A DNA stretch of 64,000 nt, taken from Gemmatimonadota bacterium (GTDB lineage: Bacteria; Gemmatimonadota; Gemmatimonadetes; Palauibacterales; Palauibacteraceae). Positions 1 to 64,000 of the stretch are shown piece by piece. The stretch lies in assembly GCA_963666735.1 (NCBI GenBank), contig OY762926.1:576001-640000 (forward strand). The letters are read 5' to 3'. Within the stretch, counting starts at the first letter, position 1; each line of letters begins with the position of its first letter. The notes beneath the pieces are model-generated. The model did no database searches. It saw only the letters and a program-made list of their open reading frames with translations, and had not been told where the DNA came from. The position numbers and the translations under genes were made by a program.

Positions 1-352
1 AATTCATGGGCATGTGGAACTCACCCGGCCCCTGACCGGAGCGACCGAACTCTCGGACAAAAGCGCCGGTTGCGTCGAACACCAGGACGCGTAGTCCGGA
101 GAACATCCCCCCGGCGCCGTCGAACACGTACAGGTTGCCCTGTGCGTCGAACGCCACATGACTCACATGGCCGAGCATCTCCCAGGATTCCCCCTCAATC
201 GCGCCGATCCGATAGACCTCGTCAAAGTCGGGGTCGATCCGTTGATCCCGGCCCGTGACTTCGACGATCTCCTGAGCGAGGAGAGCAGGGTGCGCGGCAA
301 GGACGGCCACAAGAAGGGCCGAAGAGATAGGTAAGAACCTGCTGGCCTGCAT
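1..352 (-). CDS. Secreted 6-bladed beta-propeller (NHL-like) protein, truncated by the window edge
   Basis: Not in the ORF track. Manual translation from ATG 352 gives MQASRFLPISSALLVAVLAAHPALLAQEIVEV...VAFDAQGNLYVFD...RVLVFDATGAFVREFGRSGQGPGEFHMP. It has a signal peptide, the GxxGxGPGEF propeller motif and a GGAGAG SD upstream. Confidence 0.85.
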   Translation of the reverse strand, partial: MQASRFLPISSALLVAVLAAHPALLAQEIVEVTGRDQRIDPDFDEVYRIGAIEGESWEMLGHVSHVAFDAQGNLYVFDGAGGMFSGLRVLVFDATGAFVREFGRSGQGPGEFHMPMN

Positions 353-545
353 CGTGATTCTCTCCAGTGAGTCGGATGTGGGAGTTGCGGTGGACCACGT
401 CACGATACCGTCGATTGGACGCTCTGTCGCGGGATGAGGTTGCCCAACACAGTGTGCCCGAATCGCCACGACCGCCCAGCGTCCGGCTGCCGGTGACGGC
501 CGGGCTCGGAGCGTCGCCGGGAAGACTCTCCCTGACTGGTCGTCG

Positions 546-574
546 TTGACATGAGGGCCTCCCGGGGGCACTTT
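546..574 (+). promoter_or_regulatory. Putative sigma70 promoter of the infC operon
   Basis: TTGACA (546-551), 17-nt spacer, CACTTT (569-574). Confidence 0.5.
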
Positions 575-585
575 CCCCGACGTTG

Positions 586-726
586 AAAAAGCAGACAAGC
601 GGGGCCGCGATGCCCCCACCCTATCGGCGCACGGAATCGTGCTGCTGCCGGGTCGATGGCGCACTCCCCGCGAGGGACGTGCCTTCGCGCCCGGTCGGCA
701 ATCGCCGATGCGGGCTTTCTTATTTC
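586..726 (+). promoter_or_regulatory. Putative L20-leader-like structured 5' UTR / attenuator
   Basis: Lies upstream of infC-rpmI-rplT. Ends in a hairpin GCCCG(689-693)/CGGGC(711-715) with inner TCGGC/GCCGA, followed by TTTCTTATTT. Confidence 0.45.
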
Positions 727-738
727 TGATGAGGTGCA

Positions 739-1251
739 GTGAACGGAGATCCCAGAGTCAACGACAAGATCCGGATCAGCCCGATCCGGCTCATCGACGA
801 GGAGGGCAACCAGCTCGGCATCGTCGCGACGGACGAAGCTCGCGCCCTCGCGACCGAACGCGGGCTCGACCTCGTGGAGGTGGCGCCGGGCGCGCGACCG
901 CCCGTCTGCAGGCTCATGGATTTCGGAAAGTACAAGTACGCGCAGGCGAGGAAGGCGCGGGAGGCGAAGAAGAAACAGCACATCATTCACGTCAAGGAAG
1001 TGAAGCTGCGGCCGAAGATCGAGGCGCACGACATCGACTTCAAGATGCGGCACGCGCGCAGGTTCCTGAACGATGGCGACAAGGTGAAGTTCACGCTCAT
1101 GTTCCGGGGACGAGAGGTCACGCACCCGGAGCGGGGAAGGCGGATCCTTGAGATGGTGAAGGAAGAGTTGGAGGACCTCGCGGTGGTGGAGTCGGACATC
1201 TCCCATGAGGGTCGCACGATGACCATGCTGATGGGACCGCACCGCACGTAG
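739..1251 (+). CDS. infC: Translation initiation factor IF-3
   Basis: RVNDKIR..IRLID, LDLVEVAP..PPVCRLMDFGKYKY, KEVKLRPKI, GDKVKFTLMFRGRE. Confidence 0.98.
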   Translation: MNGDPRVNDKIRISPIRLIDEEGNQLGIVATDEARALATERGLDLVEVAPGARPPVCRLMDFGKYKYAQARKAREAKKKQHIIHVKEVKLRPKIEAHDIDFKMRHARRFLNDGDKVKFTLMFRGREVTHPERGRRILEMVKEELEDLAVVESDISHEGRTMTMLMGPHRT

Positions 1252-1317
1252 CAGACTCCAGAACGACGACTCCGTCACGGACGGCCGCGGACGGAGCTGA
1301 ACCGGAGCATACGCAAG

Positions 1318-1512
1318 ATGCCGAAAATGAAGACGAACCGGTCCGCCGCGAAGCGGTTTCGAAAGACCGGAAGCGGAAAATACCGGCGCCGACGTGCCTA
1401 CCACAGCCACATCCTGACGAAGAAGAGCCCCAAGCGTAAGCGTCGGCTCCGTCAGGGGACCCTTGTGGCGAAGGCGGACGAGAAGCGGGTGAAACGACTC
1501 CTGGGCGAATAG
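1318..1512 (+). CDS. rpmI: 50S ribosomal protein L35
   Basis: [21 protein letters not shown]...HILTKKS; synteny with infC and rplT. Confidence 0.98.
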
Positions 1513-1574
1513 CCGCCCACTCCCCCACAGTACCCCCGGACAAGTCCCGGTATCAGGAATCAGGAGGTGCGGTC

Positions 1575-1931
1575 ATGCCGCGCGCGACGAGCAGCGTTGC
1601 ACGTAACCGTCGAAAGAAGAAGGTCCTCAAGGAAGCCCGCGGCCAATTCGGAGCCCGGTCGAAGCTCTATCGTACGGCGAAGAACTCCGTCGAGCGCGGC
1701 TGGGCCTATGCATACGTCGATCGGCGCAAGAAGAAGCGCGATTTTCGCCGACTGTGGATCGCCCGCATCAACGCTGCGGCGCGACAGAACGGAATGTCCT
1801 ATTCCCGCTTCGTCAGCGGGCTGAAGGGCGCCGGCGTCGACCTGAACCGCAAGGTGCTCGCGGACCTCGCCATTCGGGATCCGGCCGCCTTTACCAAGCT
1901 TGTCGAGGTGGCCAAAGCGCACGGCCCATGA
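1575..1931 (+). CDS. rplT: 50S ribosomal protein L20
   Basis: [41 protein letters not shown]. Confidence 0.98.
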
Positions 1932-2962
1932 CCCCGGCCGGAGCTTCTCTCCTCGATCGGCTCGCCGCGATCGAGGGGAAGGGGCTCGTCGCGATCCGGG
2001 AGGCGGCGGACTCCGCCGCGCTCGAGTGCGCCCGCGTCGAATACCTGGGCCGGAACGGCCAATTGGCCGATGTCATGTCCCTGATCGGCACCGTCGAGGC
2101 CCCGGCCCGACGCGACGTCGGACAGCGCGCCAACGCCGTGAAGACGGTGCTGCGCGGAGCCCTTGAAGAGCGCGCGAAGGCGCTGGAGAGCGCGACCCGC
2201 GGGCCGCGCGCCCGCATCGATCTGACCCTTCCCGCCCGCGCGCGCTGGGTCGGCGGCGTGCATCCCGTTACACGGGTCATCGACGAGATCTGCGAGATCT
2301 TCGCGGAACTCGGCTTCACGAGCGTGCTCGGCCCCGAGATCGAGTCCACGTGGTACAATTTCACCGCGCTCAACATCCCGCTCGATCACCCCGCCGCGGA
2401 TATGATGGACACGTTCTACCTGGAAAGGGATGTCGTGTTGCGGACGCACACGTCGCCGGTCCAGGCGCGCGTGATGGAGGCCTTCCGGCCGCCCGTCCGC
2501 GTCGTCGTGCCGGGGCTCGCGTACCGGCGTGATTCCTTCGATCCCTCGCACGCTCCCGCCTTCGAGCAGATCGAGGGCCTTGCGGTCGACGAAGGCGTGG
2601 ATTTCGTTGAATTCCGGGCCGCGATCGAACACTTCGTGCACCATTTCTTCGGTCCGGGGACGAAGAGCCGGTTTCGGCCGTCCTTCTATCCCTTCACCGA
2701 GCCTTCGGCGGAGGTGGACGTGTCGTGCACGGTGTGCGGCGGGGGCGGATGTTCCACCTGCAAGCGCACGGGATGGATCACGATCATGGGAAGCGGAATG
2801 GTGGATCCCGCCGTCTTCGAGGCCGTGGGGTACGACCCCGAGCGCTATACGGGCTATGCATTCGGGATGGGCCCGGCTCGCATCGCGATGGTGCGGCACG
2901 GCATCCCCGACATGCGGCTCCTCTACGAGGGGGAGATGAGCTTTCTGCAGCAGTTCGCATGA
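1928..2962 (+). CDS. pheS: Phenylalanine-tRNA ligase alpha subunit
   Basis: [54 protein letters not shown] 1928 overlaps the rplT stop. Confidence 0.97.
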
Positions 2963-5472
2963 ACATCTCGTTCAACTGGATCGACGAACTCGCCGGACTG
3001 CGCGGGGCGTTGCGCGACCCGCGGGTTCTGGCCGAGCGCCTGACCATGACCGCCGCCGCGGTGGAGAAGATCGAAACGGTGGGCGCGGGGCTGGACGGGA
3101 TCGTCGTGTCGCGCGTGCTCGAGACTCGTCCGCACCCGAACGCGGACCGCCTTACCCTGTGCAGGGTGGACCGGGGCACCGGCGAGGCGCTCGACGTCGT
3201 GTGCGGGGCTCCAGTCATTGCCACCGGGGGGTTCTATCCGCATGTGGCGCCGGGGGGCAAACTCCCCGCCGGCTTCCGCATCGAGAGCCGGAAGATTCGC
3301 GGCGAGCCGAGTCACGGCATGCTGTGCTCGGAGGCCGAACTCGAGCTGGGCCGCGACAAGGGGGGCATCATGCGCCTCGCCGACGGACTCGAGCCGGGAA
3401 CGCCGCTCGCGGCGGCGCTGGGCCTGCCCGACACGCGTCTCACGCTGGACCTGAACCCGAACCGGGTCGATCTCGCCTGCCATGTGGGGGTCGCGCGGGA
3501 AGTGGGGGGGGCTCCGGCGCCGCGCGACTTCGGAGGGCCGGGATGGTCGCCCGAGTGGCTCGACGGCGAGTCCGAAGCGGGCGGAGCCGGGGTCACCGTC
3601 CGCATCGAGGACCTCCACCGATGTCCGCGCTACATGGCCGCCGTCATCCGGGGGGTCAGGGTCGGACCGTCGCCGGCGTGGCTCGCGGGGCGGCTTCTCG
3701 CGGTGGGCGCACGTCCGATCAGCAACGTCGTCGACGCGACGAACTACGTCCTCCAGGAATACAACCAGCCTCTCCACGCCTTCGATCTCGCGCGGCTGTC
3801 CGGAGCGGAGATCCGCGTGCGCGCGGCCGTGGAGGGCGAACGGCTGACGACGCTCGATGGCCAGGAGCACAAGCTCACGCCGCACCAGACGGTGATCGCG
3901 GACCGCGATCGCGCGATCGCCTTCGCGGGTGTCATGGGAGGACTCGACACGGAGGTGGTCGGGGACACGGTCGATGTGCTCATCGAGTGCGCGTCGTTCA
4001 ACCCGGCCGGCGTGCGGCGGACCCGGGCCGGTGCGGGGCTCTCCACCGATGCGTCCTACCGCTTCGAGCGCGGGATCGATGTCCACGCCCAGGAGCGGGC
4101 GCTCGCGCGGTGCGTGGAACTCATCCTCGCCACAGCCGGCGGCGAGGCGGACCTCATCGGCCTCCGCGCGGGTCCGGCGCCGGCCCCGATGCCGTCGATA
4201 GACGTCCGCACAGGTCGCGTGGATCAGGTGCTCGGCTTCGGGCTCGACCGGTCGGAGGTCCTCGCGGCGCTCGAGCCGATCGGCTTCACGGCCCTTCCCG
4301 GCGTGAACGGTGGCGATACGGGTGACGATGGCCTACACGGGGCAACCGGCCAGCTGCGCGTCTGCGTGCCCGGATGGCGCACCGACGTCACCAGGGAGAT
4401 CGATCTCGTCGAGGAGGTCGCGCGCCGCGTCGGGTACGACGCCGGGGCAGGCCAGGACCGCAGGTTCCGGCCCAGCGCGGTGCCCGCGGATCCACGGGTC
4501 GAAAAGGCGGCCAGAGTGCGGAAGATGCTCACCGGACGCGGACTCCTCGAAGCTCGCAGCCTGAGCTTCATGCCGGAGGATTACCGGGGGAATCGCGCCG
4601 TCGTTTCGGTGCCGAACCCGCTCTCGGCGGAGGAAAGTTGCCTTCGCTCCGCCATGGTCCCCGTGCTGCTTCGGCGACTGGAACACAATTATGCGCGCGG
4701 CAACCGCAACGTCCGCCTGTTCGAACTCGGCACCGTGTTCGGGTACGCGGCCGGGCCGAGTCCGGGAGAGGCACCCGACGGGAAGGCGGACGGAACCGGC
4801 GGTTTCGAGGAGTCCGGACGAGTGGGGGCCGTCATCGCCGGGACCCGGCGTCCGGATCACTGGTCGGGGCCGGCGCTCGACTTCGACCTGTGGGATCTCA
4901 AGGAGATCGCCGGGTCGTTCGCGGATCATCTTTGCGGGGCGACGCTGGAGCCGCTCGAGGGCGCCGCGGCTGCGGATTCGCCGGAGAGCGGAGCGTCTCT
5001 CGCGGGGCCATGGCTCGCCCCCGGCGGGTTCCGCGCCGTGAAGGACGGTCGCGTGGTCGGCGTTGCGGGCGCCGTGGACGAGGCGTCTCTCGACGGTCCT
5101 CCGTGGGCCGCTCCCGCGTTCGGGCTCGAGTTCGACCTCGCCGCCGTCGAGGGGCGGACCGCGCCCGCCTATCGGAAGACGTCGCCGTTCCCGGCCGTGC
5201 GCCGGGATCTCTCGATGACGGTGCCGCGAGGCGTCCCCGCCGCGGACATCGAACGGGCGGTGCGGGAAGCGACGTCCGATCTCCTGCGCGACGTACGCCT
5301 CTTCGACGTTTACTCGGGCGATGAAATCGAAGGCGGCCGCCTCGGACTGGCATGGACGTTTCGCTTCCGCGCTCCCGACCGTACGCTGACGGATCGGGAC
5401 GTCGAGTCGGAGATGTCCGCGCTCTCTTCCGCCCTGGAGAAACGGTTCGGTGCCAGAATCCGGAAGTCCTGA
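2959..5472 (+). CDS. pheT: Phenylalanine-tRNA ligase beta subunit
   Basis: HPNADRL, GMLCSEAELEL, NVVDATNYV, TDASYRFERG, DLVEEVAR, C-terminal FDX-ACB (FPAVRRDLS..DRTLTD). Confidence 0.97.
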   Translation: MNISFNWIDELAGLRGALRDPRVLAERLTMTAAAVEKIETVGAGLDGIVVSRVLETRPHPNADRLTLCRVDRGTGEALDVVCGAPVIATGGFYPHVAPGGKLPAGFRIESRKIRGEPSHGMLCSEAELELGRDKGGIMRLADGLEPGTPLAAALGLPDTRLTLDLNPNRVDLACHVGVAREVGGAPAPRDFGGPGWSPEWLDGESEAGGAGVTVRIEDLHRCPRYMAAVIRGVRVGPSPAWLAGRLLAVGARPISNVVDATNYVLQEYNQPLHAFDLARLSGAEIRVRAAVEGERLTTLDGQEHKLTPHQTVIADRDRAIAFAGVMGGLDTEVVGDTVDVLIECASFNPAGVRRTRAGAGLSTDASYRFERGIDVHAQERALARCVELILATAGGEADLIGLRAGPAPAPMPSIDVRTGRVDQVLGFGLDRSEVLAALEPIGFTALPGVNGGDTGDDGLHGATGQLRVCVPGWRTDVTREIDLVEEVARRVGYDAGAGQDRRFRPSAVPADPRVEKAARVRKMLTGRGLLEARSLSFMPEDYRGNRAVVSVPNPLSAEESCLRSAMVPVLLRRLEHNYARGNRNVRLFELGTVFGYAAGPSPGEAPDGKADGTGGFEESGRVGAVIAGTRRPDHWSGPALDFDLWDLKEIAGSFADHLCGATLEPLEGAAAADSPESGASLAGPWLAPGGFRAVKDGRVVGVAGAVDEASLDGPPWAAPAFGLEFDLAAVEGRTAPAYRKTSPFPAVRRDLSMTVPRGVPAADIERAVREATSDLLRDVRLFDVYSGDEIEGGRLGLAWTFRFRAPDRTLTDRDVESEMSALSSALEKRFGARIRKS

Positions 5473-5710
5473 CCGGCAACGGGCGGTCGAACGACTGCTC
5501 GACCGCCTCTCCCGGGCGGCAAGCAGGATCGAGACCCGTTGGGAGAAACCCAGGGTCGCGGGCCGGAGCGGACCGGCGACTCCCGACATCGAGGAGCGGC
5601 TCGAGGCGGTGACGGCCGAGAACCGCCGCCTGCGCGAAACGCTGGCCGAGGCCAGGAAGAAGGCCGTGCGATTGCGAAGCCGACTCGCTCATGTGGAGGA
5701 TGAGGTATGA
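5450..5710 (+). CDS. Small coiled-coil protein (ZapB-like position); start uncertain
   Basis: Heptad-rich (IEERLEAVTAENRRLRETLAEAR); lies between pheT and zapA and overlaps the zapA start. Confidence 0.55.
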   Translation: MPESGSPDRQRAVERLLDRLSRAASRIETRWEKPRVAGRSGPATPDIEERLEAVTAENRRLRETLAEARKKAVRLRSRLAHVEDEV

Positions 5711-6012
5711 CTTCAACGGATGATTCGCCTCCGGTCGGCGTGACGATCTTCGGCGATCGATACCGGATCCGGACCGACCGGGGCGACGCGTACACGCGAG
5801 CTTGCGCGAAGTACGTGGACGACGCGGTTCAGCGTGCGCACATGACGGGCGTGGCCGAGCCCCATCGCGCCGCGATCCTCGCCGCGCTCGAGATCACCGA
5901 CGAACTCCTTCAGGCCCGCCGCGAGGTCGAGCAGCTCACGGCCGCCGTCGAGGCGCGAGTCACGGAAGTGACCGAACGGCTCGAGTCCATCGGGGGCAAC
6001 ACCGCGCGATAA
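5707..6012 (+). CDS. zapA: Cell division protein ZapA
   Basis: VTIFGDRYRI..AKYVD..AAILAALEITDEL; pheT-zapA-6S-rny synteny. Confidence 0.9.
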   Translation: MTSTDDSPPVGVTIFGDRYRIRTDRGDAYTRACAKYVDDAVQRAHMTGVAEPHRAAILAALEITDELLQARREVEQLTAAVEARVTEVTERLESIGGNTAR

Positions 6013-6220
6013 GGTCTCGCCGTCCGCTTGCGGCGTTCAGAATCCCGAGCAACGTTTCCGGGCGCAGGTTGGAGGGATGCAGGATGGAGGGATCAGGAGC
6101 AATCGGTGTTGTGCTGTCCGTAAGGTGGCTTCGCACGAGCGCGGCCCCAGCTTCAGATAGATGATCGAACGGCGCGCATCGTTCCGTTCGATCTGAGCGG
6201 CATGCACCGGTGGACGAGTC
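6013..6220 (+). ncRNA. ssrS: 6S RNA (predicted)
   Basis: About 200-nt non-coding gap directly after zapA, a known 6S location. The ends pair as CGTCCGC(6021-27)/GTGGACG(6210-16) and GTTCAGAATC/GATCTGAGC, consistent with a long rod. Confidence 0.7.
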
Positions 6221-6233
6221 CGCCGGTTTTTTT
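6206..6233 (+). terminator. Intrinsic terminator
   Basis: ACCGGTGGA-CGAG-TCCGCCGGT hairpin followed by a T run. Confidence 0.75.
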
Positions 6234-6266
6234 GTTCATAGATGGTTCGAGGATCGGAGTCTGGCC

Positions 6267-7838
6267 GTGCTGGAATCCATCACCGTGCCGACGATGCTGT
6301 TGGCGATCGCGGGTCTCGTGGCGGGGGGCCTTGCGGGGATTCTGATCGAGCGACGCGGTCTGCGCCGGGCGCGCAGCCGCCTCGAGATCGACGGACGGGA
6401 CATCGTCGAGTCCGCCCGGCTCGAGGCGGGCAGCCTCCGCAAGGCGGCGGAACTGGCGGGGCGCGAAGAGGCACAGCGTCTCCGGGAGGAATCGGCCAGA
6501 GAGGCGGAGCGCCGGCGCGCCGAGTTGGAGCGGCTGGAGCAGCGCACTCTCGAGCGGAGCGAGACGCTCGAGCAGAAGCTCGAAAAGATCGACCAGCGGC
6601 AGGAGCGGGTGGATCGTCGCCGCGAGCAGATCGAGGCGGAGCGCGGCCAACTCGACACGCGGGCGAAGGAACTCGTCGACCGCGAGCGGAAACTCGGAAA
6701 GCGCCTCGAGGAAATCGCGGGCATCAGCCGGGAAGCCGCGCGCCGCGAGCTGATCGGCCAGATTCGCGACCAGGCGCGGGCGGACGCCGCCCAGCACCTG
6801 CGGGAGGTGACCGAGCGTGCCCGAAACGAGGCCGAACGGGAAGCCCGCAAGATCATCTCCCAGGCGATCGAGAAGCTCTCCGTAGATCATTCCTCCGAAG
6901 CGGCCGTCTCGGTCGTCACCCTCCCCAGCGATGACATGAAGGGCCGAATCATCGGTCGCGAAGGCCGGAACATCCGATCCTTCGAGGCGGCCACCGGCGT
7001 CGACGTGGTCGTGGATGATACGCCCGAGGCCGTGATTCTCTCCTGCTTCGATCCCGTCCGGCGCGAAGTCGCCCGGCTGGCCATGGATCGCCTCGTCGGC
7101 GATGGCCGGATACACCCGGGCCGCATCGAGGAGGTCGTGGAGAAGGCACGGGAAGATGTTCAGGCCACGATGCGCCAGGCCGCCGACGAGGTTCTGTACG
7201 AACTCGGCATCCACGACCTGCACCCGAAACTCCGCGAAGTCCTCGGTGTCCTCCGCTTCCGGACCAGCTACGGGCAGAATCAGCTGCAGCACGCGCACGA
7301 AGTCGCGCTCATCGGAGCGACGATGGCGGCGGAGTTGTCGCTCGATACGCAGTTGGTGAAGCGGATGGGTCTGCTGCACGACATCGGCAAGGGACTCACG
7401 CACGAGAAAGAGGGGAGCCACGTCGAGATCGGTTACGATCTGTGCAAGAAATGTGGAGAGAAGGACGGCGTGCTGAACGCGATCCGCGCGCACCATGGCG
7501 AAGAACCCGCCCGTTATCCGGAAACCTTCCTCGTGACCGCGGCGGACGCGATCTCGGGCGCCCGTCCCGGGGCGCGGCGGGAGTCGTTTGAGCACTACGT
7601 GAAGCGACTGGAGAAATTGGAAGAGATCGCGAGTTCCTGGGATGGGGTCGAGAAGGTCTACGCCATCCAGGCAGGGCGGGAGATCCGGATCATGGTGACG
7701 CCCGACAAGATCTCGGACGAAGAGATGGCGCGGCTGTCGGAACGGACGGCCCGCCGCATCGAGAACGAGTTGCAGTATCCGGGCCAGATCAAGGTCGTCG
7801 TCGTGCGCGAGTCCCGAACCGTGGACTTCGCACGCTAA
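6267..7838 (+). CDS. rny: Ribonuclease Y
   Basis: N-terminal TM helix, coiled coil, KH (MKGRIIGREGRNIR), HD (LLHDIGK), ADAISGARPGARRE, YAIQAGREIR. GTG start chosen downstream of the terminator. Confidence 0.97.
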   Translation: MLESITVPTMLLAIAGLVAGGLAGILIERRGLRRARSRLEIDGRDIVESARLEAGSLRKAAELAGREEAQRLREESAREAERRRAELERLEQRTLERSETLEQKLEKIDQRQERVDRRREQIEAERGQLDTRAKELVDRERKLGKRLEEIAGISREAARRELIGQIRDQARADAAQHLREVTERARNEAEREARKIISQAIEKLSVDHSSEAAVSVVTLPSDDMKGRIIGREGRNIRSFEAATGVDVVVDDTPEAVILSCFDPVRREVARLAMDRLVGDGRIHPGRIEEVVEKAREDVQATMRQAADEVLYELGIHDLHPKLREVLGVLRFRTSYGQNQLQHAHEVALIGATMAAELSLDTQLVKRMGLLHDIGKGLTHEKEGSHVEIGYDLCKKCGEKDGVLNAIRAHHGEEPARYPETFLVTAADAISGARPGARRESFEHYVKRLEKLEEIASSWDGVEKVYAIQAGREIRIMVTPDKISDEEMARLSERTARRIENELQYPGQIKVVVVRESRTVDFAR

Positions 7839-7878
7839 CGACCACGCGTACCACCATGCGTACAACGGAGAGAAACGG

Positions 7879-8796
7879 ATGACGGCACAGCTCATCGATG
7901 GGAAGCGGATCGCGGCCGAGATCCGGGCCGAAGTGGCGGAACGGACGCGGCGCCTTGCGGAGCGGGGGATCCGGCCCGGCCTCGGCGTCGTCCTCGTCGG
8001 CGATGATCCCGCCTCGCACGTTTACGTGCGGATGAAGACGCGGGCCTGTGACGAGGCCGGAATCCATGCCCGCGACATCACGCCGCCCGCCGACATCGGC
8101 CGCGAGGAACTCCTCGGCATCGTCGATGAGCTGAACGCCGATCCGGCCATCCACGGGATTCTCGTACAGCTCCCCCTGCCTCGACACCTCGATGAGCGCG
8201 AGGTGACGGAGAGGATCGATCCGGCCAAGGATGTCGACGGATTCCATCCCGTGAACCAGGGCCGCATGTCCCAGGGGGACGCGAACGCGTTCCGGCCCGC
8301 CACGCCCGCCGGCGTGCAGGAACTCATCCGGAGGACGGGCGTCGAGACCTCCGGCGCGCACGTCGTCATCGTCGGCCGCTCGAACATCGTCGGCATGCCG
8401 ATGTCGCAGATCATGCTCCAGAAGGAACCCGGGGCGAACGCCACCGTGACCGTGGCCCACAGCCGGACGGCGGACCTCGGCGCCGTGACGCGCCAGGGCG
8501 AGATCCTCATCGTCGCCGTCGGCGTCCCCGGCATCGTCCGCGGCGACATGGTGCGGGAGGGGGCCGTGGTGATCGACGTGGGAGTGAACCGGGTCGAGGA
8601 TCCGACGACCGAGCGCGGCTACCGGCTCGTGGGCGATGTGGCGTTCGACGAGGCGGCGGAGCACGCAAGCTGGATCACTCCGGTTCCCGGCGGCGTGGGG
8701 CCCATGACGATCGCCATGCTGCTCCGGAACACGGTGACTTCGGCGGAGCGGACCGCAAGCCTCGTGGCGGCGGGGGCGGTGGCGGCGCCGGGTTGA
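7879..8796 (+). CDS. folD: Methylene-THF dehydrogenase/cyclohydrolase
   Basis: HGILVQLPLP, KDVDGFHPVN, GRSNIVG, ITPVPGGVGPMT. Confidence 0.97.
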   Translation: MTAQLIDGKRIAAEIRAEVAERTRRLAERGIRPGLGVVLVGDDPASHVYVRMKTRACDEAGIHARDITPPADIGREELLGIVDELNADPAIHGILVQLPLPRHLDEREVTERIDPAKDVDGFHPVNQGRMSQGDANAFRPATPAGVQELIRRTGVETSGAHVVIVGRSNIVGMPMSQIMLQKEPGANATVTVAHSRTADLGAVTRQGEILIVAVGVPGIVRGDMVREGAVVIDVGVNRVEDPTTERGYRLVGDVAFDEAAEHASWITPVPGGVGPMTIAMLLRNTVTSAERTASLVAAGAVAAPG

Positions 8797-10133
8797 ACGT
8801 GACGCGTCAGGCCTCGCTGTTCGGCGCCGCGGAGGTCCGCGATGGCCGCTCCCCGGAGGGCGCGATCACCGTGTCCGACCTGAACGCAGCGGCGCGCGGC
8901 ACGCTGGAGAAGCGGTTCGGCGACCTGTGGGTCCGCGGCGAAGTGACGAACTGGATCCGTTCCTCCGCCGGGCACCGCTATTTTTCGCTTCGGGACCAGG
9001 AGCGGGACGCCAGCGTCGCGTGTGTGTTCTTCCGGGGAGATGCATGGCGCCTGCCGGCGGATCCGGAGGACGGCATGGAAGTCTTCGTCCATGGCCGTCC
9101 GACCCTCTACGCCCGGCAGGGACGGTTCCAGTTGCGCGTGCGCGCCATTGAAGCGGCGGGCGAGGGGCTGTGGAGGATCGCCTTCGAGCGGCTCCGCCGG
9201 GAGCTGGCGGCGGAGGGCATGCTGGACCCGGAGCGCAAGCGCGCGTTGCCCGCGTTCCCGCGCCGCGTGGGCGTCGTCACATCGCGCAAGGGCGCGGCCC
9301 TTCAAGACATCATCACGGTGCTCAAGCGGCGGGCCCCCTGGGTCGAGATCGTGGTTAGCCACTGCCGCGTGCAGGGCGAAGGCGCGGCCGGCGAAGTGCG
9401 GGCGGCCCTTCAGCGCCTCGCGGATTGGGGCGCGGGCAGTCCGGACCGGAAACTCGACGCGATCATCCTCAGCCGGGGCGGCGGGTCGATGGAGGATCTG
9501 TGGTGCTTCAACGAGGAGATGGCGGTTCGAGCGGTGACGTCGAGCCCGGTCCCCGTGATCTGCGCCATCGGGCATGAAGTCGACGTGACGCTGTGCGAGT
9601 TGGTGGCCGACGTTCGGGCGCCGACGCCGTCCGCGGCGGCGGAACTCGCCGTGCCGGATGTCCGCAGCGTCCGCGCCTCGCTCGACACGGCGGGAAGAGG
9701 TCTGGCTCGCGGGTTGCGCCGGCTCATCACGCGCGGGAGCGATCGCGTGGAAGCGGTGGCGCAACGCCTGCCCGTCTCCGCGGGACACGCGCGCGATGTC
9801 GCGAAGCTGCGCCTCGCCACCATGGCGGCCCGCCTCCCGGCGGGAATGGAGCGCGTTCTTGCCCGCTCGCGTACACGGCTCGCCGGACTGGCCGCCGCGC
9901 TCGACGCGCTGAGCCCGCTCGAGACGGTGGCTCGCGGCTACGCCGTCGCGACCGACCTCGAAGGACGCCGGCTCACGCGGATCGACGACTTCACGCCGAG
10001 ACAGCGCTTCCGCCTGCGGGTCGGGGGAGGGCAGGTCGCGGCGACGGCGGACGCCGTGGAACGTGACGCGGTGGAACCCGCCGCCGTGCAGCCGGATGCA
10101 GGGCAACCGGACGCAGTGGAGCCGGGCCCGTGA
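8793..10133 (+). CDS. xseA: Exodeoxyribonuclease VII large subunit
   Basis: WVRGEVTN..GHRYFSL, GAALQDI, RGGGSMEDLWCFNEE, IGHEVD..DVRAPTPSAAAE, LSPLETVARGYA. Confidence 0.96.
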   Translation: MNVTRQASLFGAAEVRDGRSPEGAITVSDLNAAARGTLEKRFGDLWVRGEVTNWIRSSAGHRYFSLRDQERDASVACVFFRGDAWRLPADPEDGMEVFVHGRPTLYARQGRFQLRVRAIEAAGEGLWRIAFERLRRELAAEGMLDPERKRALPAFPRRVGVVTSRKGAALQDIITVLKRRAPWVEIVVSHCRVQGEGAAGEVRAALQRLADWGAGSPDRKLDAIILSRGGGSMEDLWCFNEEMAVRAVTSSPVPVICAIGHEVDVTLCELVADVRAPTPSAAAELAVPDVRSVRASLDTAGRGLARGLRRLITRGSDRVEAVAQRLPVSAGHARDVAKLRLATMAARLPAGMERVLARSRTRLAGLAAALDALSPLETVARGYAVATDLEGRRLTRIDDFTPRQRFRLRVGGGQVAATADAVERDAVEPAAVQPDAGQPDAVEPGP

Positions 10134-10411
10134 GCGAGCCTTCGACGGAGTTCGAATTCGAGGAGGCGATGCGGGAGCTGGAACGGATCGTCGCACGCCT
10201 TGACCGGGAGGGCGTCGGCCTGGACGAGGCGGTCGCGCTCTTCGAGCAGGGGATCGAGCGTCTCGGCAAGGCTCGGCACTGGCTCGAGACGGCGAGCGGC
10301 CGGGTCGAGGCACTCATCGCGTCGTCCACGGGAAAGCTGGAAGCGACGCCGTTGGAAGGGGTGGAAAACCCGGGCGGCAAGCCGGAGGACCAGTCGGACG
10401 GCGAACCTTGA
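10130..10411 (+). CDS. xseB: Exodeoxyribonuclease VII small subunit
   Basis: FEEAMRELERIVARL...LDEAVALFEQG; follows xseA. Confidence 0.95.
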   Translation: MSEPSTEFEFEEAMRELERIVARLDREGVGLDEAVALFEQGIERLGKARHWLETASGRVEALIASSTGKLEATPLEGVENPGGKPEDQSDGEP

Positions 10412-11313
10412 CCCCGACGCTTGATGAGCTGCGCGCCGCCATCGACGCGGAGCTGGAGGGCTGGCTGTCCGAGACGTTGCAGGGGACGGACCCGATCGCG
10501 GAACCCATTCGGTACGCCGTCCTCGCAAAGGGGAAGAGGATCCGGCCCCTCCTGTTCGCCGGGGCCTGGGAAGCCGCGGGCGGCGTCAGGGGGCCGATCC
10601 CGGGGAACGGCGCCTCCGCGCTCCATCGCATGGCGCTGGGGCCCGAACTCGTCCACACGTATTCCCTGGTCCACGACGATCTCCCGTGCATGGATGACGA
10701 CGACCTTCGCCGGGGGCGGCCGACGGTGCATGTCCGGTATGGGGAGCGCGCCGCGGTCATGACGGGAGCGGCGCTGCTTCCGCTCGCGATCCGTGCCGTA
10801 GCGGAAGGGGCTGCGGGTCTGGGGCTGCCGGACCCTGTTGCGGGCCGACTCATCGGGATTCTCACCGCGGCGGCCGGCAGCGACGGAATGGTCGGAGGCC
10901 AACTCCTCGACCTCCTCGCCGAGAAGAAGCGCGTGAGCTTCGAAGCGCTCGCGCGGATCCATCTCGGCAAGACGGCTCGCCTCATCGCGGCCTGCTGCAC
11001 CATGGGCGGCGTCGCGGCCCGCGCGCCCGAGGAGACCGTCGATCGACTGACCCGCTTCGGGATCGCGATCGGGCTCGCATTCCAGACGGTGGACGATATC
11101 CTCGACGTGACGGGCTCCTCGAGCCGCATGGGGAAGATCGGCGGACGGGATGAAGCCCTGGGAAAGGCGACGACGCCATCGATCCTCGGCCTGGAAGGAG
11201 CGAGAGTACGCGCGGAACAGTTCGGCCGCGAGGCGCTCGGCGAGATCGCACCGCTCGCCGACCCGGACCGGCTGCGGAAAATCGTACGCATCGTCCTCGA
11301 CCGCGACCGTTGA
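10408..11313 (+). CDS. ispA: Polyprenyl synthetase (farnesyl/geranylgeranyl diphosphate synthase)
   Basis: GKRIRP, YSLVHDDLPCMDDDDLRRGRPT, GMVGGQ, FQTVDDILD. Confidence 0.95.
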   Translation: MTPTLDELRAAIDAELEGWLSETLQGTDPIAEPIRYAVLAKGKRIRPLLFAGAWEAAGGVRGPIPGNGASALHRMALGPELVHTYSLVHDDLPCMDDDDLRRGRPTVHVRYGERAAVMTGAALLPLAIRAVAEGAAGLGLPDPVAGRLIGILTAAAGSDGMVGGQLLDLLAEKKRVSFEALARIHLGKTARLIAACCTMGGVAARAPEETVDRLTRFGIAIGLAFQTVDDILDVTGSSSRMGKIGGRDEALGKATTPSILGLEGARVRAEQFGREALGEIAPLADPDRLRKIVRIVLDRDR

Positions 11314-11320
11314 GCGGCCG

Positions 11321-12217
11321 GTGACGTTCTTCATCATCGGCAACGCCGACCACCCGGAACTGGAGCCGCTTCTCCACCGCGTCGAGCGGAAAGCGGATGA
11401 GCTCGGTGTCTCTCTCGTCTTCGAGCCGTCGCTCGCGCTGAAGGCCGGATGCGACTCCGCCTCGCTGGAGGAGATCGAAGGGGAGGTCACCCTCGTGCTG
11501 GTCCTCGGCGGGGATGGTACGTTGCTGCGGGCGGCTCGTCTGGCGGCGCCCCGCGGGATTCCCGTGCTGGGCTGCAACCTGGGCCGGCTGGGGTTTCTCA
11601 CGATGGTGTCGGAGGATGAACTCGAGGCGGCGATGTCGATGGTGGCGAGCGGGGACTACGCGCTCGAGAGGCGGATCGCCCTCCGCATCCGGGTGGTTCC
11701 GCACGGACCCGACGGGCCGGACGAGCGGAGCTTCTACGCGATCAACGACGCGGTCATTCACAAGAGCGGCTTCGCCCGCCTGATCGGGCTGCGCGTGCTG
11801 GCCGATGACGATGAAGTGGGACACTACAGCGCGGATGGCATCATCCTCGCCACGGCCACGGGCTCGACCGCCTACAGCCTCTCCGCGGGCGGCCCCATCG
11901 TCTCCCCGACGATGGATGGCATCGTCGCCACGCCGATTTCGCCGCACACGCTCGCCGTGCGCCCGGTCGTGTTTTCGGGAGACACGAGGATCTCCGTCGA
12001 ACTCCTCTCGGGCGACCACGACCTGCAACTGACCGTCGACGGACAGCCGGGTTGTCTTCTTTCGGTCGGGGACCGCGTGGAAGTCTCCCGCTCGCGGCAC
12101 GCCGTGGGTCTGGTCCGGCTGCCCTGCCATTCGTTCTTCACCGTACTCAGGCGGAAGCTGCGGTGGGGCGATGTCCGCCAACACCCAACGCCCCCGTCCG
12201 GGGGGGAAGGGGAATAG
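11321..12217 (+). CDS. nadK: NAD kinase
   Basis: GGDGTLL, NLGRLGFL, INDAV, DGIILATATGSTAYSLSAGGP. Confidence 0.95.
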   Translation: MTFFIIGNADHPELEPLLHRVERKADELGVSLVFEPSLALKAGCDSASLEEIEGEVTLVLVLGGDGTLLRAARLAAPRGIPVLGCNLGRLGFLTMVSEDELEAAMSMVASGDYALERRIALRIRVVPHGPDGPDERSFYAINDAVIHKSGFARLIGLRVLADDDEVGHYSADGIILATATGSTAYSLSAGGPIVSPTMDGIVATPISPHTLAVRPVVFSGDTRISVELLSGDHDLQLTVDGQPGCLLSVGDRVEVSRSRHAVGLVRLPCHSFFTVLRRKLRWGDVRQHPTPPSGGEGE

Positions 12218-12220
12218 CGG

Positions 12221-13885
12221 GTGTTGAGGGAGCTTCGGGTTCGGAACTTTGCCGTCGTCGAGGAAGCCACGCTTGAATTCGGACCGGGCCTCAGCGTGCT
12301 CAGTGGCGAGACCGGGGCGGGGAAATCCATCCTCGTTGAAGCGCTCGCGCTCCTCGTCGGAGGGCGACCGTCCCAGGACATGATCCGGGCGGGAGCTGGA
12401 ACCGCCCGCATCGAGGGCCGCTTCGAGATCGAGGACGTCGACGGACTGCGGGCGCTGTGCGAGGACGCAGGTGTCGACCGGGAAGATGGCTGGCTCATTC
12501 TGTCTCGCGAGTTGCGTCGCGAGGGGCGGCACCGGGCATGGGTCAACGGCTCACCGTCCACTACGGGAAGGCTGCGTGAGTTCGGGGTTCGGCTGCTCGA
12601 CCTCCACGGACAGCACGATCACCAGCGGCTCCTGGACCGCGCGTGGCAGCGGCGGATTCTGGACGCCCATGGCCGGCACGAGGCGCTGGCCGAGCAGACG
12701 GTGGCCGCCTACGGAGGCTTGCGGGCCATCGAGGGACGCCTCGAGGACACGCGCCGCGCCGCGCGCGAGGGGCGTGAACGCGCGGACTACCTGCGCTTCA
12801 AGCGGGACGAGATCGCCGGGGCCGGGCTCGATCCGCACGAAGATGAGGCGCTCGAATCGGAAGCCCGCCGCCTCTCGCATTCCGAAGAGTTGATCGAACT
12901 CTCGGGTTCGCTCCACCACGGGCTGTACGAAGGCGAGGGGTCGATCGTCGACCAGTTGGGCGAGTTCGCGGCCCGCCTCGAGGCGCTCGTCGCGATCGAC
13001 CGCGAGGCGGGTCCCTTCCGCGACCTGCTCGAGGCCGCGCTCCACAACGTGGAGGAACTCGGGCGGAACCTCGCTCCGTACCGGGACTCGATCGAGCACG
13101 ACCCTCGACGGCTCGACGAGATCCGCGTCCGGCAGGATCTCCTCTACCGGCTCAAGCGCAAGTACGGCGGCACCCTGGAAGAGGTGATTGGCGCGGGCGA
13201 GGAAGCCCGGCGTGAGTTGGAGACCGTGCGGGGAGCCGATGACGAGATCGAGCGCCTCGAAGCGGTCCGGGAGGCCGCGTCCGTCGAACTGGCCGCGCTG
13301 GCGTCGGAACTCTCCGAACGGCGCCGCGAAGCGGCCCGCGCGCTCGCCGAAGCCGTGACGGCCGCGCTCCCGGAGCTCGGGCTCCGGGGGGGGCGACTCG
13401 AGATCAGGCTCGACGCCTATGGCGAGATCAGGGGGACCGGCGCCGAACGGGTGGAGTTTCTCGTCTCCCTGAATCCGGGTTTCCCTCCGGCGCCGTTGCG
13501 GCGCGTCGCTTCCGGGGGCGAGATGAGCCGCCTCATGCTCGCGCTCGAGACCGCCCTCATCGAAGTGGACGACTTGCCGGTGCTCGTGTTCGACGAGATC
13601 GATGCGGGGATCGGGGGCGAGGTGGCGCACCGCGTGGCGGCCCGGCTCGTGCGGCTTTCGGCCGCGCACCAGGTGCTCGTCGTCACGCACCTCGCGCAGA
13701 TCGCGGCGCGCGCCGATGCCCACTACTCCATCGGCAAGGTCACGGAAGCCGACAGCGCGCGGACGTCGGTCCGGGTGCTCACCGGCGGCGAACGCGTCCA
13801 CGAAGTCGCCCGCATGCTCGGAGGCGACCCCGCCAGCCGCGCCTCGCGCGCCCATGCCGAGGAGTTGCTCGCGGGCCAGTTGTGA
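12221..13885 (+). CDS. recN: DNA repair protein RecN
   Basis: Walker A SGETGAGKS, ASGGEMSR, Walker B FDEIDAGIGG, THLAQIAA. Confidence 0.97.
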   Translation: MLRELRVRNFAVVEEATLEFGPGLSVLSGETGAGKSILVEALALLVGGRPSQDMIRAGAGTARIEGRFEIEDVDGLRALCEDAGVDREDGWLILSRELRREGRHRAWVNGSPSTTGRLREFGVRLLDLHGQHDHQRLLDRAWQRRILDAHGRHEALAEQTVAAYGGLRAIEGRLEDTRRAAREGRERADYLRFKRDEIAGAGLDPHEDEALESEARRLSHSEELIELSGSLHHGLYEGEGSIVDQLGEFAARLEALVAIDREAGPFRDLLEAALHNVEELGRNLAPYRDSIEHDPRRLDEIRVRQDLLYRLKRKYGGTLEEVIGAGEEARRELETVRGADDEIERLEAVREAASVELAALASELSERRREAARALAEAVTAALPELGLRGGRLEIRLDAYGEIRGTGAERVEFLVSLNPGFPPAPLRRVASGGEMSRLMLALETALIEVDDLPVLVFDEIDAGIGGEVAHRVAARLVRLSAAHQVLVVTHLAQIAARADAHYSIGKVTEADSARTSVRVLTGGERVHEVARMLGGDPASRASRAHAEELLAGQL

Positions 13886-13950
13886 CGGCAGCCCGGCCCG
13901 GGCCCTGCCCGGCCGGGATGGCAGGAAGGTGCTGGCTAGCTTAGCTATAG

Positions 13951-15612
13951 CTAGAAGATGTTGATCGGGAAGCGGAGTTCGGCCCCGTAGCGGAAGGAGG
14001 CCGGCGTTCGCCCCCCGGAGCCCGAGATCGCGCGGCGCAACGAGATGCCGAACTGCCATGCTCCGCGCACAGGTCTTGCCCCCTCATGCAGTTCCTCGAC
14101 GCTCCCTGCTTCGGACAGGTCGATGAGGAGCCCGATTCCCATCCGATGGCGGGTTTGCGCTCCCTCCGCCGCTACCGTGTTCGGGTCCAGCCCCTCGATC
14201 GCCCCGACGAACTGGTAGGTGGGCGCCTGCAGCCGGAAGTAATCGTACTCGATCCCCACGCTGAGGGCGGCGTTGAAGCGAAGGGAAGGGCGAACCAGAA
14301 CCGCGAGGTAGTCTCCCAGATCGCGCCGCATCAGCGCGACCAGGTCTTCCTGGCCGTAGGGGCGATCCGGAGGGTTGAAGCGGATCACCGCCTCGTCGGG
14401 GCGCTGCAACCCGTAGCGGGCGGAAGCGCGGATCATGAAGAGGCTCCCGAGGGCGATGTCCTGGTACAGCGCCAGTTCGATGTCGGTTTGGCCGTCCCCG
14501 ATCGGCAGGTCCGACGAGTTCGACGGGTCTCCGAAGATCGTGAGGTTGCGGTTTCGGATAGGGAGTCGGGCCAGTCCGCCCACGCTCGTGCGGAACCGAA
14601 TGCCGCGTTCTGAAGCCGCGCCGGGATCGGACCCCGCTTCCGCACCCCCGGCCGGCCCCGGGATCGGCGTTCGGCGCGTGATGCCGTCGATCAGGTTCAC
14701 GCGCACGAAGACTTCGACCTCTCCCAGATCGAGTTCGTTTCTGCTGTCTCGCGGCAGTCGATCGGCGAGGCCCTGACTCAGGAACAACGTGTTGAAGTCG
14801 TCCTCGGTCGCGAACTCGGGCAGTGAAAGCTCCGGCAGAGCCAGGCCGAGGGCGTCGAACGCCGCCGCGAAGTCCGAGAATCGCCGCGCCATTTGGGTCC
14901 CCGCCGCGCTGGAAGCGGTGGGAATCAGGCTTCCGGCTGCGGCCCGCTGCCGCAGCGTGTTGATGAAGTTCCGCGTCGCCTCCCGGAGCGCGATCGCTTC
15001 CTCGAGGGCGGTCCCCGTAAGAGAGCCGCCGTCGATCAGCGAACCGAGATCGTCGAGCGCCGACCGCGAATCCAGGACAAAGGGCGCACCGGACTCGAAG
15101 GCCGCGACGTTACCGGTCACCGTCGCGGTGGAATCGAAGGCGAAGCCCACGGTCATGTCCGTGAGAGTGAAGGGAACCCGGGCTCCCACGCTTACCCAGT
15201 CGAGGACACCCATCTCGACGCCGAGCCCGAGCCGGCGCACCTGCGCCCGCATCGCGGAAAAGTCCAGCCCGCCGAACGAAAAGTCGTCCTCGGTCACGGG
15301 GTCGAAACCGAGCGCCTCCGCATCGTCGTTGAATCCCTGGATGAGAGCGAAGGGGGGAGGGAACATGCGGCGGGCGAGCGGGCCGTCGAAGTGGGCGGCA
15401 AGCGGCTCGCGCTCGCCGTCGGCGATCCCCGCGCTCGAGTCGAGGGCGAACTGCTCGGACCAGTTCAGCAGGGTCGGCTGAACGGTGAGCCACAGATTCC
15501 CCTTCCGCGGCAGTCGCGCGTCGCTGAACTGCCCGGCCAGTTGGACGGGAGCCATGGCCGTGGCGACGAGGGCGAGAAGGACCGGAAGGGCGCGTCGGAT
15601 CTGCGGGAGCAT
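13951..15612 (-). CDS. Hypothetical exported protein, probable outer-membrane beta-barrel
   Basis: Signal peptide MLPQIRRALPVLLALVATAMAPVQLAG, amphipathic strands and C-terminal YGAELRFPINIF. Start reassigned from 16275 because the longer frame would overlap tRNA-Cys. Confidence 0.7.
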   Translation of the reverse strand: MLPQIRRALPVLLALVATAMAPVQLAGQFSDARLPRKGNLWLTVQPTLLNWSEQFALDSSAGIADGEREPLAAHFDGPLARRMFPPPFALIQGFNDDAEALGFDPVTEDDFSFGGLDFSAMRAQVRRLGLGVEMGVLDWVSVGARVPFTLTDMTVGFAFDSTATVTGNVAAFESGAPFVLDSRSALDDLGSLIDGGSLTGTALEEAIALREATRNFINTLRQRAAAGSLIPTASSAAGTQMARRFSDFAAAFDALGLALPELSLPEFATEDDFNTLFLSQGLADRLPRDSRNELDLGEVEVFVRVNLIDGITRRTPIPGPAGGAEAGSDPGAASERGIRFRTSVGGLARLPIRNRNLTIFGDPSNSSDLPIGDGQTDIELALYQDIALGSLFMIRASARYGLQRPDEAVIRFNPPDRPYGQEDLVALMRRDLGDYLAVLVRPSLRFNAALSVGIEYDYFRLQAPTYQFVGAIEGLDPNTVAAEGAQTRHRMGIGLLIDLSEAGSVEELHEGARPVRGAWQFGISLRRAISGSGGRTPASFRYGAELRFPINIF

Positions 15613-15694
15613 CGCGCGAGTATAGCAGTCCGGGGCGCGATGGAGAACCTTCACTTTCCCCCATGTGGCCGCTCCATTAGGCTGTGCAAACTCC

Positions 15695-15765
15695 GGCGCC
15701 GTGGCCGAGTGGTTAGGCAGGGGCCTGCAAAGCCCCCTACTCCGGTTCGAATCCGGACGGCGCCT
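15695..15765 (+). tRNA. tRNA-Cys(GCA)
   Basis: GGCGCCG/CGGCGCC acceptor stem, anticodon arm GGGGC-CTGCAAA-GCCCC, T loop GGTTCGAATCC; CCA not encoded. Confidence 0.97.
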
Positions 15766-15834
15766 TTTTCCTGGCGGCTTTGCCGGCTGCCATGCTCTCC
15801 GGCGAGAACGGGAGGAGAACGGGAGGAGAATGGG

Positions 15835-16951
15835 TTGGCTCTCAAGCTGAAAGCGGACCAGGTTCTCCTGCTCCTTTTGGTCTTCGTTCCCATCACGCTG
15901 GTTCTCGAGTACGTCTTCCACGCGTCGGGGACCACGCTCTTTCTTGCCTCCGCGGTCGCGATCGTTCCCCTCGCCGGGATCATGGGGAAATCCACCGAGA
16001 TGCTTGCCGAGCACGTGGGCGCCGGTCTCGGAGGGCTGCTGAACGCGACGTTCGGGAAACGCCGCGGAACTCATCATCGCGATCTTCGCCCTCAGGGCGG
16101 GCCTGTACGACCTGGTGAAGGCGTCGCTCACGGGCTCGATCATCGGGAACATCCTCCTCATCTTCGGGCTGAGCGCGCTGCTCGGCGGCCTGAAATTCCG
16201 CAAGCAGGTCTTCAACCGGACGGCGGCCAAGCTGGGCTCCACGCTCCTTCTCCTGAGCGCGGTCGGACTCGTCATTCCGTCGCTGCTTCACTTTCTCCGG
16301 GACGGGGCGGAATCGGGGGCGGCAGCGGCGACGGGGGCGGGAGCCGGATCGGGCTCGCTGAGCCTCGAGATCTCCGTCGTCCTCATCGTCTGCTACATCC
16401 TCTCGCTCGTCTTCGCGCTGCGGACGCACGCGGAGCTCTACCAGGGGACGGCGCACGCCGATGGCGAGACGCACGCGGCGGCCGCGTGGTCGAAGGGCAA
16501 GTCGTTCGCGGTCCTCGTCGCGGCGGCCGCCCTCGTGGGCTGGATGAGCGAGATCCTCGTCGGCGGGGCGGAGGAGGCGGCCCACGCCCTGGGGATGACC
16601 GAGGTCTTCGTCGGCGTGATCGTCGTCGCCCTCGTCGGCAACGCGGCGGAACACTCGACCGCGGTGCTCGTCGCGCTTCGGAACAAGATGGACCTGTCGA
16701 TTCAGATCGCGGTGGGGTCGTCCCTCCAGATCGCCCTCTTCATCGCTCCGCTCCTCGTCTTCCTTTCCTACGCGATCGGGCCGGCGCCGATGGACCTCGT
16801 CTTCTCCCCGCTCGAAGTCGTGGCCGTCGCGGTCTCCGTCCTCGTGGTGGGACAGATCGCCGATGACGGCCAGACGCACTGGATGGAGGGCGTGCTCCTC
16901 CTCGCCGTGTACGTCGTGCTCGGGTTCGCCTTCTTCAACCTCCCCGGCTAG
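15835..16951 (+). pseudogene. Calcium/proton exchanger (ChaA/CAX family), frameshifted
   Basis: From TTG 15835 it reads ...GGLLNATFG, then one extra base at 16054-16060 (GGGAAAC). The +1 frame continues [35 protein letters not shown]. Confidence 0.85.
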
Positions 16952-17208
16952 AACCCGCGGCCTCGGCGTCGCCGCCGGGCCTGACGCAAAGCAACGATTC
17001 TCCAACCCGTCGCGTCTCAGTGTTGCGAAACCGCGGAATTTTCGACCGTTCCGCGGGGTCGGGTCTGACGGGAGCACTGAAGCCGGGGCGGCGGATCACC
17101 CTCCTGTGGCAGGGACGACGTAGGGATGAAGCGGTAGTACCGAAGTGGTCGCGCGCGCCCCGGCCTCACTCCCCGATGGGGACGAGTTCCAATGAACAAG
17201 AGTGGGTT

Positions 17209-17640
17209 CTATCGCCCGTCGTTGCCGTAGATCTCCTCACGACTGCATCGGAATCCTTCGGGCCATGGCCCGAAGTCGTGCGGCGTGAAGATGTCGTCGA
17301 TGGACACGGGCAAGACCGGTTCCGCCTCGATCGCGGCACGGGTGGTGTCGCCGTCCGCCGGCTCCGAACCTCGCACGAAGGTCAGGGTTTCTGCTTCCAG
17401 ATTCACGGATTTCGTCCTCCATCCCGCTGCCGTCCAGGCAAGGGCGTGGCTGTGACCGCCGCTCCGGCCGGGATTCGACCACCACGGGCGATGTACGCGC
17501 GCGGAAGGCGGTAGCTCGAAGCCGAGTATTCTCTCAAGCTCGGCGAAGGTGGTGCGCCACGCTCCTCCGACTCGAACGCTCAGGTGAGTGTAGAGGGGCG
17601 CGTACTTGCCACGCGCCGCCGCCTCCCGTACGAGGACATT
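17209..17640 (-). pseudogene. DUF7662-like domain fused to an antitoxin-like tail; no in-frame start codon before the domain
   Basis: Manual translation: REAAARGKYAPLYTHL...TFAELERILGFELPPSA..PWWSN..SHALAWTAAGW..VNLEAETLTFVR...HDFGPWPEGFRCSREEIYGNDGR*. Confidence 0.65.
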
Positions 17641-17941
17641 ACGAGGTTCGCTCGGGGTCTCCCTGACGGTGATCGAGGAGTTGTTCGGTGAACGCCTGTC
17701 GCTCGGCGATCTGTCCTACCTGGTCCTGCAGGTCGGAAAGCGTCCGGAGGAGGCGGTCGTTCACCGCCGGACCCGGCAAGGCCTCCCTCACCCCGCTGGC
17801 GAGCCGGTCCGCCCGCTCTCGCGTGGCCTGTTCGAGAAAATAGCCCAGCTTGCGAGAGATCGGGAAGAGTACGATGCCGCCGGTGATGATCAGCACGATC
17901 GTGGAGACGAACGCGAAGACGACGACCAGGTCCAAGTCCAT
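17639..17941 (-). CDS. Small single-TM coiled-coil hypothetical protein
   Basis: AGGAG SD, hydrophobic N-terminus, C-terminal QIAERQAFTEQLL helix. Confidence 0.75.
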   Translation of the reverse strand: MDLDLVVVFAFVSTIVLIITGGIVLFPISRKLGYFLEQATRERADRLASGVREALPGPAVNDRLLRTLSDLQDQVGQIAERQAFTEQLLDHRQGDPERTS

Positions 17942-18167
17942 GCCAAGTCTCCTGGATCTCGGGTGAGGGTTCGGGCCGGTATCCGCCCGCGACGCGATAC
18001 GTGACGCGGACGGATACGGTGCTGACGGGAGAACGACGCTCGGAGTTTCGCGGGAGGGACCCGTGATGGCCAGACGTTACGGACTCCGGAGGTGTGGGTA
18101 TGGCTTGTCGGCCCGTGAATCACCCCGCAGTGTGATCCTCTGACGTTAACCCGGCCAGGAGGCGAGC

Positions 18168-19838
18168 GTGTCGGACGACTTCGGAAGGATCGGAAGGAAA
18201 GGCGCGGGGGCGGAGAGCGGGATGCGGCGACGAGGCTTTCTGAAGGCCGCGGCGGCGGCGACCGCGGCGGGGGCTCTGAATCCCCGGACGCTCGTCGCCG
18301 ATCCCACAGGGACCTCCCCCGCCCCCGGCGCGACGGGGCTGCGGGAACTGCGTGAAGCCGTTCAGGAGGAGGTCATCCCCCTCGGCAACGGGGAGCCGCC
18401 GGCCCTCCAGTTCCAGGCGTATCCGGGCGGGACGGGAGCGCTGCTGGAGAGGTACTGGCGCGCCGGGATGAATCCTTTCGAGAAGACATCGATCGAGGTC
18501 GAACCCTGGGAGGGACCCGTACCCTCGGCGGAGGAGGAGATCGCCTTCCTCCCGGTGCACCGGCTGTCGGCTCTCGTGAAGGAGCGCCGGGTCTCGCCGA
18601 CGGAACTGTTCGACATCTACATGGAGCGCATGAAGCGGTACGACCCCCTGCTGCTGTGCGCGGTGACGATCCTTGAGGACCGGGGCAGGGAAGAGGCGGA
18701 GCAGGCGGAAGCCGAGATCCGCGCGGGCGAGTGGCGCGGCCCCCTGCACGGGATCCCCTACGGCGTGAAGGACCTCTTCTCGACCGCCGGGGCGCGGACG
18801 ACTTGGGGCTCGGCGGCCTTCCGGACGCAGATGATCGAGGAGGATGCGGAGGTCGTGCGCCGGCTGAACGCGGCGGGTGCGGTGCTCATCGCCAAGCTCG
18901 CGACGGGAGAGTTCGCGCGGGGCGACCGCTGGTACCGCGGCCGGACGCTGAATCCGTGGAACCCGGCGTGGGGTTCGAGCGGGTCTTCCGCCGGGCCGGG
19001 GTCGGCGACGGCGGCCGGTTGTGTCGCGTTCTCCATCGGGACCGAGACGCGCGGGTCCATCGTCTCCCCGAGCCGCCGCAATGGGCTGAGCGCCCTCCGT
19101 CCCACCTTCGGGCGCGTGAGCCGCTACGGGGGCATGGTGCTCTCGTGGAGCATGGACAAGACGGGCCCCATGTGCCGCACGATCGAGGACTGCGCGCTCG
19201 TGTTCAACGAGATCCACGGCGCGGACGAGAAGGACCCCGCCTCCCTCACGACGCCGTTCCGTTTCGAGCGGAACCCGGACCTGGGCGCGCTCTCGATCGG
19301 GTACACGGAGGACGCGCCGCACTCCTTCATCGAGAAGCTAGAGGAACTCGGGGCGCGGCCGCGGCTCATGCGCGAACTGCCCGCCCAGTCGGCGAGTGCG
19401 CTGGGTGCCGAGTCGTCGTCGGCCTTTGACTTCCACGTGGCCCCGGGCGGGGAACTGCCCCCGGTGCCGGAGGGGCTCAGCGAGGCGGAGGAGCGTGACT
19501 TCACGCGCTTCCGGCGGGGGCGCGAGGGTCTGGCGATGGACTACGTGCACGCGCAGCGGCGGCGCCACATCGTGATGAAGCGCATGGCCGGGGCGATGGA
19601 GGGCTTCGACATGTTCGCCACCGGGTCGGGGGAGGTGGGACTCACGAACGAGACGGGACACCCCGCGGCGGTCGTCCAGTACGGCTTCGGCCCGCTCGGG
19701 CCCGAGGGCGAGGAGGCGGAACAACCCCTGACGACGACCTTGATCGGCGACCTGTTCGCCGACGACAGGATTCTCAGCGTCGCGCATGCCTTCCAGGCGG
19801 CGACGGACTGGCATACGCGCCACCCGGCACTCGACTGA
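18168..19838 (+). CDS. Amidase-signature enzyme with Tat signal
   Basis: RRRGFLK Tat motif; GPLHGIPYGVKD, GSSGSSAG, GTETRGSI, LRPTFGRVSRYG. Confidence 0.92.
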   Translation: MSDDFGRIGRKGAGAESGMRRRGFLKAAAAATAAGALNPRTLVADPTGTSPAPGATGLRELREAVQEEVIPLGNGEPPALQFQAYPGGTGALLERYWRAGMNPFEKTSIEVEPWEGPVPSAEEEIAFLPVHRLSALVKERRVSPTELFDIYMERMKRYDPLLLCAVTILEDRGREEAEQAEAEIRAGEWRGPLHGIPYGVKDLFSTAGARTTWGSAAFRTQMIEEDAEVVRRLNAAGAVLIAKLATGEFARGDRWYRGRTLNPWNPAWGSSGSSAGPGSATAAGCVAFSIGTETRGSIVSPSRRNGLSALRPTFGRVSRYGGMVLSWSMDKTGPMCRTIEDCALVFNEIHGADEKDPASLTTPFRFERNPDLGALSIGYTEDAPHSFIEKLEELGARPRLMRELPAQSASALGAESSSAFDFHVAPGGELPPVPEGLSEAEERDFTRFRRGREGLAMDYVHAQRRRHIVMKRMAGAMEGFDMFATGSGEVGLTNETGHPAAVVQYGFGPLGPEGEEAEQPLTTTLIGDLFADDRILSVAHAFQAATDWHTRHPALD

Positions 19839-19872
19839 CACTGGACTGACACTGGACGGACACTCGACGGAC
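19833..19872 (+). repeat. 11-bp tandem repeat (GACTGACACTG) x~3.5
   Basis: gactgacactg gactgacactg gacggacactc gacggac. Confidence 0.8.
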
Positions 19873-19898
19873 GGGGACCCTCGGAGGACGGAGGACCG

Positions 19899-21176
19899 AT
19901 GATGAACAGAATGCCCAAACGCCTGCTGTGGGGCGTGCTCCCGGTGGTTGTGCTCGGCGGCGCCCTCGCGGTGGGGGGCGTCCCGGGGTCGCCGCCGGCC
20001 GAGGCGGACGCGGGCCGCATCGAGCGGCTCGGCGGCGCCCTGGCGTCCTACGTGGAGGAAGGGGAACTGGCCGGCGCCGTGGCTCTGGTCGCGCACGAGG
20101 GTGAGGTCGCCTATCTGGAGGCGGTCGGCCACCGCGATGTGGCGGCCGGCGATCCGATGGAGGCGGACGACATCTTCCGCATCGCCTCGCAGACCAAGGC
20201 CATCGTGAGCGTCGGCGTCATGATCCTGCAGGAGGAGGGTGACCTTCTCATCTCCGATCCGCTCGGCCGCTACCTGCCCGAATACATGGAGACGACGGTC
20301 GCCGTCGCCGACGGAGCCGGAGGATACGACATCATCCCGGCGAACCGGCCGATCACGGTCCGGGACCTGCTCACGCACACGGCCGGGGTCGGCTACGGGG
20401 GCGGTCCCGGGGCGGAGTTGTGGGCGGAGGCGGGCATCCAGGGTTGGTACTTCGCCCACCGCGACGAGCCGGTCCGGGAGACGGTGCGGCGCATGGCCGC
20501 GCTCCCCATGGACGCGCAGCCGGGCGAGAGTTTCGTGTACGGCTATTCCACGGACATCCTCGGCGCCCTCGTGGAGGAGGTGTCGGGCGAGCCGCTGGAC
20601 GATTTCCTCCGCTCGCGGATCTTCGAGCCGCTGGGCATGGTGGACACGCACTTCTACCTGCCCGAGGAAAAGCGCGACCGGCTCAGCGTGGTGTATTCGG
20701 CCGGCGAGGGCGGACTCGTACCGGCCCCCGATCCGGGCGGCATGGTCGGCCAGGGCGCGTACGTCGACGGCCCGCGAACCAGCTTCTCCGGCGGCGCGGG
20801 GCTCCTTTCCACGGCCCACGACTACGCCCGCTTCCTGCAGATGATGCTGAACGGCGGCGAACTCGACGGTGCCCGCATCCTGTCGAGCAAGAGCGTCGAC
20901 CTGATGACGGTCAACCACATCGGGGACCGGTTCAACTGGGGCGGCGGGGTCGGCTTCGGTCTCGGGTTCAGCGTACTGGCCGATCTAGGCGCGCGCGGAA
21001 CCCCGGGCTCGGTCGGCGAGTACGGGTGGGGCGGGGCGTACCACTCGACGTACTGGGTGGATCCCGCCGAGGATCTCGTCGTCGTCTACTTCACGCAGCT
21101 CATCCCGGCCGACGGCGTGGACGATCACGCGAAGCTGCGCACGCTGGTGTACCAGGCGCTCGACGAGATGGAATAG
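19899..21176 (+). CDS. Exported serine hydrolase (beta-lactamase/PBP-like fold)
   Basis: Signal peptide; FRIASQTK (SxxK), [27 protein letters not shown]. Confidence 0.92.
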
Positions 21177-21180
21177 CCGC

Positions 21181-21214
21181 GCGCGGCCCTCTGTTGTAGA
21201 TCTGAGGGCCGCGC
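21181..21214. other. Perfect 11-bp inverted repeat between the hydrolase gene and tRNA-Leu
   Basis: GCGCGGCCCTC-N12-GAGGGCCGCGC. Confidence 0.6.
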
Positions 21215-21220
21215 TCGCGA

Positions 21221-21304
21221 GCCGGAGTGGCGGAACTGGCAGACGCGCCGGACTCAAAATCCGGTGGGAGCAATCCCTTGAGGGTTCGAGTCCCTCCTCC
21301 GGCA
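21221..21304 (+). tRNA. tRNA-Leu(CAA)
   Basis: GCCGGAG/CTCCGGC acceptor stem, CCGGA-CTCAAAA-TCCGG anticodon arm, long variable arm, GGTTCGAGTCC. Confidence 0.97.
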
Positions 21305-21444
21305 TGACCCTTCGGTCCGCTACGCCGAGCCCGCCGCCCTCAAACGCCGGACGACGCGCGGGTGTCTTTCGTAGCGTCGGGCGTGACTCTCACTTTCGAC
21401 CGTGTTGCCGCGCCGAGCGCCACTACCGCCAGGAGCCCCGAACC

Positions 21445-24400
21445 ATGCTGAAGCGCGTCGCAGTACCTCTCATCCTCACCTCCCTCCTCCTCCCGGCCCG
21501 GACGGCCGCGCAGGAGGCGGTGGCCGATGAAGACTTCATGGCCGAGATGGCATGGCGTTCCATCGGTCCGGCGAACATGGCCGGACGGGTCACGGACATC
21601 GAAGGGATCCCCGGCACGGGGACCTTCTTCATCGCCGGCGCTACGAGCGGGATCTGGAAGACGACGAACAACGGCACCACCTACCGGCCCGTGTTCGACA
21701 ACGAGCGCGTCGTCTCGATGGGCGACCTCGCGATCGCGCCGAGCAACCCCGACATCGTGTGGGCGGGAACCGGCGAGGAGGACTCGCGCAACTCGATCTC
21801 GCCGGGAGGCGGCATCTACAAGTCCGTCGACGGCGGGCTCACCTGGGAGTTGAAGGGGCTCGAGGCGACGCAGGCGATCGGCCGCATCGTTGTCCACCCG
21901 ACGAAGGCGGACTGGGTGTACGTCGCCGCGCTCGGGCACCCGTGGGGCGCCAACGAGGAGCGCGGCCTGTACCGCACGAAGGACGGCGGCGATACCTGGG
22001 AGCGCGTGAACTTCGTGTCGGAGGACGCCGGGTTCGTCGACATCGACATGCACCCGCGGAACCCGGACATCCTCTGGGCCACGAGTTGGGAGCGCGTGCG
22101 CGGCCCGTACTTCCTGCAGAGCGGCGGCCCCGGCAGCGCGATCTGGAAGTCGACCGACGCGGGCGACACGTGGGAGAAGGTGGAGGGCAACGGCCTCCCG
22201 GAGACCATGCTGGGACGACTCGAGATCGCCATCGCCCCGAGCTATCCCCAGGTCATGTACGCGATGGTCGAGGCGGAGGCTCCGGAGGAGGCCGATGAGG
22301 ATGGCAACCGCCACGCCTCGGGACTCTACCGCTCCGCGGACGGCGGCGAGACGTGGGAGTTCATGAACTCGAACAACTCACGGCCCTTCTACTATTCCGG
22401 CGTCTGGGTGTCGCCGGACGATCCCGACTTCATCTACTGGTCTTCCCTCTTCTTCTCGCGGGACGGGGGCCGCACGGTGGGGAACCCGGCCCAGGGCGTG
22501 CACGTGGACTATCACGCGCTGTGGTGGGATCCGACCGATCCGGATCATTTCATACTGGGCAACGACGGCGGCATAGCGATCACGTGGGACCGGGGCGGCA
22601 ACTTCGAATTCCCGAACCGGATCCCGATGGGGCAATTTTATGCGGTCAGCTACAACATGGACACGCCCTATCGCGTCTGCGGCGGACTGCAGGACAACTA
22701 TACGTGGTGCGGCCCCAGCAGCCGCGCCGGCGGGTCCATCGACAATCACATGTGGTATTCGATCGGGGGCGGCGACGGCTTCTACGCGCCACAGGACCCG
22801 ACGAACCCGGACATCGTGTTCGGGGAATCGCAGCAGGGGCGGATCTACTGGCGGAACACGCGCACGGGCGAGCGGCACCAGCTGCAGCAGCCCGACTGGC
22901 GCGAGCGCACGCAGACGCTGCGCGACTCGATCGCGATCCTGACGGGGGACGACCCGGACAATCCTCCTCCGGCGAACGTGGCGCAGATCGAGGAGTTGCA
23001 GGCTCTGGTCGCGCAGGACTCGGCGCTGTACGACATGCGGTTCAACTGGAACACGCCGCTGGAAATGTCGCCGCACGATCCGCAGACGCTCTACATCGGA
23101 GCGAACCGGGTCCTGAAGTGGACGTACGACACGGATGAGATGACGCCGATCTCCGACGACCTCACCTACGCGGATCCGGAGAAGATCGAGATCGCCTACA
23201 ACACGACGGGCGGCATCACCCCGGACGTCACGGGGGCGGAGAACTTCGCCACGATCGTCTCGCTCGCCGAGTCGAAGATCAACGAGGGCGAACTCTATGC
23301 GGGGACGGACGATGGCCGCGTCTGGCGGACGCCGGAGGGGGCGGAGTGGATCGAACTCACCGATCGCTTCGAGGGCGTGCCGGAGGGCACGTACGTGAGC
23401 CGGATCGAGCCGTCGAGCCACGACCCGAACCGCTTCTACGTGACCTTCGACAACCACCGGCGCGACGACTACACGCCGTACGTCTACGCCACGGATGACG
23501 CCGGGGAGAGCTTCCGCTCGATCTCGGCGAACCTCCCCACCGGGGCGCCGGACTTCGTGCACGTGGTCCGGGAAGACCCGGTGAACCCGGATCTCCTCTT
23601 CGTGGGGACGGACGTGGGGGCCTATGTCTCCACGGACCGGGGCGGGTCGTGGTCGCGCTTCATGAACGGGCTGCCCACGGTGCCGGTCCACGACCTGAAG
23701 ATCCATCCGCGCGAGAGCGAGATCATCGCGGGCACGCACGGCCGCTCGATTTTCGTGGCGGACATCTCGCTCCTGCAGCAGCTCGAGGGCGGTCGGATGC
23801 CCGAGGCGGTCACGGTGTTCCAGCCGAAGACGGCGATCCAGTACGGAGATTCGCCGGTCGGCGGCGAATTCGTCGCGCAGAGCAACTTCCAGGCGGACGC
23901 GGGCGACTACGGGGCGCAGATCTCCTACTACGTCCCGGAGGATGTTGCGGAAGGGCTGGCCGAGGCGGCCGAGGCGGCCGCGGCAGAAGCAGAAGCGGGG
24001 GCAGAAGCGGAGGCTGAAGAGGCCGAGGAAGGAGCCGAAGAAGAAGCCGAAGAAGAAGCCGAAGAAGAGGAAGCCGCGGAGGCGCCTCGCGGGCCGCGGG
24101 GTGGAAGCGCGCGCCCGCAGGCCTCGATCGCGATCCTCAATGCCGCGGGGGATACCGTGCAGACGATGAACGGCCCGGCCACCGCCGGCCTACAGCGGGT
24201 GCGGTGGACGTTCAACCGGCGATCGGCGCCTCGGGATCCGTCTCCCGCGGACCGGCTGGACAGCCTTCGCACCGCGCGCATGTACGAGGCGGTCGGGGAT
24301 TCGCTGGTCGAGCATGGGGGGGTCGCGCGGGAGACGATGGACCAGGTGCTCTCGATGATGCAGGGCGGCAACCAGGGCGCGATCATCCGCATGTTCGGCG

Positions 24401-24792
24401 GCGGAGGAGGTGGAGGAGGCGGTGCCGGTGACGACTGGCAGGAGCGGCCGGCCGAGCGCTATCCGCCGCCTGGACAGGCGGGGCGGGGCGGAGGCCGGGG
24501 AGGGGGCCGCACCGCGGCAATGGCTGCCGCCGCGGCGGCCGCGAGCGGCGCCGACCCCGCGGCCATGCGCACCGTCTTCCAGCAGGTGGCCGAAGCCGTG
24601 CGCGAGCGCGGCGGCATGTCGACCTTCCGCCGCTTCTTCGGCGGGGGCGGCGGCGGGGGCGGCCTGGCCGATCCCGGCACCTACACCGTGGCGATCACGA
24701 TCGGCGACGAAACCCATACGATCCCGCTGGACGTGGTACGGAAGGAAGGTTTCGGGTTCTGGGACGAGCCCGACGGAGAGGACGACCGTTAG
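21445..24792 (+). CDS. Secreted VPS10/sortilin-like BNR (Asp-box) beta-propeller protein
   Basis: Signal peptide; WRSIGPANMAGRV; repeated S/TxDGGxTW Asp-boxes; HVDYHALW, GGLQDN, GTHGRS. Confidence 0.9.
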   Translation: MLKRVAVPLILTSLLLPARTAAQEAVADEDFMAEMAWRSIGPANMAGRVTDIEGIPGTGTFFIAGATSGIWKTTNNGTTYRPVFDNERVVSMGDLAIAPSNPDIVWAGTGEEDSRNSISPGGGIYKSVDGGLTWELKGLEATQAIGRIVVHPTKADWVYVAALGHPWGANEERGLYRTKDGGDTWERVNFVSEDAGFVDIDMHPRNPDILWATSWERVRGPYFLQSGGPGSAIWKSTDAGDTWEKVEGNGLPETMLGRLEIAIAPSYPQVMYAMVEAEAPEEADEDGNRHASGLYRSADGGETWEFMNSNNSRPFYYSGVWVSPDDPDFIYWSSLFFSRDGGRTVGNPAQGVHVDYHALWWDPTDPDHFILGNDGGIAITWDRGGNFEFPNRIPMGQFYAVSYNMDTPYRVCGGLQDNYTWCGPSSRAGGSIDNHMWYSIGGGDGFYAPQDPTNPDIVFGESQQGRIYWRNTRTGERHQLQQPDWRERTQTLRDSIAILTGDDPDNPPPANVAQIEELQALVAQDSALYDMRFNWNTPLEMSPHDPQTLYIGANRVLKWTYDTDEMTPISDDLTYADPEKIEIAYNTTGGITPDVTGAENFATIVSLAESKINEGELYAGTDDGRVWRTPEGAEWIELTDRFEGVPEGTYVSRIEPSSHDPNRFYVTFDNHRRDDYTPYVYATDDAGESFRSISANLPTGAPDFVHVVREDPVNPDLLFVGTDVGAYVSTDRGGSWSRFMNGLPTVPVHDLKIHPRESEIIAGTHGRSIFVADISLLQQLEGGRMPEAVTVFQPKTAIQYGDSPVGGEFVAQSNFQADAGDYGAQISYYVPEDVAEGLAEAAEAAAAEAEAGAEAEAEEAEEGAEEEAEEEAEEEEAAEAPRGPRGGSARPQASIAILNAAGDTVQTMNGPATAGLQRVRWTFNRRSAPRDPSPADRLDSLRTARMYEAVGDSLVEHGGVARETMDQVLSMMQGGNQGAIIRMFGGGGGGGGGAGDDWQERPAERYPPPGQAGRGGGRGGGRTAAMAAAAAAASGADPAAMRTVFQQVAEAVRERGGMSTFRRFFGGGGGGGGLADPGTYTVAITIGDETHTIPLDVVRKEGFGFWDEPDGEDDR

Positions 24793-24914
24793 GTTAGGGG
24801 GCCGTGGCTCCGGTGGCCCGCCGGAGCGGCAAACGTTCGCCGCTCCGGCGGTGTCGCACGACGCGGTAGTTTTCAGCGGCGGACCCGCGGACCTCCGGAG
24901 ACCGGGACGGGCGG

Positions 24915-26420
24915 ATGATGACGAACAGAGAGGGGAACGGCGCGTCGATCCTGGAGAAGATCCGGAAGCGGCGGATGGTGCAGATCGCGCTCGTATATGT
25001 GGGTGCGGCCTGGCTCGGCGTGGAGATCACCGACTTCATCGTCGGAACCTACGCGTTCTCGAGGAAGATCCTCGACACGGTTGTCTTCCTCGCGATCCTG
25101 GGTTTTCCCGCGTTTCTCGTCATCGGCTGGTTTCATGGCGAACGGGGACCGCAGCGCATCCGCCGGGCGGAAGCCTGGCTCCTGGTCACTCTGGTCACGT
25201 TGGGCGCGATCGGCACCTACCGGATCGCGACCGCCGAACCGGACGCCGGGGGCGTCGCCGAGATGGCAACGCCAGCCACCGTCGCGGATGGTGTGGACGA
25301 TCGCGGAGACGGGCTGGAGTTCGCGGGTTCGACGCCCGACCTGGGGCAAAACTCGCTCGCGGTCCTGCCCTTCCGGAACAACGTGCCCGATCCGGAACTC
25401 GAATGGCTCGGCTCCGGGCTCGCGGACCTGCTCACGACGAACCTGGCGCAACTCCCCGATCTGCTCGTGGTCGGCCGGCAGAGCCTCTACGACCTCATCA
25501 CGGAAGGCGGGCTCTCCGAGGAAGACGAAATACCGGAGTCGCTGGCGCTGACCGTCGCGCGCGGGGCCGGCGCCAGGCTGCTGCTGTGGGGAAGCGTGAC
25601 GGGAACCGCCGGCGACATGCGCATCGACGCGCAGCTGATCGAACTCGAAAACGGCACGGTGGCCTCGGCCGACTTCGCCCGGGGCAGCGACGTGTTCGAA
25701 CTCGTGGATACGCTGACGGTGCGTCTCGCTTCCCACCTCTCGGGTCTCTCGGGTGCGCCGCTGCCGGCCGAGGTCGCGCGCATCAGCCACCTGGGGACGC
25801 GGGACCTGGAGGCGTGGGCCGCGTTCCACCGCGGCAACGCCCTCGCGAGGGCCGGCGACCTGGAGGAGGCCGAAGCCCACTACGAGCGGGCGGCCGAGAT
25901 CGACACCGCCTTCGCGCTCCCGCTGCTGGCCTCGCGCGAGGAGGCCGAGTCGTGGCGGCAGTTCGGTCCGGAGTGGCGGGCGGACTGGTTCGATTTCAGG
26001 CTGGACGATGTGGATCCCGCGACGGTGGATCCGGTCGATCTCGGGCGCGCATTCGCCGTCGGCCTCGTGGAGGCCGAGGATTTGAACATCATCGTACAAA
26101 CAGGGGAGTTCGACGAGGACGATCTCGCCGACCTGGAACGGGGCCGTTCGGAGGCCGAACGCCGGCGCGCCGACCGGCGGGAACGGCACGCGGTCCAACT
26201 CTTTCGCCGATTGCCGGAGCATCTGAAGAGGCAGCTCGAAGGACTGAACGGGGAGGAGTTGCGCGTCACCCTCGACTCCCTCACGGGCCGCGCGAGATCC
26301 GCCGTCCGCCTCCTGTTCGAAGAACCGTCGCGCGGCGCGGCCCCGGCCGGCCTGCCGCCGGACTCACTGCGGCACGCGCCGGATTCATTGCGCCGCCCGG
26401 AGCCGGAAAGACGCCGGTAG
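24915..26420 (+). CDS. Membrane protein with TolB-N/FlgO-like domain and a TPR
   Basis: Three N-terminal TM helices (RRRMVQIALVY..), SLAVLPFRN..GLADLLTTNLA, AEAHYERAAEIDTAFA. Confidence 0.75.
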   Translation: MMTNREGNGASILEKIRKRRMVQIALVYVGAAWLGVEITDFIVGTYAFSRKILDTVVFLAILGFPAFLVIGWFHGERGPQRIRRAEAWLLVTLVTLGAIGTYRIATAEPDAGGVAEMATPATVADGVDDRGDGLEFAGSTPDLGQNSLAVLPFRNNVPDPELEWLGSGLADLLTTNLAQLPDLLVVGRQSLYDLITEGGLSEEDEIPESLALTVARGAGARLLLWGSVTGTAGDMRIDAQLIELENGTVASADFARGSDVFELVDTLTVRLASHLSGLSGAPLPAEVARISHLGTRDLEAWAAFHRGNALARAGDLEEAEAHYERAAEIDTAFALPLLASREEAESWRQFGPEWRADWFDFRLDDVDPATVDPVDLGRAFAVGLVEAEDLNIIVQTGEFDEDDLADLERGRSEAERRRADRRERHAVQLFRRLPEHLKRQLEGLNGEELRVTLDSLTGRARSAVRLLFEEPSRGAAPAGLPPDSLRHAPDSLRRPEPERRR

Positions 26421-26472
26421 CGGCGGAACGCACGGTGGGAGAGCGCGGAGCGCGTACGCCGGCTCGTCGGGA

Positions 26473-28326
26473 TTAGGTCATGGCCGACCGTCGGTGCTGG
26501 GGCATCGAGGCGACGACGACCTCGCGGCGGGCGGCGTCCCAGAAGTAGTAGATGCGCAGGCAGCGCCGGGGGTCGCGCGTGTTCCCACCGTTCTTGAGGT
26601 GCCAGTCCACCCGGTGCCGTTCGCCGCGCCAGTCGAAGTCGAAGCTGTCGCCCCCGCAGCGCTGGTTGCGGATGCCGTCCGCGAGTCCCGGGATCATGCC
26701 GTAAAGATGGCCCTCTCCGCCTCCCAGGCGCGCCTCGCGGTATTCGTTGCCGAGCCAGTGAAGACAGACCGCCGCCAGCCCCACATCTTCGAACAGGGCC
26801 CTGTTCAGACTGCGCCGCACCGCATCGGCGAGCACGACGCGGCCCTCCAGGGCCGAGGCGCACCAAGTAACGACGTCGTCCCAGCCCACCGGGAACGGCG
26901 CCTTCGGATTTCCGCCGGCGAGCCGCACCAGACCCTCCAGCCGGCGCGCCTCCCGCTCCGCGCTCTCGCGCTCCACTCGCGCGGTCGCCTCCATCTCTCT
27001 GGCCCGGTCGCGTTCGCGCGCCAGCGTCTCGCCTCTCTTCCGCGCCGCCTTCAGGTCGCGCCGTAGGCCGGAGAGTTCGTCACGGAGCGCCGCGCCTTCG
27101 GTCTTCGCGGTCTCTGTTTCCGCGGGCGCCCGCACTTCCGGCCCGGTTCCGGCGGACGACATTCCCGCGCCCGAGCCGGGCGCGCGCGTCGTCGCCGGTC
27201 CGTACGAGCGTCGCCGTCCAATCCACCGCCGCGGCGGCCCGGCCAGCCGGGCCGCGCCGGCCGACACGGTGGCCGGGAGACGCCGCCACGGCCTGGCGAG
27301 GCGGAGCGCGGCCTCGGCCAACCGCGCTTCGGGAGGAAGAACCGTATCGAAGCGGATGCCTTCCGCCGCGGCGGTTCGCACATGGTGGTCGCCGGCGATC
27401 CGGAGGATCTCCTGCGTGGTCCGCTCGAGGCCGGCATCCGTTTCCACGCGCTCGCGCAGGTACACGGGATGGTCGAAGCGCCGGGCGGTGCGGCTGAAGC
27501 CGGGCAGGTACACCCGCCAGGCGCCGTCGTACACCGAGAGCGTCTTCGTGACGGTATCGCTCAGCGTGTACGTGAACCGTTGCGGAAGCACGGTCACGGT
27601 GGCCAGTCCGGTCAGCGCGCGAGCCACCCGTGCCGACCGTTCCAGCAGTGCGTGCGCATCGCCCCCGTACGTGGGTTCCGTGATGACGACGACCGGAAGC
27701 GGACGCGCCGGATCGACGAGCGCCGCGATGAACTCCTGCATCGCCTGTGGCGTCCACACCGCCGCAGCGTCGAGAACCAGCGCTTCCCCGCCCAGAACGA
27801 GGGGAGCGGCCCCGGCGATATGGCGCAACACGTCCGGAGGAAGGGTCTCCGGCGCCTGGCCGGACGACGCCGGCCAGTCCGGGACGCGGGCCCCGACCGT
27901 CGGTTCCGCCCCGTCGCCGGGCGCCGCGACGACGAGTTCCGTCACCGAGGCGCGGTCGGTCCCCGCGCCCAACTCCACGCGCGCCGCCCAGAAGTCCCCG
28001 CGGCCGCTACGCTCGCGGACCCCCCGGCAACGCGACTCTCCATCGTCGTACTGGAACGACCGGTGCCGCGCCGCCCTTCGCGGCAACTCGCCGCCGAGGC
28101 GGTGCCCGACCCAGCCCATGGCCGCCGTGCGGCATTCGCGGAGAGCGGGGCGCCCGTCCGCGCCATCGGCGATTTGCGCCGTCACGTGCAGGGCCCGACC
28201 CTTGGCGGCGAGTTCCCACGCCCCCAGTTGCTCAAGGGAGGTGAACGTCGATCCCGTCACAGTAGCAAAACCTTCACAAGTGTCTTCGGCAACAGGGGCG
28301 CCGCGCCGTTTGCGCGACGGCAGCAC
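26473..28326 (-). CDS. Hypothetical protein with coiled coil and RelE/BECR-like C-terminus; start uncertain
   Basis: Long ORF: DPARPLPVVVIT..LSVYDGAWRVYLPGF..HP, a coiled coil, then WHLKNGGNTRDPRRCLRIYYFWD..VVVASMPQH. Confidence 0.7.
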   Translation of the reverse strand: MLPSRKRRGAPVAEDTCEGFATVTGSTFTSLEQLGAWELAAKGRALHVTAQIADGADGRPALRECRTAAMGWVGHRLGGELPRRAARHRSFQYDDGESRCRGVRERSGRGDFWAARVELGAGTDRASVTELVVAAPGDGAEPTVGARVPDWPASSGQAPETLPPDVLRHIAGAAPLVLGGEALVLDAAAVWTPQAMQEFIAALVDPARPLPVVVITEPTYGGDAHALLERSARVARALTGLATVTVLPQRFTYTLSDTVTKTLSVYDGAWRVYLPGFSRTARRFDHPVYLRERVETDAGLERTTQEILRIAGDHHVRTAAAEGIRFDTVLPPEARLAEAALRLARPWRRLPATVSAGAARLAGPPRRWIGRRRSYGPATTRAPGSGAGMSSAGTGPEVRAPAETETAKTEGAALRDELSGLRRDLKAARKRGETLARERDRAREMEATARVERESAEREARRLEGLVRLAGGNPKAPFPVGWDDVVTWCASALEGRVVLADAVRRSLNRALFEDVGLAAVCLHWLGNEYREARLGGGEGHLYGMIPGLADGIRNQRCGGDSFDFDWRGERHRVDWHLKNGGNTRDPRRCLRIYYFWDAARREVVVASMPQHRRSAMT

Positions 28327-28489
28327 GCAATAAAACCGACAATATCAATCGTGGCCGGCCTCGCCCGCGCCGCTAACGCCAACGGCTGGCGGGGGAGGCA
28401 CCCACGCAGGGGAATATTACTGCGGCGGCGGCGATGGCGGCAGGTGGACGCTGAGCGGTCCACCGAACGAGGCTGGGCCGCCGGACTTC

Positions 28490-30232
28490 CTACACGTCGT
28501 TGACGAGTCTGTACTCGATGAGCGCGGACTGGCCGACGATGCTCACGATCCGGATGAGCCGCTCGGCGCCGTCGGGGTCGGTGACTCGCAGTTGCTCCCC
28601 CGGTAGGAAGGCGACGGGCTCACGCCGTCCCTCGTTGATGGCGAGGTTGGTTGCGTAAAGGTAGGTGCGGTCGAGCTTGTCCCGGATCGGGTTGAGCCTG
28701 CCCTTCAGGCCGGGGATCTTGCCCGTGCGTTCGGGAAAGATCACCGACCCACCGTCCGGCAGCACCGAGAGTTCGATATCCAGTGGATCGTCGCCGGGAA
28801 TCCATGCGGTCTCGACATGCGCGGCGTATCCCGCGGCGGCGGCGAAGACCGTCATCGGAAGCTCGGTGGTGTGAAGATCGACGGCGGTCTCGCCGCTTTC
28901 GCCGGTGGTTCCCGTCTTCCAGGTCTCGTTGGGGAACAGGACGAGCAGGTCGATGCCGGGCAACGGCGTACCGGCCTCGCTCGCGCGGATCACGGCGGTC
29001 GCCGGCGTCGGCGCGGTGGGCGCGGCGGGAATCGTGAGGAACAGGTCCGCGTCGTCGACGAGCCGGTACCGGGGCTCCTTGCCGCTCAGGCCGCGCGTCT
29101 CGCGCAGAATCGTCGGAACCCCGTCTCCTCTCCGTTCCATGAAGAACTGTCGCCCGCCCGAACAGAGGATCTTTCCCACCGGCATGCGGCCCAGCATGGA
29201 GGCGAGCGTCTGGTTACGGGTCGCCTGCCGGGTAGCCATGCTCTCGACGGTGAGGTTGTTCGGAAGGGCGCCGGGGGAGTTGATCTCGATTCGGTCGGAG
29301 AACATCGAGAGCCGAATGCGGCTGCCGCGAATCGAGTAGTCCCGGTGCGCAACGGCGTTGACGATGGCTTCGAACAAGGCCTTCTCGCTGTACTGCGGCA
29401 GATCGACGCGCGCGGGCTGTTTGTGCGCGCCGACTCGCATATTGCGGACGGCGAAGTTGACGGCTTCCGCGATCTGGCGCTGCAGCGGCCCGGTAATCGT
29501 CTGGGCGTCCAGCTGGCCGGAGCCCCTGTCCACACCCCGGTACTGCGTCGCGCTGATGCAGGCGTTCGGCAGCCATGCCTCCGGGGCCGCGGCGCACAAC
29601 AGCACTCCGGCCACCGTGGCGCGGCGGATCCCGCTTTCGTCGCGAGTCATAACTCCCATTTTTTCGAGCGCCAGCTTTGGGTCGGCGGCGCCCTCGGCAC
29701 TGAGCAGCGGTCCCCAGAGTTCCTCGTCGAGCGTGCCGAAGCCGGTGCCCGGAACAGGCTGTTCGTCGAACCACAGGAAACGCGCCTGCGACCGGCGCTG
29801 GGCGAGACGCAATCCCTCGTCGCTTGTCATCCTGCGCTTGGAACTGCCGATGCGGCGGAACGCCCCCCCCGGACTTTCATGCAGCGCGTAACCGGGCGGG
29901 ACCTCCACAAGAAGAAGCGCCCTGCCGTCGACCTCCGCACGGAACGTCGTGACCTCGATGGACGGCCTTACCGTGTCGGTACAGAGGTTGACGACGAATT
30001 CCTCAAGCGCATCCATCTCGCCGCGCGTCATTCCTTGAATCTGGCCGGAGTCGGTGACGCCGCAGAACATCACGCCGCCCCGCGCGTTGGCGAACGCCGC
30101 CAGTTCGTCGGCGATGCTCCTTCTCTCCGGGCGCACCGGACGGTTGCCGCGGAACTCGAACTCCTTGAATTCCGTGCGGCTGTCTTCGCCCAGGCGGAGC
30201 CGTTGCCGGATCTCGTTTTCGTCGAATGTCAT
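28490..30232 (-). CDS. AlbA_2/Schlafen-domain protein with HATPase_c_4 domain and an extra C-terminal beta domain
   Basis: GEDSRTEFKE..AAFANARGG..GVTD; EAIVNAVAHRDYS, IEINSPG, RNQTLA, MERRGDGV. Start reassigned to ATG 30232. Confidence 0.88.
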   Translation of the reverse strand: MTFDENEIRQRLRLGEDSRTEFKEFEFRGNRPVRPERRSIADELAAFANARGGVMFCGVTDSGQIQGMTRGEMDALEEFVVNLCTDTVRPSIEVTTFRAEVDGRALLLVEVPPGYALHESPGGAFRRIGSSKRRMTSDEGLRLAQRRSQARFLWFDEQPVPGTGFGTLDEELWGPLLSAEGAADPKLALEKMGVMTRDESGIRRATVAGVLLCAAAPEAWLPNACISATQYRGVDRGSGQLDAQTITGPLQRQIAEAVNFAVRNMRVGAHKQPARVDLPQYSEKALFEAIVNAVAHRDYSIRGSRIRLSMFSDRIEINSPGALPNNLTVESMATRQATRNQTLASMLGRMPVGKILCSGGRQFFMERRGDGVPTILRETRGLSGKEPRYRLVDDADLFLTIPAAPTAPTPATAVIRASEAGTPLPGIDLLVLFPNETWKTGTTGESGETAVDLHTTELPMTVFAAAAGYAAHVETAWIPGDDPLDIELSVLPDGGSVIFPERTGKIPGLKGRLNPIRDKLDRTYLYATNLAINEGRREPVAFLPGEQLRVTDPDGAERLIRIVSIVGQSALIEYRLVNDV

Positions 30233-30490
30233 GGGCCTGCCCCGAGCCGGTCCTCGCGCACCTTGCACGGGTGCGAACTCTGGCGGAAGGTAACGGCCCG
30301 AGCGCGCCGAGTGGTAGCGTCGTGAAACACTCCGCGTGCCGCTGGGGGGACGCTTGACCATCGTGAGCTCGGGCCCCCGATGGCTGGACGAGGGCAGTGA
30401 CGACGGCAATATTCCAAGGGACATTGAGGAGGACGGGTGCGCCTCGCCTGCCCAAGGGCGGCGGCGTCCTCGGAACACCAGGGAGGCCAC

Positions 30491-31657
30491 ATGAAGCGAA
30501 GGGCGTTTCTCCGAACCGGACTCACGGGCGCCGGCGTGGCCGGCATCGCCGCCGCACCGCTTGCCGCACCCCTCGCGGGCGCTACGGCGGCGCACGGCCT
30601 CGACACCATCTTCAATCCGCGCCGGCCCGGACGTGACTACAACGGCCCCGTCCGGCTGAGTTCGAACGAGAACCCGCTCGGCATCGCGCCGTCCGCGCGG
30701 CAGGCGATCATCGACGGACTCGACGAGGCGAACCGCTATCCCGGCGCGACCGGCGAACTCGTGCGCGAGGCGCTCGTCGCGCGCCTCGGCGTCAAGCCGG
30801 GCCAGCTCTTCTTCGGCTCCGGCTCGACCGAGATCCTGCGCATCGCCGCGGCGGCGTGGGCGGCGCCCGGCGGACGCCTCATATACGCCGAGCCGACGTA
30901 CGAGGACGTCCCCAGGTACTCGCAGCCGTTCGCCTACGATCACGTCACGGTTCCGCTCACGAGCGACTACGCCCACGACATCGACCGGATGCGCGAAGAG
31001 GCCGCCAAGTCGTCCGCGCCGAGCGTGATCTACTTCTGCAACCCGAACAACCCCACCGGCACGCTCACCTCGACCGGGCCGATCATGGACTGGATCCGCG
31101 ACGAGAGCGAGCAGCACCTCTTCCTCGTCGACGAGGCCTACTTCGAACTCGCGGACGATCCCGGCTACGAGACCTTCGTCCCGCTCATCGAGCGCCATCC
31201 GAACCTGATCGTGGCCCGCACCTTCTCCAAGGTGTACGCCATGGCCGGGATTCGGCTCGGCTACGGGATCGCGCACGAGGCCACCGTTCAGCGCGTCCTC
31301 CCGTTCGCGACGCGGAACGCGCCCAACCACGTCGCGGGCGTGGCGGCCGTCGCCTCGCTCGCCGACGAGGAGTTCTTCGAGAAGAGCGTGAAGACGAACG
31401 ACGAGGCGAAGGCGATGATGTACGAAGCCCTTGGGCAACTCGACATCGAGGTGCTGCCGAGCCACACGAACTTCATCATGCACCGCATCAAGGGAGAACT
31501 CGCGACCTACAACGACCGCATGTTCGAGGCCGGGTTCAACGTGGGACGCCCGTTCCCGCCCATGACCGACTGGAGCCGGCTCTCGATGGGCCTCCCCTCG
31601 GACATGGAGAAGCTCGCCGAGGTCATGATGGACTTCCGCAAGAAGGACTGGATCTAG
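30491..31657 (+). CDS. Tat-exported PLP-dependent aminotransferase class I/II (HisC-like)
   Basis: MKRRAFLRT Tat motif; LSSNENP, CNPNNPTG, VDEAY, RTFSKVYAMAGIRLGY. Confidence 0.92.
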   Translation: MKRRAFLRTGLTGAGVAGIAAAPLAAPLAGATAAHGLDTIFNPRRPGRDYNGPVRLSSNENPLGIAPSARQAIIDGLDEANRYPGATGELVREALVARLGVKPGQLFFGSGSTEILRIAAAAWAAPGGRLIYAEPTYEDVPRYSQPFAYDHVTVPLTSDYAHDIDRMREEAAKSSAPSVIYFCNPNNPTGTLTSTGPIMDWIRDESEQHLFLVDEAYFELADDPGYETFVPLIERHPNLIVARTFSKVYAMAGIRLGYGIAHEATVQRVLPFATRNAPNHVAGVAAVASLADEEFFEKSVKTNDEAKAMMYEALGQLDIEVLPSHTNFIMHRIKGELATYNDRMFEAGFNVGRPFPPMTDWSRLSMGLPSDMEKLAEVMMDFRKKDWI

Positions 31658-31803
31658 CTAAGCTAGTTTCTGGGAACCCGACCCCATTGGGGCCGAAGAG
31701 TTGACATGCGAGATCTTCGCCAGGACCGTTGCGTCTACGGGTTGAGACCGCCCATTCGATAAGTGCGTGAGGGGAGGCGCCTCCAGGAACGCGCCAGCTC
31801 CAG

Positions 31804-32973
31804 CTATTGGGGCGGAGGGGGCATCTCGGGGCAGTCCTCCCCGGCCAGCGATGGAGTAAAGAGTACCGCCCGCGGAACGAGGCCGTCTTCCCGGATCGTG
31901 TACAGTAGGGATTTGTCGCCTGTCCACCACAGCGCTTCATCATGCACGGTTCGAGCAACAAGGCGACCCGTCTGGACGTCGATCACTTCGACCACTCCAT
32001 CCATCATTTTCGTCAAATCCAGCGGTACGAAGGGCACTGGGTCCGCCACGGCATCCCTCCACTGGTCGTCAGCTACGGTCGTTGCAATCCACAGATGTCC
32101 ACCCGCGTACTTCAAGCCTCTAATGACCGATGGCGCCGGAGCCTCGAGCGGATATCCTTCCAACGGCGGGCCTGGCGTGAACCAGGGGGGGCGCCCCTCC
32201 AACCGAACGACCCTGTCCGGATCCGCGGGATCCCACGCCTCGACGGCGTACTCGGTGGGTAGTGCCCGCCACACTCTCCCCTCCTCATCCGTTGCCAGCG
32301 GCGAAGGGAAGAAACGGCGCATCGCATCGTCCGTGGGTACGACGGCAATCATCTCGATCGTATTCCCATCCAGATCGATGGCTTGCGTGATCTCGGCGCG
32401 CTCCGAGTCGTCGGTGCGCCCCCAGCCCGCCAACACGAACCCCGAACCGGACGCCAGCGCCATGAAGTTAGTCGTGAACCTCGCGCCGATGTCTGTCAAC
32501 TGCATCGGCTCCCAAGCCGCGGACAGATGCGTAATTCGCCGAATGAATGGATCGAGCACCAGCACGCCGCCATCGGGCAGGGGCCGCAACATGCCGTGGC
32601 CCGGTTCGAAGAACTCGCCCGGACCTTCTCCGCTCCGCCCGAAGCTCTCCCGGTACGTGCCTTGGCCATCGTATACCAACATCTCCGCGCCGTTCTCCGG
32701 GGTGGCGAGCACGAAGTCGCCGGACTCGAGGCGCGTGATTATCGAGGGAGATCCGATGGTGCCCGGATCATCCATCGCTCCGAGACTGAGTGCCTCATCG
32801 AGCACGACCTCGCACGACGGCGGCTCCGAAGAGATCGGCAACACCTGCTGCGAGGCCGCCATTGCTGGAGCACCCGCGAGGAGGGCGCCCGGCAACCACC
32901 ACCGCCGAAGCGATGACGATGACACTGCGCCGACCAGGCGGGTCGGCTCTTGGGCACGCCACCTCAGGTACAT
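31804..32973 (-). CDS. 6-bladed beta-propeller-like protein
   Basis: LVYDGQGTYRESFGRSGEGPGEF motif and a signal-like stretch (WWLPGALLAGAPAMAA). ATG 32973 overlaps the upstream gene end by 10 nt. Confidence 0.75.
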   Translation of the reverse strand: MYLRWRAQEPTRLVGAVSSSSLRRWWLPGALLAGAPAMAASQQVLPISSEPPSCEVVLDEALSLGAMDDPGTIGSPSIITRLESGDFVLATPENGAEMLVYDGQGTYRESFGRSGEGPGEFFEPGHGMLRPLPDGGVLVLDPFIRRITHLSAAWEPMQLTDIGARFTTNFMALASGSGFVLAGWGRTDDSERAEITQAIDLDGNTIEMIAVVPTDDAMRRFFPSPLATDEEGRVWRALPTEYAVEAWDPADPDRVVRLEGRPPWFTPGPPLEGYPLEAPAPSVIRGLKYAGGHLWIATTVADDQWRDAVADPVPFVPLDLTKMMDGVVEVIDVQTGRLVARTVHDEALWWTGDKSLLYTIREDGLVPRAVLFTPSLAGEDCPEMPPPPQ

Positions 32974-33571
32974 TCGCCAAAACACCAAAACCGGCCATCG
33001 GGCCCGCAACTGATGTTGGGGATACAAAAAGCGGCACGACACCTTGAACTGAGATCATCGGGACTCACGCAATCGCCGATGTTGCGGCAGCTACACCACG
33101 GAATCACGTCATCGGGAGGCGCGGTGGCGTCTGACAAATCCGATGACCCGAGCAATCTGAAAGCGAACCAAGCCTCCTCGCGGCTAAACAGGTTCGACAC
33201 TGCTGTCTCAAGCGCTTGTTCCGCCCGCGAGCCCCGGTCCGTAGGGTGTTGCTCGTACCAAGCTCTTACGCTCCCAATCACCGCCTTCTGTTCGCTGCTG
33301 AAGCGATCATCTTGTGCGGCGCGGGCCAGATGCTCGCTTCGGAGCATGGAGCGAAGATCCTCGTTCCCCCGGCTCGTGATGATTGCGCGTTCCGCTGGTC
33401 CGTACTCAATGAACCTCTCGTAAGTGAGCGTCGGGGAGTCGACGTGCTGCGCGACCGGGTCCGCTGTCGCACACACACCTGCGGGACCGCTATACTCTTC
33501 CCGCTCTTCGGTTAGGCCGGACATCCCGATCCCGGCCGCCGCCGAACACAGGCTAACCATTTCAGCCTCAT
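32964..33571 (-). CDS. Bacteriocin fulvocin C-related precursor (possible 1-nt frameshift in the leader)
   Basis: Helical pro-region (EHL..FSREEAWFAFRLLG) and C-terminal C-x-C-x5-C-x9-C-x4-C-x5-CG-x6-C-x3-C. The SD-supported ATG is at 33571; the open frame starts at 33560. Confidence 0.7.
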
Positions 33572-33689
33572 GAGATTCTCTCTCCTTTTCGGCGGCCTAA
33601 TAACGTGACTAAAACTAGACGCACAACTATCGCTTTTTCACGTGATCCAAGTGTAAATTACAATCTTCGAAAATGTCAAGCCGTCGAAA

Positions 33690-34050
33690 CCGGCTGAACG
33701 GGATCCGGGGGCGGAGCGGATCGGCGTGACGCAACGGCATTCTCGCCGGTCGCGCCGGAAGTTCGAGGCCGAAGGCGCCGCGGCGGCGGTTCACGGGCGA
33801 AGCACCGCCGCCGGCGTCCGAGGCGGGCGGCGCTGGGCGAGCCGGGGCAGTGGGACAGCTCGGTGCACCCGTGGCTGGAGGAGCGGGCGGCGGAAGGGCG
33901 GGTGCCGGTCTCGATCCGCGACGACGCGACGAGCCGGCTGATGATGGCCCGCTTCGTAGCGCGCGACGACGGGGCGGAGAACCGGCGGGCGATCATCGGC
34001 TACCTTCGCCGCCACGTCCAGCCCGTAGTCGGTGTACACCGACTACGCCG
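33690..34050 (+). pseudogene. ISNCY-like transposase remnant
   Basis: RRKFEAEGAAAAVHG, then an internal jump to QWDSSVHPWLEER..IRDDATSRL..ARF..YLRRH..VYTD. Confidence 0.7.
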
Positions 34051-34059
34051 GACTGCGGC

Positions 34060-34420
34060 GCAATGCCGACTTCGCAGCGGGGATGGAGCGGGTGCTCGAC
34101 GTCTACCGGCGTCCGTACGATGCGAACTTCCAAGTGGTGTACATGGACGAGACGCCGCGCCAGGTGATCGGCGAGACCCGCACGCCCGTCCCGCCGGCAC
34201 CGGGACGGGCGGCCCGCGAAGAACACGAGTACAGGCGCCTCGGCACCCGCAACGTGTTCATGGCCACCGAACCGCTGGCCGGCCGGCGCCAGACCAAGGT
34301 GACCGGGCGCAGGACCAAGACCGACTGGGGCCGCTTCCTGCGCGACATCGCCGCGCAGTACCCCGGCGCCGCCCGGATCAGGCTGGTGATGGACAACCTG
34401 AACACGCACCGCCCCGGTGC
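34060..34420 (+). pseudogene. IS630-family transposase remnant
   Basis: MERVLDVYRRPYD..VVYMDETPRQ..EYRRLGTRNVF..RRTKTDW..LVMDNLNTH; both ends missing. Confidence 0.85.
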
Positions 34421-34509
34421 GCCTGGCACGCGGCCAGAGACCGAATCCAAGCCAACGAGGCCGCGTTCCGCCGCGCCTTCGGGATCGTAGAGGCGGCCGA
34501 ACAGCATGA

Positions 34510-34748
34510 CCTCCGCTGATGTCGCTGCGGGGTGGCGCTTCGCCCGATGTCCGAGGCGATCGCGGGGAAGGGCACTCCGACCTTCAGCTCCGGCAGCCCC
34601 ACGCCTCCTTCGCCCCCGGCCATGATGCGGTAGCCGCAGGCGATGACGCCGCCGGCAGCACGTCGGCGAACTCGACGGTGAGGACGTTCGCCGGTTCGTG
34701 CGCTATCCGGATCTCCGCCGTGCCGTTCTCATCTCTCCTTTGGATCAT
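34510..34748 (-). pseudogene. Enoyl-CoA hydratase/isomerase remnant
   Basis: SD plus MIQRRDENGTAEIRIAHEPANVLTVEF, then after a deletion/frameshift GYRIMAGGEGGVGLPELKVGVPFP. Confidence 0.6.
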
Positions 34749-34818
34749 GTCCTCTCCTCACCGCTCTCGCCTTGATTCTACTAGCAAGTTAGTTGACCGG
34801 GCGTCCTCGCCCGCCTAG

Positions 34819-36691
34819 GCCTAAAACAAGCGAGTAGGGCTGGCGAGGCGTCACTTGGATTTCGGGCGGCGGATTATGGGCGGAGGAGGCCGCCGGGAAG
34901 CCGTGTTTCCGTGGTTCCGAGGCGGGGATTCGGGGTTTGTCGCTCGGCGGAAGGAGGGTGCGGGGCCGGCGTTTTGCGCGGGGAGACACCGGTCCCCGGG
35001 GAGGCGGTTGACGCCTTCGGGCGAGCCGGGCCCGGCGGCGGGTGCTACGTGAAGCCGGTCCGCTCGATGGTGTTCCAGGTGCTGAACAGGCGGTCCACCG
35101 AGGGCCGCCAGCCGATGATGCGCAGGGTCGTGCGGCGGGCGCGGCGGATGACTTGGCAGGGCACGAGGATCATCTCGCGGACGAAGCGCCTGAACTCCAT
35201 GGCGGTGTATTTCCGGCGGTCGGCCTTCAGGTGCATCATCATCGCCAGGAAGCTCTTGAGGTTCCACGCCAAGGCCGCCATCACCATGTAGGCCCAGTTG
35301 CTCACCAGGTCGTAGACGGGCACGCGCAGCGCGTTCACCCCGTTCTTGAGCTGCGCGATCACGTTCTCCTGGCCGCACCGGGCGTTGGCCAGCCGGACGA
35401 CCTCGGCCGCGCTCACGTCCCTCCGGGTGGTGATGTGGAAGAAGTGGCGGATCTCCTCGATGAGGGCGAGTTCGCCCCTCATCTCGCTGATGTTCTTGCG
35501 CACCACCACCATCCGGTACGTCTTGCGGCACTTGACGGGCCGGTGGTCGAACTCGGCCACCTCCTCGAAGTTGAGCCGCTTGTTCACGTAACCGCGCTCG
35601 CGCACGATCCGCCCCTTCACGTCCTCCCGCCCACTCCGCGTCTTCCCCGTCCGGGACACGTGGCGGGGCTTGCGCTCCAGAGGCTTCCAGTCGTCCTCCT
35701 CCAGCGCCTCGGCCCGCCGCACCAGCGCCGAATGGGCGTCGTAGCCGAAGATGAAGTCCGCCCGCTCGCTCCAGCGGTCGAAGTTGACGGTCAGCGAGAA
35801 GTCCGTGTCCCCGCGCACGCACACCCGCTCCGCGTACGGCGCCACCAGGTCGATGGCCCGGTCGATCCACTCCGCCGCGCCGGCGTGGCTCACCGCGTTG
35901 CCCGGCCGGTTCACCACGTAGAGCACCTCGGCCGTGTTGGCCAGCGACACGACCAGCGGGTGGTAGCCCCACACCTTCTTGTAGGACATGTCCATGCCCG
36001 CCTTCTTGCGGCCCAGCGTGGGCGCCAGCGTCCCGTCCACGTCGATATGGGCCACCGGCTCCAGCAGATCCCGGCCCCGGCCCCGCCACAGCTTGGGCCT
36101 GACCGCGTTGACGCACTCCATGAGCTCGACCACGTCCGACTCGGAGAAGCGCCGCGTGAAGTCGCCCGCCGCCGTCGGACTGGGGATCACGTCCGCGCCC
36201 AGGGCGTCCATGTACGCCGCGTCGTGGCGCAGGCCGTTCAGATCCTCGAGCCGCGCGCCCCCGCACAGCAGGTTGTAGGCGATGTTCAGCACGTGGTCCG
36301 ACTCGTGGTACGGCAGGTGCCGCTTCAGAAGATCCAGTCGCCGGTCGATCTCCCGCGCCAGCGAAAGCTTCGACACCAGGCGCCGCACGGCGCCGATGCC
36401 CCCGAAGCTCATCGCGCTCGTCCGCGCCCCGATCTCGTAGCGGAGCCCGCCCGCCGAAAACACGGGCTTCGGCCGGGAGCCCCGCCGCCTCGCCCCCGCC
36501 CGCCGCGACTCCACTCTCCGCTTCCGCCGGGCACTGTTCCTTCGGCTCTGCCTGTGCGATATTCCGTTCACCGGAAAGGCCTCCTGGTTGGGATCGGGCG
36601 TCCATCGTTCGAATCCGCTATCGACAATCAGGATAAGCCTTTCCGGTACCTTTTAACAAGGGTTCGCGCGTGGATCGCGCCTGTTTTAGGC
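34819..36691 (-). mobile_element. IS1380-family insertion sequence, apparently intact
   Basis: Terminal inverted repeats GCCTAAAACAAGCG (34819) and CGCCTGTTTTAGGC (ending 36691). Flanked by CTAG on both sides, or CCTAGG if each end is 1 nt shorter. Confidence 0.9.
35045..36571 (-). CDS. IS1380-family DDE transposase
   Basis: YHESDHVLNIAYN, PSPTAAGDFTRRF, IDVDGT, GYHPL, VRGDTDF, RCGQENVIAQLK, NWAYMVMAALAWNLK. Confidence 0.93.
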   Translation of the reverse strand: MNGISHRQSRRNSARRKRRVESRRAGARRRGSRPKPVFSAGGLRYEIGARTSAMSFGGIGAVRRLVSKLSLAREIDRRLDLLKRHLPYHESDHVLNIAYNLLCGGARLEDLNGLRHDAAYMDALGADVIPSPTAAGDFTRRFSESDVVELMECVNAVRPKLWRGRGRDLLEPVAHIDVDGTLAPTLGRKKAGMDMSYKKVWGYHPLVVSLANTAEVLYVVNRPGNAVSHAGAAEWIDRAIDLVAPYAERVCVRGDTDFSLTVNFDRWSERADFIFGYDAHSALVRRAEALEEDDWKPLERKPRHVSRTGKTRSGREDVKGRIVRERGYVNKRLNFEEVAEFDHRPVKCRKTYRMVVVRKNISEMRGELALIEEIRHFFHITTRRDVSAAEVVRLANARCGQENVIAQLKNGVNALRVPVYDLVSNWAYMVMAALAWNLKSFLAMMMHLKADRRKYTAMEFRRFVREMILVPCQVIRRARRTTLRIIGWRPSVDRLFSTWNTIERTGFT

Positions 36692-36946
36692 CTAGGCTCC
36701 GCCACAGGGAGAGACCGTCGGTCCGCGGGGCCGTACAACGGTTCGGGTGCGTCCCGGTGTCAAAGCCGCGATCTCTGACGTTGATAGACGGTTGACAGTT
36801 TTGCGATAGATTCAGCTTGCCGCGACCACTCGGACCGGTGTCGGGTTACGGATACCCGGCGGTCGGCGACCTCGGGAGACGCTCGAGGGGACGGCTTGAA
36901 CATCGACGGGCGAGGAACGCGCCCCGAACACAGCGGTGCGAAGCTT

Positions 36947-38197
36947 ATGAAGGCACGTCATTGGGTCACGTTGATCGTCATGCTCATCGCGGGTGCGGCT
37001 GTCGTCGGCATCTTCATGCGGTTGAGCGAGGACGAGGAAGAGGGGCCGGAGACCTTCGGCGATCCCGCCGCGGACTCGGTGGCGGAGGCGGTGCGGGGGA
37101 CGGCCTCCGCCGCTGCCTTCGCCACGGATATCTTCCTTCCCGTCGAGGGGGCCGTCATCCAGCGCGATACTTTCGTGCTCTGGGTTACGGCGAGCGGGCG
37201 CGCCGTGTCTCTCCGCCGCGCGCCGCTCCATGCCGATGTCCAGGGGCCCGTGACGGCGGTGCCGGTGCAGGAAGGGGAGCATGTGCGCGCAGGCCAGCTC
37301 CTGGCGCGGATCGACCCGACGCTCTACGAACTCCGGGCGCAGCGGGCGGAGGCCGGAGTGGCGCGCGCGCAGGCGGAATATCTGGACCGGGTGCTTTTCG
37401 ATGAGGAACTGCCCGACTCGGTCCGGCTGGCTCGTGCCGAGCAGGCTCGCATTCGGGTGAGCCTCCCCGATCAGGAGGCGCAACTCGCGGAAGCGCGCTA
37501 CGAACTGGAGAAGACCCGCATCGTCGCCCCCTTCGCCGGCCTGGTGGCGAACCTCGGGGTGGCGCAGGGGAGCCGGGTCCGGACGGGCGATTCGATCGCG
37601 ACCATCGTGGACCTGTCCGAGATCGACATCGACGCCGGAGTTCTCCACTCCGAACTCCCCCTCATTGAAGTTGGACGGGAGGCGACCGCCACCTTCCCCG
37701 CGCTTCGCGGAGAGGTTTTTGAGGGGCGCGTCGTGAGCGTGAATCCGCTGGTCGATCCCGAGACGCAGACGGCGCGGGTCACCGTGCGCCTGTCGAACCC
37801 CGAAACCCGCATCGTCCCGGGCATGCCGGGGAATGTACGGATCGCCGGCCGGCAACTCGCGGACCGGACGTTCGTGCCGAAAGAGGCCGTCGTCGAGCGG
37901 AGCCGGCGCCAGGTCGTGTTCGTCTTCGAGCCGGGGGCGCCGGGCTCGGAGACGGGGCGCGCGCAGTGGGAATACGTGACGCTGGGCCTCGAGAACGACA
38001 CGCAGTTCGAGATCATCCCCAACCCGGACGGCGACGACACCTTCGTGCCGGCGGGGGGCGAAATCGTGCTCGTCGACGGTCACGCCACGCTCACGCACGA
38101 CGCCCAGGTGCGGATCGACAACCACAGCGAACTCGAGACGCCTTCGGAGCCGCCCGCAGACGGCGGCGAGAACGGCTCCACGGGCGGCTCGCGATGA
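36947..38197 (+). CDS. RND efflux periplasmic adaptor (MFP)
   Basis: N-terminal TM anchor; VQEGEHVRAGQLLARID, IVAPFAG, GRVVSVNPLVD..PGM. Confidence 0.93.
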   Translation: MKARHWVTLIVMLIAGAAVVGIFMRLSEDEEEGPETFGDPAADSVAEAVRGTASAAAFATDIFLPVEGAVIQRDTFVLWVTASGRAVSLRRAPLHADVQGPVTAVPVQEGEHVRAGQLLARIDPTLYELRAQRAEAGVARAQAEYLDRVLFDEELPDSVRLARAEQARIRVSLPDQEAQLAEARYELEKTRIVAPFAGLVANLGVAQGSRVRTGDSIATIVDLSEIDIDAGVLHSELPLIEVGREATATFPALRGEVFEGRVVSVNPLVDPETQTARVTVRLSNPETRIVPGMPGNVRIAGRQLADRTFVPKEAVVERSRRQVVFVFEPGAPGSETGRAQWEYVTLGLENDTQFEIIPNPDGDDTFVPAGGEIVLVDGHATLTHDAQVRIDNHSELETPSEPPADGGENGSTGGSR

Positions 38198-39591
38198 GGG
38201 GCGGCGCCGGAGGCTGCTCGCCGCGGGTCCGCGGTGTGGTCGCTCTCGTCCCCCTGCTGATGGCCGGAGGACTTGGGGTCGCGGTGCCGGCGGAGGCGCA
38301 GGGGCCGACACTGCCGGACACGCTCGATATTACGAGGGCGATCCGGATCGCCATGAGCGAGAGTCCCGTGCTGCGGGTGTCCCGGACGCAAGCGGATCGA
38401 GCGGGCGCCGATCAGTTGGCGGCGTGGGGGGCGTTCCTCCCGAGGGCCGGCGTTGACGCCAGTCTCAGCCGGTCAAGTTTCTCCCGGACCACGTTCGTCG
38501 GCGAGGAGGGGCTGTCCGAGACGCTCCCGCAGACCCTCAGCTCTTCGAGCCAGGGAGCGAGTCAGGGGATCAACCTCAATTGGACCCTGCTCGACGGCGG
38601 ACGGCGGTTCTCCGAGATCTCGCGGTCTGCCGCAAGCCTGCGGGCCGCACACCGGCGATACGACGACCAGCAGCGCACTGTGGTTCTGGCAGTGCGCCGG
38701 GAATTCCTGGAAGCACTGCGGCGCCAGGACCTGCTGGAGCTTACCCGGGATCAGATCACCGACCGGGAACTCGAACTTGATATCGCTCGCCGGCGATACG
38801 AGATCGCGGCTGTGGAACGCACCGATGTTCTGGCCGCCCAGTCGCAGCTTCTCGATGCCCGAATCAGGCTGCTCTCGGAAGAAAACCAGTTGCGAAACGG
38901 CCTGAGGCAGTTGGTCGTATCGATGGGCCTCCCACCGGAATCCGGCGATGGTCTCGTACTTACGGGCGATGAGGGGATGCCCCGGGGGCTGCCGAATATC
39001 GACCTGATCGTGGAGTCGGCCGTCACCTCCGATCCCGGCCTCCTGGCCCTCGACGCCGAGCGGTCCGCCGCCGCGGCCTCGTTGTGGTCCGCGCGCCTGA
39101 ACTACCTGCCCACCATCAACGTCGGGCTGGGCTGGGGACGCGGGGAGAACTTCGGTCCCGAGGATTCGTTCTGGCAGTTCGACCCGGGCGACACGAGTCA
39201 CAGATTCAGTATCACCGCCTCCTGGAATCTCTTCGATGGCTTTCGCCGGGAAGTTCAGAACGCCCAGGCGTCGGCCGCCAAGCGACAGGCCGAGGAGGAT
39301 CTGCGGAGCCGGCGGCTGGAAATCGAACGCGATGTCCGTCGCTTCGGCTCGGAAATCGAGGAGTGGGCGCAGACGCTTGAGCTACTGGAGCAGCAATACG
39401 AGATCTCCCGCGAACGCCTCGACATGGAACAGGAGCGCTATCGGCTCGGCACCGCGAGTTTCCTTCAGCTTCAGAGCGCGATCGATGCGGTTCAGCGTGC
39501 CGAGACGTCGCTGATCCAGAACCAGTACAATTACCTGATCGCCTGGGCCAACCTTTCCGAGTACATGGAGGGCAGGCCCGGCAGCCCATGA
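38194..39591 (+). CDS. TolC-family outer-membrane efflux protein
   Basis: Signal peptide; two OEP repeats (AFLP..WTLLDGG; NYLP..WNLFDGF), ERYRLG. Confidence 0.92.
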   Translation: MRGGAGGCSPRVRGVVALVPLLMAGGLGVAVPAEAQGPTLPDTLDITRAIRIAMSESPVLRVSRTQADRAGADQLAAWGAFLPRAGVDASLSRSSFSRTTFVGEEGLSETLPQTLSSSSQGASQGINLNWTLLDGGRRFSEISRSAASLRAAHRRYDDQQRTVVLAVRREFLEALRRQDLLELTRDQITDRELELDIARRRYEIAAVERTDVLAAQSQLLDARIRLLSEENQLRNGLRQLVVSMGLPPESGDGLVLTGDEGMPRGLPNIDLIVESAVTSDPGLLALDAERSAAAASLWSARLNYLPTINVGLGWGRGENFGPEDSFWQFDPGDTSHRFSITASWNLFDGFRREVQNAQASAAKRQAEEDLRSRRLEIERDVRRFGSEIEEWAQTLELLEQQYEISRERLDMEQERYRLGTASFLQLQSAIDAVQRAETSLIQNQYNYLIAWANLSEYMEGRPGSP

Positions 39592-39604
39592 CGAGACTCC
39601 GCTA

Positions 39605-42600
39605 GTGGCGCTTCCCGATCTCTCGCTTCGGCGGCCGGTGGCTACGGCGATGCTCTACGTGGGCATCGGCGTGCTGGGCGTGGTGTCGTTCCTCCGTCTG
39701 CCCATCGATCTGCTGCCGGATGTCGCCTTCCCGACGCTGTCCGTGTGGACGACGTATTCGGACGCGGGACCCGCCGAAGTCGAACGCTTCATCACGGAAC
39801 CCATCGAGCAGCAGTTGTACTCGATCCCGGGGGCGCGCCGCATCTCCTCGCGCTCACGGGAGGGGCAGTCGCTCGTGCAGCTCCAGTTCGCGTGGGGCAC
39901 GGACATGGAGTTTGCGACGCTCCACACCCGGGAGAAGCTGGACAACCTGTCCGACCGGCTCCCGGAGGGCTCGGAGCGGCCCACGATTCTGAGATCGGAT
40001 CCGACCAGCGATCCGATCATGACGCTGGCGGTGAGCGGGACCGACCTGCGCAGCCTGCGCGATATCTCAGAAGTCGTCTTCAAGCGCCGCCTGGAGCAGT
40101 TGGACGGCGTCTCGCTCGCGGGGCTGACGGGCGGACCCGAACGGGAACTGCGGGTCATCGTGGACCCGGAGTACCTCGACGTGCACGAGGTCTCGATCAG
40201 CGAGATCTCGAACGCGCTCGACCAGGCGAACTACAACGCCCCCGGGGGCACGATCCAGCGGGGCCGTTTCGAGTACAGCCTGCGCACGCTGGGCCAGTTC
40301 CGGGAGGTGGAGGAGCTGCTCGACGTCGTCATTGCCCGCCCGACGGGGCCCGGAGCCCGTCCGGTACGCCTCGCCGACGTCGCCACCGTCGCCGACACGA
40401 TCGCGGATCTCGAGACGATCGCCCGATTCAACGGAGAGCCGGCCGTCGGGCTGCAGGTGTTCAAGGAGGCGGGGACGAACACGGTCCGCGTGGCGGATGG
40501 GGTGCGCGAAACGCTGGCTCAGCTTGGCGAGGAGTTCCCCGAGGTATCGATCGAGGTCGCCTCCAGCCAGGCGGCCTTCATCCGGGACGCGATCTCGAAT
40601 GTCGTCTCCGCGCTGCTGCTCGGCGGCGCGCTGGCGTTCCTCGTCCTCTTCCTCTTCCTGCGAGATCCGAGGTATCCGCTGGCCATCGGGCTCGCCATTC
40701 CGATCTCGGTCATGGCGGCGTTCGCCCTCTGCTACGCCTTCGACGTCAGTCTCAACATCATGTCCCTCGGCGGCCTCGCGCTCGGGGTCGGCCTGCTCGT
40801 CGACAACTCCATCGTAGTGCTCGAGAACATCTTCCGGCACCGCGAGGAATCGGGCGGGAGCGCGAGGGAATCGGCCGGGCGGGGCGCCCGGGAAGTGGCG
40901 GCCGCGATCACGGCGTCCACGCTCACCACGATCGCGGTGTTCGGTCCGGTGCTGTACGTGGAGGGCGTGGCGGGCGCGCTGTTCGGCGATCTCTCGCTCG
41001 CGGTGACCTTCTCGCTGCTCGCCTCGCTGCTCGTCGCGCTCACGCTGCTTCCGGTGCTCGCGGCCCAGGTGGCCCGGGGGAGGCGGGGAGCTGCAGCGGC
41101 CGATGGCGAAGGCGAGATTGCCGCGTCTGAGCGGCTAGATCCGGCGTGGGCGGAGCCGCCGGGCCGCGTGCGCCGAGTCGGCCGGGCGGTACAGGCGGGC
41201 GCGGCTGCGACCGCGCGAGGCGTCGGGGGCGGGGTGGCCTACGTGGGGCGCTCGGTCCGGCTCACGGGCGTCGATGTCGCGACGGGCGGCGGCAGGTTCC
41301 TCGGTCGCCTCTTCGGTCCCTTCCTGCGGGCTTTCGAGCGCGGGTTCCTCCGTTTCGCCGGGCGGTACGAGCGGACGCTCGAGTGGGCCCTGGAGCACCG
41401 GCTGGGAGTGGTTTCGATCGCCGTCATCGCCCTGGCCGGCGCGGTCGTGCTCGCGGCGTCGCTTCCGCGCGGACTCATGCCGCGCGTCGACGAGCGGCAG
41501 TTCTGGGTCGAACTCAACCTCCCTCAGGGGACGCCGATCCGCACGACGGACGAGGCGGCCCGGAATGTCGAGCGGCTTCTCCTCGACATGGCGGACGTCT
41601 CGGGCATCTTCACGAGAGTGGGCCGCAGCCGGGGCAGCGAACTCGCGGCGCGCGACCTCACGGGACTCAACAACGCGGCCCTCGATGTCCAGCTCGCCGG
41701 ATCGTCCCGGCCGACGCCCGAAGCCATCGCGGAACTCCGCGAGCGGCTCCCGGGGAGCGGACTCGATCCGGCCTTCGTGACGATCGAGACCGGACGGGCG
41801 ACGTCGCTCGGCAGGGCGCTGGCGATCGGGGAAGCCGATCTCGCGGTAAAGGTGCAGAGCGGAGAACTGGATGAACTCGTGCCGGTCGCCGAAGCGATCG
41901 AGACCCGGCTGGAGGGCGTCTCGACGCTGGCGGATGTCCGGCTCGACTTCCTGCGCACGCAGCCGGAACTCGTCATCGAGGTCAACCGGGAGGTGGCGGC
42001 CCGGCACCAGATCACCGTGACGTCCGTTGCGACCGCGATCGAGGACTACCTGCGCGGGTCGGAGACGAGGAACGCCTACTCGGTATTCGCAGACAAGATC
42101 GACATCCGGGTGACGATCCCGGAGGCGGCGCGCCGCGAACTCGACCGCGTGCTCGCGCTTCGGCTGCAGGGCGTGCCGATCGGTGAACTGGTGACGGTCC
42201 GGCAGGGGTTCGGTCCGGTCGAGATCCGGCGGGAGGATCAGAACCGCACGATTCAGGTGCTCGCGGACGTGGCCGATGGCGGACTGCGCACGGCGGTGCG
42301 GGAGGTGGAAGCCGCGATTGCGGATATCCCGCGGCCGGCGCTCACGACCGTGCGCGTGGGCGGCGAGAACGAGGAGATGCAGGAGAGCTTCCGCTCGCTC
42401 ACCTTCGCCTTCGCCCTCGCGCTGGCGCTCGTTTTCCTCATCATGGCCGCGCAGTTCGAGTCGCTCGTGCAGCCGCTCGTCGTCCTCACCGCGGTGCCGC
42501 TCGCCGCGATCGGGGCGGTGACGGCGCTGTGGATCGCGGGGGACGGCCTCAACGCGATGAGCGGGATCGGACTCGTGATCCTCATCGGCATCGTCGTCAA

Positions 42601-43015
42601 CGACGCGATCGTGAAGGTCGACTTCATCAATCAACGAAGAAGATCCGGCCTGACGAAGCGGAATGCGATCCTTGAAGCGGGCCGGCTCAGGCTCCGTCCC
42701 ATCGTGATGACGACCATCACGACCGTGGTTGGGCTGCTCCCGCTCGCCGCCGGGCTGGGAGCCGGGGCCGACCTCCGCGCGCCGCTGGCCGTAGCGGTGA
42801 TCGGCGGTCTCCTCTCCGCGACGTTCCTCACGCTCATCGTCGTGCCCGTGGTATACTCGATCATGGTCGAACCATCCGTGTCGGTGGGGCGGGAACCGGA
42901 CCCGCGGCCCGAGCGTCGCGACCCGGCAGCGCTCCAGCCGAAGCCGGGGTACGGACTCGGCGGCCGCTCCGGGCCGGCGGCTCCGGGCATGGCGCGAGGG
43001 AGCGTGGAACCATGA
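39605..43015 (+). CDS. RND efflux permease subunit 1
   Basis: RRPVAT, LPIDLLP, GLLVDNSIVVLENI, AQFESLVQP, GIVVNDAI, RLRPIVMT. Confidence 0.95.
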   Translation: MALPDLSLRRPVATAMLYVGIGVLGVVSFLRLPIDLLPDVAFPTLSVWTTYSDAGPAEVERFITEPIEQQLYSIPGARRISSRSREGQSLVQLQFAWGTDMEFATLHTREKLDNLSDRLPEGSERPTILRSDPTSDPIMTLAVSGTDLRSLRDISEVVFKRRLEQLDGVSLAGLTGGPERELRVIVDPEYLDVHEVSISEISNALDQANYNAPGGTIQRGRFEYSLRTLGQFREVEELLDVVIARPTGPGARPVRLADVATVADTIADLETIARFNGEPAVGLQVFKEAGTNTVRVADGVRETLAQLGEEFPEVSIEVASSQAAFIRDAISNVVSALLLGGALAFLVLFLFLRDPRYPLAIGLAIPISVMAAFALCYAFDVSLNIMSLGGLALGVGLLVDNSIVVLENIFRHREESGGSARESAGRGAREVAAAITASTLTTIAVFGPVLYVEGVAGALFGDLSLAVTFSLLASLLVALTLLPVLAAQVARGRRGAAAADGEGEIAASERLDPAWAEPPGRVRRVGRAVQAGAAATARGVGGGVAYVGRSVRLTGVDVATGGGRFLGRLFGPFLRAFERGFLRFAGRYERTLEWALEHRLGVVSIAVIALAGAVVLAASLPRGLMPRVDERQFWVELNLPQGTPIRTTDEAARNVERLLLDMADVSGIFTRVGRSRGSELAARDLTGLNNAALDVQLAGSSRPTPEAIAELRERLPGSGLDPAFVTIETGRATSLGRALAIGEADLAVKVQSGELDELVPVAEAIETRLEGVSTLADVRLDFLRTQPELVIEVNREVAARHQITVTSVATAIEDYLRGSETRNAYSVFADKIDIRVTIPEAARRELDRVLALRLQGVPIGELVTVRQGFGPVEIRREDQNRTIQVLADVADGGLRTAVREVEAAIADIPRPALTTVRVGGENEEMQESFRSLTFAFALALALVFLIMAAQFESLVQPLVVLTAVPLAAIGAVTALWIAGDGLNAMSGIGLVILIGIVVNDAIVKVDFINQRRRSGLTKRNAILEAGRLRLRPIVMTTITTVVGLLPLAAGLGAGADLRAPLAVAVIGGLLSATFLTLIVVPVVYSIMVEPSVSVGREPDPRPERRDPAALQPKPGYGLGGRSGPAAPGMARGSVEP

Positions 43016-46000
43016 TCGATCTGGCCATCCGCCGACCGGTGGCGACCGCGGCGATCTACGTCGCCCTCTTCGCGCTCGGCGTGACGAGCTTCCGGCTCAT
43101 TCCGGTCGAGGACCTGCCCGAAGTCGAATTCCCCCGCCTCACGGTCACCGCCACCTGGAACGGTGCCTCGCCCGAGGCGTTGGAGGCGTTCGTGACCGCG
43201 CCGCTCGAAACCGTCATCCAGCAGGTCGGCGGCGTCGAGAAGGTCGTCTCGGAGTCCGCCGCCGATGCGCGCGGGACGGGCTCCAGCGCCCGGATCGACA
43301 TCGACTTCGAGCGCGACACGCGCATGGAGTTCGCCCGTCTCGAGCTGAGCGAGCGGATCAACTCGATCCGGGATGAGTTGCCCGAGGGCGTGATGCCCAG
43401 CCTCTCCGAGTATGTCCCCCAGGAATTTGCGGAGGAAGAGGAGCAACTCCTCAGCTTTTCGCTGACGGGGCCCTATACGTTCGCGCGCCTGGGGGAGATC
43501 GCCGAGGAGGAGATCGAGCCGTTCGTGCGGGGACTGCCGGGCGTGTCCGCGGTGGAGGTCTACGGGGCCGAACGCCGCGAGATCGCCGTCGAGCTCGACC
43601 GGAGCCGGCTGGAGGCGCTCGGGCTGCGGCCGCAGGAGATCAGCGCCCGGATCGTCGAGCTTTCCGAGCCGAAGGCCCCGGGATCGGTCGAACTCGATGG
43701 GCGGCAGTTCGCCATCGCGGTCCGCACCCGAGCTCTCGAGGTGTCGGACATCGCGGACATGATCGTCCTCACGCGGCCCGACGGCGCGGTCCGCGTCGGC
43801 GATCTGGGGCAGGTGCGCGACCAGACTGAAGATCCGATGTTCTTCTGGCGCATCAACTCCCAGCCCACGATCTCGATCAACGTGTACCGCCAGTCGGGTA
43901 CGAACGTGATCCAGGTCGCGGACGACGTGAAGGCCGAGATGACCGAACTGGCCTCCGCCCTCCCGGCGGGCGTGGCCCTCGAGTTGCTGCGCGATCAGAG
44001 CGAGAACATCCGGGAGCAGCTCACGGAGCTTCGGCTCCGGGCCATCGCGGCCGCGATCGTGATCTTCATCGTACTCACGATCTTCCTGCGGTCGCTCGGC
44101 GCCGTCCTCGTCGTGTTCGCGACGATCGGCTTCAGCGTCTTGACCGCGGTGAACTTCCTCTACATGGGCGGTTTCTCACTGAACCTGCTCACGCTGTGGG
44201 GACTCGCGTGGGGGTTCGGCCTCGTCGTCGACAACGGCATCGTCGTTCTAGAAAACGTGGAACGTCACCGCCGGGCCGGGGCGGGGCCATCCGATGCCGC
44301 GCGCCGCGGGGCGCGCCAGGTCGTCCTGCCCGTCCTCGCCGCGACGATGACGACCGCGATCGTACTCGTACCCTTCCTCTTCCTGCAGGGGGAGTTGCGG
44401 GTCTACTACCTGCCGCTGTCCTTCGCCGTGGGTTTCTCGATCATCGCGAGTCTCTTCGTCGCGTTCACCTTCGTTCCGGCCCTCGCCTCGCGGGTCGCCC
44501 GCATGCGGGATTCCACCGGGGCCGTGGTCGACCCGGCCCTGACGACCGGGGAAGCCGCGTCGGCGCCGGCCCGGCGGTCCGAACCGTTCTACATCGCGGG
44601 ATACCGGTCGCTCCTCGGGTTCGCCCTGCGGCACCCCGTCGTCATCGCCGCCGTCTGTCTCGGGAGCCTCGCCGGGAGCTGGTATCTGTTCGACGAGCAT
44701 GTGAACACCGGGAGTTACTGGAGCGGCTTCGGCGGGCGCGGCAGCGGTATCTCGATCACGATCAACTTCCCGCGCGGCGCGGGACTGGAGCGCACGGACG
44801 AACTTGTGCGCTCCTTCGAGGCGAAGCTCGCCACCATCGATGAAGTGAAACGCTTCGAGGCCCGGGTCCAGCCGAACTACGCCCGCATGCGCGCGGAATT
44901 CCCCGACGAACTCGAACACACGTCCATCCCGGTGGCCATCAAGGACCAGATGGTGGCCTACAGCTACGGGTTTTCGGGCGTCGACGTCTTCGTGCGCGGA
45001 TACGGTCCCAGCTTCTACGGCGGCGGCTCGAGTCCGCCCAACTACCGCCTCCAGGTGCTCGGGTACAACTATCTGACGGTGCAGGAGATCGCCGAGGAGA
45101 TTGCGTCGCGGCTGACGCGATTCTCCCGCATCCGCGACGTGGACCCGAACGCGACCAGCGGCTTCTTCCGGCGCGACAAGGAATTCGAATACTACGTGGA
45201 GCCGGACCGTGAGGCGCTGGCGGCCTACAATCTCCCCGTCTCGCAGTTGCTCGACTACGTGTCCCGCAACATTGAGGGCCGGCCGTCCGGGAGCCGGATC
45301 AGGGTGGGCGGAGAGGAGGTCCAGTACGCCGTCAAGGTGGACGGGTACCGCGAGTTCGACTTCTACGATCTGAGCGACCTGCGGGTGCCGATCTCCTCCC
45401 GCGAGGAACTCCGGCTCGCCAGCGTTGCGGAGGTGGGGCGCCGGCAGGTCCTGGCCAGCATCCGGCGCGAAGACCAGCAGTATGAGAGGACGGTGGCCTG
45501 GGAGTTCCGGGGGCCGGCAAAGCTCGGCGACGTGGTGCGCGACGCGGTGGTGGACGCGATGGAACTCCCGCCGGGATACAGGATCGAGGAGTCCCGCATC
45601 GGGGGCTGGACGACGGAGGAGACGACGCAGATGTGGGTCGTCCTCGCCTTCTCCATCCTCCTCATCTACATGGTGACCGCGGGGCTGTTCGAGTCGCTCG
45701 CGGCGCCGTTCGTCGTGCTCTTCTCGCTGCCGTTCGCCCTCATCGGGGTCTTCCTCATCTTCTTCTATACCGACGCCACCTTCACCCGCACCGCGTTCAT
45801 CGGCACGATCATGATGGGCGGCATCGTCGTGAACAATGCCATCCTTGTGGTCTACCACATCGGCGAATTGCGCAAACGCATGCCGACGGGCGCCGCGATC
45901 GTGCAGGGGACGCTGGAGCGCGTACGTCCCATCCTCATGACGACGCTGACGACGGTGTTCGGACTCCTGCCTCTCGTCCTCTTCGCCTCCTCCCAGGATG

Positions 46001-46116
46001 AGAACATCTGGAACGCGCTCGCGCTGGCCACCATCGGGGGGCTGATCTCGAGTACCCTGTTCGTGCTCGTCGCAATTCCGGTCGCATATCGTTACATCGT
46101 GGCACGCCGTATCTGA
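43012..46116 (+). CDS. RND efflux permease subunit 2
   Basis: IRRPVAT, GLVVDNGIVVLEN, LFESLAAP, GIVVNNAI, RVRPILMT. Confidence 0.95.
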   Translation: MIDLAIRRPVATAAIYVALFALGVTSFRLIPVEDLPEVEFPRLTVTATWNGASPEALEAFVTAPLETVIQQVGGVEKVVSESAADARGTGSSARIDIDFERDTRMEFARLELSERINSIRDELPEGVMPSLSEYVPQEFAEEEEQLLSFSLTGPYTFARLGEIAEEEIEPFVRGLPGVSAVEVYGAERREIAVELDRSRLEALGLRPQEISARIVELSEPKAPGSVELDGRQFAIAVRTRALEVSDIADMIVLTRPDGAVRVGDLGQVRDQTEDPMFFWRINSQPTISINVYRQSGTNVIQVADDVKAEMTELASALPAGVALELLRDQSENIREQLTELRLRAIAAAIVIFIVLTIFLRSLGAVLVVFATIGFSVLTAVNFLYMGGFSLNLLTLWGLAWGFGLVVDNGIVVLENVERHRRAGAGPSDAARRGARQVVLPVLAATMTTAIVLVPFLFLQGELRVYYLPLSFAVGFSIIASLFVAFTFVPALASRVARMRDSTGAVVDPALTTGEAASAPARRSEPFYIAGYRSLLGFALRHPVVIAAVCLGSLAGSWYLFDEHVNTGSYWSGFGGRGSGISITINFPRGAGLERTDELVRSFEAKLATIDEVKRFEARVQPNYARMRAEFPDELEHTSIPVAIKDQMVAYSYGFSGVDVFVRGYGPSFYGGGSSPPNYRLQVLGYNYLTVQEIAEEIASRLTRFSRIRDVDPNATSGFFRRDKEFEYYVEPDREALAAYNLPVSQLLDYVSRNIEGRPSGSRIRVGGEEVQYAVKVDGYREFDFYDLSDLRVPISSREELRLASVAEVGRRQVLASIRREDQQYERTVAWEFRGPAKLGDVVRDAVVDAMELPPGYRIEESRIGGWTTEETTQMWVVLAFSILLIYMVTAGLFESLAAPFVVLFSLPFALIGVFLIFFYTDATFTRTAFIGTIMMGGIVVNNAILVVYHIGELRKRMPTGAAIVQGTLERVRPILMTTLTTVFGLLPLVLFASSQDENIWNALALATIGGLISSTLFVLVAIPVAYRYIVARRI

Positions 46117-46183
46117 CGGCACGCCCGGCGGCAGGCCTCGGTCTGCCGGGGCGCAATACACACAAGAGCTGACGGGGGTCGAG

Positions 46184-46870
46184 ATGGTACGGTCGCGTCT
46201 ATCCAGGTCCGGTTTCAGGCCGGGTTGGCTGCTCCTCGGGTGTCTGGTGGCGGGAGTCGCCTGCGAGGGGGGTGGAGGGCCGAGCGAATTCCTGCGGGAC
46301 CCGGCTTCGGCAGAGGTGAACATGACGGCTCCGGAGACTTTTCAGGCTCGTTTCGAGACTTCGAAGGGAACGTTCGTGGTGGAGGTGCATCGCCAGTGGG
46401 CCCCCAACGGCGTGGACCGCTTCTACAACCTGGTGGAGAACGGGTTCTTCGACGACGTGAGGTTCTTCCGCGTGATCGCCGGTTTCATGGCGCAGTTCGG
46501 GATCAATGGAGACCCGGAGATCCAGAGCGCGTGGCGGGAGGCGAACATCCAGGATGACCCGGTGGTAACGGGGAATACGCGCGGGCGGGTGAGCTTTGCC
46601 CAGACGTCGATGCCGAACAGCCGGAGCACGCAGCTCTTCATCAACTTCGGCGACAACTCGCGTCTCGACGGGATGGGGTTCGCGGCCATCGGCGAGGTGA
46701 TTTCGGGCATGGATGTCGTGGACGCGCTGTATTCCGGGTACGGCGAGGGGGCGCCGGGCGGGAGCGGGCCTAGCCAGGGGCGGATCCAGGAGGAAGGGAA
46801 CGCCTACCTGGAGGCGGAGTTCGCCGAACTGGACTACATCGAGCGGGCGACGATCAGCGGTGGGAACTAG
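46184..46870 (+). CDS. Cyclophilin-type peptidyl-prolyl isomerase, probable lipoprotein
   Basis: Lipobox-like GVAC; FFRVIAGFMAQFG, RSTQLFIN, GEVISGMDVVD. Confidence 0.93.
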   Translation: MVRSRLSRSGFRPGWLLLGCLVAGVACEGGGGPSEFLRDPASAEVNMTAPETFQARFETSKGTFVVEVHRQWAPNGVDRFYNLVENGFFDDVRFFRVIAGFMAQFGINGDPEIQSAWREANIQDDPVVTGNTRGRVSFAQTSMPNSRSTQLFINFGDNSRLDGMGFAAIGEVISGMDVVDALYSGYGEGAPGGSGPSQGRIQEEGNAYLEAEFAELDYIERATISGGN

Positions 46871-48020
46871 CCGGACGGGCAGCCGGACGGGGTCGGCGGC
46901 GCTCCTCTTCGCGGCCATGACGGTGCTGCCGCCCACGGACGCCATGAGCCAGGAGGCGGGACAGGTCGGCGAGGAGCGGCCGCGCGCGCGGGACGCGGGC
47001 GTTCTCATCGGGAGGCTGCCGACGGGACCGCTGAACGCGATCACGGACGTGTCCGGGGTGCGGGTGGGCCACCGCACGGTGTGGGTGGGCGACTCGATCC
47101 GTACCGGAATCACCGCGATTCTCCCGCACGGCGACAATGTCTTCGAGCGGCGGGTGCGGGCGGCGGTGGCGGTCGGGAACGGCTTCGGCAAGCTCGTGGG
47201 GCTGAGCCAGGTCAACGAACTGGGAGAGATCGAAACGCCGATTCTCCTCACGGGGACGCTGAGCGTGTTCCGCGCGGCGGACGCGCTCCTGGACACCCTG
47301 CTCTCGCTCCCGGCGAATCACGACGTGCGGTCGATGAATCCGGTCGTCGGGGAGACGAACGACGGATACCTGAGCGACATCCGCGTGCGCCCGATCCGGC
47401 CCGAGCATGTGCGCGAGGCGCTGCGGACCGCGGCGAGCGGCCCCGTGGAGGAGGGGTCGGTCGGGGCCGGGACGGGGACGATCGCATTCGGCTGGAAGGG
47501 CGGCATCGGAACCTCGTCGCGCCGGTTCGAGATCGGCGGACGGATCGTGAACGTCGGCGTGCTCGTGCAGAGCAACTTCGGCGGCTCGTTGCGGATCGAT
47601 GGCGTGCGCGTGGGAGAGAAGCTTGCCGCGGCCGGCCTGCGCGGAGGGCGCGACCAGGGGGATGGCGACGGTTCCGTGATGATCGTGATCGCGACGGACC
47701 TGCCGCTGGCGCACCGCGAACTGGACCGGGTGGCCGACCGCGGGTTCATGGGGATCGCCCGCACGGGGTCGCACATGTCGCACGGGTCGGGCGACTATGC
47801 GATCGCCTTCTCGACCGGCGAGGGGGCTGCGGTCCGGGACGGACGCTCGTTGTCCCGCGTCTTCGAGGCGGTGGTCGAGGCGACGGACGAAGCCGTCATC
47901 AACTCCCTGTTCGGGGCGACGTCGGTGACGGGGCATCGGGGGCGGACGGTCGAATCGCTCCCGCTCGAACCCACGCTGCGGCTGCTCCGCGAGGCGGGCG
48001 TGCTCGGGACGCCGCGGTGA
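46860..48020 (+). CDS. P1/S58 family aminopeptidase (DmpA-like); start uncertain (46860 GTG or 46917 ATG)
   Basis: NAITDVSGVRVGH, GETNDGYL, GAGTG..WKGGIG, autocleavage site DG-SVMIVIATD, SGDYAIAFST. Confidence 0.9.
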   Translation: MGTSRTGSRTGSAALLFAAMTVLPPTDAMSQEAGQVGEERPRARDAGVLIGRLPTGPLNAITDVSGVRVGHRTVWVGDSIRTGITAILPHGDNVFERRVRAAVAVGNGFGKLVGLSQVNELGEIETPILLTGTLSVFRAADALLDTLLSLPANHDVRSMNPVVGETNDGYLSDIRVRPIRPEHVREALRTAASGPVEEGSVGAGTGTIAFGWKGGIGTSSRRFEIGGRIVNVGVLVQSNFGGSLRIDGVRVGEKLAAAGLRGGRDQGDGDGSVMIVIATDLPLAHRELDRVADRGFMGIARTGSHMSHGSGDYAIAFSTGEGAAVRDGRSLSRVFEAVVEATDEAVINSLFGATSVTGHRGRTVESLPLEPTLRLLREAGVLGTPR

Positions 48021-49723
48021 AACCGCTGATTCCCGCATCCGAGCAGCCGCCGCTGCCGCGGGGGCGCTTCATCATCGAAGAGGACCCCGGCCCGGAGGCC
48101 GTGCCGCTTGATGTCCTCTTCGTGGGTGGAGGTCCCGCCGGGCTGGCGGGAGCGATCCGGCTGGCGCAGCTCTCGGCGCGCGACCGCGCGGAGGGCGGGC
48201 CGCTCGCCGGCCTCGAGATCGGCGTGCTCGAGAAGTCGGGGGAACTCGGGGAGCACTGTCTCTCGGGGGCCGTCGTGAACCCGGAAGCCTTTCGGACGCT
48301 CTTTCCGGGTCTCGGCGAGGCGGATCTTCCGCTCCGGGGCCGCGTGGCGGGCGACCGGGTGCTGTTCCTCTCGCAACGCGGGAAGATCCGGGTCCCGACC
48401 CCGCCGTCGATGCGGAACCACGGCCATCGTGTGGGCTCGATCTGCGAGATCGCGCGCTGGCTGGGTGCGAAGGCGGAGGAGCTCGGGGTCAACGTATTCA
48501 CAGGGTTCCCCGCCGAGGCGCTCTTCATGCGCGGAAGGCACGTCCTGGGCGTCCGCACGACGCCGGCCGGCCTTGACCGGGAGGGGAATCCGGCGGGCGG
48601 CTACATGCCGGCCACGGACCTCTGCGCGCGGGCCACCGTTCTTGCCGAGGGGACTCGCGGGCCTCTGAGCCAGGCCTGGCTCGAGCGAGAGGGCGCTGGC
48701 TCGGCCAATCCGCAGATCTTCGCGCTCGGAGTCAAGGAGCTGTGGGAGGTCGCGCAGCCGCCTGATGCGGTCACACATACCATGGGCTGGCCGCTTCCGC
48801 GGGATGCCTTCGGGGGCAGTTTCATCTACCCCATGGGCGAAAATCTCGTGTCCCTGGGTCTCGTCGTGGGTCTGGATGCGCCCTACGTCGACCTCGACGT
48901 GCACGCGCTGTTGCAGCGCTTCAAGCAGCACCCGTTCGTGCGCGAGATCCTGGACGGCGGCGAACTCGTGGAGTGGGGAGCGAAGACGATTCCGGAGGGC
49001 GGATACCACGCCATCCCCGACCGCCTGAGCGGGGATGGGTTGCTCATTGCGGGAGATGCCGCGGGACTCGTGGATGTCGCGTCTCTGAAGGGCATCCACT
49101 ACGCGATGCGGTCGGGCATTCTCGCGGCGGATGCCATCGGCCGGGCCTTGTCGGACGGGCACGACGGGGCGGACGGAGCGGAGGGCGCTGTCTCCGCGGC
49201 TCGACTGGCGTCCTACGACGCGGCACTGAGGGAGAGCCTCATCCGGGATCCGCTGTACCGCAACCGAAACCAGCGGCTCGCCTTCAAGTCCGGATTCTTC
49301 TCGGGCGGCGTCAAGGCAGGGATCATGCAGGCGACGGGTGGCAGGTTCCCCGGTGCCCGCATCCCGAGCGAGCCCGATGCGGCGCGCCCTCGCCGCAAGC
49401 GGCTGGACCTCGAGTCGGTGTATGAAGGGGAGCACGCCGTCGCCAAGGTCGACGCGGTCTTCCGCTCCGGCAACGCGACCCGGGATGACATCCCCTCGCA
49501 CCTCGTCACAGGGGAAGAAGAGGGGGAAGAAGCGGGAGAAGCCGTATCGCCGGAGATGCTGGAGTTGTACGAGAGCCTTTGCCCGGCGGCCGTGTACGAG
49601 CGCGATGGCGACCGCCTGGTCGTGAACGCGCCGAACTGCATCGACTGCAAGGCGACGGATGTCCTGGGACCTCGCTGGATGCCGCGGGAGGGCGGCAGCG
49701 GCCCGGTCTACAAGAGGATGTGA
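48017..49723 (+). CDS. Electron transfer flavoprotein-quinone oxidoreductase
   Basis: GGGPAGL, HCLSGA, AEGTRG, WGAKTIPEGG, KGIHYAM, CPAAVYE..NCIDCK..EGGSGP. Confidence 0.92.
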   Translation: MKPLIPASEQPPLPRGRFIIEEDPGPEAVPLDVLFVGGGPAGLAGAIRLAQLSARDRAEGGPLAGLEIGVLEKSGELGEHCLSGAVVNPEAFRTLFPGLGEADLPLRGRVAGDRVLFLSQRGKIRVPTPPSMRNHGHRVGSICEIARWLGAKAEELGVNVFTGFPAEALFMRGRHVLGVRTTPAGLDREGNPAGGYMPATDLCARATVLAEGTRGPLSQAWLEREGAGSANPQIFALGVKELWEVAQPPDAVTHTMGWPLPRDAFGGSFIYPMGENLVSLGLVVGLDAPYVDLDVHALLQRFKQHPFVREILDGGELVEWGAKTIPEGGYHAIPDRLSGDGLLIAGDAAGLVDVASLKGIHYAMRSGILAADAIGRALSDGHDGADGAEGAVSAARLASYDAALRESLIRDPLYRNRNQRLAFKSGFFSGGVKAGIMQATGGRFPGARIPSEPDAARPRRKRLDLESVYEGEHAVAKVDAVFRSGNATRDDIPSHLVTGEEEGEEAGEAVSPEMLELYESLCPAAVYERDGDRLVVNAPNCIDCKATDVLGPRWMPREGGSGPVYKRM

Positions 49724-49751
49724 GCCCGGCGGGCCGACACGGCCTGCCGGG

Positions 49752-50987
49752 TCAGCGCGCCCCGGTCGCCCGCGCGGCGTTCCAGCCGAGGAGCGAGAAC
49801 GCGTCGGCGACCTGCTCGTACCCCGTCCGCATGAGGAAGGCGGAGTTCTTGCCGAAGCTCTTCGCGCCCAGGATGAAGAAGCCCGGTTCGGGATTCCTCA
49901 AGGTCTCGGGTCCGAGCGTGCCCCCGGCGATGCAGCAGTCGGCGGGCGCGCCGTCCGGCCCGCCCTGAGCGGCGAGAAGCGCGGCGGAGACGCCCATGGG
50001 GCCGAGGGACGCGTAGCAGGCGTGCATCTGGAGTTGGCGATAGAGCCGGTCGTCGGGCTCGTAACCCACGTTCGCCACGATCCGGTCGAAACGGTCGCGC
50101 CGTATCTGCCCGGCGATCTCGAGGTCGACCTCGAATCCGCTCGAATCGATTTGCGTCACGGCGAGCAGCCGGCTTCGGGAGAGCCACTCGCAACCGGGCG
50201 GCGGTTCGGCGGCGATCGCGCTGGCGCGGCGCGTGAGCTTCACGCGCTCGGGAAGCGGGTCGTCCGCGATCGCCTGCAGCGGGGCGCTGCGAGCCTCGCG
50301 GCTGGCCCAGGTGAACCGCGTCCCCGGGACGGCGCGGGCCAGGGCCCCGAGGGCGCAGGCCGTGGTGGCGGCGGAATGTCCGCTGCCGAGGAGCAGCGTG
50401 CGCCGTGCCGCGTAGCGCTCGCGGTGGGCGCCGAGCGCATCCGGGACGTGGTATTCGATCGCCTGTCGCGCGGACCGCTCGCCGATGGCGGGGGTGCCGC
50501 CCGGGCCCGCCCGGTTGGGCCGCCCGTAGGTCCCCGAGCAGTCGAACACGGTCCGGGCGAACACCTCGGTCTCCGCGCCGTTCTCCTCGAGAAGAAGCCG
50601 GAAGGGATGGTCGGCCCGGGCTGCGTCGCCGAGCGCCTCGCCCTTCAGCCAGTCCGCCCGGGCCACGTCACGCACGCGGGCACCCTCGCGGACCTCCACC
50701 CGCGGCTGCAGGGCCGCGGCCAGGGGCAGGAGATAGTGCGCCCGCAACTCCGAGCCCGTGAGCAGCGCCCCCGCCGCCGGCAGTTCGACCCCGCGGCCGC
50801 GCAGAATCTCCAGCCCGGCCGGCCCCGCGTTCCACTCGAAGGGGGAGAAGAGTCGCAGCCAACCCCAGGCGCGGACGTGATCCGCCACCGCCCCGGCGTC
50901 GACCAGGACCGCCCGGAGTCCGCTGCGGGCCGCGCGGGCCGCGGCTTCGAGCCCGATCGGTCCGGCTCCGATGATCGCAAGATCCAT
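49752..50987 (-). CDS. FAD/NAD(P)-dependent oxidoreductase (flavin monooxygenase-like)
   Basis: IIGAGPIG, WGWLRLFSP, DCSGT, GSGHSA, ANVGYEPD, FFILGAKSFG..FLMRTGYEQV. Confidence 0.85.
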   Translation of the reverse strand: MDLAIIGAGPIGLEAAARAARSGLRAVLVDAGAVADHVRAWGWLRLFSPFEWNAGPAGLEILRGRGVELPAAGALLTGSELRAHYLLPLAAALQPRVEVREGARVRDVARADWLKGEALGDAARADHPFRLLLEENGAETEVFARTVFDCSGTYGRPNRAGPGGTPAIGERSARQAIEYHVPDALGAHRERYAARRTLLLGSGHSAATTACALGALARAVPGTRFTWASREARSAPLQAIADDPLPERVKLTRRASAIAAEPPPGCEWLSRSRLLAVTQIDSSGFEVDLEIAGQIRRDRFDRIVANVGYEPDDRLYRQLQMHACYASLGPMGVSAALLAAQGGPDGAPADCCIAGGTLGPETLRNPEPGFFILGAKSFGKNSAFLMRTGYEQVADAFSLLGWNAARATGAR

Positions 50988-51081
50988 CGCGTGCACGGGT
51001 GCTGGCTCCAAATCCTCTGGTTCGCTGACGTCTCGACCGCCCGGTCTTCCCGCTGATTCCCTGGCAACCTACTCTCAGGCG

Positions 51082-51846
51082 ATGATGGATCGCGAGAACC
51101 CGAAGCGGGCGAGCGCATCGCCTCCGGATTGGGCCCCGGGCCCCATCACGCGATGGCTGACGCCGGTCACTCGCTGGATCATCACGAATCTCGTGGCTCC
51201 GCCCTGCGTGTTCCTTCTCTTCGGTGTCCTCAATCGAACGCGAATCTACGGGCGCCGACGAATGTCCCACGTCCCGAACACGCTCGTCCTCTCGAATCAC
51301 CAATCGATGATCGACTCGTTTCCGATCGCCTACTACCTGTTTTTTCCCGAGAAGGCGTTCAGACCCCACCTCGCGCCCTGGAATGCGGCCGCGGCGGAGA
51401 ATTTCTTCAAGAACCCGCTGTTCGCATGGGTGTTCCACCAGTTCAAGTGCATTCCGGTGCGGCGCGGCCGCCGCGATCTGAGGGCGATGATTCGCTCGGC
51501 AAGCGCGCTTCGAACGGGGACGCTCACGCTCTTCCCGGAGGGTACGCGTTCGCGGAACGGCAAGGTCGGACGGGGTCGGGCCGGCGCGGGCATGGTCATT
51601 CTCCAGAACCGCCCACAGGTGGTCCCGATCACGCTGGAGGGGCTGGACCGCGTCCTTCCCATAGGCGCCCGCCTGCCGCGGATCGGGCAGCGCGTTTCGA
51701 TCTACGTGGGTCGGCCCGTGCCGTACGACGACCTGGCCGCCGAAGGCCGTTCGCGAGAGAGCGCCCAACAGATCGTCGATCGCGTGATGGCACGGATCGA
51801 CTTCCAGCAACGCGTTCTCCGGCGGCTGCGCCGCGCCCGCGCGTAA
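51082..51846 (+). CDS. Lysophospholipid acyltransferase (PlsC family)
   Basis: NHQSMID, LFPEGTRS. Confidence 0.92.
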   Translation: MMDRENPKRASASPPDWAPGPITRWLTPVTRWIITNLVAPPCVFLLFGVLNRTRIYGRRRMSHVPNTLVLSNHQSMIDSFPIAYYLFFPEKAFRPHLAPWNAAAAENFFKNPLFAWVFHQFKCIPVRRGRRDLRAMIRSASALRTGTLTLFPEGTRSRNGKVGRGRAGAGMVILQNRPQVVPITLEGLDRVLPIGARLPRIGQRVSIYVGRPVPYDDLAAEGRSRESAQQIVDRVMARIDFQQRVLRRLRRARA

Positions 51847-51903
51847 CAGGCCACGGCGCGCCGGGCGCTGGACATCCGCGGTCGGATCCGACATTCTTCC
51901 CGC

Positions 51904-52041
51904 ATGACCATCACACTTTATTACGTCCTCGTGACGATTATGCTCGGACTGCTCGTGGGTCTGCTCATGGGCGGTGGTTTCGCGTTCGCATGCCGGCTCC
52001 GTGAGCTCGATGCGCCGGACGGGGAGGTCCCGCCGGGCTGA
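51904..52041 (+). CDS. 45-aa single-TM small protein
   Basis: Not in the track. MTITLYYVLVTIMLGLLVGLLMGGGFAFACRLRELDAPDGEVPPG*, preceded by TGGACA-17-CATTCT-6 nt-ATG. Confidence 0.65.
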   Translation: MTITLYYVLVTIMLGLLVGLLMGGGFAFACRLRELDAPDGEVPPG

Positions 52042-52200
52042 CCGCACCAGACCGCATTCGCCGATCCCTCCGAACCGCGCACCTTCTTCCCGATTTTGTG
52101 ATCGCGCGCTACTTTACTGGGCTGTGAAGAGTGCGTATTCAGGCCGGAAACGTCCCGCTGCCCGTTTGCGAGCGGAGCGTCCCGGCCGTCAGAGGTGGAA

Positions 52201-52452
52201 ATGACAAAAACCTTCCAGGATGACGACGGGCGCCGGTGGAAAGCATGGCTCGCTTCGCGCGAGGTTTTCTGGCCGGACCCGAACGAAAAGGCTCCGCCCG
52301 ACGATTTCGAGGCGGTCGTGTTCGTTTGTTTCTCCGACCCCCACCAGACCCAGCGGCGGCTTCGGCTCCCGCAGGGTTCGTTCGAGCAGCTCAGTCTCGA
52401 TGATCTCAAGAAGCACTTCAAGAAGGCGAAACTCGATCCCGCCATCCGGTAG
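52201..52452 (+). CDS. Small hypothetical protein
   Basis: GAGG SD; MTKTFQDDDGRRWKAW..VVFVCF..RRLRLP..LSLDDLKKHFKKA. Confidence 0.75.
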   Translation: MTKTFQDDDGRRWKAWLASREVFWPDPNEKAPPDDFEAVVFVCFSDPHQTQRRLRLPQGSFEQLSLDDLKKHFKKAKLDPAIR

Positions 52453-52598
52453 CCGTCCGTACGCAAACTCCCGCGTCCCGGCCGAAGGCGGCCGCGCGGG
52501 GGAGCTTGCCGCGGACCGGAACGGGTTTGCGCCTCCCGACCCGGGCGCCCGGGACTCCCTCCGATGTTTTCACCGATACCGAAAGGCCTCGTGACAGA

Positions 52599-53723
52599 AT
52601 GACCGCCGCCGCCGGAAAAGGACTGGAAGGCGTCGTCGCCTCGCAGACTTCACTCAGCTTCATCGACGGGCTCAAGGGCATCCTCGTCTATCGGGGCTAC
52701 AACATCCACGAACTCGCTCCGAACGTTTCGTTCCCCGAGAGTGTGTTCCTGCTCTGGAACGGACGGCTGCCGAGACGTACGGAACTCGACGAGTTCGAGT
52801 CGGCTCTCGCCGCCCAACGCGCTCTGGATCCGCGAACGGTGGAAGGCCTGAAGGGTCTCCCGGCGGAGACCGTCCCGATGTCGGCGCTTCGGACAGGAGT
52901 CTCCCTCGAGGGCGTGTACGATCCCGATGCCGAGGACAACTCGCTCGAGGCGAACCGGCGCAAGGCGGAACGGCTCGTGGCGCGGACCCCGGCCATCATC
53001 GCGGCGATCCACCGCATTCGGCAGGGGCTGGAGCCGCTGGAGCCCGACCCGACGCTCTCGCTGTCCGCCGACTTCGTGAGGATGGCGAACGGCGAGCCGG
53101 GCACGGAGGAAGCGGTCGAGGCCCTCGACAGGACGCTCCTCCTCTACCTGGACCACGGGTTCAACGCATCCACGTTCGCCTGTCGCGTCATCGCCGCCAC
53201 GCTCGGGGACATGCATTCCGCCGTGACCGGCGGTGTCGGGGCGCTGAAGGGCGAGTTGCACGGCGGAGCGAACGCGAGGGCGATGCACACGCTGATCGAG
53301 ATCGGTGATCCGGAAAACGTCGGACCATGGCTCGACAGGGCGTTTGCCGAAAAGCGGAAGATCATGGGCTTCGGCCACCGGGTCTACAAGACGGAGGATC
53401 CGCGGGCGACGCATCTCCGTGAGATGTCCCGTGTGCTCACCCAGCAGGCGGGGCTCGAAAAGTTCTACGAGATGTCCCGCAAGCTGGAAGACCGGATGGT
53501 CTCCGAGAAGGGGATCAATCCGAACGTCGACTTCTACTGCGCCACGGTCTACTACGCGCTGGGCATTCCGATCGACCTCTACACGCCGCTGTTCGCGATG
53601 GGGCGCATGGGCGGCTGGACGGCGCACGTCATGGAGCAGCACGCCGACAACCGGCTCATTCGGCCGCGTGCGGAGTATGTGGGTGAGATGGACCTGCGCT
53701 GGGTGCCGATGGACCAGCGCTGA
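52599..53723 (+). CDS. Citrate (or 2-methylcitrate) synthase
   Basis: GLEGVVA, DHGFNASTF, LHGGAN, MGFGHRVYK..DPR, PNVDFY, GWTAH, LIRPR. Confidence 0.95.
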   Translation: MTAAAGKGLEGVVASQTSLSFIDGLKGILVYRGYNIHELAPNVSFPESVFLLWNGRLPRRTELDEFESALAAQRALDPRTVEGLKGLPAETVPMSALRTGVSLEGVYDPDAEDNSLEANRRKAERLVARTPAIIAAIHRIRQGLEPLEPDPTLSLSADFVRMANGEPGTEEAVEALDRTLLLYLDHGFNASTFACRVIAATLGDMHSAVTGGVGALKGELHGGANARAMHTLIEIGDPENVGPWLDRAFAEKRKIMGFGHRVYKTEDPRATHLREMSRVLTQQAGLEKFYEMSRKLEDRMVSEKGINPNVDFYCATVYYALGIPIDLYTPLFAMGRMGGWTAHVMEQHADNRLIRPRAEYVGEMDLRWVPMDQR

Positions 53724-53792
53724 GCCGAGGCCGCGGAAAGGGCTGGAGCGGGCCGGAGCCTGCCGCGTCCGGCGCCGGCCATCACGCCAACG

Positions 53793-53838
53793 GAAGCGGG
53801 CCGCAGGCCTCCACGGCTGCCGGGCCCGCTTCTTTCGT
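53793..53838 (+). terminator. Probable intrinsic terminator
   Basis: GAAGCGGGCC(53793-802)/GGCCCGCTTC(53823-832) stem followed by TTTCGT. Confidence 0.55.
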
Positions 53839-53874
53839 TGAGACAAGCTCGAGAACAAGGTCGAGACAAGGAAG

Positions 53875-55326
53875 GTGTCGGTGGAGATACGCTCGGGGAT
53901 ACCTGTCGACCGGGAACTGGATGCGCTCGTGGTCCCATGGTTCGATGGCGCGGACGCGACGGGAGAGTGGTGGGAACACCCCGCGGCCGCCTGGCTGGAG
54001 GGCCGTGGAGGCTCCGGGGAGATGTCGGGTTGGGTGCGGCTCGGGGCTCCGGAGACCCCGGATGTCTTCGTCGTCCGCCTGGACGCCGGAGCGAGGCCGG
54101 TGGCCGAGTCGTGCCGGCGCGCGGCGGGGGCCGGGGCCAGGGCGGCTCGCGAGCGCGGCCTCGGGTCGGTCGGGTTCCGCGTCCCGGAGACGGCGGACGG
54201 CGCGGTGTGGCAGGCGTCCGCCGAGGGACTCGCGCTGGGGGACTGGCGTTACGACGGGCTCCGCGACACGGAGGGCCGGACCGGCGCGCCGGAAGAACGG
54301 GTCCTCCTCGCGGGGGGCGAAGCCGGCCGGGATGCCGAGGCCGCGGTGCGGCGGGGGTGTGTGCTCGCCGCGGCGCAGAACGCCACGCGCGAACTCGTAA
54401 CGCTGCCGGGCAACGTGGCGACCCCGCGGTACCTCGCAGCCGAGGCGGAGCGGCTGGCGGGAGAGCATGGCTTCCGGGTTGAGGTGCGGGATCGGGAGCG
54501 GCTGGAGGAGGAAGGATTCGGGGGTCTCCTCACCGTGGCCCGCGGGTCCGTCGAGGAGCCGCGCTTCATCGAGATGGAGCACGAGGGTTCGGGGGGAGAT
54601 CCGGTCGTCGTGGTCGGCAAGGGCGTGACGTTCGATGCGGGAGGGATCTCGCTCAAACCCGCCTCGGGCATGGAGGACATGAAGTACGACATGGCGGGCG
54701 CCGCGGCCGTGTTCGGAATCATGATCGCGGCGGCGCGCCTCGAAATCCCGCAGCGCGTGATCGGCCTCGTGCCCGCGACGGAAAACCTCCCGGCGGGGGA
54801 TGCCGTGAAGCCGGGGGATGTGATCCGCGGGCTCTCGGGCAAATCGATCGAGGTCATCAACACGGACGCGGAGGGTCGCCTCATCCTGTCGGACGCACTC
54901 ACGTACGCCCAGCGGTTGGATCCGGTGGCGATCGTCGACATGGCCACGTTGACCGGGGCCTGCGTCATCGCCCTCGGCCATCACGCGGTGGCGGTGCTCG
55001 CGAACGACCGGGGTATCGCGGACGAGTTGTCGGAGGCCGGTGAAGCAACGGGTGAACGGACGTGGCCTCTGCCGCTGTGGAAGGCGTATCGAGCCCAGCT
55101 CGACTCCGATATCGCGGACATCAAGAACATCGGTGGCCGAGGCGCGGGCACGATCACCGCGGGCTGGTTCCTGCGCGAGTTCGTGTCGGACGACGTGCCC
55201 TGGGCCCACCTCGACATCGCGGGTACGGCATGGGCGAAGGAGGCGCGCGGCTGGCAGCCGAAGGGAGCCACCGGGGTTGGCGTCCGGCTCGTCCATGAAT
55301 GGCTGCGCGTGCGCGAGCGAGGGTGA
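53875..55326 (+). CDS. pepA: Leucyl aminopeptidase (M17)
   Basis: VGKGVTFDAGGISLKP, MKYDMAG, NTDAEGRL, WAHLDIAG. Confidence 0.95.
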   Translation: MSVEIRSGIPVDRELDALVVPWFDGADATGEWWEHPAAAWLEGRGGSGEMSGWVRLGAPETPDVFVVRLDAGARPVAESCRRAAGAGARAARERGLGSVGFRVPETADGAVWQASAEGLALGDWRYDGLRDTEGRTGAPEERVLLAGGEAGRDAEAAVRRGCVLAAAQNATRELVTLPGNVATPRYLAAEAERLAGEHGFRVEVRDRERLEEEGFGGLLTVARGSVEEPRFIEMEHEGSGGDPVVVVGKGVTFDAGGISLKPASGMEDMKYDMAGAAAVFGIMIAAARLEIPQRVIGLVPATENLPAGDAVKPGDVIRGLSGKSIEVINTDAEGRLILSDALTYAQRLDPVAIVDMATLTGACVIALGHHAVAVLANDRGIADELSEAGEATGERTWPLPLWKAYRAQLDSDIADIKNIGGRGAGTITAGWFLREFVSDDVPWAHLDIAGTAWAKEARGWQPKGATGVGVRLVHEWLRVRERG

Positions 55327-57155
55327 CGAAGTTCTTCGTCCGCGCCCTCGGCGCGCTGCTGCTCGCGGTTGGGGGCGCCTCTGCGGCCCACGCCCAGGAG
55401 CCGCCGGTTTCGGACAGCCTGGAGGTCGTGCCGGATTCGGTCCTCGCGGCGTTCGCCGACAGCACGCCGCGACGGGCACAGAGCTTTCCGGGGCGGCTGA
55501 CGGGCCTGCGCGGCCCGGCGCACGAGATCTTCGACTGCGACCGGGAGTGCGTGCATGCGTCGCCGTCCTTCACTCTCCTCGAACTCCTTCTCGAGCGCGT
55601 TCCGGGAATCACGGGGGTTCGCGGCGAGTTCTACCAGGGACCCCACCACGTCTTCGACGGCGGCTTCGGACCCGGGTTCGCGACCCTCTACATCGATGGC
55701 CGCGAAGTCCTCTCCCTCTCCCGGGCCCAGGCCGATCTCCGGCGCGTGTCGCTGAACTACGTCGACCGGGTGCGCGTGTATCGCGGCGCGGACGGGCTCG
55801 TCATCGATGTCGACCTCATCCGCCACGACGGGATCCAGGCCTACTCGCGCGTCAGCGGAGTGACCGGAGATCCCCGCTCCGAGATCCTCGACGCCGTCTT
55901 CGCCAACCGGTTGGGAGGGGCGTCGAACGTGGAAGCCTCCTTCGAGAGGTATGATGTCCAGGACCGGCAGAACAATCAGGACCGATTCGCGGTACAGGGC
56001 CGCTTCTCGTGGATGCCGCGCTCGAACGATTTCGGGGCTCAGCTCGAGTATCGTTCCGAGACCATCGAACGCACCGGGCTCGACACGCTCGAGTTCTCGC
56101 GCAGGGAATTCGTGCTCCGGACGCGGGCGAACCTCGGAGAACGGGCCCAGGTTGAAGCCTACGGGCAGGCCACGAGCTTCACGGATGTCGTCGACAACCT
56201 CCCGGACAGCATATCGCCGCCCCAACGGGGCGCGGATGGCGCCGGCCTGCGATTCTTGGCGCGACCCGGATCGGGGGCCGTGTCGATGGGCCTCCGCTTC
56301 GCCGGGCGCGACGCCTACGCATCGCGCCTTGCGGACTTCTCCGCCTGGCAGCCCATCGGTCCGTTCGCGCTCGAAGGCGGGGCGGAACTCGCGAGCTGGA
56401 ACGAGTTTCCCACGAAGTCCTGGCGGGCGGGGCTGGCCTTCCGGGAGACGCTCCTCTTCCCGATCGAACTGCGGGCGTTCACGGCGGAGGGCACCCGGGG
56501 CATCGGCTTTCCCCAACATGCCATGCTCGACAGCCTCGAGACTTCGGAATTCGTGCTCGCGGACAGCGTCCGGTTCGACTCCCGCGGCGCCTCGGCGGCC
56601 CTCGCGATCGGGCCGTTCAACCTCTCCGGCCGCTACGCGGAGCAGCGGATGGACCGGCAGTTCGGCTTCGGTGCGCCCTTCGACGGGCTCGTCGTCGCGG
56701 ACACGGGGGAGGTGGACGTCACCTCGGTGGAGGCGCGCTTCGACGGACCGGTCGTGCCGCTCGGCGTGCTGCTCCGGGGCGTGGAACCGATCCGCCTGCG
56801 CGCTTCATGGCGGAAGTTCGATTCCCGCGGCGCCGAGACCCTTTTTCTCCCCGAACGCCTGTTCCGCACGGAGCTATACCTGTACGACACCTTTTTCGAG
56901 GAGAACCTTCGGATCTGGGTGTCCGTGTTCGTCGACCGGCGCGGCGCGCGGCTGGTCCCGGTGCCCGGCTCGCCCGATCCGGCGATGCTGGACGCCGACA
57001 GCTGGATGGGGGGACACCTGATGTTCAAGATCGGCGACTTTCGGTTCTTCTGGCGTTTCGGCAACCTGGGCGGGGACGAGATCGGAGATTTTCAGGGGGC
57101 GCTGTTCCCCCGGCAGCTCAACGTGTTCGGCCTTCGCTGGGAGTTCTTCAATTGA
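55323..57155 (+). CDS. Putative outer-membrane beta-barrel protein (plug-like N-terminus)
   Basis: Signal peptide, LLERVPGITG..LYIDG plug-like segment, C-terminal FGLRWEFFN. Confidence 0.7.
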   Translation: MTKFFVRALGALLLAVGGASAAHAQEPPVSDSLEVVPDSVLAAFADSTPRRAQSFPGRLTGLRGPAHEIFDCDRECVHASPSFTLLELLLERVPGITGVRGEFYQGPHHVFDGGFGPGFATLYIDGREVLSLSRAQADLRRVSLNYVDRVRVYRGADGLVIDVDLIRHDGIQAYSRVSGVTGDPRSEILDAVFANRLGGASNVEASFERYDVQDRQNNQDRFAVQGRFSWMPRSNDFGAQLEYRSETIERTGLDTLEFSRREFVLRTRANLGERAQVEAYGQATSFTDVVDNLPDSISPPQRGADGAGLRFLARPGSGAVSMGLRFAGRDAYASRLADFSAWQPIGPFALEGGAELASWNEFPTKSWRAGLAFRETLLFPIELRAFTAEGTRGIGFPQHAMLDSLETSEFVLADSVRFDSRGASAALAIGPFNLSGRYAEQRMDRQFGFGAPFDGLVVADTGEVDVTSVEARFDGPVVPLGVLLRGVEPIRLRASWRKFDSRGAETLFLPERLFRTELYLYDTFFEENLRIWVSVFVDRRGARLVPVPGSPDPAMLDADSWMGGHLMFKIGDFRFFWRFGNLGGDEIGDFQGALFPRQLNVFGLRWEFFN

Positions 57156-57186
57156 TCGACCGGGTGCCGCTTCGGGAGACATCGAC

Positions 57187-58068
57187 GTGATTCGCAGCAT
57201 GACCGGCTACGGCTCGGCGACCGTGACGCGGGAGAGCGGGACGGTCACGGTTGAAGCGCGCTCGGTGAATTCCCGGGGGCTTAAAGTCGTGGTGAAGGCG
57301 CCCCCGGGAGGGGAGCGCTGGGAAGGCGACCTTCGCGCCCTCGCCGAATCCCTGGCCCGCCGCGGCCGCCTGGACCTGTTCGTCCGGGTGGAGAGCATGC
57401 CGGACGCGGGAAACACGAGTCTGGACGAGGCACGCGTGCGGGAAGTACTCGATGCGTGTGCCCGGCTCCGGGATGACTTCGGCGTGTCCGGCGAACCGGA
57501 CATGGCTTCGCTGCTTCGCGTGGGCGGCATCTTCCGGAAGGCGGGCGGCGAGGGCGCGGAGTTCGAGCCGGATCCGAACGATGTGAAGCAGGCTGCGGCG
57601 GACGCGCTCGACCTGCTGGTGGAGATGCGGGATCGGGAGGGCGCTCGACTCGAGGTCGATCTTCGGGGGCGGCTGGCGGGCATCCGGGGCGCCGTCGATG
57701 GTGCGGAGACGCTGGCGCCGGAACGCCTCGAACGCGAACGGCGCCGGCTTCGCGAGGCGGTCGACGGCCTGGCCGGGAAGGGCCTGGATGAGGATCGACT
57801 GATGCGCGAGATCGCGCTCATCGCGGACCGCTGGGAGATCAGCGAGGAGCTGGTGCGGGCCCGCTCGCATGTGGAGGCCTTCGAGGAGTTTCTGGACGGC
57901 CCGGCCGACGAGCCGGTGGGGCGGCGGCTCGGCTTTCTCGTCCAGGAGTTGCAGCGCGAAGTCAACACGCTGGGCGCAAAGGCGAACGACCCCCGCATCT
58001 CGCGACTCGTGGTGGAGGCCAAGAACGAGATCGAGAGGCTCCGGGAGCAGGTGGAGAACGTCGAGTGA
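57187..58068 (+). CDS. yicC: YicC/YloC family endoribonuclease
   Basis: MIRSMTGYG, SVNSR, EELVR, GRRLGFLVQELQREVNTLGAK, REQVENVE. Confidence 0.95.
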   Translation: MIRSMTGYGSATVTRESGTVTVEARSVNSRGLKVVVKAPPGGERWEGDLRALAESLARRGRLDLFVRVESMPDAGNTSLDEARVREVLDACARLRDDFGVSGEPDMASLLRVGGIFRKAGGEGAEFEPDPNDVKQAAADALDLLVEMRDREGARLEVDLRGRLAGIRGAVDGAETLAPERLERERRRLREAVDGLAGKGLDEDRLMREIALIADRWEISEELVRARSHVEAFEEFLDGPADEPVGRRLGFLVQELQREVNTLGAKANDPRISRLVVEAKNEIERLREQVENVE

Positions 58069-58730
58069 GCCCCGCGCCATCCGGGGCCGGTACCCTCTTT
58101 CCCGTCATTCTCTCCGGACCTTCCGGGGCCGGGAAGACGACGATCCGAGATCGGTTGCTCGCCAACGCCGGCTCCCCCGGATTCCTGTTCTCGGTCTCGA
58201 TGACGACGAGAGCGCCGCGCGCGGGAGAACGGGATGGCGTGGACTACCGGTTCGTCTCGCGGACCCGGTTCGAGGCGCTGGTGGACGCGGGGGCCATGCT
58301 CGAACACGCGACCGTCCACGGCGAACGCTACGGGACGCCGCGCGACAATCTCGAGCGGGCGCGGAACGCAGGCGCCCATCTCCTGCTGGACATCGACGTG
58401 CAGGGGGCTCGGCAGGTGTGGGAGGCCGTCGCGGACGTCCTCTCGATCTTCATCGTCCCGCCCACCGGGAAGCGGATTGCGCGGCAACTGCGGGGGAGGG
58501 GCAGCGAAAATCCGGAGCAACTCCGGCGCCGGCTCGCGAACGCGCGGTCGGAGCTGCGCGCCGCGGCGGAGTTCGATCGTCTCGTCGTCAACGACCGGAT
58601 CGAAAACGCGGTCGCCGAAGTGTCGGCACTCGTCGCGAAGGGACTCGTGCCTCCTCGCCGCCTCGAGTCGGCAGAGCGGCGATACGTGAAACGCATCATC
58701 GGCGAAATCGGGGAGTTGGATACCGTTTGA
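58065..58730 (+). CDS. gmk: Guanylate kinase
   Basis: SGPSGAGKTT, TTRAPRAGERDGVDYRF, YGT, LDIDVQG. Confidence 0.96.
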   Translation: MSPAPSGAGTLFPVILSGPSGAGKTTIRDRLLANAGSPGFLFSVSMTTRAPRAGERDGVDYRFVSRTRFEALVDAGAMLEHATVHGERYGTPRDNLERARNAGAHLLLDIDVQGARQVWEAVADVLSIFIVPPTGKRIARQLRGRGSENPEQLRRRLANARSELRAAAEFDRLVVNDRIENAVAEVSALVAKGLVPPRRLESAERRYVKRIIGEIGELDTV

Positions 58731-58830
58731 CGCATGTGGTAGATTCCCGAACGGGCGCGGTCCGGCCGGGACCGCCGCGCGGAATGCCATGGACGGCGCT
58801 GGACCCTGAGGGTCGAGGGAGAGAAATAGA

Positions 58831-59052
58831 ATGAAGGTGTTTACGCCGGACGCCGTGGCGAAGGCGGCGACCAACAAGTACCTGGGCGTACTCGTCGCCG
58901 CGAAGTATGCGCGCGAACTCAACGCCCTCCCGTTGGAGCGCTCGCCATACGGCGCGGAGAAGCTGACGACGGTCGCCGCGGACGCGCTGACCTCGGAAGA
59001 AAAGAAGCTGCAATACCGGCTCGTCCGGGCGCGCCCCACCCTGATGCCCTAG
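58831..59052 (+). CDS. rpoZ: RNA polymerase omega subunit
   Basis: NKYLGVLVAAKYARELN; gmk-rpoZ-coaBC synteny. Confidence 0.88.
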   Translation: MKVFTPDAVAKAATNKYLGVLVAAKYARELNALPLERSPYGAEKLTTVAADALTSEEKKLQYRLVRARPTLMP

Positions 59053-59068
59053 CGCACCCGGCGCCTCC

Positions 59069-60286
59069 GTGCGGCCCTTCGATGGTCGTCGCGTGTTGCT
59101 CGTCGTGTCCGGCGGGATCGCCGCGTACAAGAGCGCGATCCTCACCCGCCGCCTGATCGAGGCCGGCGCCGGGGTCGAGGTCATCCTGACCGCGGCGGCC
59201 GAGCGCTTCATTGGACGCGTCACTTTCGAGGGGATGACCGGTCGCCCGGCACACGCGTCGCTGTGGGACCGGCCCATGGCGCATCTTGATCTCGGGCTCG
59301 AGGCCGATGTGGTCGTGGTCGCGCCCGCGACGGCCAACCTCATCTCCCGGCTCGCGGCCGGCGCCGCGGACGATCTGGCGACGACCGCCGTGCTGGCCTC
59401 GCCGGCTCCGGTGATCGTCTGTCCCGCAATGAACACGCGGATGTGGGAGCATCCGATCACGCAGGCGAACGTCGCGCGGCTGGCCGGGGCCGGCTACGCG
59501 ATCGCCGGGCCGGACGACGGTCCGCTCGCGGAAGGGGAAAGCGGGCCGGGGCGGCTGGTGGAGCCGGAGGAGATTCTGCCGCGCATCGGGCGGGCGCTGG
59601 AGAGGGCGGCCGGTCTGCGCGGGCGGAAGGTCGTCGCCACGGCGGGGCCGACCAGAGCCGCGCTGGATCCCGTCCGCTTCATCTCGAACCGCTCCTCGGG
59701 CCGCATGGGGTTCGCGCTCGCCGCGGCGGCCTGGCGGCGTGGGGCCGAGGTCACGCTCATCAGCGGGCCCGGCCGGATGCCGCGACCCCCGGGGCCCGGC
59801 GCGGTGGAGGTCGAGACGGCCGGTGAGATGCTGGCCGCGCTGGAGACGGCGTTGACGGATGCCGACATCCTTCTGATGGCTGCAGCCGTCGGCGATTTCG
59901 AGCCCATCGACCCGGCGCCCTCGAAGATCAAGAAAACGAACCGGACCGGGAACGGGTTCGATCTCGCGCTCCGGGCGGGACCGGATTTGCTGATGGAGAC
60001 GCGGACGTTCCGCGAACGGAAGGGCATCTTTACTCTGGGTTTCGCGCTCGAGACGGAGGATGCTGTTGCCCGCGGCCGAGACAAACTCGAGCGGAAGGGC
60101 ATGCATCTCGTTGCGGTGAACTCGGCCGTGGAGCCCGGCACGGGATTCGAGTCCAGGACGAACCGCATCACGCTGATCGACCGGAGCGGTAGGGTCGAGG
60201 AGTTGCCTTTGGCGGAGAAGACCGAGTTGGCGGACGAGTTGCTCGACCGGATCGAAGCCGCGTTCCCGGCGGCGGTCGAGGGGTGA
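59069..60286 (+). CDS. coaBC: Phosphopantothenoylcysteine decarboxylase/ligase
   Basis: SGGIAAYK, APATAN, PAMNTRM, TAGPT..DPVRFISNRSSGRMG, GFALET. Confidence 0.96.
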   Translation: MRPFDGRRVLLVVSGGIAAYKSAILTRRLIEAGAGVEVILTAAAERFIGRVTFEGMTGRPAHASLWDRPMAHLDLGLEADVVVVAPATANLISRLAAGAADDLATTAVLASPAPVIVCPAMNTRMWEHPITQANVARLAGAGYAIAGPDDGPLAEGESGPGRLVEPEEILPRIGRALERAAGLRGRKVVATAGPTRAALDPVRFISNRSSGRMGFALAAAAWRRGAEVTLISGPGRMPRPPGPGAVEVETAGEMLAALETALTDADILLMAAAVGDFEPIDPAPSKIKKTNRTGNGFDLALRAGPDLLMETRTFRERKGIFTLGFALETEDAVARGRDKLERKGMHLVAVNSAVEPGTGFESRTNRITLIDRSGRVEELPLAEKTELADELLDRIEAAFPAAVEG

Positions 60287-61074
60287 ACCCGCCGGATGCC
60301 GGGGCCCGGGCGCTCGCGCAGGCTTTTCTGGAGCAGACGCTCTCCGCGGAGGGGAATGCGCTCATGCTGGAGCATGCGACGCGCGAAGAGGTCGTCCGCC
60401 GCCTGGTCTCGGCCGGGCGCGCGGCGCGAGGGGGCGCTGTCACTCCGGGCGCGAGGACGAGCCCCGACGCCCCGGCAACGGGGCCGAAGATCGCGGAGGC
60501 GCCGGATCTGGAGACGCTGGCCGCACTCGTCGCCTCCTGTTCTCGCTGCGCGCTTCATGAATCGCGAAAGAACCCGGTCTTCGGGGAGGGGGCGGCGGAC
60601 GCCCGCGTCGTGTGCGTGGGGGAGGCGCCCGGGGCGCGAGAGGATGAGACCGGCCGCCCCTTCGTCGGCCGGGCGGGCCACCTGCTCGACCGGCTGCTGA
60701 TGTCGATCGGGCTTCCGCGCACGTCCGTGTACATCTGCAACGTGCTGAAGTCCCGACCGCCCCGGAACCGCGACCCGCTCCCGGAGGAGGTCGCGGCCTG
60801 CGCTCCCTTCCTCCTGAGGCAACTCGCGCTCATCGAACCCGAGGTGATCATCGCCTTCGGCGCCTTCGCCGCCCGCACGCTGCTCGAAACGAAATCCGCG
60901 CTGGGCCGGCTCCGAGGCACCGTTCACCACTATTCCGGGTACCCCGTCGTCGCCACCTACCACCCGGCGGCGTTGCTCCGCAACCCGGCCTGGATCCGGC
61001 CGACGTGGGAGGACCTGCAGATTGTGCGGCGCATGCTCGATGGCGTCGGAGATCGCGAGGCCCGTATTGGTTGA
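60283..61074 (+). CDS. Uracil-DNA glycosylase family 4
   Basis: CSRCAL, GEAPG..ED..GRPFVGRAG, YHPAALL. Confidence 0.93.
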   Translation: MNPPDAGARALAQAFLEQTLSAEGNALMLEHATREEVVRRLVSAGRAARGGAVTPGARTSPDAPATGPKIAEAPDLETLAALVASCSRCALHESRKNPVFGEGAADARVVCVGEAPGAREDETGRPFVGRAGHLLDRLLMSIGLPRTSVYICNVLKSRPPRNRDPLPEEVAACAPFLLRQLALIEPEVIIAFGAFAARTLLETKSALGRLRGTVHHYSGYPVVATYHPAALLRNPAWIRPTWEDLQIVRRMLDGVGDREARIG

Positions 61075-62452
61075 GACGGCGATCAGTCTCCCCAGCGACG
61101 GGATCGAGGCCCGACGCACGCCCTGGTCCGAGGAAGCCGAGATCTCGGTCCTCGGGGCGATGCTCATCGACGGCGACGCCGTGGCGACCGCCCTCGAGCG
61201 GATCGACGATTCCGCCTTCCACCGGGAAGGCAATCGCAGGATCTTCCGCGCGATGGTGCGTCTGTACGGCCGCGGCGATGTGATCGACGCAGTCACGCTC
61301 GCGGACGAACTCCAGACCGCGGCGGAACTCGACGGTGTCGGAGGGATGGCGTACCTCGCAAGACTGGTGGACGCCGTGCCCACCGCCGCCCACATCGCCT
61401 ACCACTGCCGGATTCTGCGCGACAAGACGGTGCTTCGGCGGCTCATTTCCAGCGCCACCGAGATCATCCAGGACGCCTACGAAACAGGGTCGGGCGAAGT
61501 TGACGAGACGCTCGACCGCGCGGAGCAGCGGATCTTCGAGATCTCGCAGGCGGAGCAGCGCGGGACCTTCGTCCGCATCAAGGAGGTTCTGCGCTCGACG
61601 ATGGACCGGATCGACGAACTCGTGCGGAACCCGGGCTCGATCACCGGCGTCGCGTCGGGATTCGCGGAACTCGACCGGATGACGGCCGGATTCCAACCCG
61701 CCGATCTTGTCGTCCTCGCCGGGCGGCCCTCGATGGGCAAGACGGCCCTCGCGCTGAACATCGCCCAGCATACGGCGATCGGCGAGGATGTCCCGGTGGC
61801 GATCTTCTCGCTTGAAATGTCGAGGGAGTCGCTCGTCCAGCGGATGCTGAGCGCGGAATCCAAGGTGGATTCGAGCCGCATCCGGACGGGGCGCTTGTCG
61901 TCCGACGACTTCACGCGACTGGCGAGCGGAGCGGGACACCTGAACACGGCCCCGATCTGGATCGACGACACGCCCGCGATCTCGCCCATCGAACTCCGTG
62001 CCAAGGTGCGGCGTCTGCACGCGGAGGTCGGAGTCGGGCTCGTCGTGCTCGACTACCTGCAGCTGATGTCGGGCGGAGCGCGGGTGGAGAACCGGCAGCA
62101 GGAAATCAGCGCGATTTCGCGGTCGCTGAAAGCGATCGCCAAGGAGGTGGGCGTGCCGCTCCTCGCGCTCTCCCAGCTCTCGCGAGCGCCGGAGCAGCGC
62201 GAAGGGAATCGTCCGCGCCTCTCGGACCTGCGCGAATCGGGAGCGATCGAACAGGACGCGGACGTGGTCCTCTTCATCTTCCGTGAGGAGATGCACCGGA
62301 AGCCGGAAGAGGTGGAGGAACGGGGACTGGCGGGGAAGGCCGAACTCATCGTGGGCAAGCAGCGCAACGGGCCGACCGGAACCGTCGAACTCTATTTCCA
62401 CAAGGCCTTCACGGCGTTCGAATCCGTGAGCCGCCGCCCGGGCCCCGACTAA
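61067..62452 (+). CDS. dnaB: Replicative DNA helicase
   Basis: AEISVLGAML, GRPSMGKT, FSLEM, DYLQL, SQLSR, DLRESGAIEQDAD, KQRNGPTG; no intein. Confidence 0.97.
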   Translation: MVETAISLPSDGIEARRTPWSEEAEISVLGAMLIDGDAVATALERIDDSAFHREGNRRIFRAMVRLYGRGDVIDAVTLADELQTAAELDGVGGMAYLARLVDAVPTAAHIAYHCRILRDKTVLRRLISSATEIIQDAYETGSGEVDETLDRAEQRIFEISQAEQRGTFVRIKEVLRSTMDRIDELVRNPGSITGVASGFAELDRMTAGFQPADLVVLAGRPSMGKTALALNIAQHTAIGEDVPVAIFSLEMSRESLVQRMLSAESKVDSSRIRTGRLSSDDFTRLASGAGHLNTAPIWIDDTPAISPIELRAKVRRLHAEVGVGLVVLDYLQLMSGGARVENRQQEISAISRSLKAIAKEVGVPLLALSQLSRAPEQREGNRPRLSDLRESGAIEQDADVVLFIFREEMHRKPEEVEERGLAGKAELIVGKQRNGPTGTVELYFHKAFTAFESVSRRPGPD

Positions 62453-63180
62453 TGCGGCCGCGAGGCCCGGCGGCTCCCCGCGGCGTGGGCGCCGTCGTCG
62501 TCGCGGCGGGGCAGGGGCATCGCTTCGGCGCCCCACGGCCCAAGCAGTTCGTCGACCTGTGCGGCATGCCGGTGCTCGCCTGGTCGGTACGGACGTTTCT
62601 CGACCATCCCGACATCGACCGGGTCGCGCTGGTGCTGTCTCCGCCGCGGGCGGCGGCGCCCCCGGCATGGCTTCCGGATGGGATTCTCGTCGTGCCGGGC
62701 GGCGTGTTTCGGGCCGATTCCGTGCGCGCCGGCGTCGAAGCCCTGGCGGGGGATGTCGAGACCGTGCTCGTCCACGATGGGGCGCGTCCGTTCGTGTCGG
62801 CCGAGCTCGTTTCCCGCGTCGCGAACGGAGCCCGCGGGGGCCCGGTGGTGCCGGTGATCGCCGTGGAAGACACCGTGAAACGGGTGGACGAGGGAGGATG
62901 GATCGAGGAGACCGTGCCACGCGAGCAGCTCCGCCGCGTACAGACGCCACAAGGGTTTCCGGCCGAGGTCCTGAACCGTACTCACGCCCTCGAGGATGCG
63001 GGCGCATGGGAGGCGCAGGACGCCGCGGCGATCACGGACGACGCGTCGCTGTGCGAGAGGCTCGGCATCGACGTTGCCACCGTGGAGGGGGATCCGGCGA
63101 ACCTGAAGATCACGACCGCGCGCGACCTCGCGCTGGCGCGCGCCATGGTTGAGACCGGGTTGATCGCTGCGGGGAACTAG
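62452..63180 (+). CDS. ispD: 2-C-methyl-D-erythritol 4-phosphate cytidylyltransferase
   Basis: AAGQGHRFG..PKQF, VHDGARPF, QTPQGF, TDD, NLKITT. Confidence 0.95.
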   Translation: MRPRGPAAPRGVGAVVVAAGQGHRFGAPRPKQFVDLCGMPVLAWSVRTFLDHPDIDRVALVLSPPRAAAPPAWLPDGILVVPGGVFRADSVRAGVEALAGDVETVLVHDGARPFVSAELVSRVANGARGGPVVPVIAVEDTVKRVDEGGWIEETVPREQLRRVQTPQGFPAEVLNRTHALEDAGAWEAQDAAAITDDASLCERLGIDVATVEGDPANLKITTARDLALARAMVETGLIAAGN

Positions 63181-63213
63181 TGTTATGCAGACGGGAGCGG
63201 GAACGGTATCGAC

Positions 63214-63891
63214 GTGGTGAAGTGGCGCGAGTGGGCGGGCGCCCCGGGGTCAGCCGGACCGGGCCGGGCGCCGGGGGCCGAAGATGAAGCATTCGACCGG
63301 GCGGCGGTGCTGCTCGACGCGGGGGGGGTCGTGGCTCACCCGACTTCGACGGTATACGGGCTGGGTGGCCGTCCGTGGCCGGAGGTCGACGCGCGGATTG
63401 CCGCGATCAAACGGCGGCCGCCGGGGCCGCTGATTCGGCTTGCCGCGAGCCGCGCTGCGCTCATCGAGGCGCTGCCCGGGATGGGGTGGACGGAGGCGGC
63501 GCGCCGGATTGCCGACGCCTTCTGGCCGGGACCGCTCACGCTGGTGCTGGAGGACGGGAGTCGCACCGGAGCTGCCGTGCGCGTCGACCCTCATCCGGTC
63601 GTGCGACGCCTCCTCGATCGAGCCGGCGGGCTGATGACGTCCACGAGCCTGAACGTGACGGGGAGACCCCCGGCGAGGACGGGCGGGGAGGTGCGGGCCG
63701 TGCTGTCGAGGGTCGGAGCCGAGGCGGGAACCGTGGGTTGGCTCGACGTGGGCAATCTCGCCGGTTCGACTCCGTCGACCCTCGTGCGGGTGGCGGGGGA
63801 AGCGGTCGAGATTCTGCGGGAGGGCGCCGTGCCGGCGACGGACATCACCCGGGTCCTCTCGCCGCATCCTCTCGGAAGACCGTCCCCATGA
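63214..63891 (+). CDS. tsaC: Threonylcarbamoyl-AMP synthase (Sua5/TsaC)
   Basis: HPTSTVYGL, IKRR, FWPGPLTLV, STSLN..G, PSTLV..LREGA. Confidence 0.88.
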   Translation: MVKWREWAGAPGSAGPGRAPGAEDEAFDRAAVLLDAGGVVAHPTSTVYGLGGRPWPEVDARIAAIKRRPPGPLIRLAASRAALIEALPGMGWTEAARRIADAFWPGPLTLVLEDGSRTGAAVRVDPHPVVRRLLDRAGGLMTSTSLNVTGRPPARTGGEVRAVLSRVGAEAGTVGWLDVGNLAGSTPSTLVRVAGEAVEILREGAVPATDITRVLSPHPLGRPSP

Positions 63892-64000
63892 ACCTCCTCT
63901 TCGTCTGCACCGGCAACATATGTCGCAGTCCTCTGGCCGAGGTGATCGCGCGGGCGGAAGCCGACGCACGGGGGTGGGCGGAGGTCTCGTGCGCATCGGC
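63888..64000 (+). CDS. Low-molecular-weight protein phosphatase, truncated by the window edge
   Basis: MNLLFVCTGNICRSPLAE P-loop. Confidence 0.9.
   Translation, partial: MNLLFVCTGNICRSPLAEVIARAEADARGWAEVSCAS

Follow-up and report, generated by a model that had tools for sequence, protein, structure and literature searches.

The window, the whole 64,000-nt stretch of DNA that was analysed, carries a gene for a small Cys-tailed protein that overlaps a beta-propeller gene on the same strand. The question raised by this locus is what the peptide does, whether this copy can still provide it, and what the propeller has to do with it. An earlier note on this DNA had described an ORF of about 200 aa at 32964..33571, in an A/T-richer islet, as a fulvocin C-like precursor with a helical pro-region and an 8-Cys tail of divergent spacing, giving a secreted, processed peptide of antimicrobial or signalling function. 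The features of the precursor gene are as follows.

32964..33560, minus strand: fulvocin C-related precursor ORF of 198 aa, start at the internal ATG 33560, NF033852 match
32967..33101, minus strand: predicted 8-Cys core of 45 aa, with 5 aromatic residues and a net charge of -1
33144..33458, minus strand: helical pro-domain, about residues 35-139 in the AF2 model, without the conserved Trp near its start
33512..33571, minus strand: ancestral start ATG 33571, now a 19-codon ORF; placed by the starts of homologues, and P0030 uses the same start
33553..33554, minus strand: loss of one base, by which the ancestral start falls out of frame; sister strains have one base more

The precursor was compared with the NCBIfam family NF033852 'fulvocin C-related' and passed narrowly, with 35.9 bits against a curated cut-off of 35 (E 1.2e-8) and an alignment spanning positions 10-149 of the 150 in the model. 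In a genome-wide scan with the same model it scored 36.5 bits and was the sole member in its genome; a Pfam search of the precursor gave no match. Its closest named relative, P0002 from Ca. Palauibacter, is 68% identical and bears the NCBI name fulvocin C-related, which points to Ca. Palauibacter as the genus of the window. All 8 tail Cys were invariant in an alignment of 16 rows, and the Cys positions are therefore conserved among homologues, as the proposed kinship demanded; in a wider alignment, 32/32 rows matched NF033852 at E<=1e-3. The spacing of the tail Cys (1,5,9,4,5,7,3) lay within the range of 31 tailed rows, 30 of which share the last two gaps (7,3), so the divergent spacing that had been claimed was not found within the family. 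The helical pro-region was borne out by AF2, in which residues 41-140 were all helix (pLDDT 80-97) and the helices ran from about 35 to 135. The tail blocks had a pLDDT of 50-61 when the precursor was modelled alone and 51-81 in the complex described below, which contains a relative's core.

No match to the precursor model was found by Foldseek at E<=0.001, the best VIA hits (Z 5.7) were generic helical bundles, in a comparison that barely tested the tail, and a PDB sequence-profile search yielded nothing credible. These absent fold matches do not establish a new fold. The best ESM Atlas score, 0.88, was to unnamed Acidobacteriota clusters and is a lead only, and no relatives appeared in two metagenome scans and one genome scan. 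The family assignment and the architecture (signal, helical pro-domain, 8-Cys core) hold for the precursor. Two further ideas about the peptide were considered. A cationic, membrane-lytic mode is unlikely because the net charge of the core is -1 and most relatives' cores are neutral or acidic. Inspection by eye showed a double-glycine cleavage motif in a few of the close relatives, and it is not kept across the family.

The coding region differs from the earlier description in its start. A 198-aa ORF with an 8-Cys tail is indeed present on the minus strand, but 33571..32964 is not a single open frame, because ATG 33571 belongs to a different frame, which meets a stop after 19 codons; the 198-aa frame starts at ATG 33560. 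In relatives of the precursor, M[KR]TGWL opens the protein and a hydrophobic stretch comes next. In the window, ATG 33571 reads MRLKWL, and the 198-aa frame opens 11 nt further on. An assembly error behind the frameshift was ruled out by contigs from X1 and X6 (two studies) and X4 (a possible source sample), which are identical to the window at this position with 0 gaps, and the missing base is thus a true feature of this allele. In what is left of the N-terminus, no K/R occurs among the first 8 residues, and the hydrophobic stretch is weaker: its hydrophobicity, a heuristic value and not the output of a signal-peptide predictor, was KD 1.85 compared to 2.25-2.65 in the full-length P0002, P0004, and P0005. 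Three residues are also missing, including a Trp found in 26/26 rows with a residue in that column, and the linker ahead of the core is 8 residues shorter.

The window allele therefore lacks an intact N-terminal export signal, which concerns the allele and not the family, and the window copy of the fulvocin-like gene is damaged. The description of a secreted, processed peptide suits the intact relatives better, since they retain the architecture and the window copy has a frameshifted signal and has lost the conserved Trp. For genome miners, the window copy is probably no source of active peptide, and the intact P0002 is the better target.

Sister strains carry a different lesion.

32935..33553, no strand assigned: segment absent from sister strains, with a CAGGC copy at each end (32935-32939 and 33549-33553)

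The deletion of 614 nt between the two CAGGC copies takes out the precursor gene and leaves its start joined, in frame, to the propeller, and the protein P0030 is such an allele. The joint (32939 to 33554) was present in X7, X9, and X13, and X14 has a loose end that fits it; the four runs come from four studies. Seven of the eight runs compared cover the site, X18 being the exception; three were frameshifted, four had the deletion, and none was intact. Genome G008 has a 5' truncation with a core remnant ahead of an open 398-aa propeller frame, and G030 has no precursor and a propeller that is decaying too, with 2 stops. The peptide has been lost and the propeller kept by three routes, namely frameshift, deletion, and 5' truncation, and this species is shedding the peptide gene but not the propeller. 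The datasets carrying the window DNA include sponge metagenomes, and none of those listed is an RNA dataset.

The partner gene is the most informative part of the locus.

31804..33042, minus strand: exported NHL-type six-bladed beta-propeller, the next gene, identified by DUF5128/NHL profile matches and AF2 of P0031

The longest propeller ORF starts at GTG 33042; ATG 32973 is the likelier start and overlaps the last precursor codons. The window propeller scored 16.8 against DUF5128, below the gathering cut-off of 22.9, and 37 of 54 propeller relatives matched that profile. Its best solved profile matches were the NHL domains of TRIM71 and Thin (E down to 3e-36), and AF2 of P0031, which is 85% identical to the window propeller, gave an all-beta model with a pLDDT of 93.5. 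Profile similarity and an all-beta propeller fold were thus both found, in a single domain without an output module.

Such propellers are abundant. This genome has 87-94 copies (71 among 2062 genes of at least 250 aa), and five other genomes had 16-67 matches each. A paralogue 43% identical to the partner propeller lies at G000 C1:897661-898779(-) with no fulvocin-like gene beside it; about 22 of 36 genomes of the genus have a close counterpart, and it was read as a domesticated orphan. A dedicated monophyletic clade of linked propellers was suggested by a first, quick tree, in which 12 of 14 linked propellers grouped with one paralogue (SH-aLRT 93). It was weakened by a second tree with 19 more propellers, in which the window propeller no longer grouped with the other linked ones.

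Linkage of the two genes was examined across the phylum. NF033852 matched 16 of 401 sampled genomes, and 19 regions were compared, 17 around these matches and 2 from a genus search; 16 of them have a Cys-tailed copy, including one frameshifted copy and one remnant. To score linkage, an HMM was trained solely on 44 other propellers from the genome that contains the window. A propeller was detected beside the Cys-tailed copy at 14/16 of these other loci, directly adjacent at 13 (upstream at one of them) and about 430 nt away at one; L033 and L038 had Cys-tailed copies without a propeller. Loci with a signal-less, tail-less pro-domain had a propeller nearby in 0/3 cases. Counts from kin genomes are not independent, and no p-value across genomes is therefore claimed. 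The pair was found across several Gemmatimonadota families, and six precursor homologues appear, by indirect evidence, to share a genome with a propeller homologue. Genes for an ABC permease/ATPase or for DsbA-like or VKOR-like proteins lie beside several copies.

The propeller partner is not universal, because no such propeller lay within 5 kb at 8 actinobacterial homologue loci, where one marginal match (E 0.0012) was seen. None of 19 further propellers of the wider clade had a fulvocin-like neighbour. Among the 8 closest propeller orthologues in the genus, 7 had no such precursor within 1.5 kb and 1 keeps a trace. These precursor-free orthologues fit orphan immunity and also an independent role for the propeller.

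The same comparison turned up several other arrangements. Stand-alone pro-domain proteins of 130-145 aa (L036:5098-5526, L041:3333-3755, L042:4875-5273, and P0029) lack a signal and a Cys tail and have no propeller near them, and the helical pro-domain may have its own role inside the cell. In the actinobacterial homologues (P0021-P0027, L043-L050), the pro-domain is preceded by an N-terminal domain of about 120 aa with DxxCxxC and a Tat-like stretch. This domain may be a DCC1-like thiol-disulfide oxidoreductase, possibly a fused disulfide catalyst. At L032 (G098, 4785-7458), a single propeller is flanked by two different fulvocin-like precursors. Propellers 57-60% identical to that of the window were found at L054-L057 (G025, G032, G033, and G031) with no fulvocin-like gene; a different exported Cys-rich peptide lies about 0.7-1.5 kb upstream of them and has a relative at G000 C1:3873081.

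Binding between the two proteins was modelled with a relative pair, P0031 (residues 5-345) and the P0002 core (168-215), whose adjacency is inferred. The complex scored 0.82 (runs 0.82, 0.86, and 0.54) compared to 0.11 for the best of 3 controls, a set that did not include a paralogous propeller. Of 157 solved complexes, 116 reach the mark applied to this score, as do 2 of 215 mismatched pairs; these counts are a rough guide here, as the alignments were our own. The runs shared at least 70% of contacts, with partner pLDDT of 77, 81, and 51, and the most certain contacts were made by the loop between Cys6 and Cys7. Its counterpart in the window copy is the core loop C185-C193, which differs at 1 of 7 positions, and 28 of 33 propeller interface residues are the same in P0030. 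The model supports binding of the core by the propeller. In five close relatives, the core was more variable than the pro-domain, with non-Cys identities to P0002 of 0.35-0.51 compared to 0.68-0.74. The predicted interface residues of the propeller varied more than the rest in most rows, a comparison to be read with the caveat that surface loops outvary blade strands in any propeller.

The pair is flanked by an aminotransferase gene on one side and an RND efflux operon on the other. The aminotransferase comparison covered 22 of 30 matching loci, the window's own included. At 18 of the 21 others in the genus, the site is empty and the RND efflux operon follows within about 1.2 kb; of the rest, 2 have the propeller and 1 is at a contig edge. 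The cassette is an insertion, because most other genus loci run straight into the RND operon. The A/T-richer islet described earlier is real and mild: the precursor ORF has a GC content of 0.605 against 0.685 for the genome (2.4th percentile of 600-nt windows) and a GC3 of 0.66 (about the 1st percentile among genes of at least 250 aa), and the upstream spacer has a GC of 0.44. Two features lie upstream.

33650..33679, minus strand: sigma-70-like promoter candidate TTGACA-18-TACACT, 10/12 consensus, by consensus match only
33863..36571, no strand assigned: IS remnants (ISNCY and IS630 fragments, IS1380 transposase), by family matches

The promoter candidate is about 80 nt upstream of the ancestral start and is one of 3 sigma-70-like sites found in the region against 0.3 expected. 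A Shine-Dalgarno-like AAGGAG (33587..33582) precedes the ancestral ATG 33571.

Across the genome, by a heuristic count, a small ORF with a signal-like start and at least 4 Cys precedes 13 of 71 propeller genes compared to 21 of 1991 other long genes; 2 of those 13 ORFs are DsbA-like and not peptides. In G000, at least 11 further small, signal-bearing, Cys-rich ORFs, unrelated in sequence, immediately precede NHL propeller genes, and the Cys peptides beside paralogous propellers are often alike.

C1:353649-353888(+), 1931329-1931592(-), 2430724-2431077(+), 2901212-2902228(+), 3873081-3873434(+): examples of Cys-rich ORFs before propellers in G000

Another variable site in the window, upstream of the aminotransferase gene, holds a Schlafen/AlbA_2 plus HATPase_c_4 protein (28490-30250, minus strand). 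A 617-aa ORF at 26473-28326 (minus strand) has a coiled-coil region and a conserved-looking C-terminal domain and occurs in few relatives.

The most likely explanation, to which we give a probability of roughly 45%, is that the locus encodes an exported, polymorphic pro-bacteriocin and its cognate immunity propeller on a small insertion. Intact relatives would export the precursor through Sec, and the core would fold with four disulfides; DsbA- or VKOR-like genes adjoin some copies. The core would be cut from the pro-domain after export, at a site that is itself putative, and the neutral-to-acidic, aromatic core would be toxic by hitting a specific target in related bacteria and not by membrane lysis. 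The propeller would capture the C-terminal loop of the core and so confer cognate immunity. In this species, the peptide gene is decaying, by frameshift in the window and by clean deletion in sister strains, and the propeller persists. A conserved pro-domain with a variable core, a variable predicted interface, predicted binding, and peptide loss with the partner kept all fit a bacteriocin-immunity pair.

The same binding model and the same retention pattern could also be produced by a signalling or kin-recognition ligand and its periplasmic receptor, with peptide losers still listening. The mostly non-cationic cores and the many unrelated Cys-peptide/propeller pairs in the genome (the 13/71 against 21/1991 above, less the DsbA-like two) would agree with such a role. 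We regard it as unlikely, however, since no conserved kinase, regulator, or transducer lies beside the cassette in the window or at loci L024-L040, the propeller has no output module, and the namesake of the family is a bacteriocin according to the available part of PMC8708641. Equally, the overlap of the genes and the ABC permease/ATPase, DsbA-like, and VKOR-like neighbours at several copies could point to a maturation or export helper (a chaperone, an escort, or a PAL-like enzyme) that holds the core during folding or cutting. PAL, a peptide-acting NHL propeller, was a weak profile match (E 4.5e-5). The zinc ligands of PAL are His, and none of the columns that are invariant or nearly so in 54 propellers is a His, which argues against an enzyme of this kind. 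Actinobacterial copies manage without a propeller, and a helper should decay after peptide loss, yet G008 retains its open 398-aa frame; a helper role is accordingly improbable.

The presence of this DNA in sponge metagenomes and the great expansion of NHL propellers here (87-94 copies) could suggest that the peptide, or the peptide-propeller complex, targets the sponge host or its phagocytes instead of bacteria. This seems very unlikely, as the same pair occurs across several Gemmatimonadota families, and repeated loss within one symbiont species speaks against a role on which the host depends. Propellers abound in these genomes and often have no fulvocin-like neighbour, so the adjacency might be historical cargo and the two proteins might not interact; linkage at 14/16 loci, where the base rate would predict a few per cent, the 0/3 for tail-less copies, and the passing complex model make this hardly credible.

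If the core is a bacteriocin captured by its immunity propeller, the pair could have a wider meaning. The fulvocin C-related family is known from annotation pipelines, and the predicted residue-level contact offers a lead that could help to assign a function to both proteins. The same contact bears on the dozen or so other Cys-peptide/propeller cassettes in the genome, and the recurrence of the pairing across the phylum could account for an unstudied type of cassette that is widespread. It is conceivable, as a tentative extension, that the Gemmatimonadota Cys-peptide/NHL-propeller cassettes together make up one extensive and undescribed polymorphic system of bacteriocins and immunity proteins, with a separate propeller clade to capture each family of disulfide-locked peptides. 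The fulvocin pair would then tie this system to a characterised bacteriocin, and sponge-symbiont strains would turn cheaters by deleting the peptide and giving its start codon to the propeller.

Fulvocin C has about 45 aa and 8 Cys and opens with CxC. The core of the window copy agrees in all three, the likeness being drawn through the family HMM only. Fulvocin C is described as a bacteriocin of Myxococcus fulvus in the available part of PMC8708641 and the references given there (Hirsch 1977; Tsai and Hirsch 1981). In the literature searched, we found no precursor, target, or immunity gene of fulvocin C, no study of the fulvocin C-related family, nothing on Palauibacter and bacteriocins, and no paper on NVEALA or DUF5128 propellers. 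The peptide-propeller pairing was likewise not described in that literature, which was thin in subscription journals and comprised main texts only; the word 'propeller' is absent from the main text of PMC10469786 and PMC11316326, and the available parts of PMC9839799 and PMC4902038 contain nothing on fulvocin.

Compared with the NF033852 family, the window copy agrees in passing the cut-off, in its helical region and 8-Cys tail, and in its 68% identity to the so-named P0002. It differs in its marginal score, in belonging to a divergent Ca. Palauibacter clade, and in an allele with a frameshifted signal and without the conserved Trp and the 8-aa linker. The 8 actinobacterial loci of the family have a long N-terminal extension and no propeller, whereas the window copy is propeller-linked. 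In Bacteroidota, small NVEALA proteins (PF14055) adjoin DUF5128/TolB-like propellers. The arrangement is the same, a small exported Cys-bearing protein before a DUF5128-like propeller, but the peptide families are unrelated, as the precursor has no Pfam match. With bacteriocin/immunity and polymorphic toxin systems, the locus shares a conserved N-terminal part, a variable C-terminal core, an adjacent partner, and orphan partners; the partner here differs in being a 350-aa exported NHL propeller, and killing and protection are putative. The peptide itself adds a new but damaged member to a family that already has a name, and what is new beyond it is the link between a propeller and a family named after a characterised bacteriocin.
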